From contig JBIJDH010000005.1 in NCBI GenBank assembly GCA_044344255.1, positions 96,001 to 160,000 of the forward strand: 64,000 nucleotides of DNA. The letters are read 5' to 3'. Numbering within the stretch: the first letter of the stretch is position 1; every line of letters begins with the position of its first letter. Below are positions 1 through 64,000 of this stretch, piece by piece. The position numbers and the translations under genes were made by a program. Under the pieces are notes generated by a model. The model saw nothing but the letters and a program-made list of their open reading frames with translations, searched no databases and had not been told where the DNA came from. Source of the stretch: Myxococcota bacterium (lineage in GTDB: Bacteria; Myxococcota_A; UBA796; UBA2385).

Positions 1-198
1 CAGGGTGAAGGGCTCGGCGGGCGGCGAGATCAGCACCATCCCGGTCGGACAGGGCCCGGGGGCGAGGGAGGCCACGCCTGCGACGGGGTTCGCGGGGCTC
101 GCGGGTGGAGACGGCTCCTGCCCGCAGGCGACCCCGAGGAGCAGGGCTGGGCCGGAGACCGAGCGGGGGAGATGGCGCGGGGCGGGCGTGACGCTCAC
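1..198 (-). CDS. Partial (5' end only) lipoprotein, probably formylglycine-generating enzyme/SUMF1-like domain
   Basis: Hand translation from GTG at 198 (overlaps the stop of the upstream gene): VSVTPAPRH...ALLLGVAC (lipobox)...CPTGMVLISPPAEPFTL. The CPxGMVxI..F pattern typically opens FGE-sulfatase domains. Runs off the window edge. Confidence 0.5.
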   Translation of the reverse strand, partial: MSVTPAPRHLPRSVSGPALLLGVACGQEPSPPASPANPVAGVASLAPGPCPTGMVLISPPAEPFTL

Positions 199-1010
199 GG
201 TCGATCGCCCCAGAGCGGGCCCTTCCAGGAGAGGCCGAGCCCGAGGTTGGGGGCGGCGGCGTTCGACTGGACGTAGATCCCGCCGCCCAGGCTGCCGACG
301 AGGGAGAGCCGCTCGGTGCAAGCGTAGGCGAGGTCGATGTTGAGGCCGACGTAGCGGGTCTTGGCCCGCCCGGAGACCTCGATGACCTCGATCGGGCCGG
401 GGGGCAGCCAGGCCGAGAAGGTGGAGGCGAGCATGAGCCGCTCCGTCGGGTGGCCGCCCACCTGGAGGTTGGCCATCACGGCCGGGTCGAGCTCGTTGCC
501 CCAGAAGCCGGCGGTGCCCACGGTGCCCACCGCCCAGAGGCCGCCGAAGGAGCGCCCCACCTGCAGCTCGGCCTCGCCGCGGAGGCCGCGCAGCGCCGGT
601 CGCCAGGTCCAGCTTCGGCCCTCGATCTCTCCAGCGGCCAGCTCCGGTGCTCCGGGGGTGCCCCCGCCGCGGAGCTCGACGGCCACGCGGGTGCGGCCGG
701 TGGTGATGGCCTGCCGCAGCCCGATGAGCGAGGTGCCGGAGTAGAGCGCTCGCTCTCCTTCGAAGCTCGACCAGGCGACGGGGGCGCTGGAGACGACGGC
801 GGTGAGGCGGTCGCCGAGGCCGAGCTCTCCGTAGACGTGGAGGGCGTGGTCCTGGTAGCGGCCGGGGAGCTCGACGATGTGCCCGTCTTCGAGGGTGGTG
901 CGGGTGCCGACGAGGCTCTGATCCCAGACCTTCGTATAGGCCTCGCCCGCCGGCAGGGTCCAGGCGGCGGCGCCGACCGGAGCGGCGAGCAGGAGCAGGA
1001 GCATCGGCAC
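195..1010 (-). CDS. Exported hypothetical protein, probable outer-membrane beta-barrel
   Basis: Signal peptide MLLLLLAAPVGAAA; alternating amphipathic beta-strands ending in NLGLGLSW. Confidence 0.6.
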   Translation of the reverse strand: MPMLLLLLAAPVGAAAWTLPAGEAYTKVWDQSLVGTRTTLEDGHIVELPGRYQDHALHVYGELGLGDRLTAVVSSAPVAWSSFEGERALYSGTSLIGLRQAITTGRTRVAVELRGGGTPGAPELAAGEIEGRSWTWRPALRGLRGEAELQVGRSFGGLWAVGTVGTAGFWGNELDPAVMANLQVGGHPTERLMLASTFSAWLPPGPIEVIEVSGRAKTRYVGLNIDLAYACTERLSLVGSLGGGIYVQSNAAAPNLGLGLSWKGPLWGDRP

Positions 1011-1028
1011 CTCGGGCCCGCTCCGGGT

Positions 1029-1481
1029 CTACTCGAGCACCACCGCGGGCTCGCCCATCATCACCCGGTTTGGCTCCGTGGCCACGTCGCCCATGATCTC
1101 GCGGACCGGCGCCGTCTCCTCGGAGAAGATGGCCGAGGGGAGGGCGCAGGGCGCCTCGGTGGCGCTGGCCGTGGCCACTGTCAGCGGCTCGTAGCCGGTG
1201 GCCTGCCGGAGGCCCGCGGCGGCGACCAGGGCCCCCGCCACCACGAAGCCAGCGAGCGCGGGCCGGAAGACGGGCTCGTCCCGCTCGTCGACCTCCACGC
1301 GCACACAGATCGGGGCCTTGTTCTCGCCGAGGAAGGCCTCGGCTTCGGCCCGAGACATGCTGGAGAGGTTCGTGACGTGCTTGTCGCAAGCCGCACAGTA
1401 TCGCTGCCGATCGTCACCGAGCAGCTTCTCCCAGCGGAGGGGACACTCAAAGGCGAGGCGGAAGGTGTGGTCGAGGCGCAT
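1029..1481 (-). CDS. Hypothetical protein with N-terminal Cys-rich putative metal-binding domain and one TM segment
   Basis: MRLDHTFRLAFECPLRWEKLLGDDRQRYCAACDKHVTNLS...PICVR (CxxxW...CxxC...C), then a hydrophobic stretch; ATG at 1481 preferred over the longer ORF start. Confidence 0.7.
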   Translation of the reverse strand: MRLDHTFRLAFECPLRWEKLLGDDRQRYCAACDKHVTNLSSMSRAEAEAFLGENKAPICVRVEVDERDEPVFRPALAGFVVAGALVAAAGLRQATGYEPLTVATASATEAPCALPSAIFSEETAPVREIMGDVATEPNRVMMGEPAVVLE

Positions 1482-1610
1482 GTCCAGCTCCGGTGTCGCG
1501 CTGGAACGAGCGGAGGGGCTCGGCCTTACAGCGCGGCCGCGAGCGACGAGGGCGAGTGCCTTGACAAGCTCCTGGCAATGTGGGAGCAAGGCACACCGCA
1601 AGAGGTCTCG

Positions 1611-4600
1611 ATGCGTCGGTTTGATCGTCCTTCACCCGTCTGGTCGGTCGGGGCCCGCCGACTGTCTCCAGTCTTCCTCGCGCTCTGGACCGGCGCTTGC
1701 GCAGGGCCAGAGGCCATCGAGGGCGAGGTCGGCGCCGAGCTCGCGGTGGAGCCCGGGGCGGATCCCGCGGTTGAGCCCTCCGAGGCCGCGACCGCGCTCG
1801 GGGGCGCAGACTGGTGGGCGGAGGTCTCGGCGCGCATCGACGCCGGCTCGCGGGCCTTCCTGCCCGACGCGGAGGGCCGCTTCCGGTCCAGCCGCCCGGG
1901 CGCGACGGCGACCCTCGACGCGGAGGGGCTCCACGCCGCCACCGGCGCCGGCGGGGGGCTCCGGCTCGCCCTCTCGGGCCTCGGTCGTGGCGCGACCACC
2001 GGCGCGGCCCTGTCTGCCGCCTCTCCCGGAGAGGGGCCGGCCCTCGGGGCCTGCGCCGAGGCGGTCGACCCGAGCGGGGCGTGCGTCCGGCGGGTCGAGG
2101 TGGCACGGAAGCCCGGCGGTGTGGGCTTGACCGAGTGGTGGTTGGCCACCCGGGAGGGCTTCGAGCAGGGCTTCGTCGTCGACGCCTCCCCCTCGGGCTC
2201 GGGCCCGCTGCGCCTCGCGGTCGGCGTCGAGGGTGCCACCGCGGAGCTCGACGGTGAGGCGGTCGCCCTCGTCGAGGCGGGCGGCCCCACCTGGCGCTAC
2301 GAAGGCCTGCGCGCCTGGGACGCCGACGGTCGGGCGCTCCCCGCGTCCTTTGAGCTGGCGGAGGGCCAGATCCACATCGTGGTCGATGACCGGGGCGCGC
2401 GCTGGCCCGTGGAGATCGACCCCGTGCTGAGCTCGGGCACCACCCTCTCGGGGGCCACGGTGTCCGGCCTCGGGGCCTCGGTCGCCGGGGCGGGAGACGT
2501 CAACAACGACGGATACGACGACGTCATCGTCGGGGCGCCCGAGGACAACAGCGGCATCGGGCGGGCGTACATCTACCTCGGCGGCGCGACGGGCCCGGCG
2601 CGGGTGGCCTCCTCCACGCTCTCCGGCTCGAGCGCAGGGATGGCCTTCGGCACGGCCGTGGACGGGGCGGGGGATGTCAACGCCGACGGCTACGACGATG
2701 TCGTCGTCGGGGCGCCGCTGGCCAGCACCTCGAAGGGCCAGGTCTTCACCTTCCACGGCGGGTCGAGCGGCCTCTCGACCACCGCGGCCCGCACGCTCAC
2801 CGGCTCGGCGGCCACGGAGAAGTGCGGCAGCGCCGTCTCCTCGGCGGGGGACTACAACAACGACGGGTACGGCGACATCGTCTACGGCTGTCCGGGCTAC
2901 TCCACTGGCGCGGGCCGCGCCTACATGTTCAAGGGCTCTGCGTCGGGCATCGGGGCGTCGAGCGACTTCAGCGTGACCGGCTCGACCTCCTACTCCACCG
3001 GTCGGACCGTGTCCGGCGGGGGAGACCTCACCGGCGACGCCTACGATGATGTGCTGGTGGGCGCCTACGGGTATGCGACCTCGAAGGGGCGTGTGTACCT
3101 GTATCCGGGCTCGGCCGCCGGCCTCGCTGGGGCCACGCGCCTGACGCTCAGCGGCACCGTCAACAACGAGAAGTTCGGCTACTCCCTGGCCCACCTCGGA
3201 GACACGAACGGGGACACCTACGGTGACTTCGCGGTCGGCTCGCCCGGCGGGGGCTCCGGGGCGGGGAAGGTCTATATCTTCCATGGCGCGGTGGGCGGCA
3301 CAACCGCCACCGCCCCCTCGGGCGCCAACGTGACGGTCACGGGGTCGAGCGCGACGGACGCGATCGGCGACTCTGTGGTGGGCGTGGGGGACGTGAACGG
3401 AGACACCTACTCCGATCTGGTCTACACGAGCATCACGGCCGCGAGCGGCGCCGGCTTCGGCAAGCTCCACCTGGGCAGCAGCACGGGGATCTCCTCCACC
3501 GCAGCGCTCTCGGTCGCGGGTGCCGCGGCCTCGGATCAAGAGGGCTTCGCCGCGGCCGGGCTCGGTGACACCAACAACGATGGCTACGCCGATCTCGCGA
3601 TCAGCCGCTACCTGAGCAGCGCGCCGGGCAGCGCGCGGGTGCAGGTCTTCCTCGGCGCGGCCACCGGCCCCTCCTCGACCCCCAGCTTGAGCTGGAGCGG
3701 CGCTGCCGACAGCACCGGCACCTCGGTCGCCCTCATCGGCGACGCCGACAACGACGGCTTCGACGAGGTCGCGGTCGGCGCCCCCGCCTATGGGGACTCC
3801 ACAGGCCGGGTCTTCATCTTCGAGGGTAGCGGCGCCGGTCTGTCCACGACCGCCTCTGTCACCCTCGCGGGCCTCACTGTGGGTGAGTCGTTCGGCGCCG
3901 CGGTCTGTCGGGCCGGCGACATGAACAAGGATGGTTACGATGACATCTCGGTGGGCTCGCCGACCGCCTCGAGCTCGGCGGGGAAGGCCTATGTGTTCAC
4001 GGGCGCGTCGACCGGCCTCTCGGCGAGCCGATACCAGACCCTGAGCGGTGACACCGGCAGCACCTTCGGCGCCGCGCTCTCCGGCGGGGGGGATGTCAAC
4101 GGCGACGGCTTCGACGATCTCGTCGTCGGCGGGCCCACCTACAACAGCTCCGCCGGTCGGGCCTGGGTCTACCACGGGGTCAGCACGGGGGTCTCGGCCA
4201 CCGCCGCCCGCACCCTCGACGGCGCCACCGCCGGCGACCTGTACGGGACCGCCGTGGCCACCGGCGGCGACCCCAACAAGGACGGCTATGACGACGTCCT
4301 CGTCGGGGCCTATCGATATGGCGCCACCACCCGCGGGCGGGTCTACGCCTACCAGGGCAGCGGCTCCGGGATCGGCGCCTCGGCCAGTCAGACCCTCGAC
4401 GGCAGCACCTTCAGCCAGGGCTTCGGCAAGTCGCTCGCCCTCGTGGGCGACGTGAACGGTGACACCTACGACGACGTGCTGATTGGCTCTCCCACGCTCT
4501 CGACTCGAACGGGGAGGGTCACGCTCTACCTCGGAGGCCTCATCAGCCTCTCCGCTTCGACGTCGCTCAACGGCACGGCGATCAACACCTCCTTCGGGTC

Positions 4601-7600
4601 GGCCGTGTCGGGGGCGGGAGACCTCAACCAGGACGGCTACGCCGACGTCATCGTCGGGGCCCCCGGGGTGAGCGCGAGCGCGGGGGAGGTCACCGTCTAC
4701 CACGGCACCGCCTCCGGCCTCGACAGCACGGCGGCCACCACCCTCTCGGGCAGCGCCGCCTCGGACGCCCTCGGCACGAGCGTCGGTGGCGGCGGTGACC
4801 TGAACGGGGACACCTATGATGACGTGATCCTGGGCGCCCCCGGTGTCTCATCGTCCTCCGGGGCGGCCTACGTCCACCTCGGCTATGCCGAAGACTCCGA
4901 CAGTGACGGTTACCGGGTCGACGTGGACTGTGACGACCACGACGCGGCGATCCACCCCGGCGCCACCGAGGTCTGCGACGCCCTCGACACCGACGAGGAC
5001 TGCTCGGGCGCCGCCGACGACCTCGACAGCGGCACCTCCGTTGCCACCAAGACGGTGTGGTACTTCGACGGAGACGGTGACACCTACGGCGGGACCGTCT
5101 CGCTCACCCTCTGCAACCAGCCGCCGAGCTACCTCACCACCACCGGGGACTGTGACGACACGGTCGCGGCGGTCAACCCCGCCGCCGCCGAGGTCTGCGA
5201 CAGCGCCAACACCGACGAGGACTGCGACGGGCTCGCCGACAACGCGGACAGCTCCGCCGACAGCGCCGGCATGACGGCCTATTACACCGACGCCGACGGC
5301 GATGGGTACGGGAGCGCCACGGCCAGCCTCTATTGTGACCTCCCCGCCGGCCACGCCGCGGTGGGCACCGACTGTGACGACACCACGGCGGCCCGCAGCC
5401 CCGGCAACATCGAGGTCTGTGACGCCATGAACCTCGATGAGGACTGTGATCTCGTCGCGGACGACGCGGATAGCAGCGTGAGCGCCGCCACGCGGAGCAC
5501 CTGGTACCAGGACAGCGACGGGGACAGCTACGGCACCAGCGTCACCACCTCTACCTGCGATCTCCCTTCGGGCTACGCCGCCGCCACCGGCGACTGCGAC
5601 GACGGCGCGCCGGCCGTCCACCCGGGGGCCACCGAGGTTTGTGACGCCGCCGACACCGACGAAGACTGTGATGGGTCGGCCGACAACAGCGACAGCTCGG
5701 CCCTCTCTTCGACGAAGACCACCTGGTATCGGGACGTGGATGCCGATGGGTATGGCGACAGCGCCTCCACCACCACCACGTGCGACCGGCCGACCGGCTA
5801 CGCCGCGGTGGGCGCCGACTGTGATGACACGACGAGCGCGCGCAGCCCGGGTAACCCCGAGGTCTGTGACGCTGGGAACGTGGATGAGGACTGCGATGCC
5901 CTCGCCGACGACGCAGACAGCAGCGCCTCCACCGCCACCAAGTCTACCTATCACCTCGACAGTGACGGGGACGGCTACGGCGGGACGACCAGCGGGCTTT
6001 ATTGTGACCTTCCCATCGGCTATTCGGTCGTCGCGACAGACTGTGACGACAGCACTGCGGTGCGGAGCCCCGGCAACGCCGAGGTGTGTGACGCCGGCAA
6101 CGTCGATGAAGACTGCGACCTCGCGGCCGACGACGCCGACGCCAGCGCCAGCGTGGCGACGATGACCACCTTCTACGTCGACGGCGATGGGGACAGCTAC
6201 GGCACGTCGGTGACCGGTGTCTATTGTGATCGTCCGAGCGGCTACGCGGCCCTGTCTGGGGATTGCGCCGACACCGTCGCCGCCATCAACCCCGCCGCCA
6301 CCGAGGTCTGTGACGCCGCCGACACCGACGAGGACTGCGACGGGACCGCCGACAACGCCGACAGCTCGGCCTCCCTCGGCACCCGCACCACCTACACCGT
6401 GGACAGCGACGGCGACGGCTACGGCGGCAGCACCACCGCGGCCTGGTGTGACCTCCCGTCCGGCTACTCGGTCACGGGCGGGGACTGTGACGACGGCGCG
6501 GTCGCGGTCAACCCGGGCGCCACCGAGGTCTGTGACGCCGCCGACACCGATGAGGACTGCGACGGCGCGGCCGACAACGCCGACAGCTCGGCCAGCGGGG
6601 CGACGAAGTCGAGCTTCTACCTGGATGGTGACGGTGATGGGTATGGCGCGGGCGCGGCGGTGGCCTGGTGTGATCTCCCGGCTGGCTACGCTTCGCTGAG
6701 CGGGGACTGCGCGGACAGCGCCGCCGCGGTCCACCCCGGCGCCCAGGAGGTCTGCGACGCGACCGATACGGACGAGGACTGCGACGGCACCGCGGACAAC
6801 GCCGACAGCTCGGCCTCGGCCGCCACGAAGACCACCTACTACGCGGACGCGGACGGCGACGGCTACGGCAGCACGAGCGCGCTCGCCTTCTGTGACCTCC
6901 CCTCCGGCTACGCCGCGGTCAGCGGGGACTGCGCAGACAGCGCCGCCGCCATCAACCCGGCCGCCACTGAGGTCTGCGACGCCGGCGAGACCGACGAGGA
7001 CTGCGACGGCGTCGCCGACAACGCCGACAGCAGCGCCAGCGAGGCCACCAAGACGACCTACTACGTCGATTCGGACGGTGACACCTACGGCACAGCGGTC
7101 ACCGGGCGCGCCTGCGACCTCCCCTCTGGCTACGCCGCGGTGAGCGGAGACTGTGACGACACGACCTCCACGGTCAGCCCGGGGGTGGTCGAGCAGTGTG
7201 ACGTCGCCAATGTGGATGAAGACTGCGACGGGCTCGCGGACAACGCCGACACCTCGGCCAGCCTCGCCTCCAAGTCCAGCTACTACCGCGACGGCGACGG
7301 CGACAGCTTCGGCGGCAGCGCCCTCGCGCTCTTCTGTGACCTGCCCGTCGGCTATGCCGCCACCAGCACCGACTGTGAGGACGCAGACGCCGCCGTCTTC
7401 CCGGGGGCCGTCGAGGCCGCCGGCGACAGCGTGGACCAGGACTGCGACGGCCTCGAGCTCTGCTATGTGGACGCCGACGAAGACGGCTACCGGGTGGAGG
7501 ACACCGAGCTGTCCGTCGCCCTCGACTGCGCGGTGGCCGGCCTCGCCCTCGAGGCCCTCCCGGGCGGGGACTGCGACGACACCGACACCGCCTACAACCC

Positions 7601-9437
7601 CGGTGCGGTCGAGGCTGACTGCGCCGATCCCAGTGACTACAACTGTGATGGGTCGGTCGGCTACGCCGACGTGGACGGAGACGGTTGGGCCGCTTGTTCG
7701 GAGTGTGACGACACCGACGCCGCCGTGAACCCCGACGCCACAGAGCGCTGCGACGAGGCCGGGGTGGATGAGGACTGTGACACCCTCATCGACGACGCCG
7801 ACCCTTCGGTCGACACGACGACCTTCGGTACCTTCTACGCCGATGGGGACGGGGACGGCTTCTCCGGGCCGACCGCGGCCCTCTCCTGCGACGCGCCGGC
7901 CGGCTACGCGGCCGAGGTCACGGACTGCGACGACGCCGACCCTGCGGTGAACCCGGGCATGGTGGAGGTCTGCGATGGGGCCGAGCTCGACGAGGACTGC
8001 AGCGGCCTCGCCGATGACGCCGATCCCGCCGTCGACATCGCCACCTACTCAACCTTCTACGCCGACGCCGACGCCGACGGCTACGGCGGCCTCACCTCGG
8101 TCTACGCCTGCGACGCGCTCACCGGCTACGTGACCGGCTCGACCGACTGTGACGATCTCCGCGCCGACGTGAACCTGGGCGCCCTCGAGCGCTGCGACGC
8201 GGACGACACGGATGAGGACTGCGACGGGCTCGCCGACGACCTCGACGGCTCCGTCTCCGCCGCCACCTTCGGCACCTTCTACGCCGACGGCGACGCCGAT
8301 GGTTACGGCGACCCCTCAGTCCCCCTGCTCGCCTGCGACCCCAGCGAGGCCGCGGTGGACGACGACACCGACTGCGATGACCTCGATCCCGACGTCAACC
8401 CCGGCGCGGAGGACCTCGTCGGCGACGGCCTCGACACCGACTGCGACGGGGTGGAGAGCTGCTACGCCGACGTGGACGGGGACGGCTGGCGCACCGACGA
8501 GGCGGTCGACTCGCTCGACCTCGACTGCGGCGACGTGGGTGAGGCCCTCGAGGTGGCGCCGGGCGGCGACTGTCAGGACGACGACGCCGACTTCCATCCC
8601 GGCGCCCTCGAGGAGGACTGCCTCGATCCCGCCGACTACAACTGCGACGGATCGGTGGGCTACGCCGACCTGGACGGCGACGGCTTCGCGGCCTGCGAGG
8701 AGTGTGACGACGGCCTCTTCGACGTCAACCCGGACGCGGCGGAGGTCTGCGATGGGCTTGACAACAACTGTGATCTCTCCACCGACGGCGCCGACGCCGC
8801 GGGCGCGGTCGACTGGTACGCAGACCTCGATGAGGACGGCTTCTCGAGCGAGCTCGACGTCGTGACGGCCTGCGAGGCCCCCGAGGGCTACGGGCCCTCC
8901 TCTGACCTCGACGACTGCGACGATGAGGACGCGCTCGTCAACCCGGACGCGACCGAGGGAGTGGATGACGAGCTCGACCAGGACTGCGACGGCGAGGAGC
9001 TCTGCTATTTGGACCAGGACGGAGACGGCTACCGGCCCGACGCGGTTAGCACGGTCACCAGCGTGGACCTCCTCTGTGACGAGCCCGGCGAGGCCCAGGC
9101 CGAGGAGCCCACCGGCGACTGCGACGACGAAGACGCGAGCGCCTACCCGGGGGCCCCCGAGGTGGCGGGTGACGCCGTCGATCAGGACTGCGACGGCGAG
9201 GACCTCCCCGCGGACAGCGGTCAGAACGGCGAGGACTCCGGCGGCTCGGACGGCAGCGACGGCCTCAGCGATGGGGACGGTGGCGGCGACGGGGGCGACA
9301 ACGGGGAGGAGCCTGGGAAGGGCTGCGGCTGCGCCTCGGCACCTGCGGGCCGGTCGGCCGGAATGCTCCTCAGCCTCGCGCTGGGCGTCGCGCTCCTCCT
9401 TCGGCGGCGTCCGGCCCGGGGGGTCAAGGCGGCCTGA
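1611..9437 (+). CDS. Giant surface protein: lipobox, N-terminal beta domain, 14 FG-GAP repeats, ~21 Cys/Asp-rich MopE-like metal-binding repeats, MYXO-CTERM
   Basis: ATG 1611 (MRRFDR...LWTGAC); 14 GDxNxDGYxD/GAP motifs; DCDD...PGAxExCDxxDxDCDG repeats; C-terminus KGCGC-hydrophobic helix-RRR. Confidence 0.9.
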   Translation: MRRFDRPSPVWSVGARRLSPVFLALWTGACAGPEAIEGEVGAELAVEPGADPAVEPSEAATALGGADWWAEVSARIDAGSRAFLPDAEGRFRSSRPGATATLDAEGLHAATGAGGGLRLALSGLGRGATTGAALSAASPGEGPALGACAEAVDPSGACVRRVEVARKPGGVGLTEWWLATREGFEQGFVVDASPSGSGPLRLAVGVEGATAELDGEAVALVEAGGPTWRYEGLRAWDADGRALPASFELAEGQIHIVVDDRGARWPVEIDPVLSSGTTLSGATVSGLGASVAGAGDVNNDGYDDVIVGAPEDNSGIGRAYIYLGGATGPARVASSTLSGSSAGMAFGTAVDGAGDVNADGYDDVVVGAPLASTSKGQVFTFHGGSSGLSTTAARTLTGSAATEKCGSAVSSAGDYNNDGYGDIVYGCPGYSTGAGRAYMFKGSASGIGASSDFSVTGSTSYSTGRTVSGGGDLTGDAYDDVLVGAYGYATSKGRVYLYPGSAAGLAGATRLTLSGTVNNEKFGYSLAHLGDTNGDTYGDFAVGSPGGGSGAGKVYIFHGAVGGTTATAPSGANVTVTGSSATDAIGDSVVGVGDVNGDTYSDLVYTSITAASGAGFGKLHLGSSTGISSTAALSVAGAAASDQEGFAAAGLGDTNNDGYADLAISRYLSSAPGSARVQVFLGAATGPSSTPSLSWSGAADSTGTSVALIGDADNDGFDEVAVGAPAYGDSTGRVFIFEGSGAGLSTTASVTLAGLTVGESFGAAVCRAGDMNKDGYDDISVGSPTASSSAGKAYVFTGASTGLSASRYQTLSGDTGSTFGAALSGGGDVNGDGFDDLVVGGPTYNSSAGRAWVYHGVSTGVSATAARTLDGATAGDLYGTAVATGGDPNKDGYDDVLVGAYRYGATTRGRVYAYQGSGSGIGASASQTLDGSTFSQGFGKSLALVGDVNGDTYDDVLIGSPTLSTRTGRVTLYLGGLISLSASTSLNGTAINTSFGSAVSGAGDLNQDGYADVIVGAPGVSASAGEVTVYHGTASGLDSTAATTLSGSAASDALGTSVGGGGDLNGDTYDDVILGAPGVSSSSGAAYVHLGYAEDSDSDGYRVDVDCDDHDAAIHPGATEVCDALDTDEDCSGAADDLDSGTSVATKTVWYFDGDGDTYGGTVSLTLCNQPPSYLTTTGDCDDTVAAVNPAAAEVCDSANTDEDCDGLADNADSSADSAGMTAYYTDADGDGYGSATASLYCDLPAGHAAVGTDCDDTTAARSPGNIEVCDAMNLDEDCDLVADDADSSVSAATRSTWYQDSDGDSYGTSVTTSTCDLPSGYAAATGDCDDGAPAVHPGATEVCDAADTDEDCDGSADNSDSSALSSTKTTWYRDVDADGYGDSASTTTTCDRPTGYAAVGADCDDTTSARSPGNPEVCDAGNVDEDCDALADDADSSASTATKSTYHLDSDGDGYGGTTSGLYCDLPIGYSVVATDCDDSTAVRSPGNAEVCDAGNVDEDCDLAADDADASASVATMTTFYVDGDGDSYGTSVTGVYCDRPSGYAALSGDCADTVAAINPAATEVCDAADTDEDCDGTADNADSSASLGTRTTYTVDSDGDGYGGSTTAAWCDLPSGYSVTGGDCDDGAVAVNPGATEVCDAADTDEDCDGAADNADSSASGATKSSFYLDGDGDGYGAGAAVAWCDLPAGYASLSGDCADSAAAVHPGAQEVCDATDTDEDCDGTADNADSSASAATKTTYYADADGDGYGSTSALAFCDLPSGYAAVSGDCADSAAAINPAATEVCDAGETDEDCDGVADNADSSASEATKTTYYVDSDGDTYGTAVTGRACDLPSGYAAVSGDCDDTTSTVSPGVVEQCDVANVDEDCDGLADNADTSASLASKSSYYRDGDGDSFGGSALALFCDLPVGYAATSTDCEDADAAVFPGAVEAAGDSVDQDCDGLELCYVDADEDGYRVEDTELSVALDCAVAGLALEALPGGDCDDTDTAYNPGAVEADCADPSDYNCDGSVGYADVDGDGWAACSECDDTDAAVNPDATERCDEAGVDEDCDTLIDDADPSVDTTTFGTFYADGDGDGFSGPTAALSCDAPAGYAAEVTDCDDADPAVNPGMVEVCDGAELDEDCSGLADDADPAVDIATYSTFYADADADGYGGLTSVYACDALTGYVTGSTDCDDLRADVNLGALERCDADDTDEDCDGLADDLDGSVSAATFGTFYADGDADGYGDPSVPLLACDPSEAAVDDDTDCDDLDPDVNPGAEDLVGDGLDTDCDGVESCYADVDGDGWRTDEAVDSLDLDCGDVGEALEVAPGGDCQDDDADFHPGALEEDCLDPADYNCDGSVGYADLDGDGFAACEECDDGLFDVNPDAAEVCDGLDNNCDLSTDGADAAGAVDWYADLDEDGFSSELDVVTACEAPEGYGPSSDLDDCDDEDALVNPDATEGVDDELDQDCDGEELCYLDQDGDGYRPDAVSTVTSVDLLCDEPGEAQAEEPTGDCDDEDASAYPGAPEVAGDAVDQDCDGEDLPADSGQNGEDSGGSDGSDGLSDGDGGGDGGDNGEEPGKGCGCASAPAGRSAGMLLSLALGVALLLRRRPARGVKAA
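4900..9210 (+). repeat. Intragenic degenerate tandem repeat, ~222-bp (74-aa) Cys/Asp-rich units
   Basis: Recurrent GACGAGGACTGCGACGG cores at roughly 222-bp spacing in the regular part of the array. Confidence 0.85.
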
Positions 9438-9560
9438 GGGCGGAGCAGATGGCGCGTGGAACGCCGCTCGGTGACCGTCGGGTGACGGGACTGTGCGCAC
9501 GGGCCCTGCCTTGCCGGGCTGCGGTTCCACGGGTAGGCTGGGCGCTCCCCGGGAGCCCCC

Positions 9561-12500
9561 ATGCGCCTCAGCCCTATCCGCCGGCCCTCTGGCGTTCACC
9601 TCGTCGCCTCCGGGCTCTTGTCCGGGCTCTTCGGTGCCCTGGCCGGGTGCGGGGGCCCCGCTGAGCGGGAAGTAGAGGGGAGCCGCTCGGCGGGAGACAC
9701 GGACGGCGCCGCTGCGATCGCCGTGGACACCGCCGCGGCTGGGTCGGCGCGCGACGGCGGCTGGGGTGCGACTGTCTCTCGTCGACTGGAGGCAGGGCGG
9801 CGGGCCTTCCGAGCGGAGGGGGCCGGATTCCGGGCGACCCACGGCCAGGCGGGTCTGGAGATCCACCTGGACGACCAGGGGGCCGTACTCGACGGCCCCG
9901 AGGGCACCCTCACGATGCGCTTCCTCGCCTGGGGGCGCGGCGGGGCCTTGGTGGAGGCGGAGCCCGCTCGGGCCGAGCTCGGCGACTGTACCGAGGAGAT
10001 CGACGTCACCGGGGACTGCCTGCGTCGGGTGGAACTCTCTCGCGGACCGGTGATCGAGTGGTGGGCCAGCCGCGAAGAGGGTCTCCAGCAGGCCTGGGAG
10101 CTGTCGGAGCGCCCCGCCGGCGAGGGCGAGCTGCGTCTCGTCGTGGGCGTGACGGGCGCGATCCCGTCGCTCGATGACGGGGAGGTCGTCTGGGTGGGCC
10201 ACGATGGCGGCCTGTGGCGAACCGCCTCGCTGGAGGCCTGGGACGCGACCGGGCGCCCCCTCGACGCCCGCTTCGAGCTGGGGGCGGGCTCTGTGGAGGG
10301 TGCGGAGCTGCACGTCGTCGTCGACGACGCGCAGGCCACCTGGCCCATCTTCATTGACCCCATCACGAGCACCGCCGCCTCCACCTGGACCGGCGGCACC
10401 GCGGGTGACCTCTTCGGCGTGGTGGGCGGTGGTGGGGACATCAACGGCGACGGGTATGACGACTTCGTCGTCGGCGCGCCCGGCTACAGCTCGAACACGG
10501 GCGTCGCTTATGTGTTCTACGGCTCCGCCGCCGGCCCGGCCGCGACCGCCGACGTCACCCTCTCATCGCCCTCCACGGGGGCCTACTTCGGCGCCGCCGT
10601 AGACATTGCCGGGGACGTCAACGACGACGGCTACGACGACGTCATCGTGGGCGCGCCCTATGAGTCCACCGCCGCGGCGCTCGCAGGGCGGGCCTATGTG
10701 TACCACGGCACTTCGGCCGGGCTCTCGACCACGGTCGGCTCCACCTTGACCGGCTCGGCCACCGCCGCTGGCTACTTCGGCAACGCCGTCTCTTCGTCGG
10801 GGGACGTCAACGGGGACGGATTCGCCGACGTCATCGTCGGTGAGTACGGCTACTCGAGCTCGAAGGGGCGCGCCTGGGTCTACGCGGGGAGCAGCGCTGG
10901 CGCCTCGTCAACGACCTCCCAGGTCTTCCTCGGCACGTCCTCGGGCGACCGCTTCGGGTGGGCGGTCTCCGGAGGCGGCGACACCACCGTGGACGGCTTC
11001 GATGACATCGCGGTGGGTGCGCCGCTGACGGGGACTGGCGACGCTGGATCGGCCCGGGTCTACAAAGGGGCGAGCAACTTCTTCACCACGGCCCCCTCTG
11101 TCGCCCATTCCTACACCTCATTCACCAACGGATACAACGTCGGCACCGCCGTCAACATCCAAGGTGACTACAACAACGACGGGTACTCCGACCTCGTGCT
11201 CGGCGCGCCCTATGGCCCCGGCTCGGGCTTTGGGCGGGTGTACTTCTACCGCTCCAACACCACCGCCCCCCCCGCCGTCGGCCTCCCGACGGGCAACAGC
11301 GCCACTTTTGACGGGCCGAGCGCCGCCTCGGCCTTCGGGAGCCGCATCGACTGGGTGGGGGACTCCAACGGAGACGGGCGGCAAGACCTCGTCGTGGGCG
11401 GGCCCTATGCGGTCTCCAACGCGGGCTACGCGGGCCTCTACGAGGGGGTCGCCTCGGGCCTCGCGGGGTCGGCGAAGTCCACCTTCTTCTCGGGTTCCGG
11501 CTCGGACCTGCTCGGGCTGTCGGTGGCGGGCGCCGGCGACGTGAACAATGATGGCTATGATGATGTGCTGCTCGGCGCCCCCGGCGCCAGCGGGACCAAG
11601 GGCGAGGTCCGGCTCCACTACGGCGGCGTGGACGCAGACGGGGACACCTACCTGTCGAACGGCAGCAGCTACCAGGTGGACTGCGACGACTCCAACAGCG
11701 CGGTGAACCCGGCCGCCACGGAGCTCTGTGACGAGTTGAACGTCGATGAGGACTGTGACGGGCAGGCCGACGACCTCGACAGCGCCGCCACCGGAGAGAG
11801 CGCCTGGTACGCCGACGACGACGAGGACGGCTACGGAGACGCCGCAGACAGCATCACCGCCTGCGACGCCCCGGCCGGGTATGTCGCCACGAGCGGGGAC
11901 TGCGATGACACCACCGCCGCGCGCAGCCCTGGCAACATGGAGATCTGCGACGGCGCGGACCTCGACGAGGACTGCGACGGCCTCGCTGATGACGCGGACC
12001 CCTCGGCGGACGGCGCTGGCAAGTCCGACGCCTACGTGGACGGTGACGCCGACAGCTACGGCAGCGGAGCCGCGGTGGCGTACTGTGATCTCCCCTCCGG
12101 CTACGCGGCCCAGGACGGGGACTGTGACGACGCCTCGGCCGACGTGAACCCGGGCGCCACCGAGGTCTGTGACGCCGCTGACCTCGACGAGGACTGCGAC
12201 GGCCTCTCCGATGACGCAGACAGCTCGGCCCTCACGGCCTCGAAGAGCAGCTTCCACCCCGACGCCGACGGGGACAGCTACGGCACCACCGCCTCAGCCT
12301 TGTTCTGTGACCTCCCCTCCGGCTACGCCACGAGCACGACGGACTGCGACGACGGCGACGCCGCCATCCACCCGGGCGCCACGGAGCTCTGTGACGCGGC
12401 CGACACCGACGAAGACTGCGACGGCTTGGCCGACAACGCCGACAGCAGCGCCAGTGTGGCCACGAAGTCGAGCTACTACCTCGACGCGGACGGAGACGCG

Positions 12501-15500
12501 TTCGGGGCCGGCAGCGCGGTGAAGTACTGCGATCTCCCCTCCGGCTACTCGCTGGTCGACACCGACTGCGATGACGGCGCAGCGAGCGTGAACCCGGGTG
12601 CGACCGAGCTCTGCGACGCGGCGAACACCGACGAAGACTGCGACGGCCAGGCCGACAACGCCGACAGCAGCGCCAGCGTGGCCACGAAGTCGAGCTACTA
12701 CAGCGACGGCGACAGCGACGGCTACGGGGCCGGCAGCGCGGTGAAGTTCTGCGACCTGCCCACAGGCTACGCCGCCACGAGCACAGACTGCGACGACGGG
12801 GTGGCCGCGGTGAACCCCGGTGCCACCGAGCTCTGCGATGGCGCGGACACCGACGAGGACTGCGATGGGTTGGCCGACAACGCCGACAGCTCGGCCAGCA
12901 CGGCGACCAAGTCGAGCTACTACCTCGACGGGGACGGCGACAGCTACGGCGGCCCGACCACCGCGAAGTTCTGCGACCTGCCCGCGGGCTACACCGTCAC
13001 TTCGACCGACTGCGACGACGCGGTCGCGGCGATCCACCCCGGTGCCACCGAGGTCTGCGATGTGTCCGACACCGACGAGGACTGTGATGGCCTCGCGGAT
13101 GACGATGACAGCTCCGCCTCGGCCGGCACCAAGGGCGACTTCTACGCCGATGGTGACGGCGACGGCTACGGCGCGGGCTCCGCGACCGCCTACTGTGACG
13201 CCCCCACCAGCTATGTCTCGCTCGGCGAGGACTGTGATGACGGCGCGACCGGCGTGAACCCCGGCGCCACCGAGCTCTGCGACGCCACGAACACCGACGA
13301 AGACTGCGATGGGCTCGCCGACAACGCCGACAGCTCGGCCAGCGCCGCCACGAAGGGCAGCTACTACCTGGACGGCGACACCGACGGATACGGCACCGGC
13401 AGCGCGGTGAAGTTCTGCGACCTCCCCACGGGCTACGCGGTCGCGGACACGGACTGCGATGACGCGGTCACCGCCGTGAACCCGGGGGCCACCGAGGTCT
13501 GTGACGCGGCGAACACCGATGAGGACTGTGACGGCCTCGCCGACAACGCCGACACCTCGGCCTCCGTGGCGACGAAGAGCAGCTACTACCGAGACAGTGA
13601 CACGGACGGCTACGGCAGCACCACGACCGCCAAGTTCTGTGATCTGCCGAGCGGCTACTCCACCTCCTCCACGGACTGCGACGACACCTCCACCGCCGTG
13701 AACCCCGGGGCCACCGAGGTCTGCGACGCCGCAGACACCGACGAGGACTGCGACGGGACCGCGGACGATGATGACAGCTCTGTCTCCGCGGCGACCCAGT
13801 CCACGGGCTACCTCGACGGCGACAGCGACGGCTACGGCGGCGCGACGACGGCCCTGTTCTGCGATCTGCCGAGCGGCTACCTCTCGAGCGGCACCGACTG
13901 TGACGACGCCGCCGCCGCCGTGAACCCCGGGGCCACCGAGGTCTGTGACGCCGGTGACACCGATGAGGACTGCGACGGCCTCGCCGATGACGCCGACAGC
14001 TCGGCCTCCGCGGCGACCAAGACCCGCTACTACACCGACAGCGACGGGGACAGCTACGGCACCAGCAGCTCAGCCGACTTCTGTGACCTGCCCTCCGGCT
14101 ACGCCGTCGCCTCCGGGGACTGCGACGACGGCCGCGCCGCCGTCAACCCCGGGGCCACCGAGGTCTGTGACCCGGTGAACCGCGATGAGGACTGCGACGG
14201 CACCGCCGACAACGCCGACAGCTCTGCTTCGGCGATCACCAAGAGCAGCTACTACCAGGACGGCGACGGCGACGGGTATGGCTCGGCCACCACCGGGGCC
14301 TTCTGTGACCTCCCCTCCGGCTACACCGCCGTCGGCGCGGACTGCGACGACGGGGACGCGCTGATCAACCCGGCGGCCGCCGAGGTCTGCGACCCGGCCA
14401 ACGTCGACGAGGACTGTGATGGGCTGGCCGACGACGCCGACTCGAGCACGCTCGCCTCGGGCAAGGTGACCTCCTACCGGGACGTCGATGGAGACAGCTA
14501 CGGCAGCGCCACCACCGCGCTGAGCTGCGACCTCGCCACCGGCTACGTCAGCGTCGGCGGGGACTGTGACGACGGCGCCCCGGCCACCCACCCCGGAGCG
14601 ACGGAGGTCTGTGACGCCTCCGACGCCGATGAGGACTGTGACGGCCTGTCCGACGACAGCGACGGCTCGGTGTCGGCCGCGACCAAGACGACCTACTACC
14701 GCGACACCGACGGCGACGGCTACGCCGGCGCGACGACCGGCGCCTTCTGCTCGGCCCCGAGCGGCTACTACGCGAGCGCCACGGACTGCAAGGACTCCGA
14801 CGACAGCGTCCACCCCGGTGCCACCGAGCTCGTGGCGGACGGTGTGGACCAGACCTGTGACGGACAGGAGCTCTGCTACGTGGACGCCGACGGGGACGGC
14901 TACCGGGTCGAGGACACCATCCTCAGCGCCAGCGTGACCTGCGGCGCGACCGGCCTCGCCCTGGCCAGCGAGCCGGGGGATGACTGCGACGACACCGACG
15001 CCGCCTACAACCCCGGCGCGGTCGAGGCGGACTGCACCGACCCCGCCGACTACAACTGCGACGGCTCGACCGGCTACGCCGACGAGGACAGCGACGGCTA
15101 CGCCGCCTGCGAGGAGTGCGACGACCAGGACGCCGCGATCAACCCGGCCGCCCAGGAGCGCTGTGACGCGCTCGACGTCGATGAGGACTGCGACGGGCTG
15201 ATCGACGACGACGACAGCTCGGTGGACGCCAGCACCAAGACCAGCTTCTACGCTGATGGTGACGGCGACGGCTACGCGGGCTCGACCACGGCCGACTTCT
15301 GTGACCTGCCGACCGGCTTTGGCACCGCCGCCACGGACTGCGATGACGGGGCGGTGGGCGTCAACCCGGGGGCCGCTGAGCTCTGCGATGGCGCTGACGT
15401 GGACGAAGACTGCGATGGGCTCGCCGATGACGCCGATCTGAGCGTCGACCCCGCCTCCTGGTCGGTCAGCTACCAGGACGGTGACGGCGACGGCTACGGG

Positions 15501-16823
15501 GCGACCGCGGCCTCCGTCTCCTGTGATCTGCTCCCCGGCTACGTCGCCGTGGACGGAGACTGCGACGACGCGGCGGAGGTTGTCAACCCCGGCGCCGCGG
15601 AGGTCTGCGACCTCCTCGACACCGACGAAGACTGTGATGGCCTCGCCGACGACCTCGACAGCTCGGTGGACGCCACCAGCTACAGCGCCTTCTACGCCGA
15701 CGTGGACGAGGACGGCTTCGGCGACCCCGACGCGGTGGTCTCGGCCTGTGACGAGTCGGCCGTCGCGGTGGCAGATGACAGCGACTGCGACGACGAGGAC
15801 GCCCTCGTCAACCCAGACGCCATCGAGATCGTGGGCGATGGGATTGACCAGGACTGTGACCTCGGCGAGCTCTGCTACGTGGACGCGGACGGGGACGGTT
15901 GGCGGACCGACGCTGAGGTGGCCTCCTCCACCCTCGACTGCAGCGGCGTCGGCGAGGGCCTCGCCTCCGACCCCACCGACGACTGCAACGACGCCGATCC
16001 CGCCTTCCACCCTGGCGCCACCGAGGACGACTGCAGCGATCCGAGCGACTACAACTGCGACGGCTCGGTCGGCTACGCGGACGCGGACGGCGACGGCTAC
16101 GCGGCCTGCGAGGAGTGTGATGACGGGGCGGTGGGCGTCAACCCCGACGCCACCGAGGTCTGCGACGGCGTGGACAATGACTGCGACACCGTGGCCGACG
16201 GCGCCGACGCCATGGACGCCCTCACCTGGTACGGCGACCTCGACGCCGACGGCTACACCAACCCCGACGACAGCGCGGTCGCCTGCGATGCGCCCGATGG
16301 CTACGCCGCCGCCTCCGCCGAGGCCGACTGCGACGACCTCGATGAGGGCGTGAACCCCGCCGCCCTCGAGGGCGTGGACGACGCGCTCGATCAGGACTGC
16401 GACGGGCTCGAGCTCTGCTACGTAGACGCCGACGACGACGGCTTCCGCCCCGACGAGACCAGCACGGCGGAGAGCGCGGACCTGCTCTGCGACGGCGCGG
16501 GCGAGGCCACGGCCGAGGACGCCGCGGGAGACTGCGACGACGACAACCCCGACGCCTACCCCGGCGCCGAGGAGGTCGCGGGGGACGCGGTCGATCAGGA
16601 CTGCGACGGCGCCGACCTCCCGGGCGACACGGGTCCGGAAGACACCGGCCCGACTGACGGAGACACCGGCGGCTCGGCGGACGGCGGCGACGGCGGCGAC
16701 GGCGGCTTCACCGGCGGTGGTAAGGGCTGCGGCTGCTCGGCCGGCGCGGGGGCCTCTGCGGGCTGGCTGGGCCTCCTGCTCGGCGTCGCGGCCCTCGGCG
16801 CCCGTCGCCGTCGGGTGGCCTGA
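9561..16823 (+). CDS. Giant surface protein paralog: lipobox, 7 FG-GAP repeats, ~24 MopE-like repeats, MYXO-CTERM
   Basis: LAGC lipobox; 7 FG-GAP motifs; same stalk repeats; C-terminus KGCGC...LLGVAALGARRRR. Confidence 0.9.
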   Translation: MRLSPIRRPSGVHLVASGLLSGLFGALAGCGGPAEREVEGSRSAGDTDGAAAIAVDTAAAGSARDGGWGATVSRRLEAGRRAFRAEGAGFRATHGQAGLEIHLDDQGAVLDGPEGTLTMRFLAWGRGGALVEAEPARAELGDCTEEIDVTGDCLRRVELSRGPVIEWWASREEGLQQAWELSERPAGEGELRLVVGVTGAIPSLDDGEVVWVGHDGGLWRTASLEAWDATGRPLDARFELGAGSVEGAELHVVVDDAQATWPIFIDPITSTAASTWTGGTAGDLFGVVGGGGDINGDGYDDFVVGAPGYSSNTGVAYVFYGSAAGPAATADVTLSSPSTGAYFGAAVDIAGDVNDDGYDDVIVGAPYESTAAALAGRAYVYHGTSAGLSTTVGSTLTGSATAAGYFGNAVSSSGDVNGDGFADVIVGEYGYSSSKGRAWVYAGSSAGASSTTSQVFLGTSSGDRFGWAVSGGGDTTVDGFDDIAVGAPLTGTGDAGSARVYKGASNFFTTAPSVAHSYTSFTNGYNVGTAVNIQGDYNNDGYSDLVLGAPYGPGSGFGRVYFYRSNTTAPPAVGLPTGNSATFDGPSAASAFGSRIDWVGDSNGDGRQDLVVGGPYAVSNAGYAGLYEGVASGLAGSAKSTFFSGSGSDLLGLSVAGAGDVNNDGYDDVLLGAPGASGTKGEVRLHYGGVDADGDTYLSNGSSYQVDCDDSNSAVNPAATELCDELNVDEDCDGQADDLDSAATGESAWYADDDEDGYGDAADSITACDAPAGYVATSGDCDDTTAARSPGNMEICDGADLDEDCDGLADDADPSADGAGKSDAYVDGDADSYGSGAAVAYCDLPSGYAAQDGDCDDASADVNPGATEVCDAADLDEDCDGLSDDADSSALTASKSSFHPDADGDSYGTTASALFCDLPSGYATSTTDCDDGDAAIHPGATELCDAADTDEDCDGLADNADSSASVATKSSYYLDADGDAFGAGSAVKYCDLPSGYSLVDTDCDDGAASVNPGATELCDAANTDEDCDGQADNADSSASVATKSSYYSDGDSDGYGAGSAVKFCDLPTGYAATSTDCDDGVAAVNPGATELCDGADTDEDCDGLADNADSSASTATKSSYYLDGDGDSYGGPTTAKFCDLPAGYTVTSTDCDDAVAAIHPGATEVCDVSDTDEDCDGLADDDDSSASAGTKGDFYADGDGDGYGAGSATAYCDAPTSYVSLGEDCDDGATGVNPGATELCDATNTDEDCDGLADNADSSASAATKGSYYLDGDTDGYGTGSAVKFCDLPTGYAVADTDCDDAVTAVNPGATEVCDAANTDEDCDGLADNADTSASVATKSSYYRDSDTDGYGSTTTAKFCDLPSGYSTSSTDCDDTSTAVNPGATEVCDAADTDEDCDGTADDDDSSVSAATQSTGYLDGDSDGYGGATTALFCDLPSGYLSSGTDCDDAAAAVNPGATEVCDAGDTDEDCDGLADDADSSASAATKTRYYTDSDGDSYGTSSSADFCDLPSGYAVASGDCDDGRAAVNPGATEVCDPVNRDEDCDGTADNADSSASAITKSSYYQDGDGDGYGSATTGAFCDLPSGYTAVGADCDDGDALINPAAAEVCDPANVDEDCDGLADDADSSTLASGKVTSYRDVDGDSYGSATTALSCDLATGYVSVGGDCDDGAPATHPGATEVCDASDADEDCDGLSDDSDGSVSAATKTTYYRDTDGDGYAGATTGAFCSAPSGYYASATDCKDSDDSVHPGATELVADGVDQTCDGQELCYVDADGDGYRVEDTILSASVTCGATGLALASEPGDDCDDTDAAYNPGAVEADCTDPADYNCDGSTGYADEDSDGYAACEECDDQDAAINPAAQERCDALDVDEDCDGLIDDDDSSVDASTKTSFYADGDGDGYAGSTTADFCDLPTGFGTAATDCDDGAVGVNPGAAELCDGADVDEDCDGLADDADLSVDPASWSVSYQDGDGDGYGATAASVSCDLLPGYVAVDGDCDDAAEVVNPGAAEVCDLLDTDEDCDGLADDLDSSVDATSYSAFYADVDEDGFGDPDAVVSACDESAVAVADDSDCDDEDALVNPDAIEIVGDGIDQDCDLGELCYVDADGDGWRTDAEVASSTLDCSGVGEGLASDPTDDCNDADPAFHPGATEDDCSDPSDYNCDGSVGYADADGDGYAACEECDDGAVGVNPDATEVCDGVDNDCDTVADGADAMDALTWYGDLDADGYTNPDDSAVACDAPDGYAAASAEADCDDLDEGVNPAALEGVDDALDQDCDGLELCYVDADDDGFRPDETSTAESADLLCDGAGEATAEDAAGDCDDDNPDAYPGAEEVAGDAVDQDCDGADLPGDTGPEDTGPTDGDTGGSADGGDGGDGGFTGGGKGCGCSAGAGASAGWLGLLLGVAALGARRRRVA
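11630..16620 (+). repeat. Intragenic degenerate tandem repeat, ~222-bp (74-aa) units
   Basis: Unit e.g. DTDEDCDGLADNADSSASVATKSSYYLDADGDAFGAGSAVKYCDLPSGYSLVDTDCDDGAASVNPGATELCDAA (74 aa). Confidence 0.85.
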
Positions 16824-16859
16824 CCCCCACGGGGACAACCTGAGCCCGACAGAGATGCT

Positions 16860-16892
16860 CGGATCGGCCTGTCGGCGGGACAGGCCGATCCG
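16860..16892 (+). terminator. Perfect 14-bp stem-loop downstream of the giant-protein pair (terminator-like, no U-tract)
   Basis: CGGATCGGCCTGTC-GGCGG-GACAGGCCGATCCG. Confidence 0.6.
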
Positions 16893-17026
16893 CCCCTCCG
16901 ACCGGGACGGCATCGTGGTGCTGCGACAGCGGGCGGATGTCGAAGGGGGCTCCTCGGGTGTAACCGCCGGTCGTGCCCCGCCATACCGCCACTGCCACGG
17001 CGCTCTGCCCGCCGACCGAGGCCGCC

Positions 17027-17995
17027 ATGGACGACGCCACCCCCGCGACCCTCTCGACGGCCGCACCGCGGTCGGCGTGCCGTCGTGGGGCTCGGACGGC
17101 GCTCCGGGTCGCCGTGCTCGGGGTCCTGGTCGGGCTCGTCCTCCAACGGCTCGACCTCGCGGCCGTCTCGGCCGCCTGGCGCGGCGTGACCCCCGGAGGA
17201 GCTTTGGGTGTGATCGCCTGCTTCGGGGCGGCGATGACCGTCCGTGTGGGGAAGTGGGCCTGGCAGGTCCACCGGCTTGACCTCCCCTTTGACCTCCTCC
17301 CGCTGACCCGCGCCTTCCTCACCGGCATCGTGCTCGGGGCCGTGACGCCGCTTCGGGCCGGGGAGGTCTATCGACTGTCGGGGTTACGGCTCGACCCCGC
17401 CCGGCGCGCCGAGCAGGTCGCCCTGACCGGCGCGAGCCTCCTCCTCGAGAAGGTCTACGAGCTGTTGATCCTGGTCACCATCGCCTCCGCCGGCCTCGTC
17501 CGCCTCCGCCCCGGGCTCGGCCTCGGCTTGCTGAGCGGCGTCGGGGTCGCCGCCGTGATCAGCCTCAGCGGGGCGCGGCCCCCCGCAGGCTGGCTGCGGG
17601 CCCTCCCCGCCCGTCTCCGCCGCCTCACCATCGATCCGCTCCTCCAAGCCCGAGACGGCCTCGGCCTCGGCGGGCGGCTCGGCCTCGTCTCGCTCACCGC
17701 GGCGGCCCACGGCCTCAACACCCTCGGCGCGCTCGGCGTGTACCGGGCCTTTGGGCCGATGTCGGCCGACACGCTCTTCTTCCGGATGCCGCTCGTCACG
17801 CTCACCAACGCCCTGCCGCTCTCGATCGGCGGCATCGGGGTGAGAGAGCTCGCGGCCATGTACATCTTCGGGGGCGCCACCTTCCCCGCGTCGAGCGCCG
17901 CGCTCGCCGCCTCGGTGGTCTTCGTCGGCGCCAACCTGTTGCCCGCGTTGGTCCTCCCCCTCCTCGCCCTCGTCCCCGAGAGACGCTCCCCCTGA
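17027..17995 (+). CDS. Lysylphosphatidylglycerol-synthase TM-domain (flippase-like, AglD2/UPF0104) membrane protein
   Basis: Multi-pass protein with TPLRAGEVYR, LLEKVYEL and LPLSIGGIGVRE motifs characteristic of the family. Confidence 0.85.
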   Translation: MDDATPATLSTAAPRSACRRGARTALRVAVLGVLVGLVLQRLDLAAVSAAWRGVTPGGALGVIACFGAAMTVRVGKWAWQVHRLDLPFDLLPLTRAFLTGIVLGAVTPLRAGEVYRLSGLRLDPARRAEQVALTGASLLLEKVYELLILVTIASAGLVRLRPGLGLGLLSGVGVAAVISLSGARPPAGWLRALPARLRRLTIDPLLQARDGLGLGGRLGLVSLTAAAHGLNTLGALGVYRAFGPMSADTLFFRMPLVTLTNALPLSIGGIGVRELAAMYIFGGATFPASSAALAASVVFVGANLLPALVLPLLALVPERRSP

Positions 17996-19176
17996 TGAAG
18001 ACCGCCCCCGCTCGAATTCTCGTCCTCGGGGGCGACGGCTATGTCGGCTGGCCCCTCGCGCTGAAGCTCGCGCTCAGCCACCCCCAGGCCAGGGTGTTGC
18101 TGGCGGACAACCTCTCGCGACGGCGGCTCGTCGCCGAGGTCGGTGGCGACAGCGTCACGCCGATCGCGGCGCCCGCGGAGCGCATCCGCGCCTTTCGAGA
18201 CACCTTCGAGCAGGACAACCTGAGCTTCGTGGGTGTTGATGCGGCGAGCCCCGCCCTCGACGCCCTCGTCGAGGCCGAGCAGCCCACCCACATCTTTCAC
18301 CTCGCCCAGCAGGCGAGCGCGCCCTACTCGATGATGGACCCCGAGCGGGCGGTCTACACGGCGACCAACAACGAGGTGGGCAACCTGCGGGTGCTGTGGG
18401 CCATCCGGCGCCACGTCCCGACCGCGCACCTCATCAAGCTCGGGAGCTTCGGGGAGTACGCCCGACCCGGCTTCGACGTCGCCGAGGGCTACTTCCGGCC
18501 CACCTACAAGGGGGTGGAGGCGTCGGTCGACACACCCTTTCCGCGGGCCGCAGACGACATTTATCATGTCACCAAGATCAACGATACGAATTTCATCTCG
18601 ATGGCCTGTCGGAAGTGGGGCCTCCGCGTCACCGATGTCATGCAGTCCACCCTCTTCGGCGTCTTCACGGCCGAGACGAGGCTGCACCCCGCCCTCTACA
18701 CCCGCTTCGACTACGACGCCGTGTTCGGCACCGTGCTCAATCGGTTCCTGACCCAGGCGGTGATGGGCTGCCCCTTGACCGTCTATGGCACGGGCTGGCA
18801 GCGCACGGGCCTGATGGCGCTCGAGGACGCCACGGGCTCCCTCGCCGCGCTGGTCGACCACCCACCCGCCGTGGGCGAGCACCGTGTCATCAACCACGTC
18901 ACCGAGCGCGACTTCTGCATCAACGAGCTCGCGGAGCGCGTGCAGGCGGTCGCGTCCAGCCGCGGCGCGACCATCCCCATCGAGCGCACCTTCGACCCCC
19001 GCAATGAGCAGGATCTCTGCAAGGCGACCTACACCGTCGAGGCGGGCCACGTAGATGAGCACGTCCGCCCGACCCCGCTCGATCAGGTGCTGGGCCCGGT
19101 CTTCGACATCGTCGCCCTTAACGCAGCACGCATCGATCCCCGCCGCTTCGCGCCCACGGTGCGCTGGTGCGGTTGA
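17995..19176 (+). CDS. sqdB: UDP-sulfoquinovose synthase (SqdB/SQD1/Agl3 family)
   Basis: GGDGYVGWP, DNLSRR, SVTPIA, HLAQQASAPYSM, HLIKLGSFGEY, YHVTK (YxxxK), RFDYDAVFGTVLNRF, PLTVYG: the signature set of SqdB; TGATG overlap with the upstream gene. Confidence 0.9.
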   Translation: MKTAPARILVLGGDGYVGWPLALKLALSHPQARVLLADNLSRRRLVAEVGGDSVTPIAAPAERIRAFRDTFEQDNLSFVGVDAASPALDALVEAEQPTHIFHLAQQASAPYSMMDPERAVYTATNNEVGNLRVLWAIRRHVPTAHLIKLGSFGEYARPGFDVAEGYFRPTYKGVEASVDTPFPRAADDIYHVTKINDTNFISMACRKWGLRVTDVMQSTLFGVFTAETRLHPALYTRFDYDAVFGTVLNRFLTQAVMGCPLTVYGTGWQRTGLMALEDATGSLAALVDHPPAVGEHRVINHVTERDFCINELAERVQAVASSRGATIPIERTFDPRNEQDLCKATYTVEAGHVDEHVRPTPLDQVLGPVFDIVALNAARIDPRRFAPTVRWCG

Positions 19177-19185
19177 GCGTCGCGC

Positions 19186-20349
19186 ATGAGTGACGAAGCG
19201 CGTGAGGCCGACGAGGCGCCCTGGGAGGCGCTCCGGCTCGAACACTTCTCGGGGGAGCGGCTCAACCTCAACCCGGGCACGCTGGGCACCCCCTCCGCCG
19301 ACGTGCGGCGGGCGATGACCGCCTTTCGGGAGGAGGACGGAGAGGCCTATCCGCTCGGGCGATACACACGGGGACGCGCCGCGCTCCGACGGGCTCGGGC
19401 GCTCGCCGAGTCGCTGTGGGGGGAGGCCCCTGCGATCTGCGGGAGCGCCTCTCACACCATGAACCTCATCGCCTGGTCCCTCGCGCGCTCCTGCGGGGAG
19501 CCCGTGCCCGTCCTCGCCACGACCCATGAGCACCATGGGGCGGTCGCGGTCTTCGAGCGGGACGCGGCCTTCCTCCTCACCACGCTCCCTCCGGCGCAGC
19601 TCGCCTGGGAGGAGGCGCTGCGCCAGCACCTGCGCCGGTCGCCCCCGCGGGTGGCCCTCTTCTCCCAGCGCACCTGGACCGAGGGGAGGCGCCTTCCGGT
19701 GGAGGCGTGGTGCCGGGCGCTCTCGGAGGAGGCGCCGGGCTGCCTCCGCATCGTCGACGCCGCTCAGGTGGTCGGCCTCGGACCCCCCGCGCTCCAGGAC
19801 GCCGACGTCGTGGTGGCGAGCGCCCACAAGTGGCTCTTCGGGCCGGCGGGGCTGGGCTTCGCCTGGGTCTCCGATCGAGCCCGGGTCACCCTCGGCGAGC
19901 TCTGGCGCACCGGCGAGCCCCTCGACCCGGGCGCCCGCCTCGCCGGCTGGGAGGCCGCGGGTGGTCAGGACTTCGCCCTCTACGCCGGCCTCGAGGCGGC
20001 GCTCGCCCTCTATGCCCGCATCGGCCCCGCGCGGGTCCGGGCGCGCAGCCGGGCCCTCGCCGATTGGCTCGCCGCCGCACTCGGTCCGCTCCTCCCCGAC
20101 GCCCGGGTCGAGGCGGAGGACGGCGTGGTGCGCGCGTGCTTCGCGGGCGGCGATCCCTATCCGCTCTATGTCTCGCTCAACGTCATCGGGATCCACTGCA
20201 AGTGTATCAAGTCTGAGCTGGCGGACGGCGAGCGCCTGGCTGTCCTCCGCTTCGGACTCCCCTGGTACGAGACCCGCGCTCGCCTCGGTCGCCTCCTCGA
20301 GGCGGTCCAAGCGGCCGATCCGCGGGCCCGGGAGCCGGGCCGTGAGTGA
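19186..20349 (+). CDS. Class-V aminotransferase-fold PLP enzyme (C-S lyase/desulfinase/isopenicillin-N-epimerase-like)
   Basis: LNPGTLG, EHH, VDAAQ, SAHKWLFGP (PLP lysine); no canonical SSGSAC or RxGxHC persulfide loop. Confidence 0.85.
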   Translation: MSDEAREADEAPWEALRLEHFSGERLNLNPGTLGTPSADVRRAMTAFREEDGEAYPLGRYTRGRAALRRARALAESLWGEAPAICGSASHTMNLIAWSLARSCGEPVPVLATTHEHHGAVAVFERDAAFLLTTLPPAQLAWEEALRQHLRRSPPRVALFSQRTWTEGRRLPVEAWCRALSEEAPGCLRIVDAAQVVGLGPPALQDADVVVASAHKWLFGPAGLGFAWVSDRARVTLGELWRTGEPLDPGARLAGWEAAGGQDFALYAGLEAALALYARIGPARVRARSRALADWLAAALGPLLPDARVEAEDGVVRACFAGGDPYPLYVSLNVIGIHCKCIKSELADGERLAVLRFGLPWYETRARLGRLLEAVQAADPRAREPGRE

Positions 20350-21976
20350 CACCCCCACCGAGAGACAGGGCGCCCTCGTCCAGTTCGCGCTGATCGCAGG
20401 CCTCGTCGCGCTCAAGGTGCAGGTCAACGCGGGGATGACCAGCTTCGGCACCGACGGGAGCCTGTACCTGGAGGTGGCGAGGAACGTCCGAGACGGCCGC
20501 GGGCTCGTGAGCTTCATCTCGCTCATGAACGCAGGGGTGGAGTCATTTCCCTATCCGACGCCGCTCTATCCGATCTGGCCGCTGCTCCTCGGCGTCGTGG
20601 GCCGAGTGGTCCCCATCGAGGTGGCCGCGATCTGGCTTCCGACCCTCTTCTACTTCGGGGCGGTGGTCCAGGCCGCGCGCCTCGCCCGCACCTTGTGGCC
20701 AGGGCCCCTCTTCCCGGACGGCTGGCGGCCCCTCGACGCCGGCCACGTCGCGATCCTGCTGCTCGGCTACAACAGCCTGTTCTTCGAGTACACCTCGGTG
20801 CCCTACACGGAGGGCCTGGCCTGGTGTGGGCTGTTCTTCCTCCTGTTACGCGCGCGGGCCTTCTTTGGCCAGCCCTCCGCGTTGCGGGCGGCGGAGGTGG
20901 GCCTTTATACGGGTCTGTTGATCCTGGTGCGCTCCCAGATGTTCCTCGCCTCCCTGGCGCTCGGGGGCACCTTCGCCTGGGCGCTGCTCACCACCCGAGA
21001 GCGGGGGCGCTGGGCGGGCTACGCGGCGGCTGCAGCGGCCGGCTGGGGGCTGGCGCTCGCCCCGCAGCTCCTCTATCTCTCCACCTTCTATCACCCGCTC
21101 GGCCTCAACGCCTTGCTTCGTTTTGACGACTTCAGAGCCTCAAACCTTCTTACCCCGCTCCAGACCCTTCGGCCGGCCGGGGGCGCCTTCGCCTGGCTCC
21201 TCGATCGCGCGGAGGGCTTCGACGTCGCCTACACCGTCGGGGGTCGCTATGCCTACGTCCAGAACTTCGGGGTCCTGCACTGGGCGCCGCCCCTCGCGGT
21301 CCTGTTCGGGCTCCGCCGGTGGCGCGACCCGACCCGGGCTGCCTGGGCGCGCCTGCGAGAGCCCTCCGCCGCCTTCACGACCTACCTCGTGCTGCTGGCG
21401 CTCGGCGGCTTCGCCTCGATCCACACCCTCCACAAGGACTTCGGCGCTGAGTGGAATTTCGCCACCCGGCACGCACTGACCGTCCTCTTCCTCTTCGGAT
21501 GGGGCGTGGTCTCCCTGGCCGCGCGCGGGGGGGCTGGCCGCACGGCGGCGGTGGCCATCCTCAGCATTACCGGCTGGCTGCAGGCGATGGACTTGAAGGC
21601 CCTCTACAAGGACACCGAGGCCAGCGCGAGCTCGGGGATCCAGCGCCGCGCCGGCCTCGTCTGGTGGATCCAGCAGGCGCGGCGGGCCGATCCCGCCTTG
21701 CTCATCGTCACCGACGAGCCCCAGCGCCTGGCCGTGCTGGTCCCCGACCTCCCGGTCCACTCGGTCTGGCTCCGCAGCAGCTACGATGACCTCTGGACCC
21801 TGTTCGACTACTTCGGCGCCGACTACCTCATCATCAATGACCGCATCGAGAAGTACGACTTCGCCAACGACCCCCGGTGGACGGAGGGCTTCGAGCTCGT
21901 GGCTCCCGACATCAGCGGCGAGGCGGTTTATCGGCGGCGTGACCTCGCCTCCTCCGAGACCGAGCCCGTCCCCTGA
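20342..21976 (+). CDS. Polytopic GT-C-like (PMT/ArnT-like) membrane glycosyltransferase
   Basis: GTG 20342 overlapping the upstream stop; first loop TDGSLYLEVARN, YPIWPLLL, PYTEGL, many TM helices, C-terminal soluble domain with ADYLII. Confidence 0.7.
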   Translation: MSDTPTERQGALVQFALIAGLVALKVQVNAGMTSFGTDGSLYLEVARNVRDGRGLVSFISLMNAGVESFPYPTPLYPIWPLLLGVVGRVVPIEVAAIWLPTLFYFGAVVQAARLARTLWPGPLFPDGWRPLDAGHVAILLLGYNSLFFEYTSVPYTEGLAWCGLFFLLLRARAFFGQPSALRAAEVGLYTGLLILVRSQMFLASLALGGTFAWALLTTRERGRWAGYAAAAAAGWGLALAPQLLYLSTFYHPLGLNALLRFDDFRASNLLTPLQTLRPAGGAFAWLLDRAEGFDVAYTVGGRYAYVQNFGVLHWAPPLAVLFGLRRWRDPTRAAWARLREPSAAFTTYLVLLALGGFASIHTLHKDFGAEWNFATRHALTVLFLFGWGVVSLAARGGAGRTAAVAILSITGWLQAMDLKALYKDTEASASSGIQRRAGLVWWIQQARRADPALLIVTDEPQRLAVLVPDLPVHSVWLRSSYDDLWTLFDYFGADYLIINDRIEKYDFANDPRWTEGFELVAPDISGEAVYRRRDLASSETEPVP

Positions 21977-22010
21977 TGGATCCCCTCACCCACATCGGTT
22001 ACACGATCAG

Positions 22011-22790
22011 ATGACCTTCTCGGCCCTCCTCCTGTCGTCGAAGGTGTTGGCCAGCCCGGCCGCGGTGGGCGCCGCCTTGAAGGTCCAGGCTGCCTCGTCC
22101 AGTCACCCCGTCCCCACGCTCAGCGTCGGCGACCTACAACGCCTCGACGCCGGCGAGGTAGTCCGGCTGCGGACCCCCAGCGCGGAGGGCACAGCGATCG
22201 GCGCCCTGGGCCTGGTGATCACCGACCTGTCTCCCAAGGACCTGTGGATGGGCACCCTCGACCCGCACGGCCGCCTGCCCAGCGACATTCGGATGCACGC
22301 CCTCCCGGGTGTCGCGGACGAGCTGTACCGCTGGTACGGCTTCGTCGACCTGCCCGCGCCCCTAAAAGACCGCCACTTCCTGGTGCGCACCACCATCGAC
22401 ACACCCATGGCGGCCCGGAGCCAAGGTTCGATCTGGGAGCGGAGCTGGGGACTGGAAGTAGGCTGGCCGCAGGCGATGCGTCCCCTGATAGACCGCGGTC
22501 AGATCGCCGACATGGATGTCGAACACTTCGATGACGCGATCCCGACGCCGGTGAACCAAGGCACCTGGACGGTGCTGGATCTCCGGGACGGCCGCAGCCT
22601 ACTCGCTTACCAGGTCGCAACGGCGCTCGGGGGGGACCTCCCGGATGGTCCCCTCAACCGCTACCTCTATTGGACCCTCAACGACGTCCTGACCGGCGTG
22701 GTCAACACCGCTCGCACCATGTCACAACATTATGTGACCGGTCACGACCCGCTCATCGGCGGTGACGGAAAGGCCATCGCGACCTATTGA
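22011..22790 (+). CDS. START/SRPBCC-like lipid-binding domain protein
   Basis: YGFVDLPAPLKDRHF, NQGTWTV, YQVATALGGDLP resemble bacterial START-domain motifs. Confidence 0.6.
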   Translation: MTFSALLLSSKVLASPAAVGAALKVQAASSSHPVPTLSVGDLQRLDAGEVVRLRTPSAEGTAIGALGLVITDLSPKDLWMGTLDPHGRLPSDIRMHALPGVADELYRWYGFVDLPAPLKDRHFLVRTTIDTPMAARSQGSIWERSWGLEVGWPQAMRPLIDRGQIADMDVEHFDDAIPTPVNQGTWTVLDLRDGRSLLAYQVATALGGDLPDGPLNRYLYWTLNDVLTGVVNTARTMSQHYVTGHDPLIGGDGKAIATY

Positions 22791-22886
22791 GGGCACGGGA
22801 TGGGTGAGTGACGGTGCGCCAAGGCCCGGGCGCCCCACGGACTATGGTTGCCACGACCTCGCCTCCTCGGAGGCCGGAGCCGCCCC

Positions 22887-23432
22887 ATGATCGATCCCCT
22901 GCTCCGCGCCCTGGCCCCCCTGGCCCCTGCGGTCCACGACATGCAGGGTGTCGCCGCGTTGGTCCGGGCCATCTCACCGCTCGTGGGCACCCTCCGGGTG
23001 CGCGACGGCGACCTCCCCTGGGGCCGCTACCTCCTCCACCTCGCTCCGGACGCCTCCTGGAACCTCCAGCTTGACGTCTTCTCCGAGGGCTACGAGGGCG
23101 GAGTCCACGCGCACGGGACCTGGGGCGCCTTCTGGGTGCTCCGCGGGGCGCTGTGGACCGAGCAGCTCACGATGGGGCCCAACGGGGCCCGCCTGTCGGG
23201 GGCCGGCTTCGTGACCCCCGGCGGCTGTGGCGCCTTCTGCCCCCCGGAGAGCGACTGGCACCGGGTGGGTAGCCCCGCGCAGGGCGAGCAGACCGTGAGC
23301 CTGCACCTCTACGGCCGCGGCTTCGATCTCGACGTGGGCGAGGGGATCGGACCGGATGGCCTTCCCCGTCGTTATGCGCGCAGCCCCTGGGGCGCGCCGA
23401 GCCGGGTCCTGGGCGCGGTGGTGGCTCGGTGA
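22887..23432 (+). CDS. Cysteine dioxygenase-family (thiol dioxygenase) cupin
   Basis: WGRYLLH, VHAHGTWG (HxH), DWHRV (third His), VSLHLYG (Ser-His-Tyr motif). Confidence 0.8.
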   Translation: MIDPLLRALAPLAPAVHDMQGVAALVRAISPLVGTLRVRDGDLPWGRYLLHLAPDASWNLQLDVFSEGYEGGVHAHGTWGAFWVLRGALWTEQLTMGPNGARLSGAGFVTPGGCGAFCPPESDWHRVGSPAQGEQTVSLHLYGRGFDLDVGEGIGPDGLPRRYARSPWGAPSRVLGAVVAR

Positions 23433-24475
23433 GCGCCCCCGGGCCGACGGCGGGGTGGGTGATCTCCGCTGCAGCCGTCGCCGCCCTCCCGGCGATGCTC
23501 TGGCTTCGCAGGGGGCGCTACGGCCGACGGGAGCTTCGTTTCGCCCTCGCCGCCCTCACCCTCGCCGCCCTCGCGCCGCTGCCCGGCCTCGGCCCCTGGA
23601 TGGTGGCCCTGCCCGAGCGCCTCTGCGGCGCCACGCCGGCCCAAGCGGCCCTCGCCGCCCTGGCGTTGGCGCTGGCGTCCTGGGCCCGCCGCGCGGAGCG
23701 CAGGGCCCGGTCGGCCGAAGAGGGCCTCTTCGCGCTCGGCCGGGCCCTCGCCGTCGACGCTGCCCTCGCCATCCCGAGGGAGGGCCTCGCTCCCGAGATC
23801 GTCGTGATCATGCCGGCGCTCGACGAGGCGGAGAGCCTGCCGGGGGTGCTGTCGGGCGCGCCGTCGGAGGTCCTCGGCCGCAGCCTCCGTGTCCTCGTGG
23901 TCGACGACGGCTCGGCCGACGATACGGCGGCCGTCGCGGCACGCCACGGCGCGATCAGCGTGCGCAGCGCAGTCAACGGGGGGGGCGGGCACGCGCTGCT
24001 GATCGGCTTCGCCGCCGCACGACGGCTGGGCGCCCGGTGGGCTGTGACGATGGACGCCGATGGTCAGCACCGCTTCGAGGACCTCCCCGCCCTCCTCGCC
24101 CCCCTGCTGGCTGGGGAGGCCGACGTCGTGGTGGGCAGCCGGCGGCTCGGGGCCTCGATCGGCCACGAGGCGCTGCGAGCGGTGGGGCTCCGCGTCTTCA
24201 ACCTCGCACTCAGCCTGATCACGGCGCGGCGGGTGACCGACTGCTCGAGCGGCCTCCGGGCCTTCGACCTGCACGCCACGCGGGGCCTCCGCCTCCGCCA
24301 GCGCCGCCACCACACCGCTGAGCTGCTCATCGAGGCCAGCCGGAGGGGCATGCGCATCGTCGAGGTGCCGATCACCATCCTGCCCCGCGCCCACGGCGAG
24401 ACGAAGAAGGGCCCGAACTGGCTCTACGGAGCGCGCTTCGCGGGGACCGTCACCAGCACGCTCTGGGAGGCCTGA
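23429..24475 (+). CDS. DPM1-like GT2 polyprenyl-phosphate glycosyltransferase with N-terminal DUF2304-like membrane domain
   Basis: IMPALDE, VVDDGSADDT, MDADGQH, TDCSSGLRAF, EVPITI; N-terminal TM helices; GTGA overlap with the CDO gene. Confidence 0.85.
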   Translation: MSAPGPTAGWVISAAAVAALPAMLWLRRGRYGRRELRFALAALTLAALAPLPGLGPWMVALPERLCGATPAQAALAALALALASWARRAERRARSAEEGLFALGRALAVDAALAIPREGLAPEIVVIMPALDEAESLPGVLSGAPSEVLGRSLRVLVVDDGSADDTAAVAARHGAISVRSAVNGGGGHALLIGFAAARRLGARWAVTMDADGQHRFEDLPALLAPLLAGEADVVVGSRRLGASIGHEALRAVGLRVFNLALSLITARRVTDCSSGLRAFDLHATRGLRLRQRRHHTAELLIEASRRGMRIVEVPITILPRAHGETKKGPNWLYGARFAGTVTSTLWEA

Positions 24476-24544
24476 GCCCGGTCGCGCCCCGCCGCCGCCT
24501 CGGCCCCGCCCTCCGAGGCCCAGCGCGGCTCAGAACACAGCGGC

Positions 24545-25477
24545 TCAGAAAACATAGGCCACTGAGGCGTCAAAGCGGTAGAGCAGGGGGATGCGGTCGT
24601 AGGTCGCGATCTCGTCCGGCAGGTAGGCGAAGGTGCCGCCGACGAGGCCGTGGAGATGCTCGGTGGGCAGCAGGTTCGCGCCGAGGGAGAGGTCGGGGAG
24701 CACGCCCTGGAGGCGCCAGGTAGACACATCGACCTGGACGAAGAAGTCGTTGGAGATCGTCTCGGCGCCGAGCTTGACGTAGGGCTGAACGACCTCGGAG
24801 GCCTTCCAGGTGCCGACGAGGCGCAGGCCCCCCTCCCGCAGCGAGAGGACGTCGACGCAGCCGTATTCCTGGGGCGCGCAGACGGCGTCGTACCGCGCCG
24901 CGTCGGTGTTCGCTTCGAGCTCGCCCGACTCCTTCTGGTCTGTGGAGGCGGCCACCGGGGCGCCCGCACGGCCCACGGTGACGTCCAGCTCTGCGCCCAC
25001 CCGCCACCGCTCTCCGAGGTCGAGCCCGGTTGAGCCCGAGAGCCCCGCGACCAGCGCCGAGGCCCCCTGGACCGGCACCGGTGGGGTGAGGGACATGCCG
25101 ATCCCCCAGCCCACCCGCCCCCGCCGCTCCGTCCAGGCCACCATCAGCCGCGGCATCACCGGGCTGAACTGAGTGTTCTCCTCCTTCCCGACGAGGTTCT
25201 TCTGCGGCTTGCTGAAGGGGAAGGTGTCGAGCCCGCCCCCGAGCTGAAGGCCGGTGGGCCCATACATCGCCGCCGAGCCCTGGGTGGACTGGTGCCGCAG
25301 CGTAAAGGACTGCTCGGCGATGCCGTTACCGAGGAAGGCGAAGAACTCCTGTGCGCCCTCCGTGCGCTGGTTCAGCTTCACGACCCAGCCCGGGTCTTGC
25401 ACGCCGGGGTCAACCATCTCGATGTGGACCTGGGCCTGCGCGGGAGGGGAGGTCAGGAAGAACAGCGTCACCAGCAT
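24545..25477 (-). CDS. Exported hypothetical protein, probable outer-membrane beta-barrel
   Basis: Signal peptide ending AQA; C-terminal ASVAYVF (terminal Phe beta-signal). Confidence 0.6.
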   Translation of the reverse strand: MLVTLFFLTSPPAQAQVHIEMVDPGVQDPGWVVKLNQRTEGAQEFFAFLGNGIAEQSFTLRHQSTQGSAAMYGPTGLQLGGGLDTFPFSKPQKNLVGKEENTQFSPVMPRLMVAWTERRGRVGWGIGMSLTPPVPVQGASALVAGLSGSTGLDLGERWRVGAELDVTVGRAGAPVAASTDQKESGELEANTDAARYDAVCAPQEYGCVDVLSLREGGLRLVGTWKASEVVQPYVKLGAETISNDFFVQVDVSTWRLQGVLPDLSLGANLLPTEHLHGLVGGTFAYLPDEIATYDRIPLLYRFDASVAYVF

Positions 25478-25653
25478 TCAATCCCCTCGATGTCCAGCGC
25501 CGCGCCGACTCCGCGCCGGCCAGCCAAACAGGCGGGCTTGGACAGCCTGCTCGCGGACGCGTGATCCCCAACGGTATGCTGCTCCAGTCGGATGGTTACA
25601 GCCCCGAGCGCATGGGCAGCGGCGCGCTCGGGTGTCCGCCGGGGTGCTCCGCC

Positions 25654-26442
25654 TCAGCCGAGGACCGCGAGCACCCCGTGGTGGTCGCTCGCCTCGCTCA
25701 TGTCCACCACCTCGGCCTGAGCGGGCCACCGCGCGAGGGCTGGCGAGGCGAGGATGTAGTCGGTCCGCCAGTCGATGTGGACGCCGCCGCGGTCGCGGGG
25801 GGCGGTCACCCAGGGGCTACCGGCGGGGCGGTGGGCGAGGAGGTCTATCCAACCGTCGGCGAGGAGGGCCTTCATCACGTCGAAACGAGGCGGGTGCCCG
25901 TACTTGTCGACTCCGGCCCGGAGGACCCGCTGGGCGAGGTCGTCGGGATAGGGATCGTGTGGGCTGATGGCGTTGAGATCGCCGGCCAGCACGATCTCTC
26001 CGCGGAGGTCGCCGAGGTGTCGGCGCAGCGCTTCGACCTCGCGGAGGCGGGCCTCCTCGTTGTGGCTGTCGAAGTGGGTCACGAGCATTCGCAGCGGCGC
26101 CCCGGGGCGCGCCACCCGAGCCTCGAGGAGGGCGTGCCCCTGCCATGCCGGGTCGGCCAGCACCGCCACCTGGGAGAGGGGCCAGCGCGACAGGAGTCCG
26201 ACATGGTAGCGGGCGCCGCTGCCCCTCGGGCGGGCCGCCCCGAGGGCGCTGTGGGGCAAGCCCAAGGCGGCGCCGAGCTCGGCGAGGTCAGCCGGAGACC
26301 AACCCAGGCACTCCTGGAGGGCGAGCAGGTCGGGTCGACAGGCCTGGATGCGGAGGCGGAGCAGAGGCAGGCGGCCCTCCCCACCCTGAAGGATGTTCTG
26401 GCTGAGGACGCGGAGGGGAGGCGGGCGGAGGGGGCGTGGCAC
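25654..26442 (-). CDS. Endonuclease/exonuclease/phosphatase family protein
   Basis: SQNI, LQE, LAGDLN, RTDYI, SDH motifs. Confidence 0.9.
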   Translation of the reverse strand: MPRPLRPPPLRVLSQNILQGGEGRLPLLRLRIQACRPDLLALQECLGWSPADLAELGAALGLPHSALGAARPRGSGARYHVGLLSRWPLSQVAVLADPAWQGHALLEARVARPGAPLRMLVTHFDSHNEEARLREVEALRRHLGDLRGEIVLAGDLNAISPHDPYPDDLAQRVLRAGVDKYGHPPRFDVMKALLADGWIDLLAHRPAGSPWVTAPRDRGGVHIDWRTDYILASPALARWPAQAEVVDMSEASDHHGVLAVLG

Positions 26443-26551
26443 GGGGCGGCCTCAGCGGCGGAGTCGACCTCGGCTCTATCTTCGCGACGCCACGGCGCCT
26501 GTCCGCTGCATCCCCGTCGCGAGGGGGTAGGATGGGGGTGCAGGAGCCGCC

Positions 26552-27553
26552 GTGTCGCGTCCACCCAGGGTCCCTCCGATCTCCGCCGCCGTCGTCCTCG
26601 CGCTCCTCGGCGCGTGCAGCGAGTACGAGATCAACAAGGCCGCGGAGGTCGAGCCCCCGGTCGAGACGGCGCAGCCCGAGGACACCGCCCCCGACAGCCC
26701 GCCGCCTGACCCCGTCGTGGTCGAGGATGTCTGGGTGCTCGAGCCGAGCGATGGGGTCGACATCATCATCTTCGGCGACACCAGCGGCTCGATGGCGGAA
26801 GAGCTCGTGACCATGGGCGACAAGGTCACCGAATTCGTGGATGGGCTCAACGCCTACACCACGGAGTGGCGGCTGATGGCGATCACTGGCCCGACGGGCT
26901 GCGCGGTCGACACCATCTTCGACAACACCACGGCAGACTATGCGGCGCGGTTCGCGGTCGCGATCCAGACGCTCCCCGGCGTCGACCAGGAGGACGAGTG
27001 GGGCCTCTACAACGTGGCCACCGCCCTCGACAACACCGACGCTGGCGAGTGTAACGAGGGCTTCCTGCGCGAGGCGGCGCCGCTCCACGCCATCTTCCTC
27101 TCCGACGAGGACGACAACTCCCCCGGCTGGGATGACACCACGATCCCCGAGTACTGGCGCACCTACCTCGACCAGATCGTCGCGCACAAGAGCGATCCGA
27201 GCCTCGTCCGCCTCTCGGCCATCACCGGCCCCGTGCCGTCGGGCTGCGCCGGGGCGGAGGCCGGCTGGGGCTACACCGAGGCCGTGGGGGAGGTGGACGG
27301 TCAGCTCCTCTCCATCTGCGCGGCCTGGTACGATCAGATCGACATGCTGGTCGATATGAGCGTCCAGCGCAGCACCTACGCCCTCTCCCAGGTGCCTGAC
27401 CCTGACTCTCTCCTGGTGACCGTCAACAGCAACACCCGCAGCTCCGGTTGGGCCTACGACGAGGCCGCGAACGCCGTGGTCTTCAGCACCGACATCCCGA
27501 GCACCGGCGATCAGGTCGGGGTGCGCTACGTGGTGGCCACCGACGGGGGCTGA
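26552..27553 (+). CDS. VWA-domain lipoprotein
   Basis: LLGAC lipobox; MIDAS motif DTSGS; FLSDEDD. Confidence 0.8.
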   Translation: MSRPPRVPPISAAVVLALLGACSEYEINKAAEVEPPVETAQPEDTAPDSPPPDPVVVEDVWVLEPSDGVDIIIFGDTSGSMAEELVTMGDKVTEFVDGLNAYTTEWRLMAITGPTGCAVDTIFDNTTADYAARFAVAIQTLPGVDQEDEWGLYNVATALDNTDAGECNEGFLREAAPLHAIFLSDEDDNSPGWDDTTIPEYWRTYLDQIVAHKSDPSLVRLSAITGPVPSGCAGAEAGWGYTEAVGEVDGQLLSICAAWYDQIDMLVDMSVQRSTYALSQVPDPDSLLVTVNSNTRSSGWAYDEAANAVVFSTDIPSTGDQVGVRYVVATDGG

Positions 27554-27612
27554 GGGGGGCTGAGGGGAGCTGAGGCGGCCCGAGCCCGGCGCCCGCCCGG
27601 CGTACGGTTGGG

Positions 27613-28962
27613 TCAGAGCCCCCAGCGGGTCTCGACCAGCACGTTGCGGGTGAGCAGCCACTGGCTGAGCAGGGCCCGGCTGGTGCTGATCGCCTCGTCG
27701 GTGCACTCGGTGCGGGGATCGGCCACGGCGAGGTCGGCGGTGAGCGCGGCCTGGGCCTCGAGGGTGGCGGTGAGGGCGGCGAGGTCGAGGCTGTCGAGGA
27801 AGGCCTCGGTGGCGTCGCGCTGATCGTAGGCGCAGTTCCCGTCTTGCAGGCAACCCAGGCCGAGGCGGCCCACGGGGCCCGTCCACTGGACGCCCCAGGC
27901 GCCGTCGAGGTTGAAGCTGTTGTCGAGACCCGCAGGCGCCAGCTCGGCGCCGCCAGTGGTGGGGTCAAAGTAGACGAAGTACTGGTCATGATCGAGGAAG
28001 TAGCCGTCTACCTGACCGATCCACTCTTCGACCGCCCACATGCGGTGCACCGCCTCCCAGTGGACCACGGCGCTCGTGGTGCCGTCGTACTCGGGGGTGC
28101 CGAGCGTGGACTCGATCGCGGCGGTCACGGCGAGGACGTCGGCCAGCGCGACGTCCTCGCCGGCGAGCAGGCGGAAGCCGCCGTCGAGCCCGGTCTGGAA
28201 GTCGACCGCGCTCTGGCTGCCATCTTCGGCGACGAGGTTCTGCCCGTCGTAGAGGTTGCCCGTCCCGTTGGCCCAGCCGCGGCGCGCGAAGGCGGAGTCT
28301 GCGGCCTCGACGACCACGTAGAGACCGAAGTCTTCACCGTTGAGGGTGAGCGAGCCGTAGCCCGTACGCTGCGCCGGAACGCCGCCCTGTCGGAACAGCG
28401 CGCTGCCGATGGAGCGCTTGAGGCCGGAGCAGTCCTCGAGCGCGTTGTCGAGCACGAGGGCGGACATGCCCGTGAGGCGAGCGTCGGGGTCGTAGGCGTC
28501 GAACTGCAGGCGCAGCTCCGGCTTGCCTGCGAGCGAGCGGAAGGTGGGCCCGGCGCCACCGAGGCGGAGGCCGACGGGCTCGATCTCCTCGCCGTCGAGG
28601 GTGAAGCGGGCCTCGACCATCGCGGTGGGGTCGGCCTCGAGCGCGGCGACCGCTTCGGGCTCGACGCGGAGGCTCATGGTGTGGATGACGGTGGGGTCGA
28701 AGACCCAGTCGTCGTCGGGCAGGGTGTAGGAGCCGACGTCTTCGACGATCCAGTCGGGGCCGGTGTCGGGGTCTCGAACGGGGGCGGTGACGCCGGGGAC
28801 GGGGTCGCGCAGGCCATCGGCGCCCGGCAGGGGGGAGCAGCCGGCGAGGGTGAGCGCGCCGAGGGTGAGCGCGCCCTGGCCGATCGCGATCCAGCCGGGG
28901 CAAGGCGCATGAGCGCCCCGCGGAGAGCGACGCCACGGGCGCCGCTCAGGGAGCGGCTTCAT
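27613..28962 (-). CDS. CotH-kinase-family lipoprotein (degenerate motifs)
   Basis: LAGC lipobox; VFDPTVIH, VGLRLGG, LNGEDFGLYVVVE, DGY, APAGLDNSF follow the CotH layout. Confidence 0.75.
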   Translation of the reverse strand: MKPLPERRPWRRSPRGAHAPCPGWIAIGQGALTLGALTLAGCSPLPGADGLRDPVPGVTAPVRDPDTGPDWIVEDVGSYTLPDDDWVFDPTVIHTMSLRVEPEAVAALEADPTAMVEARFTLDGEEIEPVGLRLGGAGPTFRSLAGKPELRLQFDAYDPDARLTGMSALVLDNALEDCSGLKRSIGSALFRQGGVPAQRTGYGSLTLNGEDFGLYVVVEAADSAFARRGWANGTGNLYDGQNLVAEDGSQSAVDFQTGLDGGFRLLAGEDVALADVLAVTAAIESTLGTPEYDGTTSAVVHWEAVHRMWAVEEWIGQVDGYFLDHDQYFVYFDPTTGGAELAPAGLDNSFNLDGAWGVQWTGPVGRLGLGCLQDGNCAYDQRDATEAFLDSLDLAALTATLEAQAALTADLAVADPRTECTDEAISTSRALLSQWLLTRNVLVETRWGL

Positions 28963-29491
28963 TCGATGCTCCCGGGCTGCCCCGGTAGGTGAAGGTGAAG
29001 CAGCCGGCGCTCTCGCAGCAGTCGGTGACCCGCGCGATGCTGGTGTCGCTCTCCATCTCGCCGTACTGGAGCAGCACCGCGTGTCCGTTCGGGTCACGGA
29101 GCCCGACGCTGCCGCCCACGCCGTCGAGGGCGAAGCGGAGGTGGGTGGCGCCGAGCTCGGGGTGGGCGTCGGCCCAGAGCAGGAGGAAGCCGCCCGCAGC
29201 GACGCTGAGGCCGTCGAGGGACTGCAGATCGGGCTTGTCGGGGTCGTTCGTGAGGGTCCAGCCGTCGAGCGCCACGTCGAAGCCGGTCGGGTTGTGGAGC
29301 TCGAGCCAGTCGGGCTTTCGCCCGAGCTCATCGACCACGCTGCCGAGGTTGACCGGCATGAGCTCGTTCAGGCAGAGGGCGGGCCTGCGCGGGGCGGCGG
29401 GCGCCCCGCCCGTGTCGTCGGCGGACGTGTCGCCTCGCGCGGCGGCGGGCGCGTTCTCGGGGGTACAGGCGAGGATCAGGGCGAGCCACAC
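28946..29491 (-). CDS. Lamin-tail-domain (LTD) lipoprotein
   Basis: LILAC; LNELMPVN, DWLELHNP, LDGWTLT, FLLLWAD, GSPGASN. Confidence 0.85.
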   Translation of the reverse strand: MWLALILACTPENAPAAARGDTSADDTGGAPAAPRRPALCLNELMPVNLGSVVDELGRKPDWLELHNPTGFDVALDGWTLTNDPDKPDLQSLDGLSVAAGGFLLLWADAHPELGATHLRFALDGVGGSVGLRDPNGHAVLLQYGEMESDTSIARVTDCCESAGCFTFTYRGSPGASNEAAP

Positions 29492-29607
29492 GCGGGCAGT
29501 CTACCATCGCCGGCGCGGGTCGGCCCCCGCCGCCCTCCGCCCGGGTGGAGGCGGCGCACGCACCCCGTGGGGAGCGCCGGTTATGGCGGGGAGGAGGGTC
29601 GTGCCCG

Positions 29608-30864
29608 ATGGACAGCCACAGCACCTTCATCCATGAGGAGTCGCCGGCGCCGGCGGTGACCGCCCCCGTCGGGCAGCTCCCGATGGAGATGGAGCGGGCG
29701 CTCGATCGGGGCCCCGGGGAGTCGGAGGGCCGCTACCACAACCTCGGCCCGATCGGTCGGGGTGGCACGAGCGTCGTTCTGGCCGTCGAGGATCGGCTCC
29801 TGCAGCGGGTCATCGCGGTCAAGCGCCTGCTCCCCGAGCACAGGGCGCGCCTCGGCCCGAGCTTCCTCCGGGAGGCGCGGGTGACGGCCTCGCTCTGCCA
29901 CGCGGGCGTGATCCCGGTCTACGACTTTGGGGAGGACAGCCAGGGCTGCCCCTACATGACCCTCCAGCGCATCCAGGGGGAAGACCTCGCCGCCCGAGCT
30001 CGCCGCGAGGGGCCGCTCGGCCCGGGCCCGCGGCTCGACGGCGCGCTCTCCAACCTGATCGCCGCGACCCACACCGTGGAGTTCGCGCACCAGCAGGGCT
30101 GGATCCATCGAGACCTCAAGCCGGCGAACCTCCTCGCCGGGCCCCACGGTCAGCTCTGGGTGGCGGACTGGGGCATCTCTCTGCACCGCAGCCGCTGGGA
30201 GAGCCCGTCCTCCCAGATCGCGGGCACCCTGAACTACATGAGCCCCGAGCAGGCCGCCGGCGGGCCCTGTGACCCCCGCACCGACATCTATGGTCTCGGG
30301 GCGTGTTTGTTCACGCTGCTCACGGGTCGAGCTCCGCACGGGGGGGATCGTGAGCACGTGCTCCGGCGGCTCCGCAGCGGTGATCCGGTCTCCCCCCCAG
30401 CCTTCCTCGGTGACATCCCGCACAGCCTGATGGAGCTCGCGCTCCTGTGTCTGCACCCCTCCCCCGAAGGGCGCCCGCCGTCGGTCGCCGCCCTCCGCGT
30501 CGCCCTCGAGCGGGCCCGGTCGGGCGACTGGATGCTGCCCCAGATCGACTATGCGGAGGGGGCCGTGATCGTGCGCGAGGGGGAGCCGGGTGACAGCGCC
30601 TTCCTCATCGTCTCGGGGGAGGTGACCGTGGAGAAGGAGGGGCGGATCATCCGGGTGATGCACGCCGACGAGGTCTTCGGTGAGATCGCCCCCCTGCTGG
30701 CCGGCAACCGCACGAGCACGGTCCGCGCGCGGACGGCGGTGCGCCTCGCGGTGCTCACCCGCGAGCGCCTCGAGGCGGAGCTGGCCCTCGGCAGCCTCGG
30801 GGGGCGCTTCGTGCGGGCCCTGGCCTCCCGCCTCGCGAGCGCGCAGGCGCCCGGCGTCGTCTGA
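29608..30864 (+). CDS. Hanks-type Ser/Thr kinase with C-terminal cyclic-nucleotide-binding domain
   Basis: IGRGG, AVK, HRDLKPAN, DWG, YMSPEQ; cNMP domain EGEPGD...FGEIA...RTSTVRA. Confidence 0.9.
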   Translation: MDSHSTFIHEESPAPAVTAPVGQLPMEMERALDRGPGESEGRYHNLGPIGRGGTSVVLAVEDRLLQRVIAVKRLLPEHRARLGPSFLREARVTASLCHAGVIPVYDFGEDSQGCPYMTLQRIQGEDLAARARREGPLGPGPRLDGALSNLIAATHTVEFAHQQGWIHRDLKPANLLAGPHGQLWVADWGISLHRSRWESPSSQIAGTLNYMSPEQAAGGPCDPRTDIYGLGACLFTLLTGRAPHGGDREHVLRRLRSGDPVSPPAFLGDIPHSLMELALLCLHPSPEGRPPSVAALRVALERARSGDWMLPQIDYAEGAVIVREGEPGDSAFLIVSGEVTVEKEGRIIRVMHADEVFGEIAPLLAGNRTSTVRARTAVRLAVLTRERLEAELALGSLGGRFVRALASRLASAQAPGVV

Positions 30865-30921
30865 CCTCGCGGCGCGGCGCCTCGGGGGTGCTATCCTCCA
30901 CGGTGGAGGCGCTGAAGCTTC

Positions 30922-31827
30922 ATGGCCGCTCGATCCTCGTCGCTCGCCGCGCTCCTGTCCCTCTCGGCGCTCGCCTGTGGAGGGGAGGGTGTTGCCCGCG
31001 GCGACGCTGCGGGGGAGGCTGCCGGGCGCTGTGAGGGCGGGGAGCCGCTCATCTTCCTGGTGCGGACGCTGGCCTTCGCCCGGGTCGACGAGGCGGGCGT
31101 CTCCTCGGGCTTTGACCTCGACGGGGCGGTGAGCGACGGGAGCGACGCCCAGGGCTGCGGCGTCACCGACTTTGTCAGCCCGGAGGGGGCGGCCGGCGTC
31201 GACAACGGCTGGGCCGGCGTCCAGCCCGCGCTCGACCTCACCGAGGCGGTGGCGATCGAGAGCCTCGTGCAGAGCAGCATCGAGGCGGGCAACCTCCTGA
31301 TCCTGGCCGAGATCACCGGAATCGATGATCTCGAGGACGACGACTGCGTGAACCTGCGCATCCTCCGAGCCTCTGGCACACCGATGCTCGGCACCGACGG
31401 CCTCATCTTGTCGGGGCAGACCTTCGACGTCGAGGAGGGCATCCCCGCCGTCACCGTGGCCGGGGCGCGCATCGAGGGCGGAGCGGTGCTCGCCGGCCCG
31501 CTCGACCTCGCGATCCCGATCACCGTCTTCGATGTCTCCCTCGACTTCCTGTTCACGCGCGGGGGGTTTCGTCTCGACCTCGAAGACCGCGAGCACGGGA
31601 GCGGCGTGATGGGCGGCGGCACGAGCACCGCCGACCTCGTCACCGTCGCCGAGGCCAACGACGCAGAGGGCCTGCTCGGCGGCATCATGAAGTCCCTCCT
31701 CGATCAGAACGCCGACCTCTGGCCCGACGATCAGGGCGTCTGTCAGGACATCTCGGTCAACTTCGAGCTCGACGCCGTCTCGGCCTTCCTCTACGACAGC
31801 GCCGCCGCGAGGGCCCCTCGCAGGTGA
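30922..31827 (+). CDS. Hypothetical lipoprotein (myxobacterial GFDLDG...GVDN type)
   Basis: ALAC lipobox; SGFDLDG and GVDN motifs; typical high-GC codon pattern. Confidence 0.7.
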   Translation: MAARSSSLAALLSLSALACGGEGVARGDAAGEAAGRCEGGEPLIFLVRTLAFARVDEAGVSSGFDLDGAVSDGSDAQGCGVTDFVSPEGAAGVDNGWAGVQPALDLTEAVAIESLVQSSIEAGNLLILAEITGIDDLEDDDCVNLRILRASGTPMLGTDGLILSGQTFDVEEGIPAVTVAGARIEGGAVLAGPLDLAIPITVFDVSLDFLFTRGGFRLDLEDREHGSGVMGGGTSTADLVTVAEANDAEGLLGGIMKSLLDQNADLWPDDQGVCQDISVNFELDAVSAFLYDSAAARAPRR

Positions 31828-31940
31828 CAGCTTGGCAAGAATCGGCGGGCGCCGGGGCGGCTTCGGTCGCTCGGGATACCGCGTTGGCCCCGGCCGTGGC
31901 AGGCTGGGTTGTCGCTTGATCGCTCCCTCGCGAGGTCTCG

Positions 31941-33653
31941 ATGTCCCGCTTGCCCCTGCTCCTCCTCCCCTGCGCGCTGTTCTCCGCTTGCAAGAAGGAG
32001 GAGGCCCTGGCGGACAAGGGGGTCAAGGCGAAGGTCGTGCCCTCCCTCACCATCACCTCCCCCGAGGCGGCAGACTGGCTCGCGCCCGGCGACGTCACGG
32101 TGGAGGGCACCAGCGCCTATGTGGAGCGGGTCGACGTCAACGGCGCCGCCGCGGCCTTCTCCAACGGTGACCGCTCTTGGAGCGTGCCCGCCACCCTCGA
32201 GCGCGGCATCAACCTCATCGACGCCCGCGGCTACGAGGATGACGGCGATGAGCTCGTGGCCAAGGTGGGCGTGCTCGCCGGCACCTTCGGTGACCCAGGC
32301 GTGCCCGTCGAGGACGCCATGCTCCTCCGGGTGAACCAGAGCGGCATCGACGAGATCCTGGGCTTGGTCGACAGCTACCTCTCCGTCGAGTCGATCAACG
32401 ACATCGCGGTGGGGATGGGCTCCCTCTACAACACAGGCGCGCTGGGCCTCACGCTCGACGCCTACATCGACTCCATCGACTTCGGCACGCCCACCTTCGT
32501 GGCCACCCCCGAGACGGGCAAGCTGCACCTCGACGTGGTCATCCCCGACCTCCTCGTCGACATGCGGGTCGAGATCACCGGCTGGACCGACGGCACCATC
32601 CCCGCCGCCGTCTATGCAGACTCCGCGCGCCTCAGCGCCGATCTGCTCGTCAACGCCGAGGACGGCCGCCTCTCGGTGGACATGGTCGACCCCTCCATCG
32701 AGCTCGAGGGCTTCGGCTACGACATCACCCTGCCCGACTGGCTCACCTGGGTGGACTGGGTGGCGGATCTGTTCACAGGCACCGTCCAGGGGACGCTGGA
32801 AGACCTGCTGATCGAGCAGCTCCAGACCCAGGTGCCGGCGCTGCTCGACTCCACCCTCGCTGGCCTCGACCCCTCCTTCGAGACCGAGCTGATGGGCAAG
32901 GCGCTCTCCCTCGAGGCCGCCTTCGCCGACGCCGACGTCGATCGGGACGGCATCACGCTCACCCTCGATGTGAACGTGACGATGCCGTCGGACGGCACCC
33001 AGAGCTACCAGGGCTACCTCCTCGCCGCGGGCGACGCCCCCGAGGTCGACCGCACGGCCGACATGGCGGCGGGCGTCTCCGACGACCTGCTCAACCGGCT
33101 GCTCTTCGAGGTCTGGCGGGCCGGCCTGCTCCAGATGGAGATCTCGAGCGAGGACATCTCGCTGCTCTCGCTCATCTTCGAGAAGCTGCACGCCACGGGC
33201 GGCTCGATCGCCCTCGACGCCCGACTGCCGCCGGTGATCATCGAGCAGGACGGCCAGCTCCAGCTCCAGGTGGGCGAGCTCGACACCCGCATCACCACCC
33301 CCGACGGCGAGTTCGGCACCGAGCTGCTCATCAGCATGACCGCCTTCGTCAACATCGAGCCCAAGCTGGAAGACGGGGTCCTCGGCGTAGAGCTCGGGGA
33401 CGCTGACCTCGACCTCACCGTCAAGGACAGCAACTGGGGCGTCGATCCAGACACCATCACCAACATGGTCAACGAGGCCCTCCCCGAAGACCAGGTCAAG
33501 CTGATGCTCAACGCCGCCGTGGTCTCCCTCGTGAGCATCGAGATCCCCGCCCTGCTCGGCTTCGAGCTCGACAGCGCCACCGTGGCCCGCGACGCGGGCG
33601 GGGCCTACTCCGACATCGAGGCCGACGTGGTCTACGTCGGCGTCGAGGAGTAG
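31941..33653 (+). CDS. Lipoprotein with Ig-like domain and LBP/BPI/CETP (TULIP)-like region
   Basis: FSAC lipobox; ITSP...LERGIN Ig-like domain; LRVNQSGIDEI and GVSDDLLNRLLFEVWRAGLL resemble the LBP/BPI N- and C-domain signatures. Confidence 0.65.
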   Translation: MSRLPLLLLPCALFSACKKEEALADKGVKAKVVPSLTITSPEAADWLAPGDVTVEGTSAYVERVDVNGAAAAFSNGDRSWSVPATLERGINLIDARGYEDDGDELVAKVGVLAGTFGDPGVPVEDAMLLRVNQSGIDEILGLVDSYLSVESINDIAVGMGSLYNTGALGLTLDAYIDSIDFGTPTFVATPETGKLHLDVVIPDLLVDMRVEITGWTDGTIPAAVYADSARLSADLLVNAEDGRLSVDMVDPSIELEGFGYDITLPDWLTWVDWVADLFTGTVQGTLEDLLIEQLQTQVPALLDSTLAGLDPSFETELMGKALSLEAAFADADVDRDGITLTLDVNVTMPSDGTQSYQGYLLAAGDAPEVDRTADMAAGVSDDLLNRLLFEVWRAGLLQMEISSEDISLLSLIFEKLHATGGSIALDARLPPVIIEQDGQLQLQVGELDTRITTPDGEFGTELLISMTAFVNIEPKLEDGVLGVELGDADLDLTVKDSNWGVDPDTITNMVNEALPEDQVKLMLNAAVVSLVSIEIPALLGFELDSATVARDAGGAYSDIEADVVYVGVEE

Positions 33654-34627
33654 GGCGCCCCGGCGGGCACGCCTACCACCCGGCCCGCCAGCCACCAGGA
33701 GAGGAGCACCAGCGGGATCGAGGCCAGGCCGTCCGAGAGGTAGTGCCAGCCGAAGGCGAGCGTGGCGGCCCAGGTGAGCAGGGTGACGGGCACATAGAGC
33801 GGCAGCAGCCGCCGATGGTGCGTCCAGGCCGCGCGGCAGAGCAGCATGCAGTGTCCGACGTGCAGGCTCGGTAGCGCGGCGATGCCCACGAAGGCCCGGG
33901 CGGTGACGGGCTCCCCGGCCGCGGCGGCCGCGACCGCCGCGGTGTGGCTCTTGAGCAGCCACTCCTGGTTCGACCAGCTCTGGAGGCCCTGGTCGCGCAG
34001 CCAGGTGTAGGCCTCGCGGTCGGCGAAGCAGGGGCCGAGGGTGGGCCAGGCGGCCGTGAGCGCCACCCCCATCAGGTAGAGCAGGCCCATCGCGGTGACG
34101 AGGCGACGGAGGCCCAGGAGCTCGCGGTCGAGGAGGAGGAAGACCGAGAGGGTGAGGAAGATGTAGTCGTGGTGGTAGATGTCGTCGAGGAAGGCCATGA
34201 GCGCGGTGTTCGAGCTCAGGCCGAGGGCGGCGGCGCTGAGGTCGACCCCGGTGACCGCGGTCTCGAAGGCGCGCAGCGCCTCGTCATGGACGGCACCGTT
34301 CAGGATCGGGATGCGGGCCTTGATGTTCGAGTAGACGGTGAGGTAGGCGAAGAGGAAGGCCGTGCTGCGCAACAGGGCGATGTCGTTGGCGAAGCCCACG
34401 TTGTCCGGCTGACCACCCTTCCGCCGGCGCCAGGCGTGCCGCAGGCGGGTGGCCGTGAAGAGGAGGGCCAGGTTGAAGCCGAACATCGTGCTGTAGCCGT
34501 CCACGATGCGGCTCACCTGGAAGCCGAGGCCGGCCGCCTGGAAGCCGACGCCCACGAGCAGCAGGATGAGGCCGATCAGGCGCTCCTCCGGCAGCAGTCC
34601 GTCCCAGATCGCGCGCAGCACCTTCAT
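33632..34627 (-). CDS. PAP2-superfamily membrane enzyme (inositol-phosphorylceramide-synthase/Aur1-like)
   Basis: PTLGPCF, ALPSLHVG, GWHYLSDG catalytic motifs; several TM helices. Confidence 0.85.
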   Translation of the reverse strand: MKVLRAIWDGLLPEERLIGLILLLVGVGFQAAGLGFQVSRIVDGYSTMFGFNLALLFTATRLRHAWRRRKGGQPDNVGFANDIALLRSTAFLFAYLTVYSNIKARIPILNGAVHDEALRAFETAVTGVDLSAAALGLSSNTALMAFLDDIYHHDYIFLTLSVFLLLDRELLGLRRLVTAMGLLYLMGVALTAAWPTLGPCFADREAYTWLRDQGLQSWSNQEWLLKSHTAAVAAAAAGEPVTARAFVGIAALPSLHVGHCMLLCRAAWTHHRRLLPLYVPVTLLTWAATLAFGWHYLSDGLASIPLVLLSWWLAGRVVGVPAGAPYSSTPT

Positions 34628-34673
34628 CCTCGACGTCCTTGTCTGTGCACGGGGCCACCTCTCTCGACGGGGG

Positions 34674-37043
34674 TCACTCTTCAGGGATCTCGCTGGGGTC
34701 GTCCGGGGGCTCTTCGGCGTCGGGCTCGGCCCCCTTCACCGCCGGGACGACGGTGACCTGCGCGATCTTGTGCAGCGTCGCGGTGCCGACGGCGCCGGGC
34801 ACGGCGGCCCCGCTCCAGGTGGTCCAGCCGACCCGCACCACCGCCTCCCCCTCGGGGACGTCGCGGGGGATCTTGAGGCGGAAGGTGTCCTCGACGGTGC
34901 GGCCGGGCGTCCACTCCCAGGTGGGGAGCTGGCCCGCCAGCGGGACCACGCTCGTCGCCCAGCGCGCCTCACCCACCTCGAGCACCGCGCGCAGCCTCCA
35001 GGTCTGGGCCAGGGGCTCGGTGGGGCGCCAGCGGCAGGTCATCCAGAGGCCCTGGTTGCGCACGGCCAGCTTGCCCTCGGTGCTGCAGGTGACGAGCTCC
35101 ATCCCGCCCTCCCAGCGGGCGATGGCGCCGCGGGGGTCGTCGGTCTGGACGCTCGCCTTCCACCGCTCGAGGAGGGCGGTGCTGCGGCCGTTGACCGTGG
35201 CCCGCCAGCCGCGGAGCGCGGCCCGCGCGGGGTCATCGGCCGGGAGGGGCTCGCCCCGCTCTTCGAGGGGGTCGCTGGAGAGGTCGTAGCGGAGGAGCGG
35301 GCCGTCCTGGTAGAGGTCGACCACCTTCTGGTCGCCCGCGCGCGCGGCGAGGCAGCGGAAGGAGCGCCAGCAGGAGTGGTAGAGCGGCCGGTCCGCAGGG
35401 ACGTCGGAGAGCAGGCTCTGGCCGGGGAGCCAGCCCCCGGTGCGCTCGGCGCCCACGAGCTCGAGCACGGTGGGCAGGATGTCGGTCTGGTCGCGGTTGC
35501 CCTCGATCCACCCGGTGCGGCCGCCGAGGACACCCGGGCCGTAGAGCACCATCGGCACGTGCAGGCCCTCGTCGTAGATGACGAGGTCGTGCTGGAAGCG
35601 CCCGTGCTCGCCGAAGGCCTCGCCGTGGTCGCCGACGACGATGAAGAGGGTGTTGTCGGCGAGGCCGCGCTCCTCGTAGCCCCGGATGAGGCGGCCGAGG
35701 AAGTCATCGACGTAGCGGACCGCGTCCTGGTGCTTGGCGGCGTCCCCCGTGAGGCCGGGGACGGCGACCGGCGGCCAGTCCTCGGGCACGCCGTAGTCGT
35801 GGTGGGAGGTCAGGGTGAGGTAGGTCGCGAAGAAGGGCTGGTCGGCGATGGCCTCCGCTCCTTCGGCCGCGCCGCTCGACCAGTCGAGGCCCGGGAGCAG
35901 CATCGCCGCGTCCTCCCGGCCAAAGTAGTTCACCTTGTCGAAGCCCTTGCTGGATAGGGTCTCCCGCGAACGGAAGAGGTCGAAGCCCATGTTGTGGACG
36001 AGGGTGTGGCGGTCTTCGAAGTCGCCGCTGGCAGTCTGAAAGAAGGCCGTGCGGTAGCCGAGCTCGCCCAGGAGCTCGGGTAGGCAGCGGCCGGGCATCC
36101 CGCCGGGGAGGGCCTCGATGATGCGGTAGTCGAGGCGGGCCACCTGACCGCAGAGGAGGGTGGTGATGGCCTTCGAGGTGTGCGGGACGATGGCGTAGAG
36201 CGAGCGGACGGCGAGGCCCTCAGCGGCGAGGCGGTCGAGGGTGGGCGTGGCCGGGCTCGGCGTCAACAGGGCCGGGTTGTACAGCGAGGTGTGGCGGGCG
36301 CCGGTGGACTCGAGGGCGACGAGGACCACGTTTGGCGGCCGCTCGGGCGCGTCGCGGCGAACCGTGATGGGCTCCAGGGTCTCCTTGGCGGGGGGCGCCT
36401 CGACGTCGTTCTTCTCGTTCTGGATGTCGTCCCAGAGCTGCACGAAGACCTGGTTCGACAGGGTTCGGAGGGGGGTGCGGGCGCGGGTGCCCGGGGCGAC
36501 GGCGTCGAAGATCGGGAGGGCGAAGAGCAGGGCCGTGGCGAGCAGCGTCGGCCGCCAGGCCACGGGCCGGGGCCGCCAGAGGGTGACGGCGAGGGTCGCG
36601 AGCAGCGTGAGCAGGGCGCCCGCGAGGTGGCCGGCGTGGATCTCAGACATCACCACCGGCAGCATCTGCTCGGCCGCCCCCAGCAGCTCGCGGATCGCGT
36701 CCCAGTCGGCGCGGGAGCCGGTGACCTTGGCGAAGCTCAGGTCGAGCATCTCGAGGACGGTGATGATCAGCGTGAGCGTGTGGAAGAGGGGCCGCAGCCC
36801 GGCGGAGACCCGCGGGGGGAGCAGGCGGAGGCCGAACAGCCAGGCGCCCACCCAGCCCGTCCAGAAGGCGAGGTCTTCTCGGCTCACCCGCCAGAGCTGG
36901 GTGGGGCCTGCCCTCGGCGAGAGGCTGAGGCAGACGAACACCCGCGTGACCGCCACGAGCGTCATCGGCACGAGGCCCCCCACGAGGACGGGCCAGACAT
37001 GGGCGCCGCCGCTTCGTGCGTCCGGGGTCGGCTGGTCCGCCAA
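34674..37043 (-). CDS. LTA-synthase/sulfatase-like membrane protein with C-terminal beta domain
   Basis: Five N-terminal TM helices; PNVVLVALES, PHTSKA (Thr nucleophile), SHHDY, GDHGEAFGEH; start codon uncertain. Confidence 0.85.
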   Translation of the reverse strand: MADQPTPDARSGGAHVWPVLVGGLVPMTLVAVTRVFVCLSLSPRAGPTQLWRVSREDLAFWTGWVGAWLFGLRLLPPRVSAGLRPLFHTLTLIITVLEMLDLSFAKVTGSRADWDAIRELLGAAEQMLPVVMSEIHAGHLAGALLTLLATLAVTLWRPRPVAWRPTLLATALLFALPIFDAVAPGTRARTPLRTLSNQVFVQLWDDIQNEKNDVEAPPAKETLEPITVRRDAPERPPNVVLVALESTGARHTSLYNPALLTPSPATPTLDRLAAEGLAVRSLYAIVPHTSKAITTLLCGQVARLDYRIIEALPGGMPGRCLPELLGELGYRTAFFQTASGDFEDRHTLVHNMGFDLFRSRETLSSKGFDKVNYFGREDAAMLLPGLDWSSGAAEGAEAIADQPFFATYLTLTSHHDYGVPEDWPPVAVPGLTGDAAKHQDAVRYVDDFLGRLIRGYEERGLADNTLFIVVGDHGEAFGEHGRFQHDLVIYDEGLHVPMVLYGPGVLGGRTGWIEGNRDQTDILPTVLELVGAERTGGWLPGQSLLSDVPADRPLYHSCWRSFRCLAARAGDQKVVDLYQDGPLLRYDLSSDPLEERGEPLPADDPARAALRGWRATVNGRSTALLERWKASVQTDDPRGAIARWEGGMELVTCSTEGKLAVRNQGLWMTCRWRPTEPLAQTWRLRAVLEVGEARWATSVVPLAGQLPTWEWTPGRTVEDTFRLKIPRDVPEGEAVVRVGWTTWSGAAVPGAVGTATLHKIAQVTVVPAVKGAEPDAEEPPDDPSEIPEE

Positions 37044-37146
37044 TTGGGCTCCTGCTGCGGCCGGGCGGGTCGGGAGGGGGCCCGCGCCGGGGGTGAAGGG
37101 CCCCTATACCGAACCGCCCGCCGCGAAGCCACGGCGGGGCGGCCGC

Positions 37147-38727
37147 CTACCGCCCCGCGCCCTCGCGCCCGTCCACGCCCTCGCAGCCTCGGTCGAGGGT
37201 GACCCGATCGTAGGGGTCGCGAGCGAAGGTCCAGGGGGCGTAGGTCTCGATGACGGGGTCTCCTGCGACCACGAAGGCGTGCAGGTTCGCCGCGCCCTCC
37301 GCGCTGTGGATCCGCGGCCCCCAGCCCACGGCGGGCGCCTCGAGGGTCTCGATCCGCTGGAGGCAGCCACCCGCCGGCTCCTGAGGCCAGGAGACGGTCG
37401 AGCGGGCGAAGAGCACCCCCGGTGGGATGGGCGCGTCCTCCTCCAGGGCCGTCCAGCCGGCGGCCTCGAGCTCGGACTGCCAGCCCCAGTGCCCGGCGAA
37501 GAGGCCCCGGCCCTCGGAGGCCACCCGCCGCGCGAGCTCCTGCTGGGCCACGGCGAGCCGCTGGTCGTCGATGGCGAGCGCCAGCCCGAGCGCGGGTGTG
37601 ATCACCACGGCGAGGGCGAGCAGGCGGGGCGGCGTGGCGCGGAGGGGGATGAGGGCCGCGGGCGCAAAGAAGGGCAGCCAGTAGCGGGCCGCCATGAAGC
37701 GGAGCTCCAGGAAGAAGGCCAGGCCGAGGGCCAGCCAGAGCGCGAGGAAGCGCTGCTCGCGGCTCCGATCGGGCAGGCAGGCCCCGAGGGTGGCCCCGCC
37801 GGCCGCCGTGGCGAGCACGGTGGCGAGGCCGGCGGCGAGCCGGTGATCGACGCTCCAGGTCTCGAAGGAGAGGGCGGTCGCGCCGAGGCCGAGCAGGGCG
37901 CCGAGCAGTGCGCCGAGCCGTGCGCCGGCCCCCGCGCCCCTTCGGGTGAGGCCGAGCAGGGGCAGCACCCCGGCCCCGCCGAGCATGGCCAGGGCCGCCA
38001 CCCCCTTTCGGAAGACGTCGCGCTCGCCCCCGGAGACCCCTTGGAAGCCTGTCATGGCGAGGAGGTGGAGCTCTCCGTACGCGTGGAGGTCGTGGGCCAG
38101 CAGCAGCCCGAGGGGGGTGGCCGCGGCGAGGCCCAGCACCCCCGCCGCGCGGACATCGCGGTGGAGGGCGGCCCAGAGCACGACGAGGGGGAGGAGGGCG
38201 ACCCCGCTGTAGCGGAAGAGGGCGGCGGCGCCGAGCAGGAGCGCCCAGGGCCAGCGCTGGTGGAGGCGACCGCCGGCCCGGACGAGGCCCCCCATGCCGG
38301 CGAGGGTGCAGGCCAGCAGGGGCAGATCGGGCGTGAGGGACTGGGCGGCGAGCAGGGCGATGGGGCTCCCCACGAGGAGGAGGGCGGCGGCGTCTGGGCG
38401 GTCGGCGAAGCGGGCCCCGAGGGCGCGGGCCCCCCAGAGGGCGACCGGCAGCCAGAGCCCCATCCAGGCGTGAAGGAGGGGCACGGGCGCGTCCAGGGCG
38501 ACGAGCGGCGCGAGCCACCAGCCGACGCCGGGCGGGTTGCTGAGCACGTCAAAGGCCCGCTCGGTGTGCCCCTGCCAGTTGATGAGGGCGGCGTGCGGTC
38601 GCCAGGGGTCTTCCACCGCGCCGCGCGCGAGCACGAGGAAGTTCGTGTCGTCGATGTGGACCGGCTTCCCGAGGAAGGGGAGCCAGAGCCCAACGAAGAG
38701 CAGCAGCAGGAGCAGGGGGCGGCGCAC
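37147..38727 (-). CDS. GT39/PMT-like (GT-C) membrane glycosyltransferase
   Basis: First-loop HIDD acidic motif, NPPG, TPDLP, AARYWLP; polytopic. Confidence 0.75.
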   Translation of the reverse strand: MRRPLLLLLLFVGLWLPFLGKPVHIDDTNFLVLARGAVEDPWRPHAALINWQGHTERAFDVLSNPPGVGWWLAPLVALDAPVPLLHAWMGLWLPVALWGARALGARFADRPDAAALLLVGSPIALLAAQSLTPDLPLLACTLAGMGGLVRAGGRLHQRWPWALLLGAAALFRYSGVALLPLVVLWAALHRDVRAAGVLGLAAATPLGLLLAHDLHAYGELHLLAMTGFQGVSGGERDVFRKGVAALAMLGGAGVLPLLGLTRRGAGAGARLGALLGALLGLGATALSFETWSVDHRLAAGLATVLATAAGGATLGACLPDRSREQRFLALWLALGLAFFLELRFMAARYWLPFFAPAALIPLRATPPRLLALAVVITPALGLALAIDDQRLAVAQQELARRVASEGRGLFAGHWGWQSELEAAGWTALEEDAPIPPGVLFARSTVSWPQEPAGGCLQRIETLEAPAVGWGPRIHSAEGAANLHAFVVAGDPVIETYAPWTFARDPYDRVTLDRGCEGVDGREGAGR

Positions 38728-38768
38728 ACCCCAGCCTACTCCGGCGGCGCGGCGCGCCAGGGGCCTTC

Positions 38769-38826
38769 GTGAGGAGGTGTGGGGAGGTGTGGGGGGAGGT
38801 GTCGGGCGTGTGGGAAGTGTGAGGGA
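38769..38826 (+). repeat. Degenerate ~10-bp G-rich tandem repeat in a divergent intergenic region
   Basis: GTGAGGAGGT GTGGGGAGGT GTGGGGGGAGGT GTCGGGCGT GTGGGAAGT GTGAGGGA. Confidence 0.6.
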
Positions 38827-38900
38827 TGGCTGGGGGCCCCGGTTGGCCTATTCGGAGAGGGTCAGCCGACGCTGTCCTTGAACCCAGATTGGAGCCTCCG

Positions 38901-40499
38901 ATGCGCCTCGCCTCTTTCCCATTGTCCCTTGTCGCCGCCCTGTCCCTCTCCCTCTCCCTTGCCGCCTGCGGGGACAAAGAAGGCAGCTCCGGAAATTCGA
39001 CAGAGGAGGGCGACGCAGACACCGATGCCGACAGCGACGCCGATGCCGATGCCGATGCCGACAGCGACGCCGATGCGGACGCCGACAGCGACGCTGACGC
39101 CGACGCCGATCCCGTGGAGGTCGACGCCGACGGCGACGGTGTGTTGGAGGCCGACGATTGTAACGACGGTGACGCCACCATCCACCCGGGCGCGGCCGAG
39201 GTCTGGTGCGATGGCATCGACCAGGACTGCGACGACCAGGACGTCGGCGGCCACTGGCTGCTCGCCGATGGTGCAGATCCGGTGGACATGACCGCGACCC
39301 TCGAGGCCGCCACCGACGAGGCCCCCGCGAGCATCGAGCTCGTGGACGCGACCCTCCAGGTCTGCGGTGGGGAGTGGCCGGTCGCCATCACCGTCAGCGG
39401 CGAGGGCGCCATCGAGGGGGGTGACGGGGCCACCCTGCGTGTGCCCGCAGGCGCCTATGGGATCTGGGTCAATGGCAGCTCGGCGGCGACCCTCTCCGAC
39501 ATCCGGGTGACCGGCGGCTACGTCGCGGTGTATGGGGGCGCGGCCTCGGAGGTCACGCTCGAGCGGGTCGAGCTGGTGGACGGCTGGACGGGGATCAACC
39601 TCCCCGCCGATGGACACCTCGAGATGAACGACTCGGTGATCTCGGGTCAGGACGGCGCCGGCATGTGGACCGGGAACTCCGAGATCAACATTCACGGAGG
39701 CTCGATCACGGACAACTATTCGGGCAACAACGGTGCGATCACCCTGTTCGGAGGAACGCTCTCGGTGGACGGCACCACCTTCTCCGGCAACATCAGCGGC
39801 GGGAATGGGAGCGCGATCTACGTGTCGAGCGGCTCCGCCTCGATCGCGGGCTCGACGTTCACCAGCAACAGCGGGGCGATCGGCGGGGCCGCCTTCTTCT
39901 CCTTTCCGAGCGCGGTCTCTGTCGAGGACACCCGCTTTGTGTCGAACACCGCTTCGTCTACGGGCGGCGCGATCTACATCACCTCCGCGACCGAGACCGT
40001 TTCCTTCACCGACGTCACCTTCTCCAACAACATGGCGACGAGCTACGCGGGCGCCCTGGCGACGGACTACACCGACGTGACGATGAGCGGCGGCGCCTTT
40101 GAGGCGAACACCGCGGGCTACCAGGGCGGAGCGTGGTACATGAACGGTGACGGCTCTATCGCCGCCTCGGTCTCCGGCACCACCTTCTCGGACAATTGGT
40201 CGGTGAACTCCGGTGTGGTCGCGCTCACCGGCGGGAGCTGGACCCAGTCCGGCGGGACCTTCAGCCGCAACACCTCGACCGCCTGGGGCGGCCTCGTCAC
40301 CTTTGGCTGCTCGACGACCCTCTCCTTCAGCGCGGTCGCCCTCGGCTCGGGGGCCGACGCCAACTCCCCGGATGGAGTCTACGATGCGTCGGGTGACCTC
40401 TTTGACGGCGCCTCCCTCGACCTCTCCTGCACCAACGGCGAGTGTGACGGCGGCGCCTCGAACGCCTGCGACGGCGGGGTCTCGCACGCCGCGATCTGA
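38901..40499 (+). CDS. Lipoprotein with Asp-Ala linker, MopE-like motif and right-handed beta-helix (Pmp-like GGA/FxxN repeats)
   Basis: LAAC lipobox; DADADSDADAD run (39012-39110); DCNDGDATIHPGAAEVWCDGIDQDC; FxxNxxxxGGA repeats. Confidence 0.85.
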   Translation: MRLASFPLSLVAALSLSLSLAACGDKEGSSGNSTEEGDADTDADSDADADADADSDADADADSDADADADPVEVDADGDGVLEADDCNDGDATIHPGAAEVWCDGIDQDCDDQDVGGHWLLADGADPVDMTATLEAATDEAPASIELVDATLQVCGGEWPVAITVSGEGAIEGGDGATLRVPAGAYGIWVNGSSAATLSDIRVTGGYVAVYGGAASEVTLERVELVDGWTGINLPADGHLEMNDSVISGQDGAGMWTGNSEINIHGGSITDNYSGNNGAITLFGGTLSVDGTTFSGNISGGNGSAIYVSSGSASIAGSTFTSNSGAIGGAAFFSFPSAVSVEDTRFVSNTASSTGGAIYITSATETVSFTDVTFSNNMATSYAGALATDYTDVTMSGGAFEANTAGYQGGAWYMNGDGSIAASVSGTTFSDNWSVNSGVVALTGGSWTQSGGTFSRNTSTAWGGLVTFGCSTTLSFSAVALGSGADANSPDGVYDASGDLFDGASLDLSCTNGECDGGASNACDGGVSHAAI

Positions 40500-40511
40500 C
40501 CTGGACACCCC

Positions 40512-40544
40512 ATCAGATCGGCGGGCCCCTCGCGCCGATCTGAT
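40512..40544 (+). terminator. Perfect 12-bp stem-loop after the beta-helix gene
   Basis: ATCAGATCGGCG-(9 nt)-CGCCGATCTGAT. Confidence 0.55.
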
Positions 40545-40659
40545 TCATCTCTGGGCCCTGGCGTGAGAGAGAAGATCGGAGCGATGGGCATCGCCGAGTT
40601 GGCACGGTGGTTGCTCTCGTCTTGGCTTCGCCTCGTTCATCCCTCGCATCGGAGAAATA

Positions 40660-41403
40660 ATGACCCACGACGCCACCCAGGTCCTCGAGTCTGACATCGC
40701 CCACATCCGCCGGGGCGCCCGCGCGGACATGGGGCAGGGAGCGGTCACTCCCGGATATTCGGCCAATCGGGGAGAGGTGGTGCGCATCCTGAACGGCGCG
40801 CTGGCGACAGAGCTCGTCTGCATGATGCGGTATCGGCGACATCACTTCATGGCCCGCGGGCTCGCCGCGCGCTCGGCGGCCGAGGAGTTCCTGACCCACG
40901 CCGGTCAGGAGCTCGTCCACGTCGATCAGCTCGCCGCGCGGATCGTGCAGCTGAATGGGGAGCCGAACTTCAACCCGAGCGGCCTCGCGGAGCGTTCGAG
41001 CGCGGAGTAAGTCGAAGGGGTGACGCTCGTGGACATGATCCGCGAGAACCTCGTGGCGGAGCGCATCGCCATCGACTCCTACCGCGCGATGATCTCCTTC
41101 CTGTCCACGGATGACCCCACCACCCGCCGCCTGTTGGAGAGCATCCTGGCGGTGGAGGAGGAGCACGCCGACGACATGGCCGACCTCCTCCGCGACCACC
41201 AGCCGGCAGAGGTCGAGGCCGCCCCGCCGTTGGAGGCGACCTCGACCCTGGAGGCCACCCCGACGCTCTCGACGGCCACCGCTGAGGTGGCTGTGGCGGC
41301 GACCAACACCGCTCCCGTCACCTCGGACACGGACCGCCACCGGGACCTCGGCCTGGAGGACCCTGCGGCCTCGACCGCGCTACCCGGCGGTCGGGTGCGA
41401 TAG
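40660..41403 (+). pseudogene. Bacterioferritin/ferritin-like gene interrupted by in-frame TAA at 41008-41010
   Basis: GGAG RBS; GAVTPGY, LNGALATELVC..RYRRH, E..H, then RSSAE*VEG, continuing in frame with MIRENLVAERIAIDSY...DPTTRRLLESILAVEEEHADD. Confidence 0.8.
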
Positions 41404-41567
41404 GCGCGCGCGCCGCCTCCGCCGTCGACGCCACGGGCATGGACGCGCCCTCTGTCTTCGACCTGGTCTGAGCTGCGCGCCGAGTGCCTCGTCGCGGCGC
41501 CGACGGCGGAGTACCTGTCGAGGGTCGGCGCCTGCCCGACCCCACCGACCGCTCGGAGCCCCGCCCC

Positions 41568-42221
41568 ATGACCGCACCCCGTCAACAGCTCGTCGTCCGC
41601 TGCTACATGATGTCTATCGACGGGTTCGGCGCCGGCCTCAACCAGCGGCTCGAGAGGCCCTTCGGTGACCACACCGAGGGCTTGACCGACTGGGTGTTCG
41701 CCACGCGCAGCGGCCGAAAGATGATCGGCCTCGAGGGCGGCGAGGAGAACGCCGATGACGCTTACCTCGCGCACAGCTTCGACAACATCGGCGCGGTCAT
41801 CCTCGGCCGCAACATGTTCGGCACCTCGCGCGGCCCCTGGACCGACGATGGCTGGACTGGCTGGTGGGGCCCGAACCCGCCCTACCACGCGCCCACCTTC
41901 GTCCTCACCCACCATGCGCGCGCGGCCCTCCCGATGGAGGGGGGCACCACCTTCCACTTCGCCACCGACGGGATCGAGGACGCCCTCGAGCGCGCCTTCG
42001 CCGCCGCCAACGGCAAGGACGTGCGCCTTATGGGCGGCGCCGCGACGCTGCGCCAGTACCTCGCCGCCGGCCTCGTCGACGAGCTGCACCTCGCGGTCAC
42101 GCCGATGCTGATCGGTCAGGGCGAGCGGCCCTTCCCCGAGGCGTCGCCGCCCCCCCGCTACGTCTGCGTCGAGCGCACCGCCTCGGCCGCGGTGGTCCAC
42201 CTGCGCTTCGAGCGCCGCTGA
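41568..42221 (+). CDS. Dihydrofolate reductase/RibD C-terminal family protein
   Basis: MSIDGF, ILGRNMF, FVLTH, GGAATLRQYL, VDELHL. Confidence 0.9.
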   Translation: MTAPRQQLVVRCYMMSIDGFGAGLNQRLERPFGDHTEGLTDWVFATRSGRKMIGLEGGEENADDAYLAHSFDNIGAVILGRNMFGTSRGPWTDDGWTGWWGPNPPYHAPTFVLTHHARAALPMEGGTTFHFATDGIEDALERAFAAANGKDVRLMGGAATLRQYLAAGLVDELHLAVTPMLIGQGERPFPEASPPPRYVCVERTASAAVVHLRFERR

Positions 42222-42233
42222 TCGGCGGCGGAA

Positions 42234-42409
42234 CGATGGCCCCGAAGGGCGGTGCGATGGCCCCGAAGGGCAGTGCGATGGCCCCGAAGGGCAGTGCGAT
42301 GGCCCCGAAGGGCAGTGCGATGGCCCCGAAGGGCAGTGCGATGGCCCCGAAGGGCGATGCGATGGCCCCGAAGGGCGATGCGATGGCCCCGAAGGGCGAT
42401 GCGATGGCC
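42234..42409. repeat. 21-bp tandem repeat, 8 full copies plus a partial copy
   Basis: CGATGGCCCCGAAGGGC(GG/AG/GA)TG; variants ordered 1x GGTG, 4x AGTG, 3x GATG; lies between convergent genes. Confidence 0.95.
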
Positions 42410-42456
42410 TTCGTTCAGCCGAGCCACCGCGACCGGGCGGAGCGCCGACGTCGGGG

Positions 42457-43380
42457 TCAAGGCCCGATCGGCAGCAGGGACTGGAGCAGCGGCAACAGGA
42501 GCGCGGCGTCGGCGCGGATGTTGTCGGCCTGTCGGCGGAGCGTCTCGGCGGTCTGTCGGGCGGCGTCTGCCTGGTCGGCGGGGGAGAGGGCGATGAGGTC
42601 GCAGCGGGGCTGGACCTCTCCCCAGAACTGCCCATAGGCGCAGCGGCGGATGTGCCCCTGGGCGAGCTCGGACTGGACGGCCCGGTCGAGGGCGCCGAGG
42701 CGGGCGGCGGCGAAGGACTGGAGGCCCTGCGGGCTCGCGAGGGCGCGGCGGAGCTCCTCCCGGCCGCTGGGGGCGCCGGGCGCGGGGCCGAGCTCGACCT
42801 CGGAGGCGGCGATGGGCCAGCGGCTGCGGCGGCTGAGCGTGACGCGGTCGGTGATGCCCGCCGACGAGAGGCGCAGCAGCACGAGGTCGTAGTCGTCCTC
42901 GGCGGGGTCCTGTGCGAGGTCGAGCCGCAGGCGGACCGCCCAGTCACCCTCTTCGGGAAAGAGGCCGGCCTCGTAGGAGAGGGCGATCACCGGCCCGTCG
43001 TCGCCCTCGTCGGCGCCCCCGTGGAGGGACCCCTGCTCGACGGCGAGGCTGCGCCAGCCCACGCCGCGTCGCTCCTCTTGGCCCCAGCAGCCCGCCGCGG
43101 CGGAGAGGCCGAGGCACCAGGACTCGCGGGGCCCGCTGCCGGAGGTGGAGGGCCCCTCGTGCGCCCAGCCGACGCTGTTCGTGACGGCGGCCCCATGGAG
43201 GCGGTGCGCGAGGGCGTCGAGCTCGGCGCTGGCGAAGGGGAGGCCGGCGTTGGGGTCAGGGCCCGCGGCCCGGCGCGGGCAGGCCAGGAGGCCGAGCAGC
43301 AGCAGGCCGCCGAGGGGGGCGACCGTGGAGCGCGGCGCTCGCGGCGGCCTGGGGCTTGGAGGTGGAGGTGGACGGTGCAC
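42457..43380 (-). CDS. Hypothetical lipoprotein
   Basis: LLLLGLLAC lipobox; start uncertain. Confidence 0.6.
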   Translation of the reverse strand: MHRPPPPPSPRPPRAPRSTVAPLGGLLLLGLLACPRRAAGPDPNAGLPFASAELDALAHRLHGAAVTNSVGWAHEGPSTSGSGPRESWCLGLSAAAGCWGQEERRGVGWRSLAVEQGSLHGGADEGDDGPVIALSYEAGLFPEEGDWAVRLRLDLAQDPAEDDYDLVLLRLSSAGITDRVTLSRRSRWPIAASEVELGPAPGAPSGREELRRALASPQGLQSFAAARLGALDRAVQSELAQGHIRRCAYGQFWGEVQPRCDLIALSPADQADAARQTAETLRRQADNIRADAALLLPLLQSLLPIGP

Positions 43381-43421
43381 GGTTGGCCTGTGCTACGGTT
43401 CGGGCGGAGGTGGTCTTGGGC

Positions 43422-45401
43422 GTGAGAGCGGGCGTCGTCAACGATGGGTCGGGGCCCGAGGTCCCCGATCAGCTCGACATGATGCCCGAGGTGCGGCGCT
43501 TCGCCCACCTCGTCCTCGACCGGGAGCTGCGCCCGCCCATCGCGATCGGCCTGCTCGGCGAGTGGGGCTCGGGGCGGAGCTTCTTCCTCGAGCGACTCCG
43601 ACAGGAGGTGCGCCGGGTGGCGGCGCGGGAGGGGTCGGCCGAGCGGCACGTGCGAAACGTCTGTGACGTCTCCTTCAACGCCTGGCACTTCGTCGACACC
43701 AACCTCTGGGCCAGCCTCGCCGCGGAGATCTTCACGGGCCTCGACGTCTGGGTGCGCCGCTCGCACACGCTGCCGCTGCACCTCCGCCGCGAGCGGGCGG
43801 GAGAGGCGCTGATCGAGGCCAAGACCGCCGAGGAGGCGGCCGAGGAGGCCCTCCGGCTGGCGCGGCGCCGAGAGGAGGAGGTCCGCGCCGACGCGGTCGC
43901 CGCCCGTCGGCGCGAGGAGCAGCGCCTGCGCGAGGTGGGCTCCCTGTTTGATCCCGACGTGGCGCGGGCGGTGCTCGACACCGAGAGCGGTCGACAGACC
44001 CGCGATCGACTGAACAAGGCCCTCTCCGACATCGGGCTGGCCGAGATCCCCGACGAGCTGCTCGGACAGGTTGCTTTCGGCGAGGACATCCGGGTGCGCG
44101 CCCGCAGCGGAGCGGTGCTGCTCTCGGCGATGGGGCGGAGCCTCTTCGCCTGGGATCCGCTCAAGTGGGCGATGATCTGCATCCTCTTTGCGTTGTCTGT
44201 CGTCCCCGAGCACCCCTGGTTCAAGGGCTTCGATGCCCACGTCCCGCAGGTCTTTGTCGGAGTGGGGGCGATCCTCCGTCAGGTGCAGAGCGCCTTCTCG
44301 CGGGTGCGCACCGTGGTGGAGCAGGGCTTCTCCCTAGAGCGACAGGCCGTGGCGGCGCGGGACGGGGTGCTGCTCCGCCGAATGGAGGCCCGCGAGGTGG
44401 AGGCGGCCGCCGAGACGGCGCGCCTGCGGGCCGCCGAGGAGGCCCTCCAGGCGGCGCGGGCTCGTTCAAAGCAGGCGGAGGACACGCTCAGCGACCTCCA
44501 GCCCCGCCAGCTCCTCGCCACGCTGAGCGCCGCCGCCGCCGCGGAGGGGGGGAGATACCGACAGGAGGAGGGCATCATCGCGGCCATTCGGCGTGACCTG
44601 TCGAGCCTCGAGCAGATCTTACGAGAGGACCCTGAGAACCTCGACCGCGTCGTGCTCTACATCGATGATCTCGACCGCTGCCCGCCCGACAAGATCGTCG
44701 AGGTGCTCCAAGCGGTGCACCTCCTGCTCGCCTTCGAGCTCTTCGTGGTGGTGGTCGCGGCCGATCCGGCCACCCTCGAGCGGGCCCTCGTCCAGCACCA
44801 TCAGGGCGGCGGCGGCCTCGACGGTCGCACGGAGGCCATTCACTGGCTGGAGAAGGTCTTTCAGATCCCCTATCGGGTGGGGCGCCTCTCCCGGCGCGGC
44901 TTCGAGAACATCGTGGACTCCCTCAGCGCGCCGACGGTCCAGGCGGTCGAGGAGGCCAACACCATCGAGCTGCCCCCGCTCGATCCCGCCCTCCGCTTCA
45001 CCCTCTCGCCGGCGGAGCTCTCCTTCATCCGCGGCCTTCACGGCTTCGTGCGCACTCCTCGCTGCGCGCGGCGCCTGTTCAATACGTACTACCTGTTGCG
45101 GGCCGGGGTCCCCGAGGCCGAGCTCCCGGCCTTCGTGGCGGAGGAGCACCGAGTCACCTTGACCCTCCTCGCGCTCGCCGTGTCCTGGTCGACGGGCGGC
45201 GCCCGCCTCCTCCGGGCGGTGGCGGCGGGGCAGGAGCCCCTCGAGGTCCTGCGTGCCCCCGAGGCGCTGGCGGAGCCGGGCGGCGCCGAGCTGGCGGCCG
45301 TCTTCACGGCGCTGCGACCCGCCCTCTCACCCCCGGGGCCGGTGTGGCCCCGGATGGCGGAGCGGGTGGCCCGCTTCACCTTCTGGGGCCTCGAGGGCTG
45401 A
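43422..45401 (+). CDS. KAP-family P-loop NTPase with inserted TM helices and coiled coils
   Basis: IGLLGEWGSGRS (Walker A), FNAW, YIDDLDRC (Walker B), LEKVFQIPY, TPR; start uncertain (43356-43479). Confidence 0.85.
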   Translation: MRAGVVNDGSGPEVPDQLDMMPEVRRFAHLVLDRELRPPIAIGLLGEWGSGRSFFLERLRQEVRRVAAREGSAERHVRNVCDVSFNAWHFVDTNLWASLAAEIFTGLDVWVRRSHTLPLHLRRERAGEALIEAKTAEEAAEEALRLARRREEEVRADAVAARRREEQRLREVGSLFDPDVARAVLDTESGRQTRDRLNKALSDIGLAEIPDELLGQVAFGEDIRVRARSGAVLLSAMGRSLFAWDPLKWAMICILFALSVVPEHPWFKGFDAHVPQVFVGVGAILRQVQSAFSRVRTVVEQGFSLERQAVAARDGVLLRRMEAREVEAAAETARLRAAEEALQAARARSKQAEDTLSDLQPRQLLATLSAAAAAEGGRYRQEEGIIAAIRRDLSSLEQILREDPENLDRVVLYIDDLDRCPPDKIVEVLQAVHLLLAFELFVVVVAADPATLERALVQHHQGGGGLDGRTEAIHWLEKVFQIPYRVGRLSRRGFENIVDSLSAPTVQAVEEANTIELPPLDPALRFTLSPAELSFIRGLHGFVRTPRCARRLFNTYYLLRAGVPEAELPAFVAEEHRVTLTLLALAVSWSTGGARLLRAVAAGQEPLEVLRAPEALAEPGGAELAAVFTALRPALSPPGPVWPRMAERVARFTFWGLEG

Positions 45402-45417
45402 TCCGCTGAGCCCTCGG

Positions 45418-46011
45418 CTAAGACGCCGCGCCGTCGGCGTACGGAGGCGCTGGGTCGTATTGGATATATCGCTGAACCTCGCGGGCGAAGGGGGCGCCGT
45501 GGAGCTGGCCCACCAGCCACAGCGCCATGTCGATGCCGGCCGAGACCCCGGCCGCCGTGACGACGTTGCCGTCCACCACGTAGCGGGCGTCGGTGCGCAC
45601 GGTGACGGGGTGCTGCCGCAGCTCCTCCACACAGGACCAGTGGGTGGTGACCGCGCGACCCGTGGCCAGCCCGGCCGCCACGAGCACGAAAGCGCCAGTG
45701 CAGACGCTCGTGATCCAGGTGCAGCCCGGGGCCTGGGCGCGCAGGAGGTCGAGCATCGCGGGGTTGTGCATCTGACGGCGCCGCCCGTCGCCGCCGGGCA
45801 CGAGCAGCACGTCGAGGGCCGGCGCGTCGGCCCAGGCCATGGCGGGTACCACGACCATCCCCTTCGCGCAGCGCAGGGGGGCGGTGCCCTCGCCGAGGAT
45901 CAGCACGCGGTCTGTGCCGTTCATCTCGGCGGCGGCGGCGAAGACCTCATAGGGCCCGACGAAGTCGAGCTCCTCTGCGTCGGGGAAGACCAGCACACCA
46001 ATTGTGGCCAT
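45418..46011 (-). CDS. DJ-1/PfpI family protein
   Basis: EELDFVGPYEVF, VPGG, SVCTGA, TTHW, AGVSAGID. Confidence 0.9.
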   Translation of the reverse strand: MATIGVLVFPDAEELDFVGPYEVFAAAAEMNGTDRVLILGEGTAPLRCAKGMVVVPAMAWADAPALDVLLVPGGDGRRRQMHNPAMLDLLRAQAPGCTWITSVCTGAFVLVAAGLATGRAVTTHWSCVEELRQHPVTVRTDARYVVDGNVVTAAGVSAGIDMALWLVGQLHGAPFAREVQRYIQYDPAPPYADGAAS

Positions 46012-46151
46012 GAGGAGCGCTCCGGCGGGGGCGGGCCTGTCTATCCCGGCGCCTCGGCCCCGTCGTTGTTCCGGGGGTCTCGCCGCCTGGACCTCGCCGC
46101 CTGGACCGCCCCCCCGGAGGTCGATAGCGAGTCGGCCCCATCGGAGCCCCC

Positions 46152-46544
46152 ATGAAGCCGCGCCTGTCCGTCCTCCTGCCCCTCTCGCTCATCGCCCTCG
46201 CGGCGCTCGCCTGTGGAGGTGCCGAAGAAGCGGAGCCCCGCGCGGAGCAGGCCCCGGCCGCTGCCCAGGACGAGGGCGCGCTCCGCAGCGTCCTCGGCAG
46301 CACCGAGGGCACCTACGGCTGGGAGACCCAGGGCGGCACGCTCAGCTACGACTTCTTCGCCGACGGCCGCGTGCACATGCAGGGCCCGGACGGTGAGGCC
46401 ACCATGTGGACCGGCCAGTGGGCCCTCGCCGGTGACCAGCTCACCGTCACCGAGCCCAGCCACCCCACCGAGACCTTCTCCGTCGCCCGCGACGGCGACC
46501 GCCTCCTCCTCAACGGCACCCCCTGGACCCGCTACAAGCCCTGA
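46152..46544 (+). CDS. Small lipocalin-like lipoprotein
   Basis: LAALAC lipobox; GTY.W...FFADG...GQW beta pattern. Confidence 0.7.
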   Translation: MKPRLSVLLPLSLIALAALACGGAEEAEPRAEQAPAAAQDEGALRSVLGSTEGTYGWETQGGTLSYDFFADGRVHMQGPDGEATMWTGQWALAGDQLTVTEPSHPTETFSVARDGDRLLLNGTPWTRYKP

Positions 46545-46607
46545 GCGGCCCGACCCGGAGCGCGATCCGCGATAGACCGAGCTTCCACCCGCAGCCCAGG
46601 ACGCGCC

Positions 46608-49022
46608 ATGATTCGCCCTCGCCCGCCCTGGCGCCGTGTCCTCCTCCTGTCGGGTGCCCTGCTCTCGCCGCGCGTCGCCTGGGCGTTGAGCTGCGACGAG
46701 ATCCTGAACATGGTGATGGTCAACGTCCCCACGAACATCGTGGCGATGACGATCAAGGACAGCGGAGAGGACTTTTCGTCAGAGGTGCTGTCCTGCCTCG
46801 AACGGCAGGGCGCCCCCGCCGAGGTGCAGGCCGCGTGGCGCGCCCTCCGCCGGCCCACCTCGGACTCGAAGGCGAACGTGGCGCCGCCCGCTCCGGTCTC
46901 CCCGTCGGCCGCGCCAGCCCGGCCCTCCGCCGAAGGGAAGGTCCCGCCGGAGGTGCAGGCGGCGGTGGAGCTCGCGCGGGCGGGGAAGCACGATCGCGCC
47001 GCCCCCGCGCTCTTCGCGCTTGTCCAGTCGGGCCGCTTCCTCGAGCAGGAGCCGAGGCTCCTCTACCTCCTCGCCAGCAGCCTGGAGGCGCTCAATCTGG
47101 ACCACAGCGCTCAGATCCAGTTTATCGAGGTGGTCAAGAAGGGCACGGCCGGGGCGTACTTCTCTCCTGCGCTCGAGCATTTGGTGCACCTCGCCGAGCG
47201 GACGGGCGATTGGACGGACATTGATCGGATCTTCCCCAAGGTGCCACCCGAGGCCGTCCCGAGGTCCATTCGCGCGACCTATCACTATCGAATGGGTCGG
47301 CGCTCGCTGCGCGACGGTGACCTCACCGAAGCAAAGAAATTCCTCGACCAGGTGCCCGAGGGCTCCCTCACCTCGCTGCGGGCCCGCTTCCTCAGCGGGT
47401 CGATCTACGGCCGGCAGGCGAAGCTCAAGAGCGCGATGCGCATGTTCCTGGAGGTCGCTCGAGAGGCGAGCCGGGTGGACGCGACCGCAGGGGCCCAGCA
47501 GCGGGAGGTGGACCTCCTCGTAGACCTCTCCCTGCTCAACACCGCGCGGCTCTACTATTCGATTGAGCGGTACGCGAACGCGCTCGAGTATTACGCTCTG
47601 GTCTCGTCGCGAGGCCCCACCTATTCGACGGCGGCCTTCGAGGCGGCTTGGGCCGCCTTCATGATGGACGACCGGGCGGGGGCCCGAAGCCACCTCGGGC
47701 GGATCAATGGAAATGCCACGGCACCGAAGAAGCGCCAGACGCTGATCGACAAGGGGAGGTCCGACGAGGTGATCTGGCCTCTCTCCTATCCCGAGTCGGA
47801 CGTCCTCGCCGCGCTCATCGAGATCGAGGACTGCCGAGCGGACGCAGCCAGGGCGCGCCTCGACGCGGCGGACGCGCTGCGCCTGCCCCTGGCGAGTGAG
47901 CTCAGCTCCTTCGTGAAGGCATATGCCACGGAGGATGGAAAAAAACGGGCAGAGAACGCCTTCGATTCGTTCTTCCGTTCGGAGTCTGGCGACCTCGGCC
48001 ACAGCCGGGCGCTGCGACCCACTCTCCTCCAGGATCGAGAGCTGGCCGGGCTAGTCGATCACATCAGCCGGATGAACGTGGAGCGAGCCCGAATCCAGGC
48101 GCAGGGACAGGACTGGGGCGGCAGCGGCCTGACCGCGGCGCTGGTCGCCGGTGTCGCCGAAGACCAGACGCGGCTCCGTCGCAGGGCGGGCCTGGTGCTC
48201 CTGGGGGAGCTCGCGACGGAGGCCAACCGGCTGCAGGACATCTCTACGCAGGTGAGCCAGATACGATCGGAGCTGGCCTCAACCAGCGCGAGCGCCCGGG
48301 CGAGGTGCTCAGCCGGGGCGCCTGCCTCGGCGACCGCCGTTTCAGCCGCCGTGTCACTCCCTGTCCGACCCGCTCAGCCCCAAGCCGTCGCGACCCCCGT
48401 GACCGCGGATCGCGCTCGGGAGCGCGGCGGGCGCCGTGGGGCGGCCGAGGAGCCCGACGACGGCCTCCCCATCGCGGTGCGCGCCGCGCTGGAGCGCGCC
48501 GGTTGGACCCCGACGTTCAATCACTCGGCCACCTTCACCGCGGGGGACATCCTCCGGAGCGGCAGCAGCACGCCGGTGGTCTTCGGCAAGGAGTGTTTTA
48601 TCGCGGAGCCGCGGGAGGGGGGCTACAGCAGCCTCGACGTCATCCAGGCCTTGCAGGCCGGAGGCCGCCTCCCCCTGTTGGGAAGCACGGAGCTCCGCGC
48701 GGACGGCATGCAGTACAAGCAGGTGCGCTTCGCCGATCCCTTCGTCTCTGAGCTCTCGGAGATGACCATGACCCCGACGGAGCCCTGCCTGAGCTTCCTG
48801 CGGGCACAGCGGGTGAAAGGCGAGGACCTCTCGCAGTGGGTGGTGATTCAGGCGGTGATGAAGGCGGAGATCAAGGAGCAGGTCTGTCGGGAGCTCGAGG
48901 CGGCGGTTGGCCTCGGGGCGGTGGGGGTGTCTGCCGGGATGAGCAGCCAGTGTCTCCAGGGATCGAACGGGCAGGTGGCGGTCGCCTTCAAGCTGCGTCC
49001 GGTCCTCGACCTCATCCGTTGA
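46608..49022 (+). CDS. Secreted GltC-like TPR protein fused to a C-terminal beta-rich domain (possibly gasdermin-like)
   Basis: Signal peptide ending AWA; TPR helices with LNTARLYYS...AFEAAWAAF...YPESDVLAALI..EDC resembling myxobacterial GltC; Ala/Pro linker; separate ~185-aa C-terminal domain. Confidence 0.7.
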   Translation: MIRPRPPWRRVLLLSGALLSPRVAWALSCDEILNMVMVNVPTNIVAMTIKDSGEDFSSEVLSCLERQGAPAEVQAAWRALRRPTSDSKANVAPPAPVSPSAAPARPSAEGKVPPEVQAAVELARAGKHDRAAPALFALVQSGRFLEQEPRLLYLLASSLEALNLDHSAQIQFIEVVKKGTAGAYFSPALEHLVHLAERTGDWTDIDRIFPKVPPEAVPRSIRATYHYRMGRRSLRDGDLTEAKKFLDQVPEGSLTSLRARFLSGSIYGRQAKLKSAMRMFLEVAREASRVDATAGAQQREVDLLVDLSLLNTARLYYSIERYANALEYYALVSSRGPTYSTAAFEAAWAAFMMDDRAGARSHLGRINGNATAPKKRQTLIDKGRSDEVIWPLSYPESDVLAALIEIEDCRADAARARLDAADALRLPLASELSSFVKAYATEDGKKRAENAFDSFFRSESGDLGHSRALRPTLLQDRELAGLVDHISRMNVERARIQAQGQDWGGSGLTAALVAGVAEDQTRLRRRAGLVLLGELATEANRLQDISTQVSQIRSELASTSASARARCSAGAPASATAVSAAVSLPVRPAQPQAVATPVTADRARERGGRRGAAEEPDDGLPIAVRAALERAGWTPTFNHSATFTAGDILRSGSSTPVVFGKECFIAEPREGGYSSLDVIQALQAGGRLPLLGSTELRADGMQYKQVRFADPFVSELSEMTMTPTEPCLSFLRAQRVKGEDLSQWVVIQAVMKAEIKEQVCRELEAAVGLGAVGVSAGMSSQCLQGSNGQVAVAFKLRPVLDLIR

Positions 49023-49086
49023 GCGGCCCTGCGCGACTCCCGTCCATGGGAGGCGCGCCGCGGTAGAGTGCCCCTTGAGGTGCCCG

Positions 49087-49668
49087 ATGGCCGAAGCCGC
49101 CCGCAAGCTCCACCGGAGCTACGACGAACACCTGGCCTTGGAGGAGGAGACAGGCCTTCGCCATGAGTACCTGGACGGCGAGGCATGGGCGATGGCCGGG
49201 GGGACGATCCGCCACGCCGGGATCCAGGGGAACCTCTACGGCGCCGTGCGAGACGCCCTTCGGGGGCGCCCTTGCCGGCCATTCGGCTCCGACTGCAAGG
49301 TTCGGATCCCCGACACGGGCCTCGCCACCTACCCCGACCTCAGCGTCATCTGCGGCCCACCTCTCGTCCAAGTCGACTTCCCCCGCGCCGCCATCAACCC
49401 GATCCTGCTCGCCGAGGTCCTCTCGGACAGCACCGAGGCCTGGGACCGTGGCGGAAAATTCGCGCACTACCGGCGCCTCCCTTCACTTCAGTACTACCTG
49501 CTCGTGAGCCAGGAACCGCAGCGCGTGGAGCTGTACTCACGGTCCACGGAGGGCGCCTGGACCCTCACGGAGTATGCCCCCGGGACGAGCGTGCCCTTGC
49601 CGCTCCTCGGCGTCACGCTCCCGGTCGACGCGCTCTACGAGGACCTCGTCGACGAAGAGCTCGTCTGA
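49087..49668 (+). CDS. Uma2 family (PD-(D/E)xK) endonuclease-like protein
   Basis: RHEYLDG..AMAGG..H, YPDLSV, EVLSDST..DRG.KF..Y. Confidence 0.9.
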   Translation: MAEAARKLHRSYDEHLALEEETGLRHEYLDGEAWAMAGGTIRHAGIQGNLYGAVRDALRGRPCRPFGSDCKVRIPDTGLATYPDLSVICGPPLVQVDFPRAAINPILLAEVLSDSTEAWDRGGKFAHYRRLPSLQYYLLVSQEPQRVELYSRSTEGAWTLTEYAPGTSVPLPLLGVTLPVDALYEDLVDEELV

Positions 49669-49735
49669 GCCGCCCTCCTCCCGCCGGAGGGGCGCGGCGC
49701 GCTCCGGCCGGACGGGCAGGGTGATAGCCGGCGGC

Positions 49736-51094
49736 GTGACTACCACCGCCCCCTCCTTCTCCTCGCTCGGGGTCTCCCCGGCGCTCTGTCAGCTCCTCCT
49801 CACCGAGGGCCTGCTCCACCCTACGCCCATCCAGGTGGCGGCCATCCCGCCGCTGCTCTTGGGGGGTGACCTGCGGGTGGAGGCGGCCACCGGAACGGGG
49901 AAGACCCTCGCCTTCGGCCTCCCGCTGCTGCAGCGCCTCGACCTCAACTGGCGTGCCCCGCAGGCCCTCGTCATCGCCCCCACCCGCGAGCTCGCGGCGC
50001 AGATCGTGGCGGAGCTCCGGCGCTTCGGCAAGGGGCTGCCGGGGCTGCGGGTCGTCGCCCTCTGCGGCGGGGAGCCGCTCTTCGGGCAGGCGCGGGCCCT
50101 CGAGGCGGGGGCCCACGTGCTCGTCGGCACCCCCGGGCGCCTCCAGGATCATGTCGAGCGGGGCACGGTCTCGCTGCGCGGCGTGGGCGTGGTGGTGCTC
50201 GACGAGGCTGACCGGCTGCTCGATCTCGGCTTCCAGGACGCCGTGGAGGGGCTGCTCCTGGCGGTGCGGGCGGGCGGGCGCGCGGTGCAGGGGGTGCTCT
50301 GCTCGGCCACCTTCCCCGCTGAGGTGCTGCGCCTCGCTGAGGCGGTGCTGCGGAGCCCCGCCGTGGTCACCGCCGCGCAGCCGCCCGCCGCCCTCGATCA
50401 GGCGGTGGTGCCCTGCGCCACGCCGGCCGACCGCCTGCCGGCGCTCCAGGCCCTGCTCGCGCGCCTGAACCCCCTCGCGGCCCTGGTCTTCTGCAACCAG
50501 CGCCAGACCGTCGACGAGGTCGCTTCAGCGCTCCCCGCCGCGATGGCCCTCCACGGCGAGCACGAGCAGGAGCGGCGAAACGACGTGCTCGCGGCCTTCC
50601 GGAGCGGGAGCTGCCGGGTGCTCGTGGCCACCGACGTCGCCGGGCGCGGCCTCGACGTGGAGGGGGTGGAGCTCGTCGTCCACTATGACCTCCCCCCCAG
50701 CCCCTCGGCCGCCACCCACCGGAGCGGGCGCACCGGGCGGGCGGGCGCCGCGGGCCTGTCGGTGGCCCTGCTGCTGCCGAACCACGTCTCGCGGTGGGAG
50801 GGGCTGCTCGGCCCCCACGTGCGGCGGGTCGAGCTCCCGGCCGCCCTCCACGCCGAGGCTCACCCCGACTGGCGCTGCGTGCGCGTGGGGGCGGGGCGGC
50901 GCGACAAGCTCCGCCCGGGCGATCTGCTGGGCGCGCTCACCCGCGACGTCGGCCTTCCCCCGGAGGCGGTGGGCCGGATCGAGATCGGCGAGCGTTGCAG
51001 CTACGTGGCCCTGCGCCCGGCCGAGGCGCCGCGGGCCCTGCGCGAGCTCAAGCGGGTCAAGGGCAAGGGCGTGCGGGTGGACGCGGTGCGGTAG
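49736..51094 (+). CDS. dbpA: DEAD-box RNA helicase with DbpA RNA-binding domain
   Basis: PTPIQ, TGTGKT, PTRELA, TPGRL, DEAD, SAT, HRSGRTGR, C-terminal GRRDKLRPGDLLGAL. Confidence 0.8.
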   Translation: MTTTAPSFSSLGVSPALCQLLLTEGLLHPTPIQVAAIPPLLLGGDLRVEAATGTGKTLAFGLPLLQRLDLNWRAPQALVIAPTRELAAQIVAELRRFGKGLPGLRVVALCGGEPLFGQARALEAGAHVLVGTPGRLQDHVERGTVSLRGVGVVVLDEADRLLDLGFQDAVEGLLLAVRAGGRAVQGVLCSATFPAEVLRLAEAVLRSPAVVTAAQPPAALDQAVVPCATPADRLPALQALLARLNPLAALVFCNQRQTVDEVASALPAAMALHGEHEQERRNDVLAAFRSGSCRVLVATDVAGRGLDVEGVELVVHYDLPPSPSAATHRSGRTGRAGAAGLSVALLLPNHVSRWEGLLGPHVRRVELPAALHAEAHPDWRCVRVGAGRRDKLRPGDLLGALTRDVGLPPEAVGRIEIGERCSYVALRPAEAPRALRELKRVKGKGVRVDAVR

Positions 51095-51164
51095 CGCGGT
51101 TGGGATAGGGTCCGGGCTCTACCCGACGCGCTCCCCAAGGGGCGCCCTTCGCCCTGGAGCCCCC

Positions 51165-52187
51165 GTGTCCAAGAGCCCGATCCTCTCCGCCGGCCCGCTG
51201 CAGGGCATGCACTGGCCCACGCTCGACCCCTTCCTCTTCTGCGCGCACCACAACGACAACTTTCCTGCGGGAGACGCCGAGATGGCCCCGAAGGCGAGCC
51301 TCGCGGGGCGGCAGCTCGGGAGTGACTTCTCGCAGAAGGACGGCTGGAGCATGTACCACGGCGAGTCGACGCCGGGCTTCCCCCAGCACCCCCACCGCGG
51401 CTTCGAGACGGTGACCCTCGCCCGCAGCGGCTTCATCGATCACAGCGACTCGATGGGGGCCACCGCTCGCTTTGGGCGCGGCGACGTGCAGTGGATGACC
51501 GCCGGCAAGGGAGTGGTCCACTGCGAGATGTTCCCCCTCGTCAACGAAGACGAGGAGAACCCGACCGAGCTCTTTCAGATCTGGCTGAACCTGCCCGCCC
51601 ACAACAAGATGGTCGAGCCCTACTTCACCATGCTGTGGTCGGGGAAGATCCCGCGGCACAACCTGAAGGACGCCGCGGGCCGCTCGGTGGTGGTGACCAC
51701 GATGGCGGGCGCCCTCAACGAACAGAGCCCGCCGCCGCCGCCGCCCGACTCCTGGGCCGGCAAGCCGGAGAACCACGTCGCCATCTGGACGGTCGTGCTG
51801 TCGGAGGGGGCCCGCTTCACCCTGCCCACGGCGCCCGCCTCGGCCAGCCGGGTGCTCTACCTGTTCAAGAACAAGGGGGCGCGGGTGGCCGATCGCAGCT
51901 TCAGCGGGCCGCAGGTGGTGCAGGTGCAGGCCGACGCGCCGGTGACCGTCGAGGCCACGGGCGGCGTCGTCGAGCTGCTCCTGCTTCAGGGCAACCCCAT
52001 CCGCGAGCCGGTCGCCCAGCAGGGCCCCTTCGTGATGAACACGCAGTCCGAGCTCCAGGCCGCCTTCAGCGACTACCGCCGCACCCGCTTCGGCGGCTGG
52101 CCCTGGAAGCGGCCCGACCCGGTCCACCCCCGGGAGGAGGGCCGCTTCGCCATCCACGCCGGCGGCCGGCGGGAGCGCCCAGAGTAA
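51165..52187 (+). CDS. Pirin family protein
   Basis: DPFL, GFPQHPHRGFETVT, QWMTAGKGVVHCE, FQIWLNLP, GPFVMN. Confidence 0.95.
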   Translation: MSKSPILSAGPLQGMHWPTLDPFLFCAHHNDNFPAGDAEMAPKASLAGRQLGSDFSQKDGWSMYHGESTPGFPQHPHRGFETVTLARSGFIDHSDSMGATARFGRGDVQWMTAGKGVVHCEMFPLVNEDEENPTELFQIWLNLPAHNKMVEPYFTMLWSGKIPRHNLKDAAGRSVVVTTMAGALNEQSPPPPPPDSWAGKPENHVAIWTVVLSEGARFTLPTAPASASRVLYLFKNKGARVADRSFSGPQVVQVQADAPVTVEATGGVVELLLLQGNPIREPVAQQGPFVMNTQSELQAAFSDYRRTRFGGWPWKRPDPVHPREEGRFAIHAGGRRERPE

Positions 52188-52215
52188 ACAGGGGGAACCC
52201 GGGCAGGCGTCGGGG

Positions 52216-52713
52216 TCAGCGCTCGAGCTCCACGGTGAGGTCGGCGGTCACGGAGGCCCCGGTGCCCGCCTCGGCGCCCGTCCAGGTGGAGGGGACGGTG
52301 AGGAGCGTCGGGTCCGCGCTCGTCAGCGTGAGGTGGCTGCCCTTGGTGTGGTCGGTCACGAGCCCGACCGCGGTCTCTCCGACCGCGATCTGGACGCTCA
52401 GGTCTTGTGCGCCGTCCATCTCCCACTGGCCGCCCTCGGCGGTCACGTCCGACTTCGGATAGACCGAGACGCTGCCCTCCGCGTTTGGGATCAGCTCGTA
52501 GCGGATTAAATAGGTGGTGTAGTCACCGCCGCCACTCGAGAACTGGATGAAGCCGACGTCGTCGATCTCCACCGAGTCTCCGCCCTCCACGTCGATCGAG
52601 AGGCTGCGCAGGTCCCACCAGCCGATGGGCTCGTATCGACAGCCGGCGAGGGGCACCGTCGCGAGCAGGGCGTAGATCGAGAGGGCAGCGCGGGAGCCGG
52701 GGGAGCGGGGCAT
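52216..52713 (-). CDS. Hypothetical lipoprotein (lipocalin-like)
   Basis: LAGC lipobox followed by IGWW; TGATG overlap with the upstream gene. Confidence 0.7.
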   Translation of the reverse strand: MPRSPGSRAALSIYALLATVPLAGCRYEPIGWWDLRSLSIDVEGGDSVEIDDVGFIQFSSGGGDYTTYLIRYELIPNAEGSVSVYPKSDVTAEGGQWEMDGAQDLSVQIAVGETAVGLVTDHTKGSHLTLTSADPTLLTVPSTWTGAEAGTGASVTADLTVELER

Positions 52714-54002
52714 CAGAAATTCCCCTGGACGTTGAAGGACCACGACGAGACGTTGGTGGCGAAGGGATAGAGCGCGAGCAGCTCGGGGTCATTAAACAGC
52801 ACGGTGCCGCCGCCGCCGATCTTGCCGTCCTTCGACATCGCCCTCCCCTCCACCCGCGCCGAGACATAGGTGCCGCCCTCGACGCCGAAGATGGGCTGGC
52901 CGGGGAGGCGCACCATGCCGGCCTGCCCGAGGAAGCCTGTGCCGGTCGTGCCGGAGCGCTTGGCGTGGAAGCCGGGGCTGTGGACGCCGAGGGTGAGCAG
53001 GTGGAGCTGCTTCGTGGGCCGAGTGGCGTAAGCGCCGTGGACATCGACCCACTCAAAGAGGTCATCCTGCTCGACGTGGGTGGTGCGCAAGCGACCGACA
53101 CCGCCCAGGAGCCCGTCGAGGCCGCTCGCCGCCTCCGTCTCGGCCTCGGCCACCCCCTCGATCACGGGCGGGCCGAAGGAGAGGTCGCGGAGATAGACGC
53201 TCGAGTAGCCGAGGGGCTTGGAGAGGCGCCTCACGGGCATCCGGGTGCCCCCGGCCTTGAGCTGGCCGAGCACGCTCACGCCGTCAAAGCGCAGCACGCT
53301 CGAGACCCCGATGCCGAGGGTGTCTTCGCCGACGTCGGCGTAGAGGCCCTGAGAGCCCGCGTAGCCGGCGCGGGCGTGGACCCGCTTCGTCTCGTAGCGG
53401 AGGCCGCCGATCCAGTCCATCGCGAAGGCGCTGGCCCCCTCTTGGGTGGCCCAGCCACCGGAGATGGGGCCCAGCGCGGCGAGGGTGCCGGCGTACATCG
53501 GCACGGCGCCGAGCCAGAGCATCCCCCGCAGGAAGGGGTTCGGATAGGCCTGCTGGCCGAAGGTGACGCTCGAGCTGTAGAAGACGCCGAAGTTGCCCCA
53601 ATGGCCCGTCACCCCGATGTTGCCGGCCTGCATGTCGAGGGGGCGCACCTGGACACGGTAGTTGGAGGGACAATTGCCCTTTCCCTCCGCGCTGTTGTCG
53701 AAGGAGACCACCTGGGCGGCGTTGAAGGTAAACGTCCACTGGGCGGCGAAGGTGCCGCCGTCTTCGGGGGAGTCTTTCTCTCGGGCCACCGGGAAGAGCG
53801 CGCGCTCGGCGAAGGCGGTGGCGCTGTAGGTGTTCTGGTTGACCTGCAGGGCCGCGCGCGCGTTCTCGAAGCCTGCGGTGCCAGCGATGGGGTTACCGCC
53901 GTTGAGCGCGCAGTCGGTGCCCTCGGGGCGGAGGACGCCGTCGTCCGAGGCCCAGGCGGGGGAGAGGCCGAGCGAGAGGAGGCCGAGGAGGAGGCCCGTC
54001 AT
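52713..54002 (-). CDS. Exported probable outer-membrane beta-barrel protein
   Basis: Signal peptide ending AWA; amphipathic strands; C-terminal WSFNVQGNF. Confidence 0.65.
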   Translation of the reverse strand: MTGLLLGLLSLGLSPAWASDDGVLRPEGTDCALNGGNPIAGTAGFENARAALQVNQNTYSATAFAERALFPVAREKDSPEDGGTFAAQWTFTFNAAQVVSFDNSAEGKGNCPSNYRVQVRPLDMQAGNIGVTGHWGNFGVFYSSSVTFGQQAYPNPFLRGMLWLGAVPMYAGTLAALGPISGGWATQEGASAFAMDWIGGLRYETKRVHARAGYAGSQGLYADVGEDTLGIGVSSVLRFDGVSVLGQLKAGGTRMPVRRLSKPLGYSSVYLRDLSFGPPVIEGVAEAETEAASGLDGLLGGVGRLRTTHVEQDDLFEWVDVHGAYATRPTKQLHLLTLGVHSPGFHAKRSGTTGTGFLGQAGMVRLPGQPIFGVEGGTYVSARVEGRAMSKDGKIGGGGTVLFNDPELLALYPFATNVSSWSFNVQGNF

Positions 54003-54394
54003 GGGGCACCCCCTTCCCACTCGACCACCCAGTCGCAGCTCGGATCGGCGGCCAGCCAGGCCTCGATGTCATCGCCGAGGCCCTCCACCGTCTCGCAGGG
54101 GAGGTTTCGGAGGGTGTAGGCGCAGGAGAAGAGGTCTTCGGCCCCGAGCTCGTCGAGGCGGGGGTCGTCCGCCTCCCACTCGATGCAGGAGGTCTCGTCC
54201 TCGAAGTGTTCGAAGGCGGTGTTCGCGGCTTCGACGTCGCCCGTGCAGGCGTGGGTGCGGGCCGCGATGGCCCAGCCCACCTCCTTGCAGGGCTGGTCGG
54301 CGGGCATGGGCTCGACGAGGTGGCAGGCGGCGAGGAGCAGGAGGGCAGCCCCGAAGAAGGGGGGGGCAGACCCGAAGGCGAGGGCGCGGCTCAT
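53999..54394 (-). CDS. Small Cys-rich lipoprotein
   Basis: LLAAC lipobox; six further Cys; ATGA overlaps at both ends. Confidence 0.7.
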   Translation of the reverse strand: MSRALAFGSAPPFFGAALLLLAACHLVEPMPADQPCKEVGWAIAARTHACTGDVEAANTAFEHFEDETSCIEWEADDPRLDELGAEDLFSCAYTLRNLPCETVEGLGDDIEAWLAADPSCDWVVEWEGGAP

Positions 54395-54792
54395 GGGAGC
54401 ACCACCGTGTTGGGCTCGACGTCGGCGATCTCGACCCAGTCGATGAGCGCGCCGCTCGGGCTGTCGCGGAAGGCCCAGACGTGACCCACGTAGGTCGGCT
54501 GGTCGTAGGCGGCGCCGGGGGTGAGCGTGTTGTAGGCGATCTCCGCGCAGAGGGAGTCGACCCACAGCACGGAGACGTCCGTCGCCCGCTGGTTCTCGAC
54601 GTGCAGGGTGTGGGCCGCGCCCGCCGTCGCCGCCGAGCAGGGGGGCGTGTCGCCGCCGTCGGCGCCGTCCCCGCCGTCGCCTGCGCCGTGGGCGGTGTCG
54701 GCCGGGAGCCGCTCGGGGAAGTAGGCGGGCTCCCCGCAGGCGGCGAGCCCGACGAGGAGGAGGGACAGGACCGAGGCCTTTCGTCCAATCAT
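54391..54792 (-). CDS. Lipoprotein with VHL (von Hippel-Lindau) beta domain
   Basis: LAAC lipobox; NQRATDVSVLWVDSLCAEIAYNTLTPGAAYDQPTYVGHVWAFRD aligns without gaps to the VHL beta-domain core. Confidence 0.8.
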   Translation of the reverse strand: MIGRKASVLSLLLVGLAACGEPAYFPERLPADTAHGAGDGGDGADGGDTPPCSAATAGAAHTLHVENQRATDVSVLWVDSLCAEIAYNTLTPGAAYDQPTYVGHVWAFRDSPSGALIDWVEIADVEPNTVVLP

Positions 54793-55691
54793 AGGGTCTC
54801 GACCTGCAGGGTGGAGACCGCCAGCCGAAGCTGTCGGGTGGTGGTGCGCCGCTCGAAGAGCTCGACCCCCTCGGGCAACCCGATGGCCTCGAGCTCTCGG
54901 CGGGCTCGGTGCAGGCTCACATAGAGCTGATTGGCGGACTGACGCAGCATGGTGAGGAGGTCTGACGTATAGACCCAACCCTGTCCGGAGGCCGGCACTT
55001 GGGCGTCCTCCATCCGCGCCCGCGCCAGCGTGAGCAGCAGGTAGTGGTGTGCGCGAGCGGGGAGGGAGTGGCGGATCCCGCCGAGCTCGGCGGTCAGCTC
55101 CACATACTCTTCATCCGGCGTGACCTTGAAGGAGAGGGCGAGGGCCGGCGCCTCGACGCGCTGTGCGCGGACCTCCGCCGTGGCCGCGACGGCCTCCGGG
55201 AGCGTGAGCGACCAACGGCGGCCGACCACGTCGACCTCTGCGCCGCTGCGCACCGGCCCGCTCTGGCCACCCTCGCAGCGGAGCCAGCCCTCCTCGGGGT
55301 CATAGACGATGACCACGACGGGGTCCTCGGGGCTCGGGATGGCGAGGAGCTCGTCCTGCCCCTCCAGATAGAGCTCCCCGGAGCGGGCGCAGGGGGCGGG
55401 GGGCGCGTCGTCGGCGAAGGTCATTCGCTCGCCGGGCCGACCGAGCTCGATGAGGGCGCCCGACACGAGCGGGGCCACCTCGCCCGGCCCGAGGCGCCGC
55501 CCTTCGAGCCAGGTCCCGTTCCGGCTCGCGAGGTCGCGGAGCGTCCAGCGCTGCCCATCCCAGGCGATCGCGGCGTGTTGTGCGGATACACCGGCCGCGT
55601 CCAGCACCGTGTGCATGGCGCGGGAGCGGCCGATGAGGTGGTGAGGGAGGACGGGGAGGGGGTTCCCCCGCGGATCGTGGATCTTGGCCAT
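54789..55691 (-). CDS. FHA-domain protein with C-terminal winged-helix-like domain
   Basis: LIGRS, VSAQHA, RDLASRNGT (FHA); C-terminal GWVYTSDLL...LYVSLHRARREL...FERR. Confidence 0.85.
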   Translation of the reverse strand: MAKIHDPRGNPLPVLPHHLIGRSRAMHTVLDAAGVSAQHAAIAWDGQRWTLRDLASRNGTWLEGRRLGPGEVAPLVSGALIELGRPGERMTFADDAPPAPCARSGELYLEGQDELLAIPSPEDPVVVIVYDPEEGWLRCEGGQSGPVRSGAEVDVVGRRWSLTLPEAVAATAEVRAQRVEAPALALSFKVTPDEEYVELTAELGGIRHSLPARAHHYLLLTLARARMEDAQVPASGQGWVYTSDLLTMLRQSANQLYVSLHRARRELEAIGLPEGVELFERRTTTRQLRLAVSTLQVETL

Positions 55692-55787
55692 GGGCCGAGG
55701 ATAGCATGGCGCTCCGAGGGCGCCCGTGGACGCCCCCTTCGACGGGCAATAGGTGCGGCGGGGGCGTGGCGCGCGCCCTGGCGCGTG

Positions 55788-55831
55788 GATCTCGCGTTGA
55801 TCTCGCGTTGATCTCGCGTTGATCTCGCGTT
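55788..55831. repeat. 11-bp perfect tandem repeat (GATCTCGCGTT x4) in a divergent intergenic region
   Basis: Four exact copies at 55788, 55799, 55810 and 55821. Confidence 0.95.
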
Positions 55832-58800
55832 CATCTTCTGAAGCGGAGCTGAGCATCCCGGTCTCCCCTTCCGACCCCTCGCCTGACCTCGCCCCCAGGA
55901 CGCTGCGGGCCTGGCGCTGTCCGGCCTGTGGTGCGACCGCCTGGCTCCATCCGCCGATGGCCGCCGAGCCCCTGTGCTGCGCCCTCTGCCGAGCCTGCCT
56001 TCCGCCGGGCGCCGCGGCGACCGCCCGCTGGCTGTACCCGGCGCCGATGGGCGGCGCGGGCCGGGATGTCTCCCCGGCCGCCTCGCCGGCCGCCTCTCCG
56101 ACCCCAGCCACCGCGGCCACCCTTGATCCGGCGGCTGACCCCACCCTGAGCGTGGCCGCCGCGCCCGCCCGGCGGGTGATCGGTCGATACGCGCTGGAGT
56201 CGGAGCTCGGCCGCGGCGGAATGGGGGTGGTCTACGCGGCCCGCGACGGGGCCCTGGATCGAGCGCTCGCGCTCAAGGTGTTGATCGCCGGGGCCTACGC
56301 CTCCGAGGAGGCGCGCCACCGCTTCATCGCCGAGGCGCGCGCGGTGGCGGCGCTGAAGCACCCCTCGCTCGTGCCCGTGTTTGACATGGGCGAGTCGGAC
56401 GGGCTCCCCTGGTACGTGATGGAGCGTGTCCACGGGCCCACCCTCGATGACGTGATCCGAATCGGCGGCCCCCTCCCGGAGGCAGAGGCGATCCGTGTCA
56501 CGGCGCTCGTGAGTCGGGCCGTCCACCACGCCCACGAGACCGGCCTCGCCCACCGCGACATCAAGCCTGGCAACGTGCTGATGGAGGGGGATGGCCGCCC
56601 GCGGGTGACCGACTTTGGCCTCGTCCGCCCCCTCGACGGGCCGATGGGCGTCACCGCGACGCAGCAGGTGCTCGGCACGCCGGCCTATCTGGCGGGGGAG
56701 GTGGCCCGGGGAGAGTCGGACATCGACTGGCTGCGGGTGGATGTCTTTGGGCTCGGCGCCCTGCTCTATACCGCCCTGTCGGGCCGCCCCCCCGCGCTGG
56801 GCCGGAGCAGCGCGCAGGTGCTATCGGGGCCCCCTCGCCGTGTCGCTGCTCGGGCTGCTGACCGTGGCGGTCGCCATCGGCTGGTCGCCCACCCTCGCCT
56901 GGCTGGCCCGGCGCGAGCGGGAGGCGGGGGCCCGCGCGGCCTGGACGGCCATCCAGGCGATGCCCGAGGGAGATGTGCGGGCCGCCCAGGAGGTCGAGCT
57001 CGCCGGGAGCCCCGTCTGGCAGGGCACCGCGGCCGTCGCGGAGGCCTGGCTCTCGGTCGGTGACCGCCTCGCGGCGAAGCCGGAGGTCCGGGGCGAATAC
57101 TGCCCTCGCTCGGAGGCCCAGGTCGCCGCCTGGGCCCGCGCCCTCGTCGAGGCGCCCAACGACCGCCTGCGGGGGGACGCCCTCCGCCGCATCGCGCGCT
57201 TCAGCGCGGATCATGTGCGGATCGACGCGCTTGGGCAGGTCCTCCAGGCGATGCGGGGCCTGTCGTCGGGCTCGGTCTCTGCCGCGGATCGCGCCCCCCT
57301 CGCGCTCACCCACGCGCTCTACACCGGAGACGTTGACGCCGCAGGGCGCGCCTGGGACGAGGCGGTGGCGCTCCACAGCCCCGAGGCGTCCCTCTTCTCG
57401 GATCCCCGTCTGCGGCCTGCCTTCTTCGATGACGCCGAGCAGATCGAGCTCCGGGGTGAGGCTCTGACCCTGAACCTGCCGCTTGACCCCTCGCCGAGCG
57501 CCTTCACGGTGCGAAGCGGCGAGATGCTCAGCCTCGTCTCCCTGCTGCCCGACGTCCACCGTGTGGCCGGCCCCGTGCCCTGGCCCGCGGCCGCGCCCTC
57601 CTTCCCCATCTGGACCGCCGCGGGGCCCCGGCCTCGCCGCCCGAGCGAGACCTCTTGGTAGAACCAGATCTGCGACGTCGACGGGGACGGTGAGACCGAG
57701 CGGTATGTCGTGTGGGAGCGCGACCTCCTCCGCGTGGATGAGGCTCACCCCGACGGCGCCCCCATCATCCCGGAGCTCGGCCGCAGCAACTCGGAGCTGC
57801 GGCTCCACTGCGCCGACGTGGACGGGGACGGTCAGGACGAGCTGCTCGTGGGGCTCGGCGAGTGGAGGGGCTACGACCTGCGGGTCTATGAGGGTGGCCC
57901 GGAGGGCTACCACCTCCGCGCCCGCACCGGGCGCACGGCCACCACCGCCATCACCACGGTGCCCGACCCGGCCGGCCCGGGGCGCCTCATCGTGAGCCTC
58001 GAGGCGGACACACACTCGAACGCCAACCGGCATGGGCTCCACGATCCGGACGGCCCTCCCAGCGCCGTCCTCCTCCGTCGCCTGGAGGGGGACCGCCTAA
58101 AGGACCTTTGGGCTTGGCCCCTCCCGGGGGAGTTTGAGCGGGTGGGCGCCTTCGCCGCCGGAGACCTCGACGGGGATGGCGCGGAGGAGCTCGTCTTCGG
58201 GCTCTCCTCCGGCTCGCACTACCTGCTCTTCCTCGGCCGCCTCCGCGCGGACGCCGCGGGCTTCGCGTTCGGCGTCCACCCGGGGCTCTATCCGTACGCC
58301 CTGCAGCAGCTCGACGGGGACCCTGCGCCCGAGCTCATCGTCGGGCGCTTGCCCCCGGGCGAGACGGTGCCCACGGCCTCGGAGGTGCGGTGGATCCTCG
58401 GCCGCGGGGGCGCCGGCTTCCCCTCGCTCCCCCCCGCTCCCCCTGCCGCGGGGCTGGAGGTGCCCGCGCCGGACCTCCGCGGAGGCGCGGAGCGGGTGTG
58501 GCGGGACGCGGCCCTGCTCTTCGGCGCGGGCCTCCGGCAGAGCGCAGCCGAGCTGCTGCTCCGCTCGGCGACCGAGGCGCACGATCCGCTCCGCGCGACG
58601 GCGGCGGCCGATCTCTGGACGACGATGGGCCACGAGGCCGACGCGGCGCGGGCCGAGGAGCAGGGCGCCTGGAGCTCGCCCCCGGGGGACGCAGCGCCTC
58701 GCTGGCAGGCCGCGGTGGAGCGCTGGCTCCACGCCGCGGAGCCGGACGAGGCGCTCCGGGTGGCCGAGGCCTGGCGCGCCGCCGATGGGGCGGGGCCGAG

Positions 58801-60199
58801 CGGCGCCCTCGCCGACCGCCTCCAAGCCTGGTCGACGGCCCGCGCCTCCTCCTTGCGCCTGGAGCCGGGGGTGGCCCCCGGGGCGGACTGGGAGGTGGTC
58901 GAGCCGCTCGCCTTCGATCTGCGCGCCGGCCAGACCCACATCGACAGCCTCGGCGGCCAGCCCCGCCTCGCGGCCCTCTCCCTGCAGCCGACCGGCGGCC
59001 CGGTGGCCCTCTTCCTCGACCTCACCATCGAGCGCCTCGAGTGGAACAGCGCCTCGCGCGTGGGCTTCGGTGGGGGCCCCCTCCGCTCCGGCGTCACCTT
59101 CGGGGCCTCCGGGGCTGAGAAGGTCCACACCTTCCGGGCCTTCTTCGAGGGATGTGTGGGGGACGCCGAGCAGCCCTCCTCCATGAACCAGCACCTCACC
59201 CTCCCGCCAAGCCCGACCGCCGAGCGACCTGCCTTCCGCATGCGGGCCCGCTTCTCGTGGTCTCCAGGAGACGGCGTCTGGCGCTGCTCCATCGAGCTCC
59301 CCGATCTGGGGCAGGCCCACAGCGCGGCCCGCCCCCTGGCCCTGCCCGCCGCGCTCGACCTGAGCCTCGGGGACCTCCGCGAAGACACGGGTTCCTGGCA
59401 GCGCTTTCGGCTGGATCGGCTCGAGGTGTGGGGCGTCCGTGCGGCGCCGACGCGCGGAGACCCGCTCCAGGCCGCCCGTCAGGCCGCCCTCCGGGAGGAC
59501 CCCACCCGGGCGCTCGCGCTCCTCCCCTCGGACGCCGCCCTCGAGCGCGCGATCCTCCTCGGGAGGCTCCGCCGCCCGGCGGAGGCCATCGCGGCCTTTC
59601 GGGTGGCCCTCGAGACAGACCGCCCCACCCTGCTCCGGCGGGTCGCCTGGCTGCTGCGCGCCCACCGCGACACCTACTCCCCCCTCCTCCGAGCGGCGAG
59701 CGGCCCCGACTGGCCCACGCTCTTTGACGCCGCCTGGAACATCCCCGTGATCGGAAATCACCAGGCCCCCTGGATTGACGAGGCCCTCCGCACGGAGCTC
59801 GAAGCGGTGCCGCTCCCCGCCGTGGGAGGTGACCCCGCCTGGTTCGTCCTTTGCTACCGGGCCATGGCGCTGCTCCATGGCCCTGAGCCCGAGCGGGGCC
59901 GCGCCGCCGCCGCCGAGTGGCTCGCGGCCTTCGACCGCCTGTCGCCCGGCGTCGAGGCCCCGGAGCGTCGCCTCGCCTCCCTGCTCCACCGTGAGCTCGC
60001 CCTCGACGCCCTCACTCGGGGCGACCGCGCGACCGCCCAAGTCGAGGCAGACCGCGCGGTGGAGCGCTCTCCCACGCCCACCTTGGCGCCAGACTTCTTT
60101 CGCCTGTCGCCGGTCTGGCAAGCCGCGGGCCTCCCAGTCCCGGTGAGCCGCCCCGCCCCTGAGCCGGGCACTCCGAGCCCTCCGCCGTGGGCGGATTAG
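55819..60199 (+). pseudogene. Disrupted Zn-ribbon/Ser-Thr kinase/TM/FG-GAP(VCBS)/TPR-like gene: frameshift near 56824 and amber at 57659-57661
   Basis: CPAC...CALC, LGRGGMG, HRDIKPGN, DFG; kinase frame loses subdomains X-XI and a TM helix appears in another frame; after the TAG the same frame continues NQICDVDGDGETE into ORF 57710-60199. Confidence 0.75.
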
Positions 60200-60208
60200 G
60201 GGGGCCAC

Positions 60209-60925
60209 ATGCCCGACTTCCCCCTCGCCACGGCCCACGGTCCCTTCGTTGAGCTCTTTCCGGACGTGTTCGTCGTCCAGAGCGCGTTCACGATGGGCCC
60301 CCTGTTCAGCATCACACGCAACATGATCGTGCTGCGCGAGCACCGTGATCTCACGCTGGTCAACGCGGTTCGACTCAGTCCGGCGGGGGAGGAGGCGCTC
60401 CTCGGGCTCGGAGACGTGCGGCACCAGGTCAAGATCGGACACTTCCACACCCGCGACGACGCCTACGTCCGCGATCGGTTCGGCGGGACGTTCTGGGCGC
60501 CTGCACCTGCCGACCACACGACGCAGAGGCTCGTGGAGGGGGCGCCCGGTCCGCACAGCCGCGCGCGGGTGTTCGTGTTCGAACACACCGGGGCTCGAGA
60601 GGCCGCTTTGGTGCTCGACCAGGCCGAGGGGGGGCTGCTGGTCACCTGCGACAGCGTGCAGCACTGGCCGGACACGGAGGGCTGCTCCTTCCTCGGCGGC
60701 TTGGTGACCCGAGCGATGGGCTTCCTCAAGCCACCGGCGAAGATCGGACCGATCTGGGCGAAGCAGCTCACGGCAGGGAAGCCCTCCGTGCTCCGGCCGG
60801 ACTTCGATCGGCTGCTCTCGATGGGCTTCGCCCACCTGATCTCGGGACACGGCGCGCTCCTGCGGGATGTCGCGGCCCAGGAGCTCACCCGGAGCGTGGA
60901 TGTGACCTTCTCTGGGCGGCGATAG
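60209..60925 (+). CDS. Metallo-beta-lactamase-fold-like hypothetical protein (DUF4336-related)
   Basis: RNMIVLR, GHFHTRDD, LVTCDS, LISGHG. Confidence 0.7.
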   Translation: MPDFPLATAHGPFVELFPDVFVVQSAFTMGPLFSITRNMIVLREHRDLTLVNAVRLSPAGEEALLGLGDVRHQVKIGHFHTRDDAYVRDRFGGTFWAPAPADHTTQRLVEGAPGPHSRARVFVFEHTGAREAALVLDQAEGGLLVTCDSVQHWPDTEGCSFLGGLVTRAMGFLKPPAKIGPIWAKQLTAGKPSVLRPDFDRLLSMGFAHLISGHGALLRDVAAQELTRSVDVTFSGRR

Positions 60926-61166
60926 AGGCGGCGCCGCTCGAGGAGCGGCCGCCGCGGCGGCCTGCGTCCTCACGGCCGTTGATGTCCCCTGCAGCCCGCT
61001 CTGCGCCTACGCGACCCCCGCGGCCGACCCCTACGAGGAGCCGCTCGGCGACTGCGGGAGCGAGGCCACCGCGGCGACGGGGATGTGAGGCCGACGCAGA
61101 GCGCCGCCCTGTCCTGGGCCGACCGGGTGTGATCTGGACCGCGGCGTCCCGGCTTGCCGAGGAGGG

Positions 61167-62330
61167 TCAGGTGCTCGGTGGGGCCGCGCGGGTCGTCAGC
61201 GCCGCGCTCGAGAGGCCGATGAGGCCGAGCGCGGCCACCCCACCGGCGAGCAGCGGCCCGTACCGCAGCCCCAGGAGGCGCCCGAGGCCGACCAGCCCGA
61301 ACATCACGCCGAAGCCGAGCAGCGCGCTGTTGTTCCCGAGGTTGTTGAAGGCGCTGATCCAGGCGGCGCGCCCCTGCTCGGCCTCCCGGCTTACATGTTC
61401 GCGGAAGGCGAGCTGGAAGGCGGCGAAGGCGACGCCGAGCAGCGCGGTCACTGGAAACACCACCGCGGGCTGGGTCGCCAAGGGGGAGCCGAGCGAGAGC
61501 CCGACGCCGATCATCAGCGCGGGGGCCGGCAGCATCCACCCGAGGCCGAGGCCGCCGCGTAAGAGAGGCCCCGCCGCCACGGTGCTGACGATGGCCGCGC
61601 CGTAGGCGGTGGTCACGAGCAGGCCGCCAAAGGCGGCGGCGTCTGCGCGGTGGTGGAGGTCGGAGAGGGCGTAGACGATGTTGCTCGCGAGGAGGAAGTA
61701 GGCCGCGTAGATGATCACGGCGGCCCCCACCAGCACCCGCTCGCGACCGTGGAAGGGCTCGACGGGCCCCGCGACCGCAGGCGGCGGGGCGGGCGGCGCC
61801 GCGGCCACCGCCCAGGCCGATCCCAGGGAGAGGGCGCCGAGGACCGCGAGCCCGAGGCGCATCGCCGCGCCGCCCGCTGGAAAGAGGCCGAACCACAGGG
61901 GCCCGAGCCACATGCCGCCGAAGCGCAGCGCGGTGCCGACGCGGTCGTTCATCCGGCGGCCCGCGGGGCCGGCCAGGGCGGCCGCGCGCCGATCGATCTC
62001 CTGGCCGGCGAAGTTCGCCGCCCCGCGGATGAGCACGTGCAGCAGCATGTAGAGGGGGATCGACCCCACCGAGAAGCCCAGGCCGACGAGCACGGTCACG
62101 AAGGTGAGCAGCGCCGCCCCGACCGCGCCCGGGCGGCGCCCGAAGCCCCATCGCAGCGCGGCGCGGACCCCGGCGATCGAGGCGAGGGTGCCCAGCAGCA
62201 GGGTGGTGGCCAGCCAGAGCTGCTTGTCTTCCGGAGCGGTCCGCGCGAAGAAGGCCTGGGCCGCCACGTTGAGCAGGCCGGAGGTGACGAAAGAGAGGAA
62301 GAGTAACGCTATGTTACGGGCGGCGATCAT
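61167..62330 (-). CDS. MFS-like polytopic membrane protein
   Basis: About 12 hydrophobic segments in two halves separated by a Pro-rich linker. Confidence 0.65.
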   Translation of the reverse strand: MIAARNIALLFLSFVTSGLLNVAAQAFFARTAPEDKQLWLATTLLLGTLASIAGVRAALRWGFGRRPGAVGAALLTFVTVLVGLGFSVGSIPLYMLLHVLIRGAANFAGQEIDRRAAALAGPAGRRMNDRVGTALRFGGMWLGPLWFGLFPAGGAAMRLGLAVLGALSLGSAWAVAAAPPAPPPAVAGPVEPFHGRERVLVGAAVIIYAAYFLLASNIVYALSDLHHRADAAAFGGLLVTTAYGAAIVSTVAAGPLLRGGLGLGWMLPAPALMIGVGLSLGSPLATQPAVVFPVTALLGVAFAAFQLAFREHVSREAEQGRAAWISAFNNLGNNSALLGFGVMFGLVGLGRLLGLRYGPLLAGGVAALGLIGLSSAALTTRAAPPST

Positions 62331-62349
62331 CACGTCCGAGCGTTCCTGC

Positions 62350-63375
62350 TCATCGGCTCCACCAGAGCAGGGCGTGGGCGAAGAGGGGGGCCGTCAGCAG
62401 CAGGCTGTCGCAGCGGTCGAGGATCCCGCCCTGCCCGGGCAGCACGGAGCCCGTGTCTTTGACGCCGGCGTCTCGCTTCACGGCGGAGATCAGCAGGTCT
62501 CCCAGGAGCCCGAAGACGCTGATGCCGATCCCGATCAGCGCCGACAGGGCGGGGTGGAAGGGGCTCAGCCGCGACGAGATGGCCGCCGCGACCAGCCCGG
62601 TCACCAGGGCCCCGCCGATCAGGCCCTCCCAGGTCTTCTTCGGGCTCAGCACCGGAGAGAGCGTGTGGCGGCCGAAGAGCTTGCCGGAGACGTACTGCGC
62701 GGCGTCATTGGCCATCACGCAGAGGAGGAGCAGGGCGGCGAGGCCAGGCCCCCCGGCGGGGCCGACCCCAGCGGGGAGCTGGAAGATCCGCGCCACGTGG
62801 CTGAGGCCGAGCACGCAGAGCAGCACCCCGAGCTGGAGCCGCGGCACCGCCCCGAGCATCCCCTTGGGCCCCCGCAGGAAGGCGTGGGCGAGGGGCAGCG
62901 CCATGCCGATCCAGGCCGTGACCGCGGCGAAGAACAGGGTGGGGCCGCCGAAGGCGAGCGCCGCGTAGTGGATCGGCACCGCCGCGTAGGTCAGGGTGTC
63001 GGTGACCGGATGGCGGTCCTCTGCCGGGAGGAGGCCCATGTACTCGTGGAGGGTCCAGGCGCTCAAGGCGGCGAAGAGCCCGATCCCGGCGGGCGCCCCG
63101 ATCAACACCGTCGGGCCGCAGACCAGGGCGGGCGCCCACCAGGTGTTCACCGCCTGCCGGATGTTCCGAGCCTCGGGCCGCCGCAGGCGGGGGTGGAGCA
63201 GGGTGACCGCGCTGCAGGTGGCGATGAAGGCGTAGACGCTGAGCACCACGCCGAGTACGCCCGGGTCGAGAGACCGGCCGAGCGCCGGCGCCTCGCAGGC
63301 GCCGATGAGGGGCAGCAGCAGGGCGGCGACGAGGCGAGGATCGGGGAGCGCGCGGCGGTCGTTCGGGGTGTGCAT
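62350..63375 (-). CDS. Phosphatidate cytidylyltransferase family protein (CdsA/YnbB-like)
   Basis: NDAAQY..GKLFGRH, LSPKKTWEG, GDLLISAVKRDAGVKDTG..LPGQGGILDRCDS; start uncertain. Confidence 0.9.
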   Translation of the reverse strand: MHTPNDRRALPDPRLVAALLLPLIGACEAPALGRSLDPGVLGVVLSVYAFIATCSAVTLLHPRLRRPEARNIRQAVNTWWAPALVCGPTVLIGAPAGIGLFAALSAWTLHEYMGLLPAEDRHPVTDTLTYAAVPIHYAALAFGGPTLFFAAVTAWIGMALPLAHAFLRGPKGMLGAVPRLQLGVLLCVLGLSHVARIFQLPAGVGPAGGPGLAALLLLCVMANDAAQYVSGKLFGRHTLSPVLSPKKTWEGLIGGALVTGLVAAAISSRLSPFHPALSALIGIGISVFGLLGDLLISAVKRDAGVKDTGSVLPGQGGILDRCDSLLLTAPLFAHALLWWSR

Positions 63376-63532
63376 CGGCGGGGCTGCGGGCGCGGGGCGG
63401 CGAGGGGTGACTTGGGGTGCAGGACCGGCGGGGTGAGCGCGGCGGCGCCGACCTATCGCCGAGGCGCGCCGCGCGCCGCGCCGCCTCGCCCGGCGCGCGG
63501 CGTTAACGGTCGCGCCTGGAGCCTCGACCGTC

Positions 63533-64000
63533 ATGCCCGCCCCCGCTCGCCCCGCCCCCGCTCGGCCCGCCCCTGCTCGCCCCTCGCCGACCCCAACGCT
63601 CCGCTCGCTCCCGCTGTCCGCGCTCAAGCTCCGGGGCGAGCGCGCGCTGCGGTCGATCGGCCTCTATGAAGACCTCAAGCGCCTCCTCATCGAGGACGAC
63701 TTTCGCTTCCGCGTCCCCGAGGTGGGCTCCGTCCACGCCACCGCCGACCGCGTGCTCTTCCTCAACCTCACCTTCTGGGGGGCCGGCGAGGCCAGCGACG
63801 TGCTCGTCGAACCGGTCCTCGACGCCGACGTGCTCACCCACGCCGCCTGGCACCACGCCGCCCGGAGGGCCCTCGCCGACGGGGCCACCCCCTCCGCGGC
63901 GGCCCTCTTCCTCGGCGAGGCGGTCGCCAGCGCCTTTGACGCCTACCTCGTCGGCCAGCTCCTCCGTCAGGGGAAGCAGACGGACTTCCTCAAGACCCAG
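63533..64000 (+). CDS. Partial conserved hypothetical protein (not in the ORF track; runs off the window)
   Basis: Hand translation open to the window end: MPAPARPAPARPAPAR...LYEDLKR...DRVLFLNLTFW...DVLTHAAWHH...LFLGEAVASAFDAYLVG. Confidence 0.7.
   Translation, partial: MPAPARPAPARPAPARPSPTPTLRSLPLSALKLRGERALRSIGLYEDLKRLLIEDDFRFRVPEVGSVHATADRVLFLNLTFWGAGEASDVLVEPVLDADVLTHAAWHHAARRALADGATPSAAALFLGEAVASAFDAYLVGQLLRQGKQTDFLKTQ

Follow-up and report, generated by a model that had tools for sequence, protein, structure and literature searches.

Few organosulfur compounds are as abundant as sulfoquinovose, whose synthesis, to our knowledge, has been described solely as the action of SqdB with sulfite. 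A paper of 2015 called the way in which sulfur is delivered to C6 in vivo unknown (PMC4388408). The locus described here lies in a window of 64,000 nucleotides from a Myxococcota bacterium (contig JBIJDH010000005.1, positions 96,001 to 160,000), in which a relative of SqdB is found together with a class-V PLP enzyme and a thiol dioxygenase. This raises the question of whether the sulfur of the product is taken from free sulfite or more directly from cysteine.

Organization and distribution of the operon

The first-pass annotation described seven co-oriented genes with three overlapping junctions, and the open reading frame coordinates confirm this arrangement:

17027..17995, + strand: g1, flippase-like membrane protein (Pfam LPG_synthase_TM, PF03706, 2e-17)
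17995..19176, + strand: g2, divergent SqdB/SQD1-like SDR enzyme of the "Asp180 clade" (NF041015, SQD1 alignment, residue survey and tree)
19186..20349, + strand: g3, class-V PLP enzyme, apparently of the C-DES/EgtE C-S lyase type (Aminotran_5, PF00266, 7e-17)
20342..21976, + strand: g4, GT-C-like (ArnT/PMT-like) polytopic membrane glycosyltransferase (Atlas 0.99)
22011..22790, + strand: g5, START/polyketide-cyclase-like protein (Atlas 0.92-0.97)
22887..23432, + strand: g6, cupin thiol dioxygenase (PDB matches, best 2e-9)
23429..24475, + strand: g7, GT2 of the polyprenol-phosphate glycosyltransferase type (Glycos_transf_2, 9e-18)

The overlaps comprise 1 nt at 17995 (TGATG), 8 nt at 20342-20349 and 4 nt at 23429-23432, and the remaining gaps within the run are 9, 34 and 96 nt. 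Most of the original gene labels are supported; "SqdB" and "cysteine dioxygenase", however, denote divergent relatives whose membership in these families is unproven.

The co-occurrence check across genomes bears out the gene set. The same order recurs in other genomes, which indicates more than a chance assembly, and the g2 clade, g3 and g6 have one and the same distribution over 401 genomes of the phylum: all three are present in 4 of these and none in any other. The conserved system consists of six genes. The START-like g5, which had been counted as a member, is a local insertion, with no tblastn match in any of the 10 other clusters and with paralogues on contigs C54 and C14. No published description of such an operon was found in the literature.

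The partnership of g2 and g3 is close. g3 immediately follows g2 in 11 of the 12 loci that have enough downstream DNA; one clade member (L039), on a contig of 4 kb, lacks g3 downstream, which counts against a strict pairing. Four proteins are full-length g2-g3 fusions (P0159, P0163, P0166 and P0181), one of them from the protist Andalucia. The pair occurs in at least two bacterial phyla and in a jakobid. Among nine genomes with a Ser180-type SqdB, by comparison, none has a g6 orthologue and none has a protein that passes for g3.

Active site of the SqdB-like enzyme

g2 matches NF041015, the SqdB-like NCBIfam model, with 4e-99 and 332 bits against an equivalog cut-off of 575. That cut-off is passed by one of 14 control genomes even though Synechococcus elongatus and Sulfolobus acidocaldarius are both among the matching genomes, so it excludes at least one real member. 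Homology to SQD1 (PDB 1qrr/1i24, 2e-78) extends over the full length. The SDR residues Ser/Thr145 (S151 in g2), Tyr182 (Y190), His183 (H191) and Lys186 (K194) are retained, as are GxxGxxG and Glu148-Tyr149, and His183 is present in all 119 clade rows.

Other positions have changed: Ser180 to Asp188, Met146 to Phe152, Arg101 to Ala107 and His188 to Asn196. Two of these, Ser180 and Arg101, we take to line the sulfur-donor cavity. In Agl3 the R101A and M145A mutants are inactive and S180A is impaired (PMC4388408); none of Arg101, Met145/146 and Ser180, which are required for full Agl3 activity, is retained in g2. The residue survey finds Asp at the Ser180 position in 119/119 clade rows and in 0/17 rows outside, and Phe at Met146 in 116/119. 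In the tree of g2 homologues the Asp180 clade is separate and long-stemmed. Arg101 is kept in 16 of the 119 rows. Pro takes its place in SqdB proteins of the Ser180 type, haloarchaeal ones among them, that occur without g3 and g6; the loss of Arg101 may therefore reflect the sugar rather than the nucleophile.

The first-pass annotation took g2 for a plain UDP-sulfoquinovose synthase fed with free sulfite, which fits poorly with an active-site region remodelled across the clade. Under this explanation g6 would form cysteine sulfinate, g3 would split it into alanine and sulfite, and g2 would make ordinary UDP-sulfoquinovose for the lipid-carrier module, perhaps with channelling in the fusions. 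We consider it a serious rival, though less likely than a cysteine-adduct route; it leaves unexplained why the remodelling of the g2 site coincides with the one clade in which g3 and g6 are found.

The class-V PLP enzyme

That CsdA, a class-V PLP enzyme, is named cysteine sulfinate desulfinase speaks for a free-sulfite supply; desulfurases and desulfinases of this kind carry the loop signatures SSGSACTS or RxGHHCA (PMC8300815). g3 has neither of these loops with the catalytic cysteine that marks IscS, SufS and CsdA. In place of the SufS/CsdA signature RxGHHC(A) it has HxKCIK, in a loop four residues shorter than that of SufS, and 5 of 36 members have another residue in place of the loop cysteine; this counts against a free-sulfite supply. 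The features of C-DES and EgtE are present instead: a PLP site with His, Asp-x-x-Gln and HKW, and a C-terminal loop that is short and contains two basic residues. H116, Q194, H214-K215-W216 (HKW), K339 and R355 are invariant in 36/36 homologues, and D191 is found in 35.

The best single-sequence PDB match of g3 is C-DES (3e-10), and the profile alignment runs gap-free over the C-terminal loop of that enzyme. EgtE is the NCBIfam model matched by most members of the family (34/36, against 6/36 and 10/36 for CsdA). SufS, on the other hand, gives the best single NCBIfam E-value in the family scan and is level with C-DES by profile score (93 versus 89 bits), which counts against a cysteine-adduct route. 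With 34 bits against an EgtE cut-off of 400, g3 is not an EgtE orthologue; it forms a family of its own with 61 representatives (E<=1e-30). By its residues and loop, g3 resembles the C-S lyases C-DES and EgtE more than the desulfinase CsdA.

C-DES converts cystine or cysteine to cysteine persulfide or sulfide (PMC8300815). EgtE cleaves thioether and sulfoxide adducts (PMC4493562), and in 6-thioguanine formation by YcfA-YcfC, cysteine is added to the acceptor and a C-DES-like lyase then cleaves the adduct (PMC12494993). Both are precedents for a cysteine-adduct route; for the cleavage of a sulfone, however, the EgtE paper offers none, the word "sulfone" having no occurrence in it.

The thiol dioxygenase

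Single-sequence PDB searches match g6 to 3-mercaptopropionate dioxygenase (3MDO, 2e-9), mercaptosuccinate dioxygenase (2e-4) and CDO (0.14), and profile searches give 7e-14 for 3MDO and 1e-5 for CDO; g6 has no Pfam match. The 3-His iron site (H74, H76, H125) and the triad S138, H140 and Y142 are common to CDO, 3MDO and mercaptosuccinate dioxygenase. 3MDO is the closest overall, but g6 has the CDO-type arginine (R47) at 3MDO Gln63, Asp/His for Phe79, an extra invariant Arg165 and, by ungapped extension of the alignment, Gly at the Arg168 position. The pocket differs at D63/F65. The iron site, the triad and the CDO-type arginine (Arg60), which characterizes Arg-type thiol dioxygenases (PMC8050391), are present in 10/10 g6 orthologues; the arginine is in keeping with a free-sulfite supply.

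g6 lies directly before the GT2 gene in 11/11 clusters and stays with it where the operon is split. This position would also suit a sequence of events in which g3, like C-DES, gives g2 a persulfide or sulfide, a 6-thio sugar is formed, and g6 oxidises it to the sulfinate or the thiol stays. The g2-g3 fusion would channel such a reactive donor, and the Asp/His substitution and Arg165 could mean a thiol other than cysteine. Yet the CDO-type arginine is retained, a UDP-sugar would be large for a CDO-type pocket, and the two split cases come from related genomes; we regard this lyase-first order as unlikely.

Sulfur assimilation in the host genomes

CysH and sulfite reductase are absent from 6/6 non-spirochaete cluster genomes, one of them (G000) having only cysDN, which fits a need for another source of sulfite. 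Sulfite reductase is, however, also absent from 55 of 61 genomes among the relatives. A match of CysH length is present in seven of the nine genomes with a Ser180-type SqdB, in one case right after sqdB, again as a free-sulfite supply would have it. Against such a need, all four spirochaete cluster genomes encode Sat, CysH and sulfite reductase and still retain g3 and g6, which free sulfite does not explain; being a single lineage in the tree, they count as one event. Cells already obtain sulfite from cysteine sulfinate through housekeeping aminotransferases, so that a dedicated fused enzyme would be unneeded for this purpose.

Proposed mechanism

Cysteine, as the first-pass annotation had it, is the likely sulfur source. 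The altered g2 site, the C-DES/EgtE-like character of g3 and the retention of g2, g3 and g6 by spirochaetes despite their sulfite-making genes lead us to prefer a cysteine-sugar adduct over free sulfite. We give about even chances to the proposal that the six-gene operon makes a sugar nucleotide with sulfur at C6 from cysteine via such an adduct, followed by polyprenol-carried transfer to the surface.

What the analysis itself shows is the content and order of the genes, their co-occurrence and fusions, and the residue patterns; the steps below are inferred from these. Judged by the retained SDR residues, g2 would oxidise and dehydrate a UDP-hexose to the 4-keto-5,6-ene, like SQD1 and Agl3. 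The place of sulfite in the addition to C6 would then be taken by an amino-acid sulfur nucleophile, whose amino group Asp188 would bind. In the order we favour, g6 would act first and oxidise cysteine. The product, cysteine sulfinate, is an S(IV) nucleophile as sulfite is, and the adduct would be an S-cysteinyl sulfone; alternatively, the cysteine thiol may add first and the freed 6-thiol be oxidised later by g6. Cleavage of the cysteine C-S bond by g3 through beta-elimination would release pyruvate and ammonia. Either order would give UDP-6-deoxy-6-sulfino-hexose, which may oxidise to sulfoquinovose. By family, g7 would make the sugar-P-polyprenol, g1 would flip it and g4 would transfer the sugar to an acceptor that may be a protein, lipid A/LPS or some other glycan; the scaffold could be Glc or HexNAc.

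The predicted lipid-carrier module

The predicted downstream module of polyprenol-phosphate GT2, flippase-like protein and GT-C-like enzyme is upheld by the assignments of g7, g1 and g4. All four PDB matches of g7 are ArnC or dolichol-phosphate mannose synthase, and its best NCBIfam models, PpgS (99 bits) and AglJ (95 bits), both score below cut-off. As in polyprenol-phosphate GT2 enzymes, g7 combines homology to ArnC/DPMS and a GT-A domain with a DxD motif (here an invariant DAD) with a membrane anchor, in the form of three hydrophobic N-terminal segments. The DUF2304 part of its earlier label was undetected in the g7 of the window and was found in three of six orthologues scanned (L037, 2e-7).

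g4 is placed with the PMT/PMT_2 clusters by Atlas features (0.99); PMT_2 matches are weak and occur in 4 of 30 homologues, and the protein of the window has no Pfam match and no PDB sequence match. The family profile has nine hydrophobic segments, and 30/30 rows have Asp38 in the loop that follows membrane segment 1; these features agree with the Atlas placement, since GT-C enzymes of this kind carry an acidic residue in the first external loop of a polytopic membrane core. g1 lies directly upstream of g2 in L009, L010, L037, L038, L061 and L088, while small EamA/SMR-like genes follow the GT2 in spirochaete clusters in its place; g1 is a replaceable part, predicted to flip the lipid-linked sugar. 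The lipid-carrier reading holds on the type of g7 and the GT-C call of g4. A module of the g4/g1/g7 type stands beside a Ser180-type SqdB in G370, without g3 and g6, which suggests a sulfoquinovose-like cargo and also speaks for free sulfite.

The sugar nucleotide might instead serve an unlinked transferase for sulfolipid (SQDG), with GT2, flippase and GT-C handling another sugar. In G392 and G061, g4 is encoded apart from the cluster, and the source genome has six other GT2 matches. A search of the genome for SqdD, called for by the first-pass annotation, and for SqdC, however, gave no SqdD match (E<=0.01, two queries, genome 95% complete) and only generic SDR matches for SqdC (best 39% over 97 aa); g7 is within the cluster or beside g6 in 11/11 cases, and the module follows other SqdB clades too. 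We consider the SQDG alternative very improbable.

Significance and comparison with known systems

A second route to C6-sulfo sugars without free sulfite has, in our estimate, slightly less than an even chance: a rewired SqdB would add cysteine sulfinate or cysteine, a fused or adjacent lyase would cut the adduct, and the product, a 6-sulfino sugar ("sulfinoquinovose") or its sulfonate, would reach a surface polymer via polyprenol phosphate. The operon supplies candidate sulfur donors, and the question can be tested with three soluble enzymes. Either outcome would be new: the one would be a feeder dedicated to turning cysteine into sulfite, the other a new reaction that forms a C-S bond and may yield a sulfinate sugar. 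Further predictions from the operon are that bacteria have a sulfosugar linked to a lipid and a GT-C that transfers it, and more than 100 proteins, many automatically named "UDP-sulfoquinovose synthase", may be mis-annotated.

g2 is a full-length homologue of SQD1, SqdB and Agl3 and shares their SDR catalytic residues. It differs from them in its association with a thiol dioxygenase and with a PLP enzyme, to which it is fused in some organisms, and it adjoins a GT2-flippase-GT-C module rather than sqdC or sqdD. Agl3 of Sulfolobus acidocaldarius likewise supplies a surface glycan (PMC4388408). The YcfA-YcfC pair and the EgtB/EgtE pair of ergothioneine synthesis also set a dedicated class-V lyase without the cysteine loop beside an enzyme that activates the acceptor carbon (PMC12494993, PMC4493562); here the acceptor would be an SDR-made sugar-nucleotide enone, and the thiol dioxygenase is extra.

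The carrier half of the operon resembles ArnC-ArnE/F-ArnT (L-Ara4N to lipid A), Rhizobium RgtE/RgtA-D (GalA to LPS) and GtrABC in its polyprenol-phosphate GT2, flippase-like partner and ArnT/PMT-like GT-C. It is set apart from them by a predicted cargo with sulfur at C6 and by g4, which belongs to an unnamed family without a Pfam model.

The operon and its genes

Re-reading of the sequence confirms the seven co-oriented open reading frames and the three overlaps described in the first-pass annotation. The operon region, on contig C70 of an 8.2 Mb genome (G000) that is 95% complete, has a GC content of 0.70-0.74, similar to the remaining window. The features concerned are as follows.

9561-16823, forward strand: 2420-aa protein immediately 5' of the operon; 7 FG-GAP repeats, 24 Cu-binding_MopE repeats, membrane anchor at the C terminus
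17027-24475, forward strand: g1, flippase-like (Pfam LPG_synthase_TM); g2, SqdB-like; g3, class-V PLP enzyme (Pfam Aminotran_5); g4, GT-C-like; g5, START-like; g6, thiol dioxygenase; g7, GT2 (Pfam Glycos_transf_2)
22011-22790, forward strand: g5, inserted in the operon in the window only
24545-25477, reverse strand: 310-aa open reading frame without a Pfam match, convergent with the operon end

g2 matches SQD1 over its full length (2e-78) and is the sole SqdB-like gene detected in G000. g6 has no Pfam match; its PDB matches are thiol dioxygenases, with 3-mercaptopropionate dioxygenase (3MDO) at the top. g4 found no Pfam match and no real match in a PDB profile search, and is placed by Atlas at 0.99 next to PMT/ArnT clusters; PMT_2 is weakly matched in 4 of 30 homologues, and Asp38, which follows the first of nine hydrophobic segments, is invariant in the family. 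The START-like assignment of g5 derives from Atlas features alone, while all four PDB matches of g7 are polyprenol-phosphate glycosyltransferases. A promoter and terminator scan gave no signal exceeding shuffles.

Conservation of the gene set

The operon is real and conserved. Ten clusters (L006, L007, L008, L009, L010, L011, L012, L037, L088 and L089) were compared with the window, and in all 11 g3 lies immediately 3' of g2. The order g2-g3-g4-g6-g7 is found in the window, where g5 is inserted, and in seven other clusters. In L088 g4 is not in place and two g4-family genes lie elsewhere in the genome; two spirochaete genomes have a split operon, with g2-g3 at one site and g6-g7 at another, where g4 is also present in one of them. 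A twelfth locus, L039 (160-3518), carries a gene of the g2 clade without a PLP gene downstream, on a 4-kb contig with unrelated downstream genes; a NeuB gene lies there on the opposite strand. In L038 and L061 the DNA ends too early to judge whether g3 follows g2. The START-like g5, counted in the pathway by the first-pass annotation, is carried by none of the ten other clusters and is rejected as a pathway member; G000 has two paralogues of it, on contigs C54 and C14.

Co-occurrence across genomes, which the first-pass annotation had set as a check, is observed in a phylum sample of 401 genomes. SqdB-like genes at E<=1e-40 occur in 13, four of them in the g2 clade (E<1e-130); the g6 profile reaches E<1e-60 in the same four and ~1e-13 in three others, and only those four pass 1e-40 with the g3 profile, these counts coming from profiles built partly from the genomes scanned, with 4-8 candidates scored per genome and non-independent kin. 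The distribution is patchy: the cluster is present in 2 of 61 close relatives and, in the spirochaete phylum, in 1 of 301 genomes, namely the one on which that sample was centred.

The SqdB-like enzyme

Aligned with SQD1, whose numbering is used here, g2 keeps the catalytic Ser/Thr145, Tyr182, His183 and Lys186. Residue identities were surveyed in 119 rows, comprising 115 of the 120 best g2 matches (five shorter than 360 aa were removed) and four fusion proteins. Ser180 is replaced by Asp in all 119 and in none of 17 rows outside the clade; Met146 is replaced by Phe in 116 and His188 by Asn in 110, and Arg101 is retained in 16. A 62-row tree separates the 39 Asp180 rows from the others at one branch (SH-aLRT 100, stem 0.81); this tree is a quick search without bootstrap that includes the motif columns and contains neither SQD1 nor Agl3. 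Agl3 loses its activity in the R101A and M145A variants and is impaired in S180A (PMC4388408). g2 scores 332 bits against the NF041015 cut-off of 575, which excludes at least one real member too. Judged by its residues, g2 is not an ordinary SqdB.

Loss of Arg101 as stand-alone proof of a new nucleophile is rejected, as SqdB proteins that keep Ser180 (Ser180-type) are found without it too. Pro takes the place of Arg101 in haloarchaeal and several further Ser180-type proteins, and some of these adjoin sugar epimerase or dehydratase genes, so the change may concern the sugar; a suspected link with an amino-sugar product, the sulfoquinovosamine of Haloarcula, found no confirmation.

Two further groups were seen. 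A subclade with Amaricoccus solimangrovi (rows P0095, P0098, P0100-P0102, P0105, P0108 and P0110-P0120, in part) keeps Arg101 together with Asp180 and has Glu148 replaced by Ala. A long-branched SqdB-like group from actinomycete MAGs and metagenome contigs (L018, L031, L042, L043 and L046) has His183 replaced by Asp and Ser180 by Thr, substitutions that indicate a further rewired active site.

The PLP enzyme and the thiol dioxygenase

The g3 profile defines a distinct family with 61 representatives at E<=1e-30. The closest single-sequence relative of g3 is C-DES, and its profile scores are about equal for SufS (93 bits) and C-DES (89 bits). K339 and R355 are invariant and align with two C-DES arginines, which we take to be Arg360 and Arg369; the adjacent cysteine gives way to another residue in 5 of 36 members. 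The EgtE model is matched by the most members, 34 of 36, and two CsdA models by 6 and 10 of 36. The family aligns gap-free with the C-terminal loop of C-DES, and with a four-residue gap against the RAGHHC loop of SufS, the loop signatures being those in PMC8300815. A scheme in which g3 would act first and pass persulfide or sulfide to g2 is, in our assessment, unlikely.

In g6, 10 of 10 sequences keep the ligands of the iron, the Ser-His-Tyr triad and the arginine typical of CDO; Arg168 of 3MDO is absent and Asp or His stands at 3MDO Phe79. With residue roles taken from PMC8050391 and bioRxiv 10.64898/2026.05.19.726356, these residues are compatible with cysteine as substrate, though not proof of it.

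A full g2-clade domain precedes the PLP domain in four proteins (P0159, P0163, P0166 and P0181), and a partial one is present in two further g3-family proteins. P0159 is ANDGO_01679 of the jakobid protist Andalucia godoyi, and its first domain is 56% identical to g2. The fused forms are scattered rather than one group in a quick tree, in which the branches concerned are unresolved. A search of 8000 longer candidates (E<=1e-8) turned up no g6 fusion, which is weak evidence.

Sulfur supply and entry

G000 contains cysD/cysN (L099, G000:C70:266976-267656) and gave no match for CysH, Sat or sulfite reductase; its activated sulfate therefore probably serves sulfation and not assimilation. Neither CysH nor sulfite reductase was found in the five other non-spirochaete cluster genomes. 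Supply of free sulfite to g2 is the simplest reading and fits genomes without assimilation. However, sulfite reductase is without a match in 55 of 61 relatives, so that its absence is usual there, and all four spirochaete cluster genomes have retained g3 and g6 despite possessing Sat, CysH and sulfite reductase; both facts weaken missing assimilation as proof of a sulfite supply. We regard such a supply as less likely than not, yet as a serious alternative.

A CysH-length match is present in 7 of 9 genomes with Ser180-type SqdB (four read, the rest by length), and g6 in none of the nine. At L118 (G211:C2:308373-310194) a cysH-like gene lies directly 3' of a Ser180-type sqdB, a sulfite source coupled to sqdB in the classical way. 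On a Pseudonocardia plasmid (NZ_AP018921.1; L066:967-11936), an sqdB-like gene is flanked by GT2, MurJ and a PLP cysteine-synthase-family gene, possibly another cysteine-linked sulfosugar locus.

From the observed gene content, order, co-occurrence, fusion and residues, we infer that cysteine or cysteine sulfinate would be added at sugar C6 by g2 and the C-S bond then cut by g3. We give this addition and cleavage an even chance and favor it because it accounts for the altered g2 site, the lyase-type partner and retention beside sulfate assimilation. Cysteine sulfinate as the nucleophile would also suit a g6 of CDO type, because sulfinates, like sulfite, add to enones. Precedents are provided by YcfA-YcfC (PMC12494993) and EgtE (PMC4493562).

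Probable lipid-carrier module and possible acceptor

In genome G370 (L145:5924-15724, contig C100), a Ser180-type SqdB is accompanied by a g4 homologue, LPG_synthase_TM and a DUF2304-GT2 with 47% identity to g7, with neither g3 nor g6 at the locus. G341 (L090:8379-14287, contig C3) has a similar Ser180-type SqdB, DUF2304-GT2 and LPG_synthase_TM set without g4, PLP lyase or dioxygenase. These loci represent the same lipid-carrier module in a sulfite-type form. Its occurrence with both kinds of SqdB suggests that the cargo is sulfoquinovose-like and that g3, g6 and Asp180 represent an alternative sulfur entry. It is highly probable that a sugar with cysteine-derived sulfur at C6 would be delivered through a lipid carrier.

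LpxC is present in G000 and in three of the four spirochaete cluster genomes, which makes lipid A a possible acceptor. The sulfolipid SQDG, formed through an unlinked transferase, is a very improbable destination; SqdD was not found in G000. The 2420-aa repeat protein as acceptor is unsupported, being absent beside the other clusters read.

Comparison with known systems

The outline drawn in the first-pass annotation stands, but its free-sulfite chemistry sits poorly with an altered g2 and a lyase-type g3, and sulfur entry is probably more unusual than was proposed there. In the literature searched, mostly outside subscription papers, UDP-sulfoquinovose synthase was not found linked to cysteine dioxygenase, nor sulfoquinovose to a C-S lyase, nor Andalucia godoyi to sulfoquinovose; titles and abstract openings within the same scope did not describe the gene set. 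The Arn, Rgt and Gtr systems are the nearest known lipid-carrier glycosylation modules, and aminotransferases offer a separate route from cysteine sulfinate to sulfite. The operon itself apparently represents a form of sulfosugar synthesis not described before, coupled with a lipid-carrier module for glycosylation.
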